A stretch of DNA of 64,000 nt from Octopus vulgaris. Lineage: Eukaryota. The stretch covers positions 8,556,001 through 8,620,000 of the forward strand of contig OX597831.1 of the NCBI GenBank assembly GCA_951406725.2. Direction: 5' to 3'. The number at the start of each line of letters is the position of its first letter. The first letter of the stretch is position 1. The notes under the pieces were generated by a model. That model was not told the origin of the DNA and made no database searches. It was given only the letters and a program-made list of their open reading frames with translations. Below are positions 1 through 64,000 of the stretch, piece by piece. Position numbers and translations under genes: made by a program.

Positions 1-785
1 TTCTTTACACTAAATATTCCGATGTTTCTTGAGGTGAAAAGGTTCAGTAATAGAAGAAGAAGAAAAAAAAAACGGAAAGAAAAGGAAGGAAATAAAGAAA
101 GAACGCTAGAATCGTTGAATGAGCAATAAATATTCGACCATCGATAAAATTACAGACTTCTAATGCTTGACTTTGTAAAAATCATTCATCTATAACCTTT
201 CTCCGGCATTTTATATTTGAATGCTAAGACTTGATTTTGTCAGAAGAAAGAAGGCTTAAGTATTATCTTCAACACCCTGTAACCATCCTATACCAACTTC
301 ATCATTAATCATTTGTTTCGTTGTAACAAGTGAACTGCCGCCATGTTGCTAAGTAACAGCTAGCTCTCAGCTCAAATTTTGCCTTGTCACTTTACATTGC
401 ATTGATGGTTGTTTTTATCCGAAGCTAATACTTCTCCATTATTCCGGCAATCTTAATTACAATTATTAGCGGTTATATTTCATCTTTGGATTTGGCATTT
501 TTCCATTTCGCCATCATGGTCTCGGGGAAACGCTGGCAGAAATGTTTTCAGTCATTTTCCCCAATTGGACGTTCAGTACATTACAACCATACATTATTTA
601 CTTATTCAAGGGCGATTGAATTGGCCAAGTCGGCAACAGCTGCATCTTATAGCGCTGAGATTCAACGGATAATGTCTTGTTCTGCATTGGAACAGAATCA
701 CTTAACTGTCAATCTACCCCACCTTCTGTCCCTTTCGCACACTCTCACGTCCATCCATCCATCTGTATATACATAATATATAAAA

Positions 786-845
<60 letters not shown>

Positions 846-846
<1 letters not shown>

Positions 847-1239
847 TAGCAGTATCGCCCGGCGTTGCTCGGGTTTGTTTCGAGCCTTTAGAATTGGAAT
901 TTTTGAAAATTAAGAATTTTGCATTATGTAGCTTGTTATTCTCTTTAAGTGAACATTTTTCTGTTTGAAATAGACCGAAAAATGGCGACACAGCAGTCAA
1001 AACATCGTAAAAAATAAGGATTTTCATAGAAAAAAAAAGCACCTTTTTGATGTAAATAACTTTTGGTGTTAACATGGTTCGATTTAAAGTTTTTCTTCTA
1101 CGGAAGGAAGAGCAAGACTTCTTATCATACTCTCAATTTTGGTTAATTTGCGCCGCAGGGTCTCGGAGGAGATAGTGTTAGTTGAAGGCTACCAAACCTG
1201 CCATACACAGACAACTTCAGCTTTATGTATATAGAGAGA
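846..1239 (-). mobile_element. Non-autonomous Helitron
   Basis: Minus strand starts TC(TCTCTATATACATAAAG) and ends with the hairpin CCCGAGCAACGCCGGG plus ATACTGCTAG, in A|T context. Same 3' end as 38652-39049. Confidence 0.8.
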
Positions 1240-1291
1240 TAATGTACATATATAATGGAATAATTACTATGAAGCATTGTGTAGTATATTG

Positions 1292-1528
1292 TATAAAGGA
1301 TCATGGATAAGGCCGGAACAATGTGAGGTAAATGCAAGGCAAATCGCAAGAAACAAACATGAATTGATGTAGACTTACTTTGCATCCAATATTTCGTTAA
1401 TCTCTTGAAAATGGAGTCATAACCCCGAAATATCGAATACAAGGTAAGTTTACATAAATTCATATTCTTGTTATAATTTGGCTTGCATTTATTTCGCATT
1501 GTTCCGGCCTTATCCACTCTCCTTTATA
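1292..1528. repeat. Imperfect inverted repeat (~100-bp arms, ~30-bp loop)
   Basis: TGGATAAGGCCGGAACAATG...ATATTTCG (1304-1396) is mirrored by CGAAATAT...CATTGTTCCGGCCTTATCCA (1426-1516). Confidence 0.85.
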
Positions 1529-1551
1529 TATATATATGAGAATAATGTTGA

Positions 1552-1595
1552 CAAAGACTTCGGAGTTTCGGCCTTCTTAACCTTCATCCGATAGG
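1552..1595 (-). ncRNA. Degenerate hammerhead-like motif
   Basis: Minus strand CGGATGA-A-GGTT-AAGAA-GGCC-GAAAC-TCCGAA-GTC. Core has U4>G and helix I is poor. Confidence 0.35.
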
Positions 1596-1765
1596 CTAAG
1601 GCTAAGCAGGTCCAAACTTGGAAGTTACTGTCAAAAACTATTCGTATAAAAGTATAATAAACGTGTACTCTACGCAAGGTATTGAGTAATCCTTTAATAT
1701 AGATTTGCTTTTATTACAACTCAACGTATGGCACTGAGTTGGTCGATTCGTTATTGCATCGGAGT

Positions 1766-2135
1766 GGAGGCGCAATGGCCCAGTGGTTAGGGCAGCGGAC
1801 TCGCGGTTTCGATTCTCAGACCGGGCGTTGTGAGTGTTTATTGAGCAAAAACACCCAAAGCTCCACGAGGCTCCGGCAGGGGATGGTGGTGATCCCTGCT
1901 GTACTCTTTCACCACAACTTTCTCTCACTCTTACTTCCTGTTTCTGTTGTACCTGTATTTCAAAGGGCCGGCCTTGTCACTCTCTGTGTCACGCTGAATA
2001 TCCCCGAGAACTACCTTAAGGGTACACGTGTCTGTGGAGTGCTCAGCCACTTACACGTTAATTTCACGAGCAGGCTGTTCCGTTGATCGGATCAACCGGA
2101 ACCCTCGTGGTCGTAACCGACGGAGTGCTTCCACA
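1766..2135 (+). mobile_element. tRNA-headed SINE, family C
   Basis: A-box TGGCCCAGTGG and B-box-like GTTTCGATTCT. The 3' body is shared with the minus-strand copy at 19590-19880, and the head recurs at 25586-25640. Confidence 0.75.
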
Positions 2136-2330
2136 TTGCATCGGACAAAATGCTTAAGGGCATTTTATCCGGTTCTTGGCTTTCCGAATTCAAATGCCAC
2201 TGAGATCAACTTTGCCTTTCACCCTTTCGGGGGTCCATGAAATAAGTATCTAAGCGCAGACGGGGACGATGTAATCGACTTGCTTCCTCCCCTAAAATTT
2301 CAGGATTTGTGCCTATAACAGAGAGGATTA
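2136..2330 (+). mobile_element. SINE family B (5'-truncated)
   Basis: Motif TTCAAAT...CAACTTTGCCTTTCACCCTTTCGGGGTC...AATAAGTA...GATGTAATCGACTT, shared with more than 10 copies in the window. Confidence 0.75.
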
Positions 2331-2356
2331 TAACTCAACATAAGCACACACACACA

Positions 2357-2431
<75 letters not shown>

Positions 2432-2515
2432 CAAAATTTAGATTCAGACGAAAGTTAAAGGCACCAGAATTTGGTATGGTATTATATCCATATAAATCAA
2501 ATGGGGTGATTATAA

Positions 2516-2739
2516 TCAAAATAAGCAACAAGGATATCCAAGGTAGAGTAGTACAATCGTTTCATGCTACTTCATTTTATTAAACACTGTAAGTAATTGT
2601 CTATTTAATTAAAAACATTCTATATGTGGCTGAAGATTGCTCTGTATTTTAAAACTGATGTAATATATTGTTTAATAAAATGAAGTAGCGTGAAACGATT
2701 GTACTACACTACCTTGGATATCCTTGTTGCTTATTTTGA
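2516..2739. repeat. Inverted repeat, ~70-bp near-perfect arms, ~82-bp loop
   Basis: TCAAAATAAGCAACAAGGATATCCAAGGTAG...TTATTAAACA (2516-2586) has its reverse complement at 2669-2739, followed by (TA)n. Confidence 0.9.
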
Positions 2740-2781
<42 letters not shown>

Positions 2782-3221
2782 CCATCTTTCTTTTCCTGCA
2801 CGAACGTTGAAAAGAGCGGACGTGTTTTTCTTTCTCTCTTCTATCTTTACTCTTTTCAAAAGATTTTTTTCTCCCAGCGTTCACTATTTCCCTCTCGTTC
2901 TGGTCTAACGACCCTCCGTGTTTGTTTTTGCCCTGTTTCCTCACATGTCTCCGCTGTCTTTTTTTTTTTTGTTCCCAACTTTGACCCTTCATACATTACA
3001 AATTATATTATAGAAATTATGGGAGCAACTGTCTTTGAAGACTCATTGTCGTTGAATGCTCGAAATGAGGAGCAGATAGAGAGCCAACAACTGATGAAGG
3101 GTCCTTTCTCTGTGTTTATGCGCCCTGTTTTCCATTTTTTCTTGTTTACACATTTTACTCGTTTCTCTCTCGTTTGTTTACCTATTTCATGTTATTTGCA
3201 GCGTTGGTGACCTCTGTACCC

Positions 3222-3277
<56 letters not shown>

Positions 3278-3901
3278 CTTTAGAGAGACTTAGAAATATT
3301 ATATACATGTATATATTTTTTATATATAATATCTACAGCCGTACCTATTTATCTATGGAAATATTGTATGATAGCCGTCACTTACAAGCCAGTTTTGACT
3401 TGCTAGTATGTAACATACTTCAGCTAAATGGTATAGGAATCTGTATAGTCATGAGCAGGCATTGACGTGCTTTCTGCTCACGGCTGCTTGATCGTGAGCC
3501 TAACAATTTGAAACCGTTGGGTCACGGGTCTTCAACACACACAAACGCACATATAAACGAGCAGGCGTATCTGTTATTTCGTTTGTTTTAGTCATTCGGG
3601 CCAAGTCCTTGCTAGAGAGAGCATCACCGTTTTTGTGTCGTCTCTGCGCATGTCTTGGAAGCTAAAATGTATACATGCATACATACATACACACATACAT
3701 ACACACATACGTATACATATACGCACATGCACAAACACGCACACACAGATTCACACACTTAAACGTACATACATACATACATACATACATACATACATAC
3801 ATACATACATACATACATACATACATACATACATACATACACACACACATATGCAAGCATATAAATACACACTTGCACATAGAAAGAGAGAAAGCGAGAG
3901 A

Positions 3902-3971
<70 letters not shown>

Positions 3972-3994
3972 GAAAAGAGATTATTTCTGTTCTT

Positions 3995-4295
3995 TTTCAC
4001 TTGTTTCTGTCATTGGACTGTAGCCATGCTGGGGCACCACTTCGGAAAACAAATCGGTCACTTTTGCTGAACCGTTAAGTTACGGGGGGCTGTGATCGCA
4101 AGCACCCATACGCACGCAAATCCATATCTTTCTACGTCGGGCTCACATACAGTTTCGGTCTACTAAAATTTATTCCCGAGGCAGTGGTCGGCCTGGATCT
4201 ATAGAAGATCATAATGGTCGAGATACCCCGCAATGGGACTGAACCCGACACCACGTTGTTGTCGAGCGAACTTCTCCACCACACAACCACTGCTT
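3995..4295 (-). mobile_element. Diverged SINE family A copy
   Basis: Reverse complement of the family A tail (GCCATGCTGGGGCACC) and head (GGGACTGAACCCGA...CCACACAACCAC). Confidence 0.7.
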
Positions 4296-4584
4296 CGCCT
4301 TGTGGACATTTGCTTCGATAAGCAGAGCTTCTCGACTCAAATCGTTTATTTACTTTTGTACCTATCATCATTGATGCACCGGGTTACGTCACTAAACTTC
4401 TAAGCATCAATTTTGATCGGCTAAGCTTTGTAGATGTCAAAAATGACCGGCTGACACGCACTTTACAAATCCAGTTTGTATAAACAACAGTAAAAGCAAC
4501 AAATGTTCGAAAGTCTATCATGAAACTCCTTACAGTTATTATCAAAGTTCCAACGACGACACTTCTCTCTTCGGCGTAACCAAC

Positions 4585-4830
4585 CTGGTTACTTGCGAGA
4601 AGCTCATAGTACAGAATTCCTTTCCAATCCCACCAGACACAAAACAAGACTTTTTTAGGGAGAAGACCCGCTTTTGGTGTTGCTAAGGGTGGCTCATGTC
4701 GCTGACCCCAGGATCGCTTTCTCTGAACATTTCGGTAGATAATCCATTTCTCATAACCTATCACCAATTTGCTTTAAAAAAAGGCGCGTTTTCATTCCGT
4801 TTATAAAGCGAATCACGGATGGAAATGCGA
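4585..4830 (-). pseudogene. mariner transposase fragment
   Basis: ORF 4384-4767 begins VIGYEKWIIYRN-RKRSW...PKAGLLPKKVLFCVWWDWKGILYYELL, the mariner TGDEKW / VWWD / YELL region. Confidence 0.9.
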
Positions 4831-4983
4831 TCCAAAAGGGGCCAATTTGCTCGACTCGAGTCGAAAATTCTGCTACCGTGTTTTTGTGTCGTCTTCAAGA
4901 GAAAAAAGATTGGGACTCATGACCGCCAGATCGTGGGTTCGATTCCCAGATCGGGTTGCAAGTTCTTGTGCAAAGTATTTCAG

Positions 4984-5215
4984 CGGCGAGCTGGCAGAAA
5001 CGTTATCACGCCGGGCGAAATGCTTAGCCGTATTTCGTCTGCCGTTACGTTCTGAGTTCAAATTCCGCCGAGGTCAACTTTGCCTTTCATCCTTTCGGGG
5101 TCGATTAAATAAGTACCAGTTACGCACTGGGGTCGATATAATCGACTTAATCCGTTTGTCTGTCCTTGTTTGTCCTCTCTATGTTTAGCCCCTTGTGGGT
5201 AGTAAAGAAATAGGT
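4984..5215 (+). mobile_element. SINE family B with alternative (Tx1-like) tail
   Basis: A-box AGCTGGCAGAA, B-box GAGTTCAAATTCC and family-B body. Tail 5170-5210 matches the LINE end at 27332-27372. Confidence 0.85.
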
Positions 5216-5501
5216 ATTTCATTTCACGTTGCTTTAGTGCTGCATGGGGACCGAGATGTCAAAGAAGAGAACCAACGTTTCCTTTGCATGGCGCAAAAAG
5301 GAAGGTGACTAAAAGATGTCGAAGTAGGATTTACACTCCGACCTCGTACATCCCTCACCAGCAATGACCACTCCTACAAACGGATCCATAGGTTGGAGGA
5401 TCGTCGCTTGTGTGGCGCAAAGACATTCATCCGTCAGGAGTAATAAGGTATCACGAAACAAACGGTGGATGCAGCAACGCACTGTTACAGCGCATGCTCC
5501 A

Positions 5502-5594
<93 letters not shown>

Positions 5595-5601
5595 CACCAC
5601 C

Positions 5602-5651
<50 letters not shown>

Positions 5652-5673
5652 ATACTACTACTACTACTACTAC
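5502..5673. repeat. Compound (TAC)n(CAC)n(TAC)n microsatellite
   Basis: Read directly from the sequence. Explains the poly-Y/T/L ORFs. Confidence 0.98.
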
Positions 5674-6012
5674 TTGTTAATTGAGGTTTTCTGGCAAAGA
5701 AAATTCACCACCTAACTCGGGTTTCTGAAATCCAGTCTGTAACTGGAACAGCCAAAAATATAAAAGGTTTTTCGAAGACATGTAAACCTATTCTGTTGTT
5801 CAGATTAAGTTTCCTGCGAATGAGTTTTGTTTCTTCGTTCGTCAGAAAGAAGTTCCTGTTTCTTTGGACGAATAATTCTAAAATCAAAACAAAACAAACA
5901 AAAACCGAATATAATGTGTGTGTGGGTGTGTGTGTATATACGTACGTACATGCATACACAAACGTATATATTCATGTATTAATGCATTTTTATACGCATG
6001 TGTATACATACG

Positions 6013-6044
<32 letters not shown>

Positions 6045-6310
6045 TATATATATTCACAAAGCGAGGGAGACAGACAATAAATAAATGTACATGTGTATAT
6101 GCGTGTATGTGTATGTGAATATGTATAAACATGTGTGTTTACATGTATGTATATATATATACATACACACACACATATATTTAAGTATTCATATACTTAT
6201 AGACATAATATTTATACATATATATTTACACATACTGTCTCACACACACATATATATATACACATAAATATGCATATATATGTACACATATTTATATATA
6301 CATATAAATA

Positions 6311-6352
<42 letters not shown>

Positions 6353-6450
6353 AACACACATATTTATACATATTCACATACACATACACGCATATACACA
6401 TGTATATTTATTTATTGTCTGTCTCTCTCGCTTTGTGAATATATATATAT
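6045..6450. repeat. Inverted duplication of low-complexity DNA (~105-bp arms)
   Basis: ATTCACAAAGCGAGGGAGACAGACAATAAATAAATGTACATG...TTTACATGT (6052-6146) is mirrored at ~6346-6440. Confidence 0.9.
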
Positions 6451-6483
6451 ATATATGCATGTATATACATGCACACATGCATG

Positions 6484-6557
<74 letters not shown>

Positions 6558-6979
6558 GTATAGAAAAAGCACACATACACACACAGATAAATATTTGCAT
6601 GAACAAACATGCAGAGATGTGGTACACACACACACACACACACAAGCCTCTATAGACATCAATACAAACACACCACATCTACATAACCAGTTTGTGTTCA
6701 TGAAATACGTATAAAATAACGCATACAAACCGATGGTGTGATGACAGCCTTTGATGAGAGGAAACCTGAGCCAGAGCGACTGATAAATTGCTGCCAGCAA
6801 TGGACATGTTCACTTCCTTATAAAAGAAATAAAAGATTCTATTTTCAAAATTTGCATCGAAGGAAAAGAAGACAGTGAAAACATTAATCAATTGTTCACT
6901 GGTTGGCCTGATCAATGTACTGCAATGTCATTTCGGGTAGTGTTTGCCGTTTTAATGTCATTCAAAGCTTATCTCTCTC

Positions 6980-6997
6980 TTTCTTTCTTTCTTTCCT

Positions 6998-7085
<88 letters not shown>

Positions 7086-7087
7086 TC
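6980..7087. repeat. (TTTC)n microsatellite
   Basis: Read directly from the sequence. Confidence 0.98.
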
Positions 7088-7297
7088 GCTTGCTCCTCTC
7101 TCCCTCCCCCCCTCTCTCTCTCTCGCTCTCTCTTTTACTCTTTCTCTTTGCTTGGCTTTCTACCTTTTTCTTTTCTCTCAAACTTTCTCTTACGTGCAAA
7201 AACTGTTGGAAAAAATGACATATGTTTGTCTACAAATTTGCGTGTAGGTATATGTATGTATGTATTTATGCATCTATACATGCATGCATGCTGTATG

Positions 7298-7359
<62 letters not shown>

Positions 7360-7368
7360 TATTTATTA

Positions 7369-7400
<32 letters not shown>

Positions 7401-7912
7401 CACACACACATGCATGTATACGTAAATGTCTATATATGTACATATACACCGATGCACTTACATATATATTCACATATATATATATATATACTTGTAAGTT
7501 TTTTGTCCGCGAGAGGGAGAGGGAGGGAGAGAGAGAGAGAGAAGGAGAGAAGGAAAGGGAGATAATAAAGTTAGACGAAATCGGGAAGAGAAACAGTATG
7601 AAAAAGATCAACACAAAAGACAAAGAAATAAATAAAAGCAGTTAAAGAGCCAGATAAGAAAGACAGTAAAACATAAAACTCAAAGTAGGCATAGCATTAG
7701 CAACAACAACAACAGCAGAATTAACAAAATGGACAATAAAGAAGTGAAACGAAAACCAAAGCCAAAAATATTCTCCCCACCGAAAAAACGAAGCAAAACG
7801 AAAATATAAAAAACGAGTAAAAATGAAAGCAAAAACAGACCAGATTAGGAATAAAAGAAAAAAATAAATTAGAAAGATGAAAACATGTGATCAATGATGA
7901 AACAGATTTGTG

Positions 7913-8143
<231 letters not shown>

Positions 8144-8179
8144 AATGATTTGTGATATATATATATATATATACTTGTG

Positions 8180-8226
<47 letters not shown>

Positions 8227-8873
8227 GTATACATATACATATACATATATTTATATATATACGTATACATATACATGTATTTATGATATATGTATACATA
8301 TATATTTATACACATATGATGTATGTATGTATGTATGTATGTATGTATGTATGTATGTATGTATGTATGTATGTATCCATTTGTCTGTTGCCAAATATGG
8401 AAGTTGATCGTTAATGCTCTGTAGAAAGTCGAAAGAGAAGAGTAAAAAGAATTAAATACAAACTCGAGAAAGCGTTTCCTTTTTAAGGGTCATTCTGTTG
8501 TGGTCAATGGCTGTTAATTAACTTTTGTTAGTAAAAATGACAAGCTTTCTCTTTTCACGTAAGTAAAAGTCTCCAAGGTGGGGGGATGTGGTGGGTGGGT
8601 GGGGGAGAAAAGTACCTCCTCCACTTTCCCTCCACACCTCCTTCCTCTCATCCTCCTCCGCCTCCCCCCAGTGAAAGATGATGGTTGGGAGAAAGGTGAG
8701 GGAATGTTAGGATTTCTCGTGGTGCGTGTGTAATTTCATCATCATCATCATCATCATCATCATCCCCATCATCGTCGTCATGGTGACGATGATCGTCATC
8801 ATCATCGTCATCAGCGCCGTCATTACTGTAGTTCTCATCATAATCATCATAATCATCATCGTGATCATCCTGA

Positions 8874-9075
8874 AGGCGGCGAGTTGGCAGAATCGTTAAC
8901 CCGAAGGACCAAATGCTTAACGGCATTTCGTCCGTATTTATGTTCTGAGTTCAAAGCCCGCCGAGCTCGACTGTCTTTCCTCCTTTCGGAGTCAACAAAA
9001 TAAGTACCAGCTCTATGTAATCGACTTGATCGTCCCATAAACATTGCTGGCCTTGGGCTAAAATTAGAAAGAACT
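8874..9075 (+). mobile_element. SINE family B
   Basis: AGGCGGCGAGTTGGCAGAATCGTTA...TTCTGAGTTCAAA...CCTTTCGGAGTC...TAAGTACCAG. Confidence 0.8.
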
Positions 9076-9422
9076 CTAATGCTATTTACTAAAACCGTGT
9101 GTGTGTGTGTTTGTGTGCCACTATATATATATATATATATATATATAATACCATATGACTCTGTTATTATCTAGTGTAACAATTTTAAAATGATGATAAT
9201 AGAATCAATAATGTAGGCGATTGCAGGCCGCCCCCAAAGCATTAACTAGCTGAAGGATTAAAATTAATCAAAAGACATACTAAATATGCCTAACCACTGG
9301 AAATAATAGTCAAAACTCTTATTTAAATCGCCAAAATACATTCATAATAAGCTACATAAATCAAGTGTCTGAAGGCAAACGGGCTACGACAATCTCTCGG
9401 CATATATTGAAGTATTTGGACT

Positions 9423-9474
9423 CACGTGGACCGGTTTCTGCACTGGCAAATAGCCTCACCTTCCTCAGCACGTA
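9423..9474 (-). ncRNA. Type-I hammerhead ribozyme motif (mirror of 15267-15318)
   Basis: TACGTG-CTGAGGA-[helix II]-GAAA-CCGG-TC-CACGTG on the minus strand. Confidence 0.7.
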
Positions 9475-9505
9475 TTACTATGATAGAGACTCCCAACCTG
9501 TTGTG

Positions 9506-9583
<78 letters not shown>

Positions 9584-9797
9584 AAGTAGGAAATAAAGGC
9601 ACAACAATGTCCCAATGTTTGCTGGAAATAGCAGTCGATAACCGTACAACGCTATTGTAAACCTTCACTGAATGTATAGAGGCAAAGATGTTGTGCTACT
9701 ATTTCCTATTTATAATTTAACCTTTACGGTGCTTATCACTGGAAAATAATACTATAGTATTGTAATAATACTTATGATTTATACACACACACGCACA

Positions 9798-9850
<53 letters not shown>

Positions 9851-10036
9851 CTACAAAATTAGAAAATGGAGAAACATACTTAAATCAATAAAACATCAAC
9901 TATCAGATGATACCCAATCAATACTTTATTACACCATTACATATCAGTAAAGGCATTATACAAAATATATAGTAAATATAAATAGACAAGGAAATAGAAA
10001 TATAAAATATAAAATATAATATGTAATTATATCATA

Positions 10037-10146
10037 TCTGACAGCTGTTTCGGCAGTAAGGGCAGTCATACCTCATTTAACCTATAAGCCATAAAGGCAG
10101 GTATAAATGAGGCATTAACAAGGATGCCCCACGGCCTCTTCAGAGA
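10037..10146 (-). ncRNA. Type-I hammerhead motif with 85-nt helix II
   Basis: TCT-CTGAAGA-GGC...ATGCCTCATTTA...TAAATGAGGTAT...GCC-GAAA-CAGCTG-TC-AGA. Core intact, G10.1-C11.1 pair, GUC triplet. Confidence 0.7.
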
Positions 10147-10622
10147 ATTTAATTTGTTATAATTGTGAAAAAATTATTTTTCCATATACATATAAATATA
10201 AAAATATAAAAATGTAAAATATAAAAACTTGTGCATAAACTCCATAATGCTACACATATATAATACTCATTGATACAATAATGCAAGGTAAACAAAACAA
10301 AATAAAACAAAATATATATCAGTGTATATATTAATATTAATAAGCACAGTTATTTTACATATTTGGCTAATATATATATATATATATTTATTGTAGGATA
10401 AAATGTTTTCGAAAAATACATTTTATCAATGGCCAGCATATTAAAAGATACCATTAAAATTTAAACTTATAAACAACTTATAAATAAAGGCAAACAAAAA
10501 ATTTCTGATGCCAAATATGCCGAACTTAGACACATTGTCCATAACCATTATAATTTTTTTCACAATACGCACGCTTCTCAAAAAAGGTCGAGAAAAATTT
10601 CTAAAAATTTCCATTATTACCA

Positions 10623-10675
10623 TATCGGACCGATCTCAGGGTTAGTTCGTAAGAACCCTCCCTTCGTCAGTGATA
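10623..10675 (-). ncRNA. Degenerate hammerhead motif
   Basis: TATCA-CTGACGA-AGGG..GGTT-CTTACG-AACT..CCCT-GAGA-TCGG-TC-CGATA. GAAA is mutated to GAGA. Confidence 0.55.
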
Positions 10676-11016
10676 AATGTGGCAAAGAAATAAATGAGAT
10701 ACTTACTCATACCCATGGAAGAAGCAAACACTAAGCCATGAGTAAATTAAGTACCCCAAATACATCCAAAATAGAAATTCTCCAGCCCCTTTTGAGACAC
10801 GTGCGCTTTGAACTGAGGCTCTTCACAGATTGAAGGATCTGGAAGTGAACACTATTAAATTTATATTTAATGTAGGATAAAACTTTTTCGAAAAAAAATT
10901 TAATCAATGGCCAGCATATTAAAAAATACCTTTAAGGGTTAAACTTAAAAACAACTTATAAATAAGGGCCAACGAAAAAATTTCTAATGCCAAATATGCC
11001 GAATTTAGACACATAA

Positions 11017-11095
<79 letters not shown>

Positions 11096-11189
11096 TATAT
11101 CACCATATCACCGCATTATCATACTATCAGATGTTGTTACACTTCGCTGGTCACAATGCGCTGCCTCACAATATTTTTAGCTTTTCGAA

Positions 11190-11352
11190 TAATTACACCT
11201 GGACGGAACGCTAGTCCATCGCAAGGTAAACTCATTTGCAGCTGAGTGAACTTGAGCAACATGAAATGAAGCGTTTTGCTCAAGAACACCGGCTTGGGAA
11301 TAGAAAGCGCGACCACGCGATCGTAACTGCAACACGGTAACCACTTGGCCAC
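11190..11352 (-). mobile_element. tRNA-headed SINE with CORE-like and V-domain-like segments (mirror at 14697-14858, +)
   Basis: TGGCCAAGTGG A-box, then GTGTTCTTGAGCAAAAC, then CCTTGCGATGGACTAGCGTTCCGTCCAGGTGT resembling the V-SINE domain (recalled consensus). Confidence 0.6.
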
Positions 11353-12273
11353 GCACGCATGCACGCACTAACGCACGCACGCACTCACGCACGCACGCAC
11401 GCACGCACCACGCACTCACGCACGCACGCACGCACGCACACGCACAGACGCACGGACGCACTCACACACGCACGCACACTTTAAAGCTGTGGTTTGTAGG
11501 TCTGTGAGTCAAAATGGAGGTAGAGCAGCAAACAGAAACAACAAATAATTGTAGTCAGAAGTAGATTGGGCAGCAAACGAAGGTCCAGATGACAGCCACG
11601 CTTCCCTACCGCAATACACACCATGTACAATGTAAACTGTTCTGGTTTAACTGAGTCGTCAAAGACGAAACCTCAGCACCCATGTTTTTCCAGATGCACC
11701 ATATAACTAGGGGACTCCTTCACAAAGGAATAGTAGACACTCCAAACTTATTAAATGCAAGCTAAGGTCAGGCCTTCTTGTCACGTGATGAAAGATTTGT
11801 AATTCAGACGTTTCTTTATTTTTCAAGTTTTGGGCACGGTTGACCCTTTTTATACTCTCCCACGAAAATTCCACAACAAACACTCTTGCCTAAGAAGAAA
11901 CCAAGACATGTTTGTGATCTGATGGCGCAGAAATGAAAAACGGGTGCGAATCGTGGGCAGAAGATACTAACTGAGAAGAGACGGAATATCATAGATTTTG
12001 AAATGAAATATTATAGAACATTCCTTCATATTCCAAGACTAAACATCAAAGTAAAGAGAAGGCTCTGAAGGAAATGGCTGAAATGACAGCGAACTAACAT
12101 CAATCATTTATTATATAGAGGAAATTAACAGGTTTGGACATGCAACACGACGTCCAAATCCCTTCAAAGACAGAAGCTCAACGTAGTCGCTAGAAATGCT
12201 TGAAGTGCAGCCAGCTCTCAAATCAAACGTTGCTATCTTTAATTCGTGGATGGATGTGTATAATAGTGTAGTC

Positions 12274-12567
12274 CAGTGGTTGTTAACCAGGGCCCATATG
12301 ACTCTTGGAGGTTCATATGACCCTTAGGGGTTCATTTAAGATTTTGTTCTTAAAATTTATGCGCAATAAATTGGTTATGCTTCAACAATGTACAAAATAT
12401 TTTAACAGGGTTTTTAAATACATTTTCTAATATTTAATTCTGAATATATAATAAGGTTTCTTTTAAACATCGAATGGCTATGAGGGTCCATCCGAGTAAA
12501 ATAGGGATGAAAGGGGTCCATAGGCAAAAAAACAAACACAAAGAAAAAAATTGTTAGAGAGCCACTG
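12274..12567. mobile_element. hAT-type MITE (mirror copy 13535-13815)
   Basis: Termini CAGTGGTT...GCCACTG, flanked by the 8-bp TSD GTGTAGTC/GTGTAGTG. Confidence 0.8.
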
Positions 12568-13028
12568 GTGTAGTGTAAAATATTTCTAAAATGGCGAGAT
12601 GGTCATGGCTAGATTACTTTTGAATGTAGGTCAGTTGCATCGGGATTGACCTAGGGTTAAACAGCACCAGCGACCTCTTAATACGGGCGAGGATAGATAA
12701 TGACTAGGTATGAAAGGTGTTGGAAGAGGATCTTTACCTTTTAACCGACAGATTTTTTTAAATAATTTTTTGTAACTAAGCACTTCCAAACTTTGGTCAC
12801 TGGTAGAATGTGTCATATAAAATATCTTTTACTCTTAGCATTTTTGAGAAAAACTTATATTTACGAAGTTATTTCACGTTAAAGTTCTCGTATTTCGGTA
12901 ATTTCAACCAATCAATGACGTGTATTCAGCTGAATAAAATTACTGCCGTTGTTTGTCAACAACAACTGTCGGGGTGTATTTTTCGTTCGTCACTGTTATT
13001 TATGACATCGTTCGTGCGTTTGTACTGG

Positions 13029-13093
13029 TTTTAAGGTTTTAGGGTTAGGGTTTTAGGGTTGAGGTGTTAGAGTTAAGGTTTTAGGGTTAGGGT
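13029..13093 (+). repeat. Interstitial telomere-like (TTAGGG) tract at the palindrome apex
   Basis: Five perfect TTAGGG (13039, 13045, 13053, 13081, 13087) plus TTAAGG/TTGAGG/TTAGAG variants, all in one orientation. Confidence 0.9.
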
Positions 13094-14950
13094 TGTCATA
13101 AATAACAGTGACAAACGAAATATACACCGCCGGAAGTTCTTGTTGACAAACAGCAGCAGTAATTTTATTCAGCTGAATACACGTCATTGATTGGTTGAAA
13201 TTACCGAAATACGAGAATTTTGACGTGAAATAACTTCGTAAATATAAGTTTTTCTCAAAAATGCTAAGAGTAAAAGATATTTTATATGACACATTCTACC
13301 AGTGACCAAAGTTTGGAAGTGCTTAGTTACAAAAAATTATTTAAAAAAATCTGTCGGTTAAAAGGTAAAGATCCTCTTCCAACACCTTCCATACTTAGTC
13401 ATTATCTATCCTCGTCCGTATTAAGAGGTCGCTGGTGCTGTTTAACCCTAGGTCAATCCCGATGCAACTGACCTACATTCAAAAGCAATCCAGCCATGAC
13501 CATCTCGCCATTTTAGAAATATTTTAGACTATTCCAGTGGCTCTCTACCATTTTTTCTTTTTTACCTATGGACCCCTTTCATTCCTATTTTACTCGGATG
13601 GACCCTCATAGCCATTCGATGTTTAAAAGAAAGCTTATTATATATTCAGAATTAAATATTAGAAAATGTATTTAAAAACTCTGTTAAAATATTTTGTACA
13701 TTGTTGAAGCATAACCAATTTATTGCGCATAAATTTTATGAACAAAATCTTAAATGAACCCCTAAGGGTCATATGAACCTCCAAGAGTCATATGGGCCCT
13801 GGTTAACAACCACTGGACTACACTATTATACACATCCATCCACGATTTAAAGATAGCAACGTTTGATTTGAGAGCTGGCTGCACTTCAAGCATTTCTAGC
13901 GACTACGTTGAGCTTCTGACCTTGAAGGGATTTGGACGTCGTGTTGCATGTCCAAACCTGTTAATTTCCTCTATATAATAAATGATTGATGTTAGTTTGC
14001 TGTCGTTTCAGCCATTTCCTTCAGAGCCTTCTCTTTACTTTGATGTTTAGTCTTGGAATATGAAGGAATGTTCTATAATATTTCATTTCAAAAGCTATGA
14101 TATTCTGTCTCTTCTCAGTTAGTATATTCTGCCCACGATTCGCACTCGTTTCTCATTTCTGCGCCATCAGATCACAAACTTGTCTTGGTTTCTTCTTAGG
14201 AAAGAGTGTTTGTTGTGGAATTTTCGTGGGAGAGTATAAAAAGGGTCAACCGTACCCAAAACTTGAAAAATAAAGAAACATCCTGAATCTTTCATCACGT
14301 GACAAGAAGGCCTGACCTTAGCTTGCATTTCATAAGTTTGGAGTGTCTACTATTCGTTTGTGAAGGAGTCCCCTAGTTTTATGGTGCATCTGGAAAAACA
14401 TGGGTGCTGAGGTTTCGTCTTTGATGACTCAGTTAAACCAGAACAGTTTACATTGTACATGGTGTGTATTGCGGTAGGGAAGTGTGGCTGTCATCTGGAC
14501 TCTCGTTTGCTGCCCAATCTACTTCTGACTACAATTGTTTGTTGTTTCTGTTTGCTGCTCTACCTCTATTTTGACTCACAGACCTACAAACCACAGCTTT
14601 AAAGTGTGCGTGCATGCGTGAGTGAGTGCGTGCGTGCGTGAGTGCGTGCGTGCGTGCGTGAGTGCGTGCGTGCGTGCGTGAGTGCGTGCGTGCGTGCGTG
14701 GCCAAGTGGTTACAGTGTCGCAGTTACGATCGCATGGTCGCGCTTTCTATTCCCAAGCCGGTGTTCTTGAGCAAAACGTTTCATTTCATGTTGCTCAAGT
14801 TCATTCAGCTGCAAATGAGTTTACCTTGCGATGGACTAGCGTTCCCTCCAGGTGCAATTATTCGAAAAGCTAAAAATATTGTGAGGCAGCGCATTGTGAC
14901 CAGCGGAGTGTAACAACACCAGATAGTATGATCAATGCGGTGATATGGTG

Positions 14951-14982
<32 letters not shown>

Positions 14983-15174
14983 AAATCATAAGTATTATTA
15001 CAATACTATACTATTATTTTCCAGGGATAAGCACCGTAAAGGTTAAATTATAAATAGGAAATAGTAGCACAACATCTTTGCCTCTATACATTCAATGAAG
15101 GTTTACAATAGCGTCGTACAGTTATCGACTGCTATTTCCAGCAAACATTGGGACATTGTTGTGCCTTTATTTCC

Positions 15175-15235
<61 letters not shown>

Positions 15236-15266
15236 CACGACAGGTTGGGAGTCTCTATCATAGTAA

Positions 15267-15318
15267 TACGTGCTGAGGAAGGTGAGGCTATTTGCCAGTG
15301 CAGAAACCGGTCCACGTG
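15267..15318 (+). ncRNA. Type-I hammerhead ribozyme motif
   Basis: Helix I TACGTG/CACGTG (6 bp incl. U-G), CTGAGGA, helix II with GGC-TATTT-GCC but a weak base, GAAA, palindromic ACCGGT, GUC triplet (cut after 15312). Confidence 0.7.
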
Positions 15319-15546
15319 AGTCCAAATACTTCAATATATGCCGAGAGATTGTCGTAGCCCGTTTGCCTTCAGACAGTTGATTTATGTAGTTATTATCAAT
15401 GTATTTTGGCGATTTAAATAAGAGTTTTGACTATTATTTCCAGTGGTTAGACATGTTCTATTCCTGAGCGTTATACTAATATACTAATACATCTGTTTGT
15501 TTTGTACACCACCTGTCTTCGTCTTTTGTTTTTTTTCGTAAACTCT

Positions 15547-15656
<110 letters not shown>

Positions 15657-15679
15657 GTGTATATATATATATATTTATT

Positions 15680-15901
15680 TAATATTTTATTTGTTTCAGT
15701 CATTTAATTGCGCACGAACGAGAGCACCACCTTTTAGTCGAACAAGTCGACCCCAAGACGTATTCTTTGTAAGTCTAGTACATAGTTTACCCCCTCTTTT
15801 GCCGAACCGCTAAGTCACAGGGACGTGAACACGCCAACATCGGTTGTCAAGTGATGGTGGGAGAACAAATACAGACGCACAAATAAATAAATAAATAAAT
15901 A

Positions 15902-15943
<42 letters not shown>

Positions 15944-16100
15944 ACGGGCTTCTTTCAGTTTCCATCTACCAAATCCACTCAGAAGGATTTAGTCGGCCGG
16001 AGGTTATAGTAGAAGACACTTGCTGAAGGTGACACGCAGTTGGACTGAACCTGGAACCATGTGGTTGAGAAGCAAGTTTCTTACCACACAGCCACTCCTG
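15680..16100 (-). mobile_element. SINE family A
   Basis: Reverse complement of the family A head, internal (TA)n and tail. Confidence 0.9.
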
Positions 16101-16277
16101 TATACTCGCGCGCGCACACACACACAAACACATGCGTTTCTGTACACAATTATATATGTACGCATTTATACGTAGCTATAGATATATTTATGTTTAAATG
16201 ACTACATGAGAAATTAGACACAATCATGTTTTAACATACATACATACATACATACATACATACATACATACATACAT

Positions 16278-16314
<37 letters not shown>

Positions 16315-16898
16315 TATATCCACACACATAAACATATACAGACAAACACAATACTTGTATATCTACAGATATATACACATAAATATATGTGGACCTATAT
16401 GCATACATTCTTACATGCTTGCTTATACATACATACATACATACATACCTACATACATACATACATACATACATACATACACACACACATACATACATAC
16501 ATACACACACACATACATACGTGCATACATACATACATACATACATACATACATACATACATACATACATACATACATACATACATACATACGTGCATAC
16601 ATACATACGTGCATACATACATACGTGCATACATACATACATACGTGCATACATACAAATATGCATACATACTTGCCACTTCATCAGTAATGTCAAAATT
16701 TATAAAAAAAGCACACATAAATATAATGAGCTAATCAAATTTTTCTTTATTGTAGTTACGAGTTGGTTTACAAGCTGGAAATTTTCAGCAACACTCGCAT
16801 GTTCAGTTATACGCTGTAAGGTACTGATTTAATACATACACACACATGCATACATACATACATACATACATACATACATACATACATACATACATACA

Positions 16899-16929
<31 letters not shown>

Positions 16930-17179
16930 TTGTATACGTGTATATATATATATGTATTTATGTAAAACATACACATATGCATACATATATGCTCATGTAC
17001 GCATAGACATAAATACATACATACATACACACATAAATATATATATGTACATACATACGTACATACATACATACATACATACATACATACATACATACAT
17101 GCAGATATATTTGTGCGATATATGAGCACACACGTACATATATGTATGTGTGTATATATATATATATTTACATGAGCAA

Positions 17180-17222
<43 letters not shown>

Positions 17223-17319
17223 TACACATATATATATATATTTGTCTATATACATATGTTAATATATATGTATATATCTATGTATGTACAAGTACATATA
17301 TATGCATGTAAGCGCGTGC

Positions 17320-17355
<36 letters not shown>

Positions 17356-17393
17356 GCAAGCATAGATACAGGCATATGTATGTACCTGTGGCT

Positions 17394-17445
<52 letters not shown>

Positions 17446-17650
17446 ATATATCCCAATAAATGAATAAGGCAACAACTAAGAGGAAGAGCAACAACAGCCA
17501 ACAAACAGATCACTCAAGGAAAGATAACGAAAATAAAAGAAACGAAAAGTACGATGTAAAAATGTCGTCACAAGTGAAACGAACATATCTAGTTTTAGGC
17601 TGTAGTTACAGCTTCAACTGAAATATACATTGTTAGGATAGACGAAATGA

Positions 17651-17693
<43 letters not shown>

Positions 17694-17738
17694 CACACAC
17701 ACACTTACACGTATATGTGTATATGTTTGTAGGTATAT

Positions 17739-17786
<48 letters not shown>

Positions 17787-17874
17787 TTATGTACCTATGC
17801 ATACGTACACTTATATTTGTATGTATGTATATATGTATATATATGTATATGAATATGTATATATATATGTGTGT

Positions 17875-17922
<48 letters not shown>

Positions 17923-18024
17923 ATATAAATATATATATATAAACACAAATTATACATATGTATATGTATGCATATGCGTATATTTGAATATATATTTATA
18001 TATGCACACACACACACACACACA

Positions 18025-18073
<49 letters not shown>

Positions 18074-18590
18074 TGCGTTTATGTTATTCCCGCAGCCGCT
18101 GCTTTTCCTGTTTCTTTTTTTGTGGTTTTCGAAAAACAAATGGCGCCATCTTGTTGAGATCAAATTAGCCGTAATGACGTTGTAAAGCTCCTCTGCATTC
18201 GTCAGGTTTATTATGTTTTCTTAACAACGTTTAACAAATGTTAAAAGTGTAACTTAAACTAGATTGTTTTCAGCAGATTATAATGCATTCCATATTATAA
18301 TTTAGTTAAATTAAAATAGAAAAAAAAAAAAAAGATTTAAAAACGAAGTATAAATTTTCCCCAGTATTTTTCTGTTTTCGATTTACTCGCTGAATTTTCT
18401 TTTGTGTTCGACAAGTTTTACTATACATCTAATCAAACTAATTAAATATAAACAACAACAACTACTACTACTACTACTGCTATTGCTACTGCTGCTGCTG
18501 CTGCTGCATTGTTTTCAGAAACAGCGATGTATAAATCAAAATGTATGTTAGGTAATATTTGAAAGCAAACTCCATGTAGGGAATGTTGCT

Positions 18591-18659
<69 letters not shown>

Positions 18660-18765
18660 TATATTTATATATATCTCGCTCAGAGATTTATTATTGTGTG
18701 TATGTATGTTTATAAATATATATATTTATATATATCTCGCTCAGAGATTTATTATTGTGTGTATG

Positions 18766-18804
<39 letters not shown>

Positions 18805-18914
18805 GTAAATATAGTAATAACAGATGTATTGATGTATACATAGAACCACAAACACAATCATTGACTCACTATTCCTCTTTCTCTCTCTTTCTGTCTCTCT
18901 CTTCTTTCACAAAT

Positions 18915-18982
<68 letters not shown>

Positions 18983-19589
18983 CGTCATCTACTGGCGTGT
19001 CACAAAGGATTGCAATTTTATACTTCTTTCTGTCACATTTCTGTCAAATAACATCGATCGATCGATTCCTACCAGTGCCTTCCTTTCTATTCGATGACTT
19101 GTTACGAATAAACGTTTTCCTAAACCAGAATATTCAAAATGACATTGTGAACGAAAAACTTCCAGAAACTCACGGTGACCAGTGAATCAAAGAATGAAAG
19201 GATTCACCAGTTAACCCAGCGATTTAATTATTATATGCACATAGTACTCTTTATTGATTGTCTGGTCAGAGGGAACCTGGTGGATGTATATGATGCGCTT
19301 GCTGTCGATAAATGGTATCATCAGGAGCCTCCCGGTGGACTGGCTTTACCTGGCCTTTTGTGCCACCGAAAAATAGATGCTCAGCTCATACAAGTTAACC
19401 CATAATTAGCCCGGAGCACTTTAACAGAACTCTGTGGCACATCGTGCAATCAAATGGCCTTCGCGTCCCGACTGCATCAGAAAACAAGTCAGCTGTGACA
19501 AATAGGGATTAGTAGGGTGTCTACAAAGTGCTGCTGTAGCAGTTTCCTTCAATCTCAAATATCAAAAGTTGGCAGGTCAAAAAGACTGG

Positions 19590-19880
19590 CCCTCCGTCCG
19601 TTACGACGACGAGTGTTGTAGTTGATCCGACCAACGGAACAGCCTGCTTGCAAAATTAACATGCAAGTGGCTGAGTACTCCAAACACACGCGTACCCTTA
19701 ACGTAGTTCGCAGGAAGACTCAGCGTGACACAAGGCTGGCCCTTTGAAATACAGGTATTTCTAATTTTTGCCAGCTGAATGGACTGGAGCAACATGAAGT
19801 AAAGTGTCTTGCTTAAGGACACAATGCGTCACTGGGAATCGAACTCACTACCCTACACTAAGCCACATGCCTTCACGGGT
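19590..19880 (-). mobile_element. SINE family C variant
   Basis: Minus strand has B-box GAGTTCGATTCCC, CORE-like GTGTCCTTAAGCAAGACACTT and a 3' body shared with 1950-2130. Confidence 0.75.
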
Positions 19881-19997
19881 CTGCTTATTAGATGTATAGA
19901 GATAATATACTAAAATTACAATAACCTAGGACAGTTATAATTATGCCGCGTAAGAAAAGTCTCAAAACTTCTGGAATGACTGTACTGTAATTGTATT

Positions 19998-20154
19998 AGA
20001 GTGGCTGTGTGGTAAGAAACTTGCTTACCAACCACATGATCCCAGGTTCAGTCCCTCTGCGTGGTACCTTGTGCAAGTGTATTCTACTATAGCCTTGGGC
20101 CGACCAAATCCTTGTGAATGGATTTGGTAGACGGAAACTGAAAGAAGCCCGTCG

Positions 20155-20217
<63 letters not shown>

Positions 20218-20420
20218 TTGTGTGTCGGTGTTTGTTCCCCACCATCGCTTGACAACAGATGTTGGTATGTTCACGTCTCCATAACTTAGCGGCTCGGCAA
20301 AGAGACCGATAGAATAAGTACTAGGCTTACAAAGAACAAGTCCCGGGGTCGATTTATTCGACTAAAGGCGGCGCTACGGCATGGCCGCAGTCAAATGACT
20401 GAAACAAGTAAAAGAAAAAA
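19998..20420 (+). mobile_element. SINE family A with internal (CTAT)n
   Basis: GAGTGGCTGTGTGGTAAG...GGTTCAGTCCC...ACCTTGTGCAAGT...GCATGGCCGCAGTCAAATGACTGAAAC. Confidence 0.9.
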
Positions 20421-20637
20421 AGTGAACTTGTTATCATTTATTGTAACTGTATCACGTCCTAAGTGCATTTTTAGATTCCCAAAGGTTATAAAGTTACTCG
20501 TAATGTCCCTTAGTTTTTGTGATTATGACTAGAATATGATGAGATAATTTCTGTCTTAAATCAAAATAAGGCTTTTAAATCATTCATCAATATTTTGTAA
20601 TATATTTGGAATGAAAGACTCGTAATTTTGAGCCTTC

Positions 20638-20778
20638 TTTTGTTCAAATTCCGCCGACTTCGATTTGCTTTTCATCCATTCGGGGTCGATGAATAAAGTA
20701 CCAGGGAAACACTGGGGTCGATGTAATCGACTGGTCCCCTCCCCTAAGACTTCAGGCGATATGCCTATAACAGAAAGG

Positions 20779-20838
<60 letters not shown>
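20638..20838 (+). mobile_element. SINE family B (5'-truncated) with (ATT)n tail
   Basis: Family-B body followed by about 20 ATT units. Confidence 0.85.
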
Positions 20839-20840
<2 letters not shown>

Positions 20841-21237
20841 AAGTCGAAGGATAACTTCTTTTTCGAATTTGAGCTTAAACGTGATAAAAGTTACTTTTAA
20901 ATTATCTGGAAAAATTTGCATGTTTCGAAATGCCAAGATAGATTTACAAATAAAGTTTTGTGTTACACATTAAGAAATTCACCAAGACATGTTCTCAATC
21001 ATTCCTAATATCAACAGTTCATTCTCCTCCATAATGAAATAAAACACCTCGGTCAATCTTCTCGGTTATCTTCAATGCAATTAGCGCAAATACATAGCAA
21101 TTCCTCTACTCAAAAGTACTAAATGCGAGTCCAAACTGCAATCAGCCAAAATTCTTCTCATGTGCTGTAAACCAAGAATCAAAGTGCTGTTTAAAAACAT
21201 AGTTGGTGTCACTCGAAAGAGATTTGACTACTATTTT

Positions 21238-21291
<54 letters not shown>

Positions 21292-21405
21292 TTATATTGT
21301 TGTATTTCAGGACGGTCTTCTTTTTTTTCGTCAAATAAACACACGCACTATATATTCGTTCTTCACTCGTTTATTATCGTTCTTATTCTTCTAACTCATG
21401 TCCAG

Positions 21406-21450
21406 TGTCCGGAAATCTTTCGTCACACATCTGTGACCTCTTCAGCGACA
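21406..21450 (-). ncRNA. Minimal type-I hammerhead motif
   Basis: TGTCG-CTGAAGA-G-GTCACA-GATG-TGTGAC-GAAA-GATT-TC-CGGACA. Confidence 0.7.
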
Positions 21451-21760
21451 TCTTCCGTCTTCGTGTGCTCCTGCTTCACTTATTTCATTTTATTCTTTTA
21501 TGTTGTGTATCCTTATATACGCATGCGTTTACGTCCGTGTTCGTGTGTGTGCGTACATCCGCGTGTGTGTGTGTGTGTGTGCGTGTATGTGTATGTGTCA
21601 TTGTTCTTAGTTGCACTATGACCATCCCCTAAGAACAATGACACACACACATACACGCACACACAGAAACACGGATGCAAACGCATGCGTATATAAGGAT
21701 ACACAACATAGAAGAACAGAATGAAATAAGTGGAGTAAGAGCACACACGAAGACGGAAAA

Positions 21761-21805
21761 TGTCGCTGAAGAGGTCACAGATGTGTGACGAAAGATTTCT
21801 GGACA
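21761..21805 (+). ncRNA. Minimal type-I hammerhead motif
   Basis: TGTCG-CTGAAGA-G-GTCACA-GATG-TGTGAC-GAAA-GATT-TC-TGGACA. Perfect 6-bp helix II, UUC triplet (cut after 21799). Confidence 0.7.
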
Positions 21806-22852
21806 ATGGACATGAGCTACAATAAGAACGGTAATAAACGAGTGAAGAACGAAAAATGACCGTCCCGAAATACAACAATATCTGTTTCAACACACGATTT
21901 CACATCAGGAATCTAGCAACACAAATCCATAAACGTACACACACACACACACACACACACACATGCACACACACATGCACGCGCACGCACACACACACAC
22001 ACATACACTCACATGTTCAAGCGTGTCCAACCCATGAGCCAGCCATACTTTTCGTATGTGTAAGGAAGCAAGAACCAAACTCTCCAACGTACCTTTTTAC
22101 GAAGGTAGAGTATGATTTAAAGGAGCTTTGGCAGCTATTTCTAGATGGTGGAGAGCCATATAAAGTTTCCTTGAGCATTTGATTGTCTTTAATAATGTTG
22201 TCACACTTAGCAATAGAGAGAAGGAACTAGCGATGGGACTGGGTTATGGAAGTCGTATCTAGTGCGAGATTTAATCTGTGGGTGGAAAATAGATTTGGAA
22301 GAAGAGCCAGATGATGAGCTTTGCAATTTTGTGGACAGGAACGGTACTTAAAGAGCCATCTGTATTGAAAAGGATTGAGAAATCTGTCTGAGTCTTTTTT
22401 TTTAAATTTTATAAAAGAGGAGAATGAAATGTTGTTATTTGGAATTAGTTAAAGCATGCAAGCCGTGCTTTGCACAAATGCCTTTTAGAATTTGTTGATG
22501 TGTAACAAAACACTATATATGTAAATTTCTCTTGTCATGTCGAAACACGCAAATATTTCTTGATAATTTGAAGCTATTTTTATCAGGTTTAAGCTTAGTT
22601 TCGAAGAGAAATGAAAGAAAAAAAGTTGTTTGGATTTTTGGATGATGGATATCAACGTTAGAAGGATGACCGACAGATTACTCGGTTTTCAAAACTACTT
22701 TGACAAGTTCATCCTATGTGTGTATGCATGTGTGTGTGTGTATGTGTGTGTGTGTTGTGCGTGCGTGTGTGTATGCGTGCGCGCGTGTGTGTACGTATGT
22801 GTGTTTATGCGTATGTGTGTGTATGTGAGTGCGCGTGTGCGTGTAAGTAATA

Positions 22853-22901
<49 letters not shown>

Positions 22902-23201
22902 ATATGTACATATATAGTAACATAGCACGTTAACGCTGTTTGTAGGAGAGGTTTGGAAGGTACAGGCGGAAGATGGAGTAAAATAAATTGAATTAAAACA
23001 AAATAAAACAAAGTAAAAACCAAAAATAAAAATGGTTGAGTAGAAGGAGGTATGAAGGGGTTTAATTTTCGTGATAGATTTAGGGATATAAAAGTTTTAA
23101 AGGCTCATGGTTGCATGAGATTAGAGATATTAAAAGTTTTATGAATATAGACGTAAACAGGTAGATAAATACGTAAAGAAACAGACATAAGGACAAGTCG
23201 A

Positions 23202-23288
<87 letters not shown>

Positions 23289-23380
23289 TATGGCTAAATG
23301 TAATGGAAATCAAAAAGAACATAAAAAACCAAAGTTTACAAATAAAGTATTAACTTAACACTTTGATAAATGAGAAAGTG

Positions 23381-23415
23381 TTTTAACGCTTTGGACGTTA
23401 GTCCTTCACCAAAAG
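23381..23415 (-). ncRNA. Decayed minimal hammerhead
   Basis: TTGGTGA-A-GGAC-TAAC-GTCC-AAAG-CG-TT: four transitions away from CTGATGA...GAAACGTT, with helix II intact. Confidence 0.4.
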
Positions 23416-23676
23416 AATAAATGAAACATAGAAAGAAGGGGTAAGAGAGAAATAGACAGTGAGGGAAAAAAGAAAACTTTAGAAATCAGGTAGAAATGCG
23501 TTTGTATGGGAGGAGGTAAGACGAGAGGAAGGCATGGTGTGTAGATTATAAGAGTGTATCCGTGTCTGGAAGGGTAATGAAAAGGGAGTAGTGTATGTGT
23601 ATGTGTCTGTTAGTGTGGTGTGTGTATGCGTATAGATGTGTGGAAATGTAGTAGCGTTCCTTAGTTGAAATGTTGG

Positions 23677-23711
<35 letters not shown>

Positions 23712-24059
23712 CGTTTGGTGGTAGAGTGAAAATCTGTATTTGAAGAGGTGAGAGCGGGTATAAACATGAATGAATAAAATTCTTGGAGATGCACATGGGC
23801 TGGCAAGAGGATTCGAACTGGGAACTCCAACTTTGAATTCTTATTGGATTACCACCAAGATTATTTTGGATGTGCTTTTGACAACGTCCAACGAAGCAGA
23901 AATAGACCTATCAATCTCACCATCCATTGCACGACGATTTTCGTCTGTCTCCGATACATATAGTATTTTTAGACACAGCACAACCATAAAAGGTATTATC
24001 TTAAAACGAATACAGCAATAAATTTTCCTTTCACGATGTACTTAGATTAAATGCAATAC

Positions 24060-24578
24060 AAGAACTGACAAAATCTGCATTTTCAGAGTTGTATAACATC
24101 TTACTCTGAGCATCAAGACCAAGGTCCGTATATTGAACTGCTATGTCTACCGTGTGTTAATGTATGAGAGCGAGACCTGGTCTTTTATATCTGAAATGAA
24201 AAGGTGCTTGGAGGGCTGTGAAATACGGTTCTTAAGGAGAATATTGAGGATAGAATAGACAGACAAGGTATCCATCGAAGAAGTGGTGACCTGGGCTGCG
24301 GTAATTAGGAAACTGCTTCGTGAGATAAGAGCCAAACAACTGAAATTCTTTGGTCATGTGTTGAGGAAGGAGGGCCAGGAGAATTTCGCGATGACTGGAA
24401 AGGTTGAAGGGAAAAATGGCAGAGAAAAGGGAAAGATGATATGGATGTCAAGCTTGACGAACTGGTCAGAGAATAGAGGAAATAAACATCAAGAAGTGGA
24501 AAATAAAGAACAGAGAATTGTGACAGGACGTGGTCGGCTATGTCCTACATTCTGGACATGGCACCTGAAGAAAGACGA
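24060..24578 (+). pseudogene. RTE-clade LINE 3' fragment
   Basis: Frame reads LSIKTKVRILNCYVYRVLMYESETW...RFLRRILRIE*TDKVS.EEV...QLKFFGHVLRK...GKVEGK and ends TGGACATGGCACCTGAAGAA. Confidence 0.9.
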
Positions 24579-25149
24579 TACAAAAATGGTTATTTTAATT
24601 TTATTCTGCTCCTGTTGCATATTACGAATCTTTATTCAACCCGGTTGCTATTCGCAAAATCGCTAATGCATTGTGAGTGAATTTGGTAGATGGAAACCGT
24701 GTGGAAGTATGTGTATATATATATTTGTATCCTACCATTTTACCGTGAAATGAATTGTAATATAGTAGTATTCGCCCGAAGAAAGCTTAGAAATATGAAT
24801 AGCAATCGAGAATTGGCCAGCACTGGTGATGAAACTGTTAGATCCCGTGATTTCTGCGTGTTTGTGCTCTCAGCGCATGCTGGCCAAAACTCGCTTCCAC
24901 AGATATAACCAGGTACTAGTCCTGCAAATAACTGGCGAGCTGGAGCAAAGGTAGATATTAGCGACGGAAGTAGTGTAAGTAGTGAATAGCAATCACGTGA
25001 GATAGAAGTTCTAGTGACCGATAAAATAAGTAGTACCAGGTTTTAAAAACAAAAGTCCTGGAGTCGATTCGTTCGACTAAAATCTTTCATGGCGGTGCCC
25101 CAGCACGGCCACGGCCATCGCGCATTTATGTATATAAATATAATATGAA

Positions 25150-25307
25150 CAGGAGTGGCTGTGTGGTGAGTAGCTTGCTAACCAACCACATGGTTCCGGG
25201 TTCAGTCCCACTGCGTGGCACCTTGGGCAAGTGTCTTCTACTATAGCCTCGGGCTGACCAAAGCCTTGTGAGTGGATTTGGTAGACGGAAACTGAAAGAA
25301 GCCTGTC

Positions 25308-25369
<62 letters not shown>

Positions 25370-25563
25370 CTGTGTGTCTGTGTTTGCCCTTCTAGCATTG
25401 CTTGACAACCGATGCTGGTGTGTTTACGTCCCCGTCACTTAGCGGTGCGGCAATAGAGACCAATAGAATAAGTACTGGGTTTACAAAGAATAAGTCCCGG
25501 GGTCGATTTGCATGGCCGCAGTCAAATGACTGAAACAATTAAAAGAGTAAAAGGGTAAAAGAG
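25150..25563 (+). mobile_element. SINE family A
   Basis: Near-consensus copy with internal (TA)n(TG)n. A second tail fragment precedes it at ~25015-25115. Confidence 0.9.
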
Positions 25564-25638
25564 TATATATGTACATATTTGTATGGAGGCGCAATGGCTC
25601 AGTGGTTAGGGCAGATATATATATCTTGGACTCGCGGT

Positions 25639-25687
<49 letters not shown>

Positions 25688-27218
25688 CTATGCACACACG
25701 CCATATATTTATATATATATGTGTGTGTGTGTAGGTATATGTATACACACACACACGCATACACACACACACATATATATATATACATATATATATATAA
25801 TGATACACTATTAGGTATGCATTTCCTAACAGTTGATGTCTGTAAGGATCTCTTCTTTTCGCAATCAACGATTGAAATTTCTTGATATTTCCATTTGTTA
25901 TTCCTACATCGTTCCCTTGCTCTGGGAGACTATGATGTACATCCAGATACATCATTCTCAACATTTTCTCTCATTTTCCCGCTCATTTCGTCGCACAGAG
26001 ATTATATTTCACACAGAATTTCTAAAAATTCACTCATATTATCTTCATAAACGGTTTCTTTATTCCGCTTGTTCATTCTGCCAACTGAAATTTCCTCTCC
26101 GATTCACTCTTTGCAATGGTCGGTAAAAGGATATTATGACACTACATTACATCCAGATACCACCATCATAAATCGTCTCAAAAGTTTTGTTTTTATTGTA
26201 TTACGTGTAGAGATAGATATTCAGAGCCATTGCTAATAATCTTCATTTCTGTTCTCGTCTCAGGTAGGCGATAAATCACACACAGATTAAGTTTCTTCAG
26301 CCATCACAGTCACATCATAAATCTAAAGCTTTGCCATACTGACTATCGTCTGCTTTATACAATTCTAGTATCACCTAATAAACTGAGAACACACAAGTTG
26401 GGATACAAACGGATAATCTTATCAAACTAGCCTCGTTCCAAACGTCACTTCGTCTCTCCAGTTCTCTTTACTTTCTTTTTTTTTTTTGCTTTTGTTCGTA
26501 TGAAATGATATGTTAATATTCGATTTCAATGATGGCTTTACAAAGTTTCATGAGCAAAGCATATCGTAATTCTTTCATTTGCGTAGCCAGTCTTTTCATC
26601 TTTTCATTTATGGTGTCATTTGCACCGCAAGAACCACCCACCACCATTACCATCAACAGACACCTCTACTAGCATTACTGTCGCAATTACATTTCCCGGT
26701 ACGGCGAGCTGAGATACAGACTAAACGAGGTAACTGCTAGTATGACTTGTGCTGCTGATTGAGACACGGTTGAATATAAATTAGTATCATTTTCCGGAAA
26801 TAATTGACCACCTAGTTATTAGTATAGAATTTCACAGGAAACAAAAAATCCCTCATTATTCATTAGATATATGAAAGAACTTTATATATCTAAGTCGGTT
26901 TAGTTTCTAACAAGAAAATATCAATATTTCTTTACTGAAATTGAATGCCAATATTTAAGAAGAAAGACGATACAAAAGGAAATAGAAAATTGATCAAAAT
27001 GATTTATCAACCGTTTATTCAAAAATCACTTTAATGTTAGGTTAGACATATCTTCCCTAAAGAAAAATATTAGAAATCAAAGACGAATTTCGATAGATGG
27101 AAAATAGTCTGTTAGGTCTTCTGGGGAACCTTTCATGTTTATTTTATGTTACCTTTTTTAATAGACACCTTTTAGATGCATGCACGCGCGCGAGCGCGCA
27201 GACAGACGCACACACACA

Positions 27219-27314
<96 letters not shown>

Positions 27315-27319
27315 GAGAT

Positions 27320-28128
27320 CTACCTTGTAACTTGTCCCATCTGTGTGCAGCCCTGTGTGGCCAATAAAGAAACTTATCTATCGAGAAGCGCTACCCGTTC
27401 GGGATAAGCTCTACAGGCATGGCTTGAGAAACACGGGGCCAACCTGTGGGCTTATGTCGAACGACTGCTATGGCGTGTGGAACGAGTCGGTTTATCAACA
27501 GAGTCTATCGTGAAAATTGCTCCGCCACCTTCCTTGAAACGAGAAGGAAGAGCCATTTTTATCGTATTTATGGCTATGGCGAAAGAATGTGTATGGTGGA
27601 CGCGTCTGAAAAGTGTAGAGACAAACACTTTCCTCTCTGGTCAATCTCTCATCAACTTCTTCAAGTATCACTTGAAGAGGAAGGTGAGACAAGAGAGGGA
27701 AGTTTTGTTTAGTGAATGTTTCAAAAGAAGATGGGTAAATGTAGCGACGATGGCACGTGTGAATGACGAAGCCAGTTTAAGCTTAATCTTCCCCCCCGCC
27801 CCCCCAAAAAAACGAAAGGAAAAAAGAGAGCCACTTACTGTAAATGTGTTTTCTTTTTGTATGACACTATTGCCCAATGTTCCCGTGGTGATTTCTGTAG
27901 GTTTTTCTATCGACGACAAACCTAATCTGTTTTCCCTTTTTACATTGACATTTAAGTGATACACGATCCCTATTGATCGTTCCCACGTTTTTTCCATGAT
28001 CCCTTTTGATCGAAATCCGACCCATTTTTTCCCCTTCTCTTGTTCCCCAAAAGAAAAGCTCTACATTGTATTTTTCCCCTTCTGTGTTTATCCCTGCATG
28101 GCCAATAAAGAAATCCATCTATCTATCT
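27320..28128 (+). mobile_element. L1/Tx1-like LINE 3' fragments in (TATC)n
   Basis: Homologous to the minus-strand copy (EALPVRDKL...; MAKECVWWTRL...FFKYHLKRKV). The tail GGCCAATAAAGAAA occurs twice (27359, 28100), each followed by TATC repeats. Confidence 0.8.
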
Positions 28129-28149
28129 AGCTAAGCTGAGTTGGGCTGG

Positions 28150-28990
28150 GCTGACTTTCTTTATTGGCCACAGAGGGGACAAATACAAATGAAAAAGGGA
28201 AAAAAGGAGAACATATGTAAAATTCCGATCAAAAGGGATCGTATATTGCAGAAGAAATTTATTTAAAAAATATCCGAAGCAAGATTAGGTTCACCCGTGG
28301 AAAGAAAAGCCTACGGAAAAGACCACGGTAACCTCAGGCAGGGAAGAATAAACACATGAGAGCAAAGTGCTCTCTCTCTCTCTTTACGATTTACAGGATC
28401 ATACTCAAAGTAGTTTCTTCGCTCGCACGCACCATCCTTGCTACATTCACCTACCTTTTTTTGAAACTTTCACGAGGCAAAACCTGCCTCTCCATGCTCA
28501 CCTTCCTTTACAAGTGGTACTTGAAAAAGTTGATGAGTAATTGGCCAGAGAGGTAAGTGTTTGTCTCTAATCCTTTCGCTCGAGTCCACCACACACATTC
28601 TTTCGCCATGGCCACGATGAAGACTGCCTTGCCTTTCCGGTTGAGGGGAAGGTGGCGGAGCAATTGTCACGATAGATTCGGCCGACAGGCGGACTCGTCC
28701 CACAGGTGACAGCAGCCGTTCGGCATAAGCCACAGGTCCGAAATGGTTGGACACTGCACGAGTGCATGCGGAGCAGTTTCGTCACTCTGACCGCATCTCG
28801 GGCAAGTCGGTCCGGTGTGTTTCGAACCGTGCCTGTAGAGCTTATCCCGAACAGGTAATGCTTCTCGATAGCACTGCCAGGCCAGGGATCTTTGGTGATT
28901 GTCCATGGGTCCCGGCCCAAAAGTTGTCCTGAACAGTGGGGTCAGCTGTTCCTCGTCGACGCCCAGTTGGAAACGTCTGAGCAGGTCTTT
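28150..28990 (-). pseudogene. L1/Tx1-like LINE 3' fragment with CCHC zinc knuckle
   Basis: ORF 28667-29086 contains LAWQCYREALPVRDKL...CPRCGQSDETAPHALVQCP...LW (zf-RVT type). Confidence 0.85.
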
Positions 28991-29763
28991 GAGGCATTTG
29001 CATTCCCTCCTATTACTATCTCTGCCCACGTAGTCTATTCCACTCAGTAGCCACATAGACTTTTGCACTAGAAATAAAAATCCCAAATTTCGTATATTCC
29101 CTTTCTATCAATGTAAAGACGGAATCTCTATACAAGAAAGAATCAACAAGGAGAGTTTTTTTATTGAAAAATTCCAAACGCTGGTTAATATGCAAACCGT
29201 ACGGTGACTGGATTCCTTTTTCTAGCATCCTGTTTGACAAAAAACAGATATAAGCATCCTGTATTGACAAAAAATCCAGCATTCCAATTAAAGAGTATAA
29301 AATCCACAGAATTGTCTCCCCTTATTCACAGGAACTGGATAACACCTGCTCCATTTCCTGTTTTGACACATAAACATCCAACCTTTTCAAACAAAACGCT
29401 ACACCAAAACATATGCATCCTAATCCTCCAAAGAAGATTTTCCATGGAATAATATTGAAATTTAAAAGCATAAAGACACTAGAACGTATTGGTATACTTA
29501 TTTATTAATTTTTGTATATATTTATTATTTCTTTGAAAAAACATTGTAAATTTTTTTTCCCCTTCCTCATCTTAAAATTTTTTCCCCTTTCAAATCTTGA
29601 AAATTTGCCTTGCATTCAAAGCCTGTTTGATTTCCTTTTTTAATTTTTTGTACACCTATTTATATTAAAATTTGGTTTCAGTTTAGCATTGTGCCTTATT
29701 ATTATTTTTTCCCCTCTCCTATCATTTCTTCACATGCGGTTAACACAACCCCACCATTTACTG

Positions 29764-30210
<447 letters not shown>

Positions 30211-30250
30211 CTCCTCCTTCTCTTCTTCCTCCTCCTCCTCCTCTTCCTCC

Positions 30251-30307
<57 letters not shown>

Positions 30308-30533
30308 TACGTATATATATGCACATATGCATTTTGGGTACTTCACCAGCAGTATATTGGATAACTGATATCCCATAGTGGGTTACACTCATAACCCCTA
30401 TCTCACTTTGTGCGTATAAATATATATACATACATACATATATATATACGTGTATATATATATATATATGTGTATATATATATACATATATTTATATATA
30501 TACGTGTATATATATATCTACATATATATATAC

Positions 30534-30566
<33 letters not shown>

Positions 30567-30627
30567 CGTGTATAGATATATATATATACGTGTATAGATA
30601 TATATACGTGTATATATACATATATAC

Positions 30628-30709
<82 letters not shown>

Positions 30710-31009
30710 TACGTGTATGGAATGATTGTCGTCATTTCTTTCTCTTTTACCTGCGTTGTTTGTATTTTAAGTGCTGTGGTTTTACTGAGATCTCTCTTTT
30801 AAGTAGAAAGAATAGCCATAACTCTTTGACTGCTATTTCTAAATTCGGTGTGTGGTGAGGCAAATCGTTGCTAAACCCTTAATTACTTAGTATTACTTAA
30901 ACCTTCCTCGAATGGGGCTTTTACATGCCGAAATCTACTTGGTGAAATTAATGATTACTCCAAATTAATTGATTTCACCCTATATTATTATTATATATAT
31001 ACATATATA

Positions 31010-31403
31010 GGCGCAGGCATGGCTGTGATAGGCGCAGGCGTGGCTGTGTGGTAAGTAGCTTGCTTACCGACCACATGGTTCAGGGTTTAGTCCCACTACG
31101 TGGCACCTTTGGCAAGTGTCTTCTACTATAGCCTCGGGCTGACAAAAGCCTTGTGAGTGGATATGGTAGACGGAAGCTGAAAGAAGCCCGTCGTTTATAT
31201 GTGTATATATGTATGTGTGTATGTGTTTGTCCTCCCAGCATCGATGCTGGTGTGTTTACGTCCCCGTAACTTAGCGGTTCGGCAAAGGAGACCGATAGAA
31301 TAAGTACTAGGCTTACAAACAATAAGTCCTGGGGTCGATTTGCCCGACTAAAGGTGGTGCTCTAGCATTACCACAGTCAAATGACTGAAACAAGTAAAAG
31401 AGA
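31010..31403 (+). mobile_element. SINE family A with duplicated 5' 20-mer
   Basis: ATAGGCGCAGGCRTGGCTGTG occurs twice, followed by the consensus body and tail. Confidence 0.9.
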
Positions 31404-31411
31404 ATATATAC

Positions 31412-31454
<43 letters not shown>

Positions 31455-32931
31455 CGTGGGGGTTATATACGAATATACACACATAGCTGTTATATACACG
31501 TATAAATATGTTTAGGCTCACATGAAATATGTCGTGCTTGCTTTGAGAAAATACGTTATAATATTTTCCCCGAAGTCACTAAATAATAAATATCAACAAC
31601 AATGGTAACAACCTCAACAACACCAGCAGCTATACGTACCATCACTTGTGCCATTAGTATTATTGAACAATAACAATAACAGGAACCAAAGAAAAAAACA
31701 ACAAACTTTACTAATAAATGAAAAGAAAGATACCTGAAGCAAAAAAAAAACAACCAAAAATATCCTCAAAGTGCAGCTATTGTATAAAAATGATGAATAA
31801 ACAGAATAATTGAAAGTGTAACAAAGCTTCTGTATTTTTGTATAGATTTTTGTGTTGGTTGTTCATTCTCTAGACTCGTTCAAATAACATTCTTATATTC
31901 TAGAATTAGTGTTATGGCGACTAATCAAACAGTGAAGTCGAGTGTTGCGTAAATGGCGGCTAGCGTGAATAAATATTATCTTTACCTATCAAAAATGTCA
32001 ATTGATTTTGTTCAGAGTTCTAGTGATGTCATAAAAAAGTTTTTAATCGTAAAATATATATTCCCTTACCTTGTTATTTTTTTTTAAGTAGAAACTCGCA
32101 TTAAAACAACATGTGTTATAGAATTCAGCTGCTAACATAGAACTATTGCGTAATAAACTTGTTTTAATATATAAAGTTTGGCGATATATATTGTTATAAT
32201 TCCTACTTTGGAGTCTGCGAGGAATCATCTCCCACCGCTTCAAAAGGAAACAACAACAACAACAACAACAACGACAGTACAAAACAAAAGGAAGGAAAAA
32301 AAAAAACCAACCAAAAACAATCATCTGCAGGAAAATTGTTCAGATTAATCTTAGAGAATGTCGTTGAAGATGTTCTGTAGTGAAATATCATTTGGACTAA
32401 AAGTGTTTTCAGTTCAATTCAGTTGAAAAGCGAAGCAATTTGATTAAATCTCAAATAAATTTGGAATCAAGGAAATGAGTCTCTGTGGTAATATATTCAA
32501 TAAAATGGCGAGTGTGCAAAATGTGTCAAGATAATGTAAGAGAAAACATCAATCAAATTCAGAAAGGAAGAACAAAATATGATATGTGAACAAAGCATGA
32601 CCAATTGAGAAGTGTATTTCATAAATTAAGTGAGACATTTAATATTATTTGACTAAGATATATTAAATTGTATGACCCAGAAGAATGGCTGACAAATAGA
32701 ATATTTTACGAGGCATACGCTACTATGATGATGTTCGCACTTTTCACAAAGTTTCCAGCAGAATTTATCTTTGAGTTAGAATAAAAAAATTCTCAGAATG
32801 CTGCTGCATCTAGTTGAGAATTAAGTTGGCTTATCACATAGTGACTCAATCTCAAAGACAACTTCAAAGATTGAAAGAGTATACAGTTTCTTTGGCTGAG
32901 TGCTATAAGGATATTATTATTATTATTATTG

Positions 32932-33115
32932 AGGCGGCGAGCTGGCAGAATCGCTAGAAGGCCGGTCGAAATGTTCTGAGTTCAAATTCCGTCGAAGTCG
33001 ACTTTGCTTTTCATCCTTTCGGGGTCGATAAATTAGATACAAGTGCCGTACTGGGGTCGATCTAATCAACTGGCCTCCACCCACCAAAATTTCAGGCCTT
33101 GTACCTATAGTAGAA

Positions 33116-33183
<68 letters not shown>
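32932..33183 (+). mobile_element. SINE family B with (ATT)n tail
   Basis: Flanked by (ATT)n on both sides. Confidence 0.85.
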
Positions 33184-33185
<2 letters not shown>

Positions 33186-34740
33186 GATAACTCACAGCTT
33201 ATTTTGCTGGGTATGATGGGAAGTGTCAGCTGCCCACAGCCAGCAGACTAAGGTGGCACTTGTTTTATTAGCCATACTTCAAGAACCCTGCGAAAAATTT
33301 TTGCAGTTCCAAGCAATAATGGAAAAAGAAATGTGTTCTACCTTCACATTTGTACCGATCTTTTTCAGTCATATTGGTGGTTGAGTGCTGATACTTACAA
33401 GTGCACCAATTACTATTGGTATCACGTCTACTCTCTTCATTGACCACAGCCTTCGTATTTCACACTTTGAATCATCATAACTGTTTATTTTTTTCTTCTT
33501 CTTTCACATTGATCCTATTGTCACTGGGGCAAGCTATGTCGATTATCATACATGTTCTTCCTTTTTTATTCACCACAACAATGTCCGGTTTCCGATGTAT
33601 GGTCAGGTGATCGCACTGGATCATTGCATCCCACCAGATTTTGCAATTCTCATTTTCAGTGACTCCTGGAGTTTGCTCATACTACGTCTTTGCTCTTTCT
33701 AGGACGTGATTTCCACAGAGTTCCCAATGAATCATTCTTGTCACATTGTCATGGCGTCTTTTGTATTCGCGTTGTGCCAATTTGGGGCATTCGCTAACGA
33801 TGTGCCATACCGTTTCACTCCTCTCACCACACATTCTGCATTTGTCACTATCGGTAGTGTTGTCAATTCTGCACTTCATATAATTAGTCCTTAATGCTTG
33901 TTCCTGAGCTGCGCACATGAGTGTTTCTGTCGCTATCTTCAGGTCACTCCTCCTCATCCATAGCCACCGGTCCTCTGCATCTGTCTTGGCGTTCACATCT
34001 CTTGCAAACTGACCGTACATTTTCTTTTCCTTCCAGGCTTCTTTTTTGTTCATTTCTTGTTTAAATTTTTCTTTAGTTACACAATTTTCAATTTTGATGA
34101 CGCCGGCCTTCATGTGTTTCAACAATGGCTCCACGGCATTTTTTATATACCACCCTAGGCTGTTTTCCTCTACTTCGATACAGTCCTGGCAACTGATGAA
34201 GCCTTTCCCACACTTCCTTATGGGCAAATACAACCTATCGGTGTCATTCTTATGGTGGATGGTTACGTGTACTGCCAACATTTTTCTAGTCTTCGTATCC
34301 ATTTTCTTCATTACTCTTTTTTGTCATTTTATAATTCCTGCTTCATACCGAAATAATGCTACCGCCCACGTATTAACTGCTTGGATTTCATTCCATCCAG
34401 CCAATTTTGAGCGCAACACCAACCTCAGTCTTCGGAAATACGCCTCCTCAGTTGCTTTTTCATTTCTTTTTCCATTATCTCGTTGAACTCTAGTACACCA
34501 AGGTATTTGTATCCTTCGTTTCAATTTGCTTAATCAAGTCTCTGTTCGGTGATTATATCTTTGCTTCTTTTTAGGTAGATTATACAGCACTTCTTGAGTC
34601 CAAGTTCCATTCTAATATCAGTACTAAAACATTGAACCGTGTTCACCAAGAGACTCACTTGTGTCGCATCTTTGTCATACAGTTTCAAATCATCCATGAA
34701 GAGGAGGTGGTTGATTGTTTAAGGTTTTTCCTTTAGTTGG
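33184..34740 (-). pseudogene. R4/Dong-like (RT + CCHC + RLE) non-LTR retrotransposon relic
   Basis: Minus strand: INHLLFMDDLKL (~34720-34680), CRMCGERSETVWHIVSECPKLAQREYKRRHDNV, and HRKPDIVVV...IIDIACP (RLE PD..D). Frameshifted. The 3' end abuts (TAA)n. Confidence 0.9.
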
Positions 34741-35266
34741 TATAAATTAAACTGAAATTTAGGACATTATTGTTTAAAAGGTTTATGAATTGAAGAGAAT
34801 CACTGTAACGAATCGTTTAAATTAAAAAAAAAACCCCAGTTAAAAACCAATTTTAGTTAATGAATATTAATAAAGACAATGGTAAGAAAAATGTATAGAT
34901 TTGACGTAGAGAGGGTCTCTTCCGCTCAGACTCTGTGAATTGAATAAAATCATCGAAATAAAACGTGATGAAGACTGAAAATTAATGGTTAATGTAATTA
35001 TTATTTTATAAGAAACAAATGTTAATTGAACAGAATCGATAAAGGTCGATTGAAAGCAAAATCAAAAAAAATGGACAGTAATTTGTATCGAAACAAAAAT
35101 TATTTGTTATTGGAACAAATTCGTCTGTCGGGTTATCGGTGGGAGAAAAGGAGTTTGGTATTTCGGGAGGAAAGAATTAGAGTTACTATTTATACCTCGG
35201 TCAGAGATTCATTATTGCTTATATATATATATATATATATATTGCTTATATATATATATATTATTG

Positions 35267-35316
<50 letters not shown>

Positions 35317-35318
<2 letters not shown>

Positions 35319-38200
35319 TGTACTACGGACCGACAGGAAAGAAAGGAGTCATGGAGGTGTTGCTATGTACATCCGTGAGGACCTCACACCCCAGGTCCTC
35401 TTGTCATACTCAAACTCGGTGTGTGACACACTAATTGTACATATTAAGCAACTTGATGTAGTTGTGTGTGCTACATATCGCCCTCCAGATGCCCCAAGCC
35501 ATGTGGGCAAGTTTGCCTTATAAAAATAGAAGAAATTCTAACCACATTAGAACAACACATAGGTGTGCTTCTTATGGGAGACTTCAATCTGCCCAATGTC
35601 AGATGGCCCGAGGGCCTTTCTCTCCCAGGAATGACAAGATGTGAACGAGGACAGGCGAGGTCCCTCCTGAACCTCATCAACACCCTGTACATGGAGCAGG
35701 TAATACTCCAACCAACCAGGGCAGGTAACACACTGGATCTCTGCTTCACAAATGACATGGATCTCATCCATAATGTGAAAGTGACACCGACACTACTCTC
35801 GGATCACAACATGATAGAGCTGACCATGTACGGGCCAAAAGAGAGCACGGACATGCAGCCTACAAGAAACCCTCCAAATCTTTCCAGCTTGAACTACCAT
35901 AAGGCAAACTGGAAACAAATTGAGAAAGAGATCCTCAAACAAAACTGGCCTAAATGTCTCTCCTCGCCAGACATCGACGTGAAACTTCAACAATTCATGT
36001 CTGTAATGCAAGCCATATGCTACAAATGTGTCCCAGAGAGAAAGGCCACTGTACACAAGAACAAAATCCCCAGAGAGAGGAAAATTTTAATGAGACGGCG
36101 TACGAAATTTTCAAATCGCCTAAACAAACAGATTGAAAGCAGTGAAAAATCCCGCCTAAAAATAAAACTGTTGGAAATCGAAAAATGTCTGCAACTCTCC
36201 CATGAAAAAGAAAGAGCAGACAAAGAAGCCTGGGCTATAGAAAACATAAAATCTAACCCCAGAGCTTTCTACAGGTATGCCAAAGAAACAGCTACAGTGC
36301 ACTGTAGAATAGGGCCACTCCTCGAAAAGGATGGCACACTTACAGGAAAACCAATGAGGGTAAGTGAAATACTGAATGAGCAATTCAAGAGTGTTTTCAC
36401 TCCACCCCTTGGGCATCTCCAAATCACCAATCCAACTGACTTTTTTACCACTGCAGATATAAAATCAGAGGCGGCGACGATAGATTACATCGATATAAAG
36501 GAAGACGATGTAACCAAGGCTATAGATGAAATGAAAACAGACTCAGCTACTGGCCCCGATGGATTCCCGGCAATCCTCCTAAAAGCATGTAAGAGAGTCC
36601 TAGCAAGACCACTGCAGTTCCTCTTTCAGAGCTTCCTTGCAGCTGGCAAACTTCCAGGAAAACTGAAGGAAGGTAAAATATGCCCCATTCATAAAGGAGG
36701 TAGCAGAGCGGAAGCCAAGAACTATAGACCTATCTCTCTGACCTCACACATCAGCAAGGTCATGGAACGAATAGTCAGAAGGAAGCTGATCACCTTCCTT
36801 GAAGAGAATGACTTGCTGCCCGACACCCAACATGGTTTCCGACCAGGGAGAAGCTGTTTAACTCAGCTCCTACAACACTATGACTGGGTGCTGAAACGGC
36901 TGCTCAACCACTCAAATGTGGAAGTGATATATCTCGACTTTGCAAAGGCCTTTGATAAAGTCGATCATGGAATGATATGTCACAAACTGCGTGATCTCAA
37001 CATAGTTGGAAAACTGGGAGAATGGCTTCATGACTTTCTGAAGGATAGAAGTCAGGTGGTAGTAGCCAATGGGGCCACCTCCATTAACACACAAATAGTG
37101 AGCGGTGTTCCGCAGGGCACTGTTCTGGGGCCACTACTGTTCATAATGGCCCTCTCAGACATGCCCTCAGCCACGCAGAGAGCCACGATCACAAGTTATG
37201 CAGACGATACAAAAGTTTCACAGGCAATACAGAACCCTGAGGACACTAAACACCTGCAATGTGAGCTGGACGAAATATACAAGTGGGCTAAAAACAATAG
37301 CATGCAGTTCAATGCTGGAAAGTTTCAAGCTTTATACTATCAGCATGCAAAACTGAATGCAATACCCAATGAATACACTGGACCCGGAGGGATTGCAATC
37401 CCAGAGGCACAATCAGTGCGTGACCTGGGTATTCACATGAGTGATGACGCGACCTTTCATGTACATGTTGCTAAACTGACAATGAAATGTAGACGGCTGG
37501 CTGGATGGATTCTTAGAACCTTTAGAACAAGAGAACAAGAAACCATGATGGTCCTCTGGAAGACACTTGTCCTAAGCCACTTTGACTATTGCTCTCAGCT
37601 ATGGTCACCATCCAGTGACAAGTTGATCACAGAACTTGAGGCGATCCAACGAAGCTACACAAAGAAGATAGCCTCTATGCAGAATGTAAGCTACTGGGAA
37701 AGACTCAAAAGATTAAAATTATATTCCCTGGAGCGTAGGCGGGAAAGATATGCCATAATATACATCTGGAAGATCCTGGAGGGAAGTGTCCTGAACTTTG
37801 GCATCGAGAGTTACGCAAATGCCAGAACTGGGCGCCACTGCGTGGTGCCTAGGACTCCAAACCTGCCATCAAGATGTAGGACAAGATACTGTGATAGCCT
37901 GGGCTTCCGAGGCCCACAGCTCTTCAATATCCTCCCGAAGAACCTGAGAGACCTGCATGGGGTGGATACAGATGTCTTTAAAATGAAGCTGGATCTCTTC
38001 CTGTCAGGTGTCCCAGATGAACCAACTTCACGGCAGGAGGGGCAGATGAGGGCAGCTGCATCGAACTCTCTCATGCACCAAATAGCAGTTGCTAGAAAGC
38101 CTCCATGAAGTGAAACCAAGTAGCAACACCAAATGGCGGTGCCCCAGCATGGCCACAGCTCATAGGCTGAAACTAGAATCAATCAATCAATCAATCAATC
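35317..38200 (+). mobile_element. 5'-truncated CR1/L2-group LINE inserted in (TA)n
   Basis: Starts mid-endonuclease right after (TA)n, has a short 3' UTR with stem-loops and an (AATC)n tail at 38177-38200, then (TA)n resumes. Confidence 0.92.
35466..38108 (+). CDS. LINE ORF2: APE endonuclease (C-terminal half) + reverse transcriptase
   Basis: GDFNLP, TLDLCFT, SDH (APE); NYRPISLTS, QHGFR, YLDFAKAFDKV, GVPQGTVLGPLLF, YADD, DLG (RT). Upstream APE motifs (GGVAMY, YRPP) are in another frame, indicating a frameshift near 35520. Confidence 0.95.
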   Translation: MCYISPSRCPKPCGQVCLIKIEEILTTLEQHIGVLLMGDFNLPNVRWPEGLSLPGMTRCERGQARSLLNLINTLYMEQVILQPTRAGNTLDLCFTNDMDLIHNVKVTPTLLSDHNMIELTMYGPKESTDMQPTRNPPNLSSLNYHKANWKQIEKEILKQNWPKCLSSPDIDVKLQQFMSVMQAICYKCVPERKATVHKNKIPRERKILMRRRTKFSNRLNKQIESSEKSRLKIKLLEIEKCLQLSHEKERADKEAWAIENIKSNPRAFYRYAKETATVHCRIGPLLEKDGTLTGKPMRVSEILNEQFKSVFTPPLGHLQITNPTDFFTTADIKSEAATIDYIDIKEDDVTKAIDEMKTDSATGPDGFPAILLKACKRVLARPLQFLFQSFLAAGKLPGKLKEGKICPIHKGGSRAEAKNYRPISLTSHISKVMERIVRRKLITFLEENDLLPDTQHGFRPGRSCLTQLLQHYDWVLKRLLNHSNVEVIYLDFAKAFDKVDHGMICHKLRDLNIVGKLGEWLHDFLKDRSQVVVANGATSINTQIVSGVPQGTVLGPLLFIMALSDMPSATQRATITSYADDTKVSQAIQNPEDTKHLQCELDEIYKWAKNNSMQFNAGKFQALYYQHAKLNAIPNEYTGPGGIAIPEAQSVRDLGIHMSDDATFHVHVAKLTMKCRRLAGWILRTFRTREQETMMVLWKTLVLSHFDYCSQLWSPSSDKLITELEAIQRSYTKKIASMQNVSYWERLKRLKLYSLERRRERYAIIYIWKILEGSVLNFGIESYANARTGRHCVVPRTPNLPSRCRTRYCDSLGFRGPQLFNILPKNLRDLHGVDTDVFKMKLDLFLSGVPDEPTSRQEGQMRAAASNSLMHQIAVARKPP

Positions 38201-38337
38201 ATATATATATATATAAGCAATAATGAATCTCTGACCGAGGTATAAACAGTAACTGTAATTCTTTCCTCCCGAAATACCAAACTCCTTTTCTCCCACCGAT
38301 AACCCGACAGACGAATATATATATACACACATCCACA

Positions 38338-38560
38338 TAAGGGAGTGCTGAAAGGTTCTTGGCTTTCGATGAAAGAAAATAGAGGAGGATCAGTTAATTA
38401 TGATTTTATTCGACATATTCCCCTTCCAAATTCATATACTTATTGCAGCGATCCTCCAATTATTTTTCTAAGTCCTGTAAATGAACTCGGAAGGTTGGGC
38501 CTTAAACCAAGCCTTTCCCGAAACCCTTAAACCCAGGAACTTTTCGGCATCTCCTCGTGT
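38338..38560 (-). mobile_element. mariner-type MITE (second copy 39245-39427 in opposite orientation)
   Basis: TIR-like ends AAGGGAGTGCTGAAAGGTTCTTGG / CCAGGAACTTTTCGGCATCTCCTCGT. Internal match AACTCGGAAGGTTGGGCCTT. Confidence 0.7.
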
Positions 38561-38651
38561 ATGTGTGTTTGCTGTATATGTATGCTACCCACCACCGCTT
38601 AACAACTGGTATTAGTTTGTTTATTCAAACGTGACAACAGTTTGGCATAAA

Positions 38652-39049
38652 TCTATATATATAAAAGTGAGGTTGTGTGCTGTCTGTCTCCTACGATTTA
38701 GATTCCTAACTACTCCCACATTTTGCGGTGCAGTTTAACCAAAAGCGGGTATCTTATAGTCGTGATTCATATCGAGCCCTTCTGGGTATTAGCGCGCGTC
38801 TATGATGAGTCTACGATTTAAAAAAAAATTACCATAATTTTTCCGTATTTTTAATGCATTTTCGCTCGGTTTATATAAGGGAAGTAACTCTCTAAAAATG
38901 TATTATTAAATCTCAGAACGTAAAAAGCTACAGTAACACCCCACTTTGTGGTTAGCCATATTGAGATGGCTGTTATACTTTACATCTCTAAAAATGCTTA
39001 TATAGTTATTTCCCTTACAAATCCGAGCAACGCCGGGCGATACTGCTAG
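38652..39049 (+). mobile_element. Non-autonomous Helitron inserted in a family A SINE
   Basis: A|TCTATATATATAAAAG ... CCGAGCAACGCCGGG hairpin ... CTAG|T. SINE sequence continues on both sides (~38570-38651 and 39050-39170). Confidence 0.9.
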
Positions 39050-39452
39050 TGATCTATAAAATAAGTAACAGATTGTAGAAAAAATACTGGGGTCGATTTG
39101 TTCGACTAAAACCCTTCAAGGAACTATCTCAGCATGGCCGCAGTCCAGTGACTGAAACAAATCAAAGATAAACAATAAAGGACAATAGAAATAACAAGAA
39201 TGGATTACCCCTACGCCACGCAGCTTCTTAACTACACACACAGACGAGGGGGTGGGGCTGAAAAGTCCCTGGTTTTAAGGGTATCGCGAAAGGCCTGGCT
39301 GAAGGCCCAACCTTCCGAGTTCTTTTACAGGGCTTAGAAAAACTGAAGGACCGCTGCAATAAGTTGAGAATATGTTGAATAGAGTCTTGATTAATCGATC
39401 CTCCTGTATTACCCAAAGCCTTCTCGTATATATATATATATATATATATTAT

Positions 39453-39610
39453 ATATTATATAAAATCCGTTCTGTCTGTCTGTATATGTGTCTTCTAGGA
39501 TCTCGGGCATCCTCCATCCGATTGCGCTCAAATTTGATATGTAGATTTCAGGTGAGAATGCGATCGATAAAGCCGTGGGAACGTGCATTTGTACGTGCAA
39601 GTACATCAGT
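39453..39610 (+). mobile_element. Helitron-like 5' segment (second copy 57851-58060)
   Basis: TCTATTATATAAAATCCGTTCTGTCTGTCTG start at 57851. The two copies are near-identical except for a ~48-bp deletion at a GAT microhomology. Confidence 0.6.
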
Positions 39611-39730
39611 CGAAATCCGTCTTTTGCTGGTGTCTCAAATTTATGTTAAATCAGTGTTTCTCAAAGGGGAGGCCTATGGGACGGTCGGACAAGTTGTTTT
39701 GAGAAAATTTGGTTTAAATGTTTGACAACT

Positions 39731-39813
<83 letters not shown>

Positions 39814-40161
39814 TATTTATTTATAAATTGAGGATATAATAATTAACATGTTTATATCAGTGGCTAGCATATAAAAAACGGCCATATCGATAAAATTAAT
39901 TTTTGAAGTATATAATTATAAAAATATAATTATAATTAAGGACACTGGAATATCCTCAATTCATAAGTATAAATAATTTTGAGTTCTCTAGTCATTATAT
40001 CATGCTGCGGGATTGTATTTACCCCATGTGATTTCTGACATTAACAACATGGCGCGATTAGGTGTAATGTATACGCGGGAAATACATATATATATATTGG
40101 TATCTGTACGCAAAAATTCATCGGTATGTATATGTATTTTTTGCTTCAATATTGTCGGTTT

Positions 40162-40223
40162 ATCTCTACTGAGGAGTGCAAAGTAATCTTCATTACAGAG
40201 CACGAAATCTTAAGATATAGGAT
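40162..40223 (+). ncRNA. Type-I hammerhead ribozyme (best-formed copy)
   Basis: ATCTCTA-CTGAGGA-GTGC-AAA-GTAAT-CTTC-ATTAC-AGA-GCAC-GAAA-TCTTAAGA-TA-TAGGAT. All core nucleotides, G10.1-C11.1 and three helices are present, with an AUA triplet. Confidence 0.85.
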
Positions 40224-40399
40224 TATCCGAAATTGGTAAATCTTCTTGCTCATTTCCTCGCATTCGGCCTTGGGTTATAAAATATATAAAAAAAATTTAG
40301 AGCGGATTGTGGGTGTTTGACATCTACATCTAGCGTATAGGCACTGACATTCCATAGCCCTTAATTATAATTACATTTTTATAATTATATACACATAAT

Positions 40400-40562
40400 G
40401 GCGCAGGAGTGGCTGTGTGGTAAGTAGCTTGTTTACCAACCACATGGTTCCGGGTTCAGTCCCACTGCGTGGCACCTTGGGCAAGTGTCTTCTGCTATAG
40501 TCCCGGGCCGACCAATGCCTTGTGAGTGGATTTGGTAGACGGAAACTGAAAGAAGCTCGTCG

Positions 40563-40637
<75 letters not shown>

Positions 40638-40851
40638 TTGTGTGTCTGTGTTTGTCCCCCTAGCATTGCTTGACAACCGATGCTGGTGTATTTACGTCTC
40701 CGTCACTTAGCGGTTCGGCAAAAGAGACCGATAGAATAAGTACTGGGCTTACAAAGAATAAGTCCCGGGGTCGATTTGCTCGACTAAAGGCGGTGCTCCA
40801 GCATGGCCGCAGTCAAATGACTGAAACAAGTAAAAGATAAAAGATAAAGAT
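40400..40851 (+). mobile_element. SINE family A (near-consensus)
   Basis: A-box TGGCTGTGTGG, B-box GGTTCAGTCCC, CORE-like ACCTTGGGCAAGT, internal (TA)n and LINE-like tail. Confidence 0.92.
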
Positions 40852-41258
40852 ACGATGGATTCCCGCACAGTTTTCGCCAATGAAATCCACTCGCATGACA
40901 TTGGTTGGCCAGGAGTTAAAGATGAGGACATTTATCGCGCTGCGGAACTGAATCCCAAATCACGAGCTTAATAACTTTTACTGTTTTCATGTCTGCATTA
41001 ACGTATTTCCGTCTTTTATATTACCCCAGTGCTTGCGTGACAGAGAATTTGTTTCTACCGAACATATTTTATTACAGCGTATACTCTACTTTTTTTTTTA
41101 TCTCCCAGAGTTTATATCGATGCATTATTATTTATATTCTACAAGGAAAAAAAGAGAATTGAGATCTTTCCCGATGACTACTTCTTGGAAAACTAAAGGT
41201 TTGACCTTCTGCAAATTTTCTTATGTTCTTCCGTAGTAGTCATCTATTTACACACACG

Positions 41259-41352
<94 letters not shown>

Positions 41353-41854
41353 CGCACAGAAACATGCACACACGGACACAGACGCACACACACACACAGT
41401 GGCACATACACTTATGTGTTGCATGTATGTTATTTCGAAATGTACGGATTGCATTGTCATGTATAACAAGTATATTCGTTATTTAAGCAATCCCGACATG
41501 TTGTCATTACCAAATACATTTGATCAATAATAAAACCACTGCTCATATATATTGCTGCTTTTGATTGCTAACACCACGTTTATAAAAACATGAAATAGCT
41601 ACACTATAAACAAAACTTGACTTAAACAGGATTCAAATAACCCTATCAGGTGGTGCTATTAAGTTAGACATGGCCTGGACCAATCTTTGGTCGAAACATA
41701 TCTAAGTCTAAGTCTAAGTTTAATACAAAAGCGCATACATACAGCCACACATGCATTTATATACACATACATTACAGCTAACATAGAAATGTATTTATGT
41801 ATTTGAGCCGGAGACAAAGCGACAATCCGCAGTAGAAACACCCTTCTTCATCTG

Positions 41855-42385
41855 CTCGTTTCATCGGTAGGGAAGGTGATGGCCTTAGTTTTTTGGAATG
41901 CTAAAAGCATTGTGTTTACTGACTGTCTTCAAAAGGGCTACACCCTCAATGGAGAGTACTATGCCAACTTGCTGAAGCAGTTATGAAAGGCAATCAAGAC
42001 TAAACGCTCAGGGAAACTGACGAAAGGGGTCTTGTTTCATTAGGACAATGTTCCAGCACACAAGGCCTTGGTTTCAGTGACTGCTCTGCATGACTGGCTT
42101 TCAACTGGTCCTTCACTCTCCCTATTCTCCTGATTTGGCCCCTTTCTCACTATCATTTGCTTCCTAACATGAACACGTATCGCAGAGATGAGAGGACGTC
42201 GTCTCTACTGTTGATGAGTGTTTTGACCAACACCGATGAAATGAAATGTGTGGACCGCAAGGGGTGGGGCTATTATGTTATGGACCACAAGGGGTGGGGC
42301 TGTTATGTTGAAAAATAAACTGCATTTAATTAACATTCCTTGAGAGTATCTTAGTCAGCCTATGGACTTTTCAGCTGACCTTCGT
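41855..42385 (+). pseudogene. mariner transposase 3' relic
   Basis: GKVMALVFWNAKSIVFTD...NGEYYANLL...GVLFH*DNVPAH...PYSPDLAP, ending in TIR-like ACTTTTCAGCTGACCTTCGT. Confidence 0.85.
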
Positions 42386-42559
42386 GTGTGTGTATATATG
42401 TACATATATATATTATACATATATACATAGGGTATTTATATATATATATACACACACACACAAAAGTATATGGGGTATTGGGGTATTCATTATATATATA
42501 TACATACATACAAATGTGTGTTTACATACGTGTGTCTATACATGCATGCATACTTACAT

Positions 42560-42613
<54 letters not shown>

Positions 42614-44499
42614 GATTTAGCAGGGTAAAAGTTTTGCCGGAAAGATCTTCAGACTATTTCTTTTTATTCAGATTATATTTGTACTGAATTTTAATTTTTG
42701 GTACAAATTTGACTGGAAAATGGAAATATATGAAATGTTGGAATTTAGCTTCCTGAAAAGAAACTCCGAGTGGCTGTTTGCCTCCGTTTGTGTTTTATAT
42801 AATTTCTAACCAAATGTCCATCAACTACTTCTTGTGCATTCGGATGTTAGTGTGTACCCTTCAGATTTGTTTTGAATCCACATGGAATTATAAAAAACAC
42901 ATGTTGTTCCGGGTGATAACTGTGTTTTCAATTGTCAGGCAAAATCACAGAAGGATATACGCTTTCAAACAGACAAAAACTTCAATCCACATGTAGTTCC
43001 TTTAAGGAATTATTCGGAATAAGATGCGTAGAATTCACACATCTAATTTATTTTGTTAATTAAGTTATGGAAATTTCTAGGCATTTCATTCTTTTTAGAA
43101 ATCATCAGAATGACATGACCTTTGACCTATTAAATAAACGTTTTATAAAATGAGGAATTTTACTAAAGTTGGAAATAATTAGTTTGGAAGAAATTCACTG
43201 ATTGTGTTTCCTTTTCTTAGAACGTTAGTAGATTAGGATTTGAGAGAATAGAGAGAAAATGTTTATTGTTTATATATAGAATAATGACTATATGCAGGGA
43301 GTTGTACCCTCTATAAATGTCTTACAACAACCAAAACTTCTAGTTTTCGTCACAAACAACTTCACTGACAGTTTTCAATGTACTCTTCTGGATGTAGGCA
43401 TTCGTTTCGAGCTGATATTTATTTAGTGATGTGCCGTCATTTGATCATTGGAACCGATATCATCTATTCATAAACATATAAGTCTTAACCATCGTCAATA
43501 GTTTAAAATGGATTTTCACGAATTCATAGCTAAACATTTTCAAACACACGTGGTTCTTCTTACAGATACAGCTATTAAAAGTGAGAAAATGATTTCGTCA
43601 TTGAATAAGGCAGGTTTATAAATTTGAAATTGAAATTAAAAATTTGTCAGGGAAAAGACATATAGAATTCACAGAAATATATTTTCGTTTTAATTAATTC
43701 AAAGTTATTAATATTTCAAGTCATAGGTAATCATGTATTTAATCACTCCTTCATAAATAAGTTTTGTCCTAAAATTCTCCTTCTGATAGATTTTCATATA
43801 ATGCTTTATTTCACAAGTATTTGGATGCATAATGAACGCGGTTTTACTTCAGTTTTCAAAACTAAATATTATAGACATTTAATTCGCCGAATTCTGTCTT
43901 ATGCCGTCATGTTGTACTTCGTAGACTTTTGATAATTTATCGTACGCATTAACCATTTCTTTGGTCATACAACTGCTTCAATTTTTGCATTACAATACAT
44001 TTGATTCTACCAAACATATACACTTCAGCACATTTGATTTAAGCTCTATAAAGTTCAAAAATGAACTTTACCAACATTTTATTCACTGAATTCTGTCACC
44101 TTCAGTCATGTTTAGCTTGTAAACTATTGTTATTCTGTCTTTTTTTTTTTTGATCCGTTAACATTTTTCACCGTTGCCTCAATTTTTGTACGACAAAGAA
44201 TTTGTTTCTCTCTCGTTGTCTCAACTTTTGCATTTCAAAGAACTTGGTTCTGTCAGTCGTAATTTATTACAGCGTGCGCTATGCTTCTTTTTATCTACCA
44301 GAGTTTGATGCCGATGCATTTTATTATTCAGAAAGAACAAAATATTTTCTTGTAGTTTCTTCATGGAAAATATCAAGTTTGAATTTCCAACGGAAAACGT
44401 TTGCAATTAACATGTTCTTATTAATTTATCTTATTTGCACACACACACACTCACACACACACACGCGCGCGCGCGCAGACACATACACAATTTTCTCAT

Positions 44500-44978
<479 letters not shown>

Positions 44979-45004
44979 ATGTACACACACACATAATAAT
45001 TGTA

Positions 45005-45627
45005 GTCCCCAGACTGCAATTATTATGTGTGGGGCGTAGTTGAGCGAGAGACCAACAAAACTCCTAACACCTCCATTCATCTTCCCACTACGGCCTCTGA
45101 CTCAACACGGAAGCCTACATAAAGTGCCTGGAGGAGGTAGTGCTGCCTTGGGTCAAGAGCGTGGCCGCTGGAAGACCCTGTGTCTAGCAACAGGACTCTA
45201 CCATGCCACACTAACAGGAGAACCTAGTCATGGCTGTTAGACAATTTCTGCGACCACATCACCCCTAACATTTGGCCTCATAACTCGCACGACTGCAACC
45301 CCCTTGATTATTATGTGGGGCGCAGTTGAGCGAGAGACCAACAAAACTCCTTGTAACACCAAAGATGAACTGAAAACAAGGGTTAAGGCAACATTCACCA
45401 ACTTAAAGAAGGAGGCCGTCCAGAAGAGTTGCAGGAGATTCCGAAGTCGCTTGGAGGTTGAAGTCGTTTGGAGGTTGAAGCCAATAGCGATTTTATTGAA
45501 TAAATTTACTCTTTAGTATTTCAAGATATTTTTTATGCAATTTTAGTAAATACATCTATTAAAACGAGATGTGGGTGTTATTTCTATTTTTGCGTAATTT
45601 AGACGACAGTTTATTCATCGCACCTTG

Positions 45628-45630
<3 letters not shown>
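45005..45630 (+). pseudogene. Tc1/mariner-superfamily (maT/DD37D-like) 3' relic; second copy 56458-56690 (-)
   Basis: WPHNSHDCNPLDYYVWGAVERETNKTP...DELK...SCRRFRSRLE. The terminal ~200 bp are shared with 56458-56690. Confidence 0.8.
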
Positions 45631-45690
<60 letters not shown>

Positions 45691-45941
45691 GCGCGCACAC
45701 ACACGCGCGCGCACACACACACGCACGCACACGTACGATCAGAGGTTGTCTTAACTTCGTGAAGGGATAGTTTCATCCAAGGAAATACTGGTTCAATACC
45801 TAGTATTTTCGGGGAATTATTTCCTTAAAATAATAGGTATATATATAAAAACATTGCTTATATTTACATAAAAGAAGAAAAAGAAAATGGAGATTGGGAA
45901 GTGAATAATTGTTTATTCTTAACAGCAAATTAATCATCATC

Positions 45942-46023
45942 CCTTACAGCTGTTTCAATTAATTCTCAGTAAATATTAATTAAATATTAAATCTATATGA
46001 CCTGAGAATAATATTTTCAGAGG
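45942..46023 (-). ncRNA. Degenerate hammerhead with 57-nt helix II
   Basis: CCT-CTGAAAA-..ATTCTCAG...CTGAGAAT..-GAAA-CAGCTG-TA-AGG. Core has G8>A. Confidence 0.55.
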
Positions 46024-46344
46024 TGGGGGAGGGGATACCCTTATGTGTTTATGGATTCATTATAGCAGACTGAATGATATTGTTTATGATTTGTATTGTT
46101 ATATGTTTGGGCGAGGGGTTTGCAGGTTGATTGGAGATAAGCTAGAGTAGGTGAATAGACTTAGAACAGTAAATGAATAAATTAAATAGGGATGATAGAG
46201 GAAATTTAAATATAAATAAGGTAAGTTTATTGTTAATAAAGAATGGAATAGTCGTTTATAAGGTATAAATAAAGTTAAGAAAATATGTATATATGCAAGT
46301 ACGAACGCATGCATATACACACATACAAATATGTATCCGTACGT

Positions 46345-46387
<43 letters not shown>

Positions 46388-46586
46388 GACACACGCATAT
46401 ATATACATCCACATGTACACACGTATGCACGTATATACGTATATACGCATATATACACATACATGTACATGCGCGAATAAATTAATGCGTATGCACATTC
46501 ACACGTACATGTATATATATACGCGTTTACACTTTTTACCTATCACCCTTAAAAAGTTTATATATATATGATATGGGTATCTTATT

Positions 46587-46878
46587 AGCAATTTGTAGAC
46601 GTCACTAAAGTGACAGAGGGTATAAAGTGGTACCAGCATATCCGGCTATATCTGCGACCCTTATTTCTTGCAATGCCGGCACCACTTTGTACCGTCACTT
46701 TAGTGACGTCTATAAATTTGCCTTTAGGTTGTTAAACTGCTGGCTCTATCTGCGACCGTAGGAAGCCTTGTCTCCCTTGTCAGCTTATTAAGGTAGTGTC
46801 CTTGTGGCTAATGAGTCGGTTTGACTCCTATTTCTATCAATGCTGGTGCCACTTTGTACCCTCTGCCACTTTAGTAAC

Positions 46879-46884
<6 letters not shown>
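46587..46884. repeat. Inverted + direct triplication of a ~50-bp unit
   Basis: TAGACGTCACTAAAGTGAC..GGTATAAAGTGGTACCAGCAT (46595-46639) is reverse-complemented at ~46673-46712 and again at ~46840-46883. Confidence 0.85.
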
Positions 46885-46939
<55 letters not shown>

Positions 46940-47891
46940 TATACACACATACATATATATAAACACATACATGCATGTATACATTCATGCATAAATTTAT
47001 GATTATATGTGTGTTGTGTGTGTATACGAGAGAAAGAGAATGAAAAATAAAAAGAGAAAGAGAGAGAGAGAGAAAAAGAGAGAGAGAGAGAAAGAGAGAG
47101 AGAGAGTGAACACTTTCGCCATACAATTAGGTAAGAGAAAATAACAAAGCCAATACAACTATTTATATTGATTTAACAACAGTAAAAAAGAGCAAAACCA
47201 CAAAAACAAAACAATAAAAATGAAATCCTCATCGACAACAAAACGGGATAAACCCGCCATTAAAATCTTTCCTGTAAAACATTAATCTGACCATGATATC
47301 CCAACCATTCCAACATTGCATTTGCTATTTTCATCGATATCATTCACAAAATATGCGGCAAAAATTTACCGAGCTTACAGAATCGAATTTCCTCTAAAAT
47401 ATTTGTTGAAAAAATAAAAAAGAGAAATAAATAAATACCTATAAAAAGCCAAGTTATGTAGTCGAGAGCAGCAAACCTTGAGTCTTGTTAATACATTTCA
47501 TTGGAAATGGACGTACACACACACATGCATATCGTCTGCAACGTTTAGCGTGAAATCTAAATTCGTGACATTAGCGAAGTTATCTTTAAAATGCATTCTG
47601 AAAATTTCCGTTGTTAATTTTTTTTCTATATTTTAAAATCTTGTTATTCATAAACAGACCGTATAAAACCTTATATCTATCCGTTGAAACTATTTCCCAT
47701 GCCTTCTCTTTACTCTATCTGCCTGTCTGTCTCTTTCGCTCTCTATCTATCTGTCGCACGCACACATACTTGCACATGCACGTATTGAAACATACTTATT
47801 GACATATACGCTCAGATATTTATGAATATGTGTGTGTGTATACGTGTATATGTATTATTATGTTTGTGTGATTGTATATACATGTGAGTAC

Positions 47892-47922
<31 letters not shown>

Positions 47923-47984
47923 TGTATGTATGTATGTATGTATGTATGTATGTATGTATGTATGTATGTATGTATGTATGTTAT

Positions 47985-48547
47985 GTCAGGTCACTTTCGA
48001 GTGCTACTGGTAACATGTAACCCAGTACAGCCTGTTGCATGGTCGGGTCGTCCGCGACTAAACCAGCAACCCCACCAAGCTTGCTTGGTGAGGAGGGTGT
48101 TTATTGGATACCCTGCGGGATGAAAAACAAAACCCGTCAAAGGGTGGAGGAACTCTTGAGAGTCAACGGCCATCCAATAAATGTCTTAAGGCTGTATCAT
48201 GCGCGGAGACATAGAAATAATCGGACTGAATACTCGCGCGGTTAAATAATCGCGCGGTTAAACCATTGGGAGTGAAGGACTCCTAGCTTTTGTTAGGGCA
48301 TCCTTCTAGATGGTAACTCAAGTAACTGGGATAACTCCGACATAAAACCTGCGGCTCAGTGGTTACCGATGATGTTGACTTGTTCTTCTTTTCGGATTAT
48401 GGCTGCTGTTGCTTAGTGAGTGGGATTGACTCATTGCACAGCCTTTCCTCACTTAAAAAAAATCTTCTTGCACAGGCATTGCACGATAACAACATTGATT
48501 AAGCTTCGCGCAATGGCCATACTCGATAACGAGGGGGCAGCCACCAT
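47985..48547 (+). mobile_element. GC-richer non-coding insert between (TATG)n tracts, probably an RTE-UTR-derived retroposon
   Basis: Sharp composition change with (TATG)n on both sides. TAGGGCATCCTTCTAGATGGTAACTC...AAAACCT resembles RTE 5'-UTR motifs (from memory). Confidence 0.4.
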
Positions 48548-48588
48548 GTATGTATGTATGTATGTATGTATAAGTATATAACTATATA

Positions 48589-49861
48589 TTGGATCATCAC
48601 ATAAATAAAGCGGTTTTTTCAATTGCATGAACTAAAAGTCAGAGTGGGACAGGATAAACTACCTGCATCAACTTGCTATAAAAGCAGGTAGTAATTTTAC
48701 TTTGTTCTTATTCTTAGTGCGAGTTTTGAAGAGTGCAGTTCGATTTTAACAGTTATTTTTTCAAAGCTATAATGGAAGTGACAGAGGAGCATATATCGGC
48801 ATATTTTGCTTTATGAGTTCAATAAAGGAAACAACACAACGGTATGTGCGAGGAACATTAATACATAGGGATCGGACAATAAGCCTAGGAAAGTATCAGC
48901 AGTGGTTTCAGAAATTCCGAGCCAGAAACTAGTGTCTAGAAGACGAGCCTCGCCCTGGAAGATGTGTAGAGCTCGACGAGGACGTCCTGCAGACTCTGGT
49001 GAAACAAAATCCCATCGTAACTGCAGAGGAGAGAAGCTTGGATTTGGTCATTCAACCATTCATCGACACCTGCATGCCATTTGAAAAGTCAGCAAATTGG
49101 GTCAATGAGTTCCGTACAAAATTTCCGAGTCTAATCGCGCGCCGAGAGTGAATGTGTGCTCTTCTTTGCTGTCACGTCTCACGAATGAACCTTTTTTGGA
49201 CCGAATAGTGACTGGTGACGAGAAATGGGTTCCCTATTAAAATATCAAAACGCCGAAGACAGTGGGTAGGGGAAGGAGAAACCCCGGCACCCCAGGCTAA
49301 AGAAGGTCTTCACCCACGTAAGGTGTTATCTGTTTGGTGGGATGTGAAAAGTTTAGTCCACTTTGAACTTTAAAACCTAAACCAAATGATAACAAAGGAG
49401 ATCTACTGTGAGCAGCTTGAGTGGCTTAAGTTAGCGCTAGAAGAAAAACGACCATATTCGCTTTCAAGACGAAAGGTGTTCTTCCATCAGGATAATGCTC
49501 GGCCACCTACAGCGAGGATGACATTCGAAAGGCTGGAGCAGTTTGAATAGGAAACAATGCCCTACTCACCATATTCGCCGGACATTGCCCCATCTGATTA
49601 TCATTTATTCTGCAGTCTTCAAAATCATTTAGACGGAAAAGCATGAATTCTGTAGAGGAGGCCAGAACAGTACTGGAGGAGTATTTTTCGTCACGGAGAA
49701 GTGAATTTTGGAAGAGGGGCCTTGCAAGTCTTGCAGATAGATGGAAGAGCATTGTAGAAAATGAAGGGGAGTATAGTTCAGATTAAAAAAGAACTTTGCT
49801 TATCTTAATTTTGAAAAAAAATAAGAAGTATAAAAACACCGCATTATTTATGGGATGACCC

Positions 49862-49864
<3 letters not shown>
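48589..49864 (+). mobile_element. Full-length degenerate mariner (~1.28 kb)
   Basis: TIRs TTGGATCATCACATAAATAAAGCGG / CCGCATTATTTATGGGATGACCCTA with TA flanks. Broken transposase 48772-49786 with IVTGDEKW, HQDNARP and PYSPDIAPSDYHLF. Confidence 0.93.
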
Positions 49865-49943
<79 letters not shown>

Positions 49944-50987
49944 ATAAGAGTAGATCGTATACGAGTGGGTATATATTTGTAAAAAAGAAGTTTGAAAACG
50001 CTACTATATTAGATAAATTTTAATTTTACATGTTTCGGTTCTTGAAATAACGAAACTTATCAAAAAACTTTATAATAAACAGTATAATGGAACAGTTCAT
50101 AATTGTTACATACATTCAATAGAATCCATGTTCTTGAAAAGGCGAACCTTATCAAATATATTATAAAGAGTATAATAGAAAAAATCCATAGTCGTTCCTT
50201 ACTGTTTTGTCGAGTGTAGTGGAGAAGTTCATTATAGATTTTACCTTGTGTTCCAATGGAAGCAACAGTAGTGATTCTTGGTCGTCGTCTGTTGGTCGAG
50301 GCTATAGTAGAAGAAATTTGTCCAATGTGCTGTTCAGTGGGACTGAACCCAAAACTACACAGTGACAAAACGAACTTCTTAACCACGCAGTAATGCTTGC
50401 ACTTAGATGAAAATAAATAAAATAAAATAAAATAAAAGATATTACTAAAATCTTGAGTGGAATTGCTTCATGGACAAAAATCGTAACTAGGCTTTGCAAT
50501 TTTCACATATTTTACAATTTTCTATATAATTATTAAAATAAAATTTTAGAAAAATGAAAACAAGGCAAGTTTCAGATCATGGACTTTCTTTTAATTTTGT
50601 CGTTAAATAAATTTTTGGGAATTAACAAGAACAAAGTGGATATTTTCTTAATTTAATTGAAAATGTTAAAATAGTGGGGGAGAGGATGGGAACCTATGAT
50701 CCAAAATCATACAATAATTAACAACTAATATATATATATATGATGTATATGTATATATGGAAGCGTAAGTCTATTTATGTGACAAAAATCAAACGAGGCT
50801 GAGTAATCCCAAAACATCACACATTACTCTATTTTCAATTATTCCTCTGTGTTAATAATGGTAACAAGATTTTAGACTTGCAAACTAAACTTTAAGATTA
50901 GCCTTAATTATTCAACTTTAATTAACGATATCAGAAGTAGTAGTTATACAACATCGTGCTTTTCAAAGTACTGGAAATACAATTTGG

Positions 50988-51520
<533 letters not shown>

Positions 51521-52263
51521 TATATTAATATATATACATACACGCATATGTGCAAGATGGTTGCAACTTGATTTTGTGCAATGCTACAGCATGGCCATTC
51601 CCTTAAACGTCACAGGATTAACTTGCTAGTTATTGATAGAGCTTATTTACGGTTGAGTGAATTGAAGCAACAGGAAATGTAGTGTTTTGTTGAAGAACAT
51701 AATGCACGGTCCTGGAATCGAAATCACCATCGTACGAACGTGTGTGCAACAGTCTAACCACTAGGCCACGATTCCTTGCTATAGCTGGTGGTGGTGGTGG
51801 TGGTGGTGGGAGATATCTCCTGTGTTCTTGCGACAATATCATTCTAACATTCTATATTTCACACACTCTGGTGGCGAACTTGCGGAATTGTCTTTACGTT
51901 CTGAGTTCAAATTCTGCCAAGGTCGACTTTGCTTTTCATCCTTTCGGGGTCGATAAAATAAGTACCATTTGAGTACTGGGGTCGATGTAATCAACTTACC
52001 TCATCTCCCTAAGTTGTTGGCTTTGTGCAAAAATTTGAAGCCATATTGCACACACTGATGTGGCCAGATGGCAGAGTTGTTGGCATGTCGGATAAAATGC
52101 TTAGCGGCATTTCTTCCGGCGCTTTACGTTCTAACTTTTTCATTCGTCCTTTTGAAAATGATAAAGTACCAGTCAAGTACTGAGATCAATATGATCGATT
52201 TACTCGCTCACTATAAAATTGCTGGCCTTATGTCAACATTTAAAACTATATTTTATACACTAA

Positions 52264-52622
52264 CTAGCACTATGACCCGGCAACGCCTGGTCATAGTGCT
52301 AGTGCATGCATATACAGCTGCGTGCATGCACACATAAACGTGAGTACTGTACAAATCATACAGCTAGCTGGCATTCAATTGGCGTATCAAGTTTCGGGCA
52401 TTTTGATTAGGTTTTGGATAGAAAATTCGCGAAAAAGTCATTTCGATTGACTTTTAATAGCTTTGCGGGGTGACTGGGGAAATGTAAAGATGTGCACGAC
52501 CACCCTTGGACGGTTTTGAATGACCATAGAAAGTGCGAGCCCTCTAGCTGAAAAATTGTGGATTTGTATAAAGGACACGCACACACACACAGACAGACAG
52601 ACATTTTGCCGTTTATATGAGA
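52264..52622 (-). mobile_element. Non-autonomous Helitron
   Basis: Minus strand TCTCATATAAACGGC...CTAG|T. The 3' end forms the 15-bp perfect stem ACTAGCACTATGACC/GGTCATAGTGCTAGT. Confidence 0.75.
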
Positions 52623-53467
52623 CTAGCAGAATTGCCCGGCGTTGCTCGGGGCTGAATTACTTGAAAGTACTGTTAATGATTGCACTGAATGATGATGATT
52701 ATTCAGGCAAATATTGATATAAGTTTACGCTGGGAGATAAGGACTTAACGATCAAACGTGTGCCATTGCATTGTTTTGGGGGAACCAAATTTCTGATGAG
52801 CATTATAGGGGCACCAACTTTAAGTTTGAGAATGTGTGGTGGTAGTCCGGGGTGCTCAAAGGAATTGAGTACCTCTATTGGATAGTTGATGACGTCCTCT
52901 GGGTCAGGAGTTGTATCGATAGACTGATATACATAGACTTCCCCAGGAATGAGTTTTAGCATTTCATCATTAATATGGTGAACAGTTTTATTCCTTGGGG
53001 CCAGTATAGCCTTTTTGCCAATCCAATCCATATTCTGATAATTAGCTTGTAGATCTTGGAACACTGTATCTCTGAGATCAGAAGGCGTCTTAACAATGGT
53101 ACAAATGGAATCGATGGCAATATTACCATTTTCATCCCCTGGTATTTTGCCTTCGCCAAGTGCAATGAGGGTGTGAGGAAATGCTGCTGATGTGATATTA
53201 CGTCGCATATGAGCACGCATATTGGTGTGAAGTTTGAGAGTTACTTCCCTTAATTTAATAAAATGCATTAAAATGGGAAAAAATGATGGTAAATTATTTG
53301 TAAAATCGTAGACTCATCGTAGACGCGCGCTAATACCCAGAAGGGCTCGATATGAATCACGACTATAAGATACTCGGTTTTGGTTAAACTGCATCGCAAA
53401 ATGTGGGAGTAGTTAGGAATCTAAATCGGAGTAGACAGACACACAACCTTTCTTTTATATATAAAGA
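52623..53467 (-). mobile_element. Internally deleted Helitron carrying a helicase fragment
   Basis: The 5' ~200 bp match 38652-38850. 3' end CCCGAGCAACGCCGGG...CTAG. Confidence 0.92.
52699..53268 (-). pseudogene. Helitron Pif1-like helicase fragment (189 aa, uninterrupted)
   Basis: LHTNMRA, ILAPRN, YQSIDT, LPPHILKLKVGAPIMLIRNL and CNGTRL motifs. Confidence 0.92.
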
Positions 53468-53825
53468 TTTTCGTCCTAAAAAACTTTGTATGGAGTGAAT
53501 GGTTACCTCTATGGAAATATATACACACACGTTATACATACATGTGTGCATAGATGAATATATAAATACATTTAAATATCTATATACACTTTTGGGCGAT
53601 CTTTCTGCTTCTTAGAGATAACTTTAGATGTTATTTTCGTCCTAAAAAACTTTGTGCGGAGTGAATGGTTACCTCTATGGAAATATATACACACACATTA
53701 TACATACATGTGTGTATAGATGAATATATAAATACATTTAAATATCTATATACACTTTTGGGCGATCTTTCTGCTTCTTAGAGATAACTTTAGATGTTAT
53801 ATTCGTCCTAAATAACTTTGTATGA
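53468..53825. repeat. 166-bp tandem repeat (~2.2 copies)
   Basis: The unit TTTTCGTCCTAAAAAACTTTG... starts at 53468, 53634 and 53800. Confidence 0.92.
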
Positions 53826-54048
53826 ATTGAAAAAGAAAATGAATTGAAATTCTAAAAGAAAGGAATTTGTTTACATACATGTGTAAAATGGCAAATGTTT
53901 GTGCAGTTGTCTGATGGAACTGATGTATTATAATGAATAGTCCTTCTTCTTGTGAATATTAATTTGATTAATATGAACTGAAAACCAGTGGTGTAGCATA
54001 GGTGATCTTCTAGCAAAAAGGATGACCAGTCTGAATGGGTCATCCCTG

Positions 54049-54090
<42 letters not shown>

Positions 54091-55167
54091 CCTCACACAC
54101 ACGCACACACACACACACAGACACACACGCACACACACACACACACGTTAGCTTACAATGTCTGTCAACAATTGACACTGTCGTATATATTAGCGTGTCT
54201 ATGTGTCTAAAGAGGAAGTGGGAGTAATAGGCAGAGTAAAGGCTTCAAAATGAAATGTTAAAATATTGAGTTTTCTCGAATTTTGTCTTAATTGGGGGTG
54301 AAATTGAAAGAAATTTTGTATGGCATGACCCAATGGAAGTTCTTTGAAAAATCATAGGTAAAGTCTAATTGAAGAAATTGTGTGAGGAGTAAATCGTTAT
54401 GTATTTATTTGTTTCTGTTTGCTGATTTTTTTTTTGAGTAGTGTTGTAAGGTAGACTTGCAAAGAGAAAGTCGTAGAAATGAGAGTGATAGCGTGAGTGA
54501 ATCAGATCGCTCCCTTTTTGTGTGTGTGTGTGTGTGCGAGTTCTGTAGCCCACACTAAGAAATGCATTTGACTTATACACCACAATGTGAGTTTTCTCTA
54601 AATTTTGCTTAATTGGGGTTGAAATTTTAAAAACTGGACCTGGCATGACCCGATGCATTCTACTCTTAAAAATGCTAGGTAAATTGTAATTGAAGAAATC
54701 CTATATTGTAGATTTCTATAAGATACAAAGGGAGGCAGATAAAATCTGCCTTTTATAATAAGAGATATTCAAGGGTATCATACATTATTAACCCTTGCTT
54801 AATATTTTTATGTTCTACTAGTATTTGGATATTGTAAACGCCTCCATTTCCATTTTCTCCTAAATTCAAACATTCGCGAAAAGGAGAATTCTACATTTTC
54901 TATAATCGCTTGATATAGTAGTTTCTCTGTTTTTGGCATCGTTCAAAGCATACCGAGTTACACTAAAACACGCATATAAGCGAATTTCCCGTCAACGGTT
55001 GAGTCAGCCACTGCACCACTATCTCGCGATATGTATACGCGCGCATGCACACACACACACATATTCATACTTATACATATATATATATAGTATATGCCTG
55101 TATGTGTGTATACATATTCATAGAAATATATAGACATATATGTGTGCGTATATATATGTATATATAA

Positions 55168-55209
<42 letters not shown>

Positions 55210-55666
55210 CCCTACTGTCACGTTCGTGTTAGATTGACAGTATGCAACCATTCTATCGCCCCACCATCGTACATGTCTCTACGAGAGATTTAGAAATTTA
55301 GTATTTCTGATATATATATATATATATATATATACATACATATACATATATTTTACATATATATATGCATACATACATACATACATACATACATACATAC
55401 GTTCATACGTACATTATATATATTTATGTACTTGCATGTTCCCGCTTGTCCAACATTTAAGACAAACGGTATTTTTTAGAATGTTTCTTTGCAGCAGAAT
55501 TTCTCTAGAGACGCCAAATATCTATTCTTTCCTTTCTTTGCATTTTTTATATCTTCTTTTGGTTCTTAATATATTTACCGTTCTTCACACGGCTGTTCTT
55601 TGAACCATATAAACTTATTAAGTTTTCGGTTTACTAGCCGCTCGTTGTTCTTTTGTTCTTTAGATC

Positions 55667-55752
<86 letters not shown>

Positions 55753-55970
55753 AATACACATGAATTTTAATAAGATTAGCAGCGTATTCGAATGAATTTT
55801 TGCCTGTTTTGACATTTGAGCTGTCTTACCCTTGTGTGAATGGAACCATGCTTACCTTTGTCTATCTGTGCATATACCTGTATGTGTTGGTGTATGTACA
55901 TGTGTATATACGTATATAAGTATATAAGTATCTAAATATGTATTTAACATTTTCACATACATACACACAA

Positions 55971-56031
<61 letters not shown>

Positions 56032-56871
56032 CATACATACACACCTAAGTTTTAAAATATACACGTATGCATATATATATATGAATGCATTTATATGCAT
56101 GTTGAAGTGTATATGTGCATATGAGTATGTGTGTGTATGTAAAAGTATATATGTTCTTCTTATCGTGATGTCTACGTGTCTATTTAGGTCAACCCACCGG
56201 TAAACGAGTTTATTTAAGTATATGTACGTTTATATATATGAATTTATGCGCACACACATACGAAGGAACACACACACATATACACATTTTATACACACAT
56301 TTTGGCGAACGTAAGCTAGTATTATTTATTTCCTTCTCTTTCTTCGTGTAGCTGTCGTAAAGTGTGTTTACGGTGAGTCAGCAGGTTCGTATCATGTGCT
56401 TGCAAAGTGATTTATTTGACCACGCAGTTGCACCTGCGCTCATATATATCTATCTATATAGGGTGCAGTGAATAAGTTGTCGTCTAAATTACGCAAAAAT
56501 GGAAATAACACCCACATCTCGTTTTAATAGATATATTTACTAAAATTACATAAAAATATCTTGTAATACTAAAGAGTAAACTTATTCAATAAAGTCGCCA
56601 TTGGCTTCAACCGCCAAACGACTTCAACCTCCAAACGACTTCAACCTCCAAACGACTTCGGAATCTCCTGCAACTCTTCTGGACGGCTTCCATAATTTAT
56701 AATTATAATGAGAGGTATAGAGATAGTACCCAGCAATGCTAGAAATAGGAATAAAAAATCACTCTAAACCACTAAAATCACTTATGCACACTGGTGAATT
56801 CGAGGAAAATAGCAAAATCGAAAAAGCCAACTTACTGTTAGCAGTTGAAAATCGCAAATGAGTTACAAACG

Positions 56872-56930
56872 TACTTATATCATATGATTTCGGGCCCTGT
56901 GAACAAGCACTTAGCCTTCATCAGTAAATA
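56872..56930 (-). ncRNA. Type-I hammerhead ribozyme
   Basis: TATTTA-CTGATGA-AGGCT-AA-GTG-CTTGTT-CAC-AG-GGCCC-GAAA-TCATATGA-TA-TAAGTA. 6-bp helix I, palindromic helix III, AUA triplet, A10.1-C11.1 mismatch. Confidence 0.8.
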
Positions 56931-57016
56931 TTAATGTATTCGGGGCTAAAGGTTTACTCATCTCACCGTGTGTTTATTGACCAATAGATTTTCGCGGCAA
57001 ATTCAGAATCATGGAA

Positions 57017-57058
<42 letters not shown>

Positions 57059-57128
57059 GTTTGTAGAAAACATAAATCCTGAGAGAAGAAGCACCATATT
57101 TTGAAGAGGTCTTAGGCCAACAGATTTT

Positions 57129-57188
57129 GGGGGCTGACGATACGCATAAAGTTAAACCCTTTATGGACGCGAAGCCCAGGGTAATCCC
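57129..57188 (+). ncRNA. Degenerate hammerhead in a ~150-bp island between (TA)n tracts
   Basis: GGGGG-CTGACGA-..CATAAAG-TTAAACC-CTTTATG..-GAAG-CCCAGGG-TA-ATCCC. Core has A15.1>G. Confidence 0.55.
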
Positions 57189-57207
57189 ATAAACCGGCCT
57201 TGCTCGG

Positions 57208-57333
<126 letters not shown>

Positions 57334-58409
57334 TGATATATTGATATGTGTGTAATTTATGATAAATTTCAAGTTGTTAAGCTGCAGTCTTTAAACTTTT
57401 CGAGTGGAGTTTTACACAGATGTGGATATCTTTTGGTTGACTGGACAATAGACAAAATAGTCCTCACATGGTTCACGCTACATTGAACAAATCGTCAGAG
57501 TAGCAAGAACTCACTCTTTTCTCTGCCCAGAAAGATAGCTAGTAAGAAATTATTTATACCAATGGATTTTAGTTCTAATGACTAAATTGATTTGCACACT
57601 ATTGTGTTTGCCGGTGGCGTCATCAAACAAATAAAATATATTTATCTTCACTGCAACTTGTTTCGGAAAATATAAAATAAATTATTGAAGTAATTAAACT
57701 AAAGTCATTAGTACTCGCGGAAAAGTACGCTCAACCGCTATGCAACATTTGATCCACTCAAAACAACGTCTTGAACTCTCGGAACGTTTGCACAGACTTA
57801 TTTGAGTTTAGGAAGTGGCCTTACTTGTTCACGAGTTGACTTCCACCATATCTATTATATAAAATCCGTTCTGTCTGTCTGTGTGCGTGTCTTCTAGAAT
57901 CTCGGGCATCCTCCATCTGATTGCGCTCAAATTTGATATGTAGATACCGACGGTATCAGGGCGTGTATAAGTCTTGAAAAAATTACAAAAATCGATTTCA
58001 GGTGAGAATGCGATCGATAAAGCCGTGGGAACGTGCATTTCTACGCGCAAGTACATCAGCTGTTGCGATCGAGACTATGCGTACACAAGAAAAATGCACG
58101 TTTAGCTTGCGCAAAAAAGCCTGCTGGCTTGAAATAATGCCACAAAATGCAGTATATTTAAGAGACCCAAAAATGTAAGATGTAAAAGATATTTTCTTCA
58201 AACTTGGCATGAAGGAAGGAAAAACTATTTGGTTTCTCAAGAAGTTTTTTTCCCTTAACTTCGTTTAATAAAACGAAAAATGTTATTAAAGGCATGCTTA
58301 ATTATTTTTTAATGAAAAGAAAACACTGATTGCTTTTTATTCAGCAGATATGATTCAGCACCGTCCATTGGACGGAGGGTGGGGGCGTTTTTCTCGAGTG
58401 TGTGTGTAT

Positions 58410-58627
58410 TAGTTTCAGTTTTTTGGCACAAGGCCAGCAATTTCAGGGGAGTGGATAAATCGAATATATCGACCCCAGTACGCAACTGGTACTTATTATT
58501 TCGATCCCCGAAAGGATGAAAGGGAAAGTCGACGTCGGCGGAATTTGAACTTAGAACGTAAAGACGGACGAAAATGCCGCTAGACACTTTGTCTGGTGTA
58601 CTAACGATTTTGCCTGCTCTCTGCCTT
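58410..58627 (-). mobile_element. SINE family B
   Basis: Reverse complement of the family-B consensus. Confidence 0.85.
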
Positions 58628-59320
58628 TGTTTGTATATTGAAAATTACTTCATAGTTCTGTGAAATATATTATAAGTTTAATAAACAGTTTACAGGTAAG
58701 AAAAAATAAAATTATAAAATTTTAGATATGATATCTGTATCACAAAGAAACTTTTCTAACGAAAACGCAAAACAAAGACTATGAAACAATGTCTGCTACA
58801 ACATAAAATTTTCCAGCGGACAATATTTCTGGTTCCAAATCAGGAAATATTTTCTTCTCAAACGGAGAAGATCCGTTTCAACTTGAAAAGATCCAGGACA
58901 TCGAAAAACTCGACTGTCCTTCACTTTCCGGGTTTATATAAGCTAAATATGACTTCTTTCTTTACTGTGTGCGTCGCTGATACAAAAGAGTGTACATTTA
59001 GTTGATCGTCGCTGACTAGAAAATACAGCGTTGCTATTTTTGTATTCTGTCTCTCTTGTTCTTTCATTCGATCTCCTCCTCATTCTGTCTTGTTCTCTCA
59101 AATTTCCATTCTTCCATACTCATACATACATACATACATACATACATACATACATACATACATACATACATACATACATACATACATACATGCAACCACC
59201 TCTTTTCAACTTTCAGTTATTCTCTGTCTCCTTTCTTGACAAATAGTAGGGTATGGCTTGAAGAAGATTCAGCTCGAATTTCTTGAAATGAATTTATACA
59301 AATCTTTCCTTTGATAGACG

Positions 59321-59399
<79 letters not shown>

Positions 59400-59400
<1 letters not shown>

Positions 59401-60446
59401 CAACAAAAGCTTATGCATGGCCTGGATAGACTTCAAAAAGGATTACAATATGTTGCCGCATTCGTGGATTTTGGAAACATTCGACATGTATAGAATAGCT
59501 GAGAACGTGTGTGCATTAAGAACAGCATGCCTAGTTGGAAAACGCGTCCTTCCTGCAACAACCAGCACTTAGCCGAGATAACAATCAAAAGAGGTATCTT
59601 CCAAAGAAACTCGTGTTCATCTCTGTTATTTGTTATAGTCTTACTCCCACTTTCTGTAATCCTTCGTAAAATCAACGAGCTGAGAAAGAACGGACCTCGT
59701 CTGAACCGCCTTCACTTCATCGATGATTTAAAACTGTTCGCAAAAACAGAGTTTGAAGTTGAGAGGCTGGTTAAGACTGCAAGTGTACAGCAAGGATATA
59801 GGGACGGAATTCGGTATCTCGAAGAGTGCAGTGCTTACTTTGAAGCAGGGGAAAAGAGTAAATTGCAGGGTCATTTGCCAAACGGAGAAAGAATGGAAGG
59901 CTCGGATGATGATGAGTACAAGTACCTTGGGATCCTGGAGCTGGACAATATCTTGCACGGAGAAATGAAAGACAAGGTCACTACTGCATATTTCAAATGC
60001 CTTAAACTTCTCTTGAAATCAAAGCTCAACTCAAGGAACTTTGTGACTGCCATCAACATATGGGCTGCTGCTGCAGTCTGCTATAGTGCACTCATCCTGA
60101 GATGGACACAAGCCGAGATTGACCAACTCGATCGCATTTCCCGACAGACAATGACAACGCATGGTGCCCTCGACCCTAAGGAAAATGTACACAGGCTCTA
60201 CATGAAGAGAGCATTGGGTTCAGTATCACCCAATCTTAGAGAAAAAAAAACCCATCTGAAAACCTTTGAAATACCTTACAATCTAGATGTATTGCAAAAG
60301 TTGGCATTACTTGGAACAGCACTCATATTGCGTCAATTATTGTCTGTCTGAGGTCCTTGTTGTGACTTGACAAACAGTACAAACCCCCGGCAGACACAAT
60401 ATCTTTAATCAACAACCTCATGATATTGTGTACTGTGAGCTGTCTT
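59400..60446 (+). pseudogene. R4/Dong-like LINE relic, internally deleted, within (TAA)n
   Basis: AWIDFKK, RGIFQ, HFIDDLKLFAK, YKYLGILE, HRLYMKR then a jump to ALGSVS...LQKLALLGTA. (TAA)n at 59323-59397 and 60447-60535. Confidence 0.9.
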
Positions 60447-60454
60447 TAATAATA

Positions 60455-60514
<60 letters not shown>

Positions 60515-60539
60515 GTAATATTGATAATAATAATAGCAA

Positions 60540-61113
60540 TCCATTCTACTATAAGCACAAGGCCTCAGATTTATGGGGAGTCGGTAAGTCGATCACATTG
60601 ACCCCGATGGTACTTAATTTATTGACCCCGAAAGGATGAAAGGCAAAGTCGGCCCCGGTGGCATTTGAACTCAGAATATTAATGGTTTCAAATTTTGCCA
60701 CAAGGGCAGCAATTTTAGGGGAAGGGAGATGTTTCAATTACATTGACCTCAGTGTTTAACTGGTACTTATTTTATCTACCTTGAAAGGATGAAAGGCTAA
60801 GTCGACCTCGGCGGAATTTGAGCTCAATGTAATGACTGGCGAAATACTGCTAAGCATTTTACCCGGCGTGCTAACCATTCTGCCAGCTCTCCGCCTTAAT
60901 AATAATAATAATAATAATTCTTTCTAGTAAAGGCACAAGGCCTGAAATTTGCGGGGTGGAAAATAGTCGATGACATCGATACTTAATTTATCGACCCTGA
61001 AAGGATGAAAGGAAAAGTTGACTTCGGCGGTATTTGGACTCAGAATGTAAAGACGGGCGGAATGCCGCTAAATATTCGGCCCGGCGCTATAACGATTCTG
61101 CCAGCTTGCCGCC

Positions 61114-61115
<2 letters not shown>
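60540..61115 (-). mobile_element. Three head-to-tail SINE family B copies
   Basis: Units at ~60540-60680, 60685-60897 and 60920-61115, separated or flanked by (AAT)n. Confidence 0.85.
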
Positions 61116-61147
<32 letters not shown>

Positions 61148-61251
61148 TAATGTTTTGTTAGGCTTTCGTTTTGTATTTTCTGAATACAAGATGGACCAAC
61201 ATACAGATACTTCTCGTTTATATACATGGACAGAAGATTAGGAAATTCCCC

Positions 61252-61285
<34 letters not shown>

Positions 61286-61367
61286 CTAATAAATATTAGG
61301 GAATAAATCCAAACTTACAGGGAAAAATCAGATTTAGGATTGAATCCAATTTTATATTATATATAAT

Positions 61368-61450
<83 letters not shown>

Positions 61451-61452
<2 letters not shown>

Positions 61453-61673
61453 GTAATCCTACGACTATTACGGGTGTTACGTTCCAAAAACCCCGCGACA
61501 GGTGAAAATCCATGAAGTAGAAACAGTACTGTACTGTATATATATTTTTTATTATTTTCATAATTTGTATATATTTATTTTATTATAAATGCAAAACAAT
61601 ACCACGGAAGAATCGACGTAAGCTTAAATAATAAACCGCGATAGGTGAACCGCGATACGGCGAGGGATTACTG
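61451..61673. mobile_element. Tigger/pogo-type MITE
   Basis: Termini TAGTAATCCTACGA / GCGAGGGATTACTG-TA, with internal CCGCGA(C/T)AGGTGAA repeats. Confidence 0.75.
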
Positions 61674-62366
61674 TATATGTGTGTATATATATGGGTACAT
61701 GGATACATGTATAATTTAATAGAATAACATATTGCAAAAATTTTGTTTGCTTCGTGATAAACAAAATTATTAAAAAGTGAACAAATTGAAGAACTTGAAG
61801 AATTCATAATAAAGCCTTTTGGCAAAAATCGAAAACCGATAACACTTTGAAAAAATGTCTTGCACCGGAATAAAGGCTGTGGTTGAAGCGTGTGATAAGA
61901 AACCGTTTTGGCTCATAAAATATGGGTTAAGGAAAAATATTGAAGAAGATTGTAGATAGTATAGACCCTGAAATATGTATGATGAACCAGAGATAAGAAA
62001 TTGAAAGAAATAGATTAAGGTAAAGTAGATTAACTTTCTAGCGGATAGTGTTGATAGCAAGAGAGAGAATTTTTTATATTTGAAAAAAAAAAAAAAAAAA
62101 GAAGCGGCAACCGTTAGGAAAATTGTAAATAATAAGGAAAATTAAGTGAAATTAAGGTATATTTGTTACATAAATAATGAACCTAAATATGGTTATTTAT
62201 CAAACTAATAGGTAATATAATAATGTAATTTATATTAGTAGAAACCGATTCGTAAGAAAATAAACGTGAATGAAATGAAATAAAATAAAAAGAACCACTA
62301 TGGACGATTGAAGTAAATATGAAGGAAAGGTTTTAAGGACTTATACGCAAGTATATAAATAGATAA

Positions 62367-62485
<119 letters not shown>

Positions 62486-63271
62486 CGTGTGTGTAAATAT
62501 GTCTGTCTGTCTGTCTAATTGTAACGATAAAAATTGCCATTTTCTAAAAGTAAAAAAGTGTAGGTAGCGTTCTAGTGGCTCAAAGAATATAATTAGGATC
62601 TGACTATGAGCGAAAAAATGTTATTAAGTTTGGGAAATAAACTAAATTAGATTAAGCAACAGACTCAGTGCTAACTAAATACGATGTGTATATAGTATGT
62701 TACGTTTCAGGCGACGTGTAAGTAAAACACAAACAAATATACAGATTTTGTTAATGTTAAATATGACATTAATGTTGGGAATTTTAAAATGTGTCGATAA
62801 AAATACCAGGGGGTGGATGGGTGGGATGGAAGAAAATTATGTTAAAGTTATTGAGAAGAACTGAAATTATAATGAAATGGAATAAAATATTTTATAAAAG
62901 AAGGACTAGTGAAATGTGTAAGAGGAATAAAATAATAAAAAGAATAGGAAAAGAAATAATATAAATATATTGATAAAAGAAAATTATAAGAAAAAATTAA
63001 GTCCTGAATTTTATGAAGACTGAAGATTGTTAATGGCGGACCTAAAATAAAGAATGAGTTAATATGGATCGAAATATATGCATTTAAGAAAGTCTTATGC
63101 GTAAATGAATGCATGTACAAATGCATATATATGTGTGTGAGTATATATATGCATATATATATATATATATATATAAAATTTGAAGAAGACAAAAAATGGA
63201 GAAATATCGATGAAAAACAATTGCCTTACACAAATTATTATTTATTAATTCACTACAAATAGACTGCATCC

Positions 63272-63381
63272 CATCTAACAGCTGTTTCTGCTTCCCATGT
63301 ATGGTATTGCCATTGATAAACTAAAATATGTATCATATTTGGTAATAAAACTGATCGGAAACATGGAGCTTCATCGGAGTG
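63272..63381 (-). ncRNA. Degenerate hammerhead with 82-nt helix II
   Basis: CACT-CCGATGA-AGCT-CCATGT...ACATGG-GAAGCA-GAAA-CAGCTG-TT-AGATG. Core has U4>C. Confidence 0.55.
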
Positions 63382-63868
63382 AAGAATAAATAAAGAAGAA
63401 GACCATAGAGGAGAAAAAGGGACAAGTTGAATATGGTTGTAATTATGCCATTTTGCTTGCGTATCTCTTTGGGATGTTAAGTAAATGACTAAACTAAAAA
63501 TAGCAGTTGGGGGATTAGTCCTTTGTACGGTGGGGGTAGGATTGATAAACAATAAAGAAACCAAAAATAACAGTGGGATACGCCAATAGATTTTAGTCGG
63601 GGGAGGGGTGAAGATACAATAATTTATAATAATTATGCTTGTAGTACTAATTAATAGTATTAATTATAATAAAATGCTTAATGGGTTAGGTGTAATTTTT
63701 ATTTATTTACTAGTTGATGGTAAATCCTTTCCACCTGTTGTCTGCAGTGAAATTGGTCAAGGCCAGTTGAAATTTAAAAACAAAAGGCCAGCTTTTGAGA
63801 CCGTCATACGGGGGTAAGATAAATAAATAAATGAATGGGAAAATGGTGTTTGTTGTATATATATATAT

Positions 63869-64000
63869 AGCGTAGGAGTGGCTGTGTGGTAAGTAGCTTG
63901 CTTACAAACTGCATGGTCCTGGGTTCAGTACCACTGCGTGGCACCTTGGGCAAGGGTCTTCTACAATAGCCTCGGGCCGACCAAAGCCTTATGAGTGGAT
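63869..64000 (+). mobile_element. SINE family A, cut by the window end
   Basis: AGGAGTGGCTGTGTGGTAAGTAGCTTG...GGTTCAGTACC...ACCTTGGGCAAG. Confidence 0.9.

Follow-up and report, generated by a model that had tools for sequence, protein, structure and literature searches.

A long-helix-II variant of the hammerhead ribozyme in Penelope-like retroelements of Octopus vulgaris

Penelope-like elements (PLEs) of the Hydra clade have been defined by the motif set RW[KR], DKT, CxCX5C, CxxC, and CxH, in a protein whose reverse transcriptase (RT) is followed by a C-terminal GIY-YIG-type domain, and hammerheads of this clade, including that of Hydra-1_Obim from Octopus bimaculoides, have already been published (Craig et al. 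2021, PMC8557442). The minimal hammerheads of PLEs were described to cut weakly and as dimers, and the example descriptor published with them limits stem II to 7 bp, loop 2 to 10 nt, and the box running from GAAA to UH to only 8-9 nt (Cervera and de la Pena 2014, PMC4209133), so that the motifs reported here are excluded by it on two counts. Relaxed descriptors were also used in the 2021 study (PMC8557442), and a 2026 paper calls a helix of 6-8 bp long (PMC13725137). Cleavage by the hammerhead of the anole PLE was reported to require addition of the protein encoded by the element, with the uncut RNA as the main template; the protein-binding region was placed in the start of the open reading frame (ORF), and cleavage was dispensable for insertion in vitro (PMC11167929). 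Our literature search, which left subscription journals, Repbase, and supplement file 1 of PMC4209133 outside its scope, found no study of a long helix II in animal Penelope elements.

Both the ribozyme and the retroelement clade are known already; the motif described here is an abundant variant of the former within the latter. What is new is the length of its helix II arm, the retention of that arm under divergence, an intact element with two ribozymes, and a lead on RNA editing.

Hammerhead motifs in the window and across the genome

The window, that is, the whole 64-kb stretch of DNA that was analysed, contains three exact matches to GAAACAGCTG, all on the minus strand (10051-10042, 45956-45947, and 63288-63279), just as the preliminary description had stated. 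For this word, which was picked post hoc, the mean count by chance is 0.07, and three or more matches were obtained in 0 of 100 shuffles. A box was found upstream of it at 85 nt (locus 1), 57 nt (locus 2), and 82 nt (locus 3), which agrees with the spacing of 57-85 nt proposed at first; the CUGANGA sequence is exact only at locus 1, whereas the box has decayed to CTGAAAA at locus 2 and to CCGATGA at locus 3. The repeat families to which the loci belong were aligned with 30 copies (family 1) and 20 copies each (families 2 and 3). The majority boxes were CTGAAGA in family 2 and CTGATGA in family 3, each window copy being down one core base, and the core elements CUGANGA, GAAA, and UH were found in order and exact at locus 1 and in the three family majorities. 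Helix III consists of two pairs and a palindromic loop. The features are the following.

9848-10372, minus strand: 3' end of family 1, a Hydra-clade Penelope-like element, 5'-truncated and ending about 190 nt past the predicted cut, on a TA repeat
10137-10146, minus strand: 5' strand of helix I (10146-10144) and CUGAAGA core box (10143-10137)
10052-10136, minus strand: helix II, 85 nt, with pairing retained across subfamilies
10037-10051, minus strand: GAAA box, palindromic helix III (ACAGCUGU), UC, and 3' strand of helix I; predicted cut 10040/10039
45860-46567, minus strand: old truncated copy of repeat family 2, about 80-84% identical; Penelope-like by layout, with a weak ORF link
45942-46023, minus strand: hammerhead motif with a 57-nt helix II and the box decayed to CTGAAAA; predicted cut 45945/45944
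63175-63857, minus strand: old truncated copy of repeat family 3, about 82-88% identical; elsewhere linked to a Hydra-type endonuclease and RT
63275-63379, minus strand: hammerhead motif with an 82-nt helix II (86 nt in the majority) and the box decayed to CCGATGA; predicted cut 63277/63276

The stretch between box and GAAA had been described as a long hairpin at every locus. This was strongly supported at locus 1 (z -4.39, 0/200 shuffles; about 33 predicted pairs, -38.4 kcal/mol), where the stems named earlier are present in the predicted fold, and moderately at locus 2 (z -2.78, 3/200 shuffles), while the window copy at locus 3 folds at chance level (z -0.61, 55/200 shuffles). The majority spacers of families 1, 2, and 3 gave z values of -5.79, -1.93, and -2.25. 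Helix I, announced as about 3-4 bp, reaches 3 bp at the first two loci and only 2 bp in family 3. There is no defined loop 1 of the sort that makes contact with loop 2 in the fast canonical forms, a contact that minimal PLE hammerheads lack as well; for the intact element L261 (see below), helix I is predicted to extend further with many mismatches.

Further hammerhead-like cores with spacers of 20-28 nt and other helix III words were seen in the window at 15273 (+), 9468 (-), 40169 (+), 56924 (-), 43108 (-), 21766 (+), 21445 (-), and 5845 (-); some of them may be due to chance. The open frames at 35457-38105 (+), 27408-29104, 52702-53313 (-), 33685-34323 (-), and 59503-60348 (+) we take to resemble other LINE RT/endonuclease pieces and one helicase piece.

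Comparison of the whole window with Rfam placed none of the 150 matches listed (of 371) at the three loci, most of them being microsatellite matches to microRNA models, and a focused scan of 19 long-arm loci and of locus 1 returned no hammerhead family; nor was any SECIS model among its listed matches. The suspicion that descriptors with a limit on helix II length miss the variant was correct for the 2014 descriptor, and Rfam misses it too. Considering that both miss arms of at least 40 nt, hammerhead counts in such genomes are likely to be low.

In the genome (2.8 Gb), GAAACAGCTGT has 29,694 matches, compared with 591 when the word is reversed. Of the matches to GAAACAGCTGT, 6,838 have an exact CTGANGA at a distance of 40-130 nt on the upstream side, with about 570 expected by chance; a lack of enrichment of the upstream box and closing stem had been set beforehand as the outcome that would refute the motif, and the enrichment is present. 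By spacing, there were 2,459 boxes at 10-39 nt, 2,976 at 40-70 nt, 3,144 at 71-100 nt, and 718 at 101-130 nt, where one site may fall in two bins. The chance level of about 190 per 30-nt bin was taken from the background in sampled loci, instead of the reversed-pattern controls, which gave 1-3 per bin and understate chance; for spacings of 100 nt or less, each of the three bins is thus enriched 13-17 fold. Arms of at least 40 nt account for about three quarters of the exact-core sites with GAAACAGCTGT (6,838/9,297 matches).

Two features that were absent from the search pattern were scored in 80 sites with long spacers, sampled in the order in which they lie in the genome. A base other than G was present at the cleavage position in 80/80, and a helix I of at least 2 bp was found in 56/80 against 6.25 in shifted controls, reaching at least 4 bp in just 15/80. 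Beside the core, spacers of at least 40 nt had 1.66-2.82 expected closing pairs versus 0.19-0.32 in shuffles, and in 33 copies related to family 1 (see below) the first four pairs are 92.4% paired. The folding of single, decayed copies was weak at 40-70 nt, hardly above that of shuffles (z below -2 in 3/29 sites), and clearer at 71-100 nt (14/26) and 101-130 nt (11/19). By sequence, the 80 spacers fall into 30 clusters, of which some surely arose by chance, and the arms are unrelated in sequence. Clustering of the sites by their flanks put 63 of 90 in one cluster, chained through other repeats, and was dropped.

Hammerhead motifs whose helix II is far longer than usual are, then, enriched genome-wide. 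The distinct subclass with a giant helix II that had been proposed is not what we see: the same helix III word also occurs with ordinary arms of 21-29 nt and the lengths run from 21 to more than 120 nt, so the arms form a continuum, and the CAG..CUG helix III is already published for Hydra elements.

Carrier elements

The window loci are the 5'-truncated ends of three repeat families, all dispersed, with 1,367, 1,049, and 792 candidate copies at first look for families 1, 2, and 3; 40 candidates per family were scored. In family 1, the longer copies run into an RT-endonuclease ORF, and this family is a Hydra-clade Penelope-like element. The complete arrangement is visible in L261 (G000:C5:142941500-142951499), where a hammerhead, an ORF of 947 aa, and a second hammerhead follow each other with a period of 5,579 nt. 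The direct repeats of 883 nt, 98.2% identical, are pseudo-LTRs carrying the hammerhead, and the start codon lies 513 nt after the upstream predicted cut. The single ORF comprises the RT and then a C-terminal endonuclease, with a long asparagine-rich stretch between the two, and matches the published Hydra proteins in a by-eye comparison; its motifs RWR (K to R), SDKT, CNCRNKNKC, CSLC, and CIH fit the clade definition. Pfam gave no relevant match for a truncated family-1 ORF of 758 aa. The C-terminal position of the endonuclease excludes Naiad, and a non-LTR retrozyme, whose tandem unit is non-coding and of 150-450 bp, was ruled out by a family-1 unit that is coding and 5,579 nt long. Taking into account that the endonuclease is present in at least 150 genomic copies at 92% identity or more, family 1 is young.

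Copies of family 1 lack their 5' part, frequently occur in inverted orientation, and terminate on TA repeats. Among 53 unbiased copies only one has its 5' start at the predicted cut, and the 3' ends fall on two fixed sites, about 190 nt (41/53) and about 360 nt (11/53) past the cut, with one other; head-to-head pairs tend to carry one short and one long 3' end. The gap of about 170 nt between the two sites exceeds the tail of 30-40 bp reported in other PLEs. The second of these ends carries CTCATTTT. It was also possible to see that the three unrelated families share, close to the TA repeat on which they terminate, much the same CTCCATTTT word (9848-9875, 45860-45895, and 63175-63200), and this common terminal word is possibly a start signal for reverse transcription. 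Four loci (L163, L188, L189, and L190) have a common start, 22 nt ahead of the cut, with helix III kept and the CUGA box gone, and are perhaps a derived short family.

In the sampled copies of families 2 and 3 the repeat runs more than 700 nt upstream, which again is too long for a retrozyme unit. Family 3 is likely a Hydra-clade Penelope-like element, since a broken endonuclease 50% identical to that of family 1 lies upstream and colinear in L299 and, in L057/L270, the copy has an RT piece (60-63%) next to it in inverted orientation; the full element was not seen. Family 2 has the same layout as the other two, from which we infer a Penelope-like element. One endonuclease piece (34%, a weak link) abuts the 3' end of one copy, and the upstream walk ended short of any ORF.

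Retention of pairing in helix II

Considering that retroelement copies decay after insertion, diverged subfamilies related to family 1 were compared, in a set of 33 copies with arms of 82-100 nt and a long subset of 23. These subfamilies differ at up to 60% of sites and the long helix II is still folded, its distal part included. In the 33 copies 87.8% of the cells pair, and both partners have changed in 10/21 pairs; for the long subset the values are 80.6% and 20/36. These counts use structures drawn from the same sequences, lean toward the drawn structure, and ignore kinship. When double changes on the same branch of a tree were counted, the signal was modest in the 33-copy set (p 0.02) and there was no enrichment in the 23-copy set (p 0.47). 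A count of compensatory changes by shuffling of partners was rejected as too lenient, given that double transitions alone keep pairs, and for this reason we relied on a strict null in which the observed substitutions are re-placed at random positions. Among 106 ordered, non-independent pairs from 11 representatives picked for good folding, none of 60 nulls was as stable in 97. With all 23 long copies, unselected, the distal arm beats 95% of the nulls in 16/23 and the tip in 15/23.

Selection on folding along the whole helix II arm is thus likely in the family-1 lineage. Loss of the pairing in homologous copies had been named beforehand as evidence against the motif; such copies keep it, with both-side changes in 20/36 pairs and a distal arm above nulls in 16/23.

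In the main rival reading, the same ribozyme and the same elements could also carry an arm that has no role of its own, if loop 2 tolerates insertions and selection removes only those that misfold the core. This would explain the continuum of lengths, the unrelated arm sequences, and the fact that family 1 is without 14 nt at the tip relative to its relatives and yet thrives, and it agrees with the strongest sequence conservation being in the first pairs beside the core (G-C in 32/33). We consider it possible, although rather unlikely, because a dispensable arm is expected to shrink or decay, whereas the distal and tip helices, which sit 25-45 nt from the core, exceed the nulls in the 16/23 and 15/23 copies mentioned above, and 6/9 pairs of the middle helix and 6/9 pairs of the tip helices change on both sides.

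Proposed mechanism and comparison with known systems

We lean toward a model, with precedent in the minimal PLE hammerheads and in the anole element, in which the hammerhead motifs of the PLE terminal repeats cut weakly, probably only as a dimer or with the element's protein, and in which a helix II of 40-130 nt has been selected as a scaffold or handle. With two terminal repeats, a single transcript would carry two hammerheads at a distance of 5,579 nt. For a lone motif, the prediction favours an inactive rod where the core CUG is paired with the helix III CAG; the active monomer is 5-7 kcal/mol less stable than this predicted rod, and the duplex of palindromes is predicted at -11.1 kcal/mol. 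Pairing of the two ACAGCUGU palindromes would give a helix III of 8 bp, with the helix II arm serving as scaffold or handle for the assembly of dimer or protein, and two cuts would release an RNA of unit length whose first base lies 513 nt ahead of the ORF. Since the genomic copies keep 190 or 360 nt past the cut, reverse transcription would begin further downstream, on a template uncut or rejoined at the cut site; a single start at the cut and 52/53 ends downstream fit the anole case. Arms that are unrelated, vary from 21 to more than 120 nt, and tolerate the tip deletion fit poorly with one specific binding site. The anole findings that the protein binds in the ORF start and that insertion in vitro does not depend on cleavage also speak against the model.

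A lead on editing came from runs that are contigs, only guessed to be RNA, with no DNA from the same individual. In X1, a single contig across the cut has A>G changes in the sense direction at 12 listed places; six of these recur in X6, namely the core base A15.1 and five within the arm, X5 shows two, and X7 and X4 have one such place each, while in the large runs X15 and X18, of unknown kind, no change reaches 2%. The candidate sites span 9979-10139, including A15.1 and the base after the cut. At these sites G appears 0-1 times each in about 100 genomic copies, some of which may be duplicates. Changed adenines make up 0/7 of those preceded by G and 11/24 of the others (p 0.029). ADAR disfavours adenines preceded by G, and this matches the pattern here. 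A-to-I editing in the arm and at A15.1 is kept as a candidate, as a lead only, and inverted copy pairs could supply the duplex. In a bolder version, which we judge to be improbable, Hydra-clade elements repeatedly turned helix II into a long, shape-conserved arm under outside control, which docks the element's protein or recruits ADAR, an edit at A15.1 switching cleavage. If true, this would be a natural ribozyme under host RNA editing, in thousands of copies, all capable of cross-pairing through one palindrome.

An arm that is chiefly a double-stranded module facing the host, whether as an ADAR substrate that tunes the ribozyme or as a small-RNA precursor, would account for the clustered changes in the X1 and X6 contigs, for their rarity in the genome, and for the neighbour preference. 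It seems an unlikely reading all the same, for the contigs come from runs of guessed nature and not from the same individual, X7 and X4 add one place each and X15 and X18 none, the X1 changes extend past the arm as frequent head-to-head copy pairs would give, the genomic copies have no excess of A>G (8 A>G, 8 T>C), and the arm lacks the sequence conservation expected of a microRNA arm.

Still less probable is a motif that is past cutting and has been retained for its structure, in the service of RNA stability or packaging. A helix I of 2-3 bp and copies that do not start at the cut (1/53) would agree with it, as would the anole element, for which no reads ending at the cut were reported (PMC11167929), but the cleavage base avoids G in 80/80 sites and the family majorities keep the full core, as selection for catalysis would have it. 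That short words simply coincide by chance in AT-rich DNA, with some 190 boxes expected per bin and a locus 3 that folds no better than shuffles, is practically discarded by the bin counts, the non-G base, and the helix I features.

For the function of Penelope hammerheads, family 1 is a ready test system, being young, with open ORFs flanked by two ribozymes and with a long arm; should the editing lead hold, ribozyme activity would be linked to A-to-I editing.

By comparison with the hammerheads described for Hydra-clade PLEs (PMC8557442), the motif here is likewise of type I, near the 3' end, with a short palindromic helix III (CAG..CUG in several) and TA-repeat targets. Stem II and loop 2 add up to at most 24 nt in the 26 tabulated rows of File S2 of that paper, in contrast to 57-86 nt here and more than 120 nt in the genome, and Hydra-clade units are given there as generally below 3 kb, in contrast to the family-1 unit of 5.6 kb with a 3' UTR of more than 2 kb. 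The minimal PLE hammerheads (PMC4209133) share the short helix I, the unclear loop 1, the palindromic helix III, and the proposed dimer; their helix II, although called 'larger than usual', has 6-8 bp. The nearest arm is that of PLE-X1_sMoe of a spike moss, where the helix II region is extended to 53 nt (a 9-bp stem and a 35-nt loop) and flagged as deviating in File S2; unlike the octopus families, it belongs to a plant element that is endonuclease-less and targeted to rDNA, and it is a table entry (PMC8557442). Finally, Poseidon (PAc) of Anolis (Frangieh et al. 2024, PMC11167929) is also a PLE with a hammerhead whose copies end at two fixed downstream sites, and its template is the uncut RNA, comparable to the uncut or rejoined RNA proposed here. 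It belongs to another clade, its tail measures 30-40 bp whereas about 170 nt separate the two ends in family 1, and its ribozyme overlaps the start of the ORF, which in family 1 begins 513 nt past the cut.
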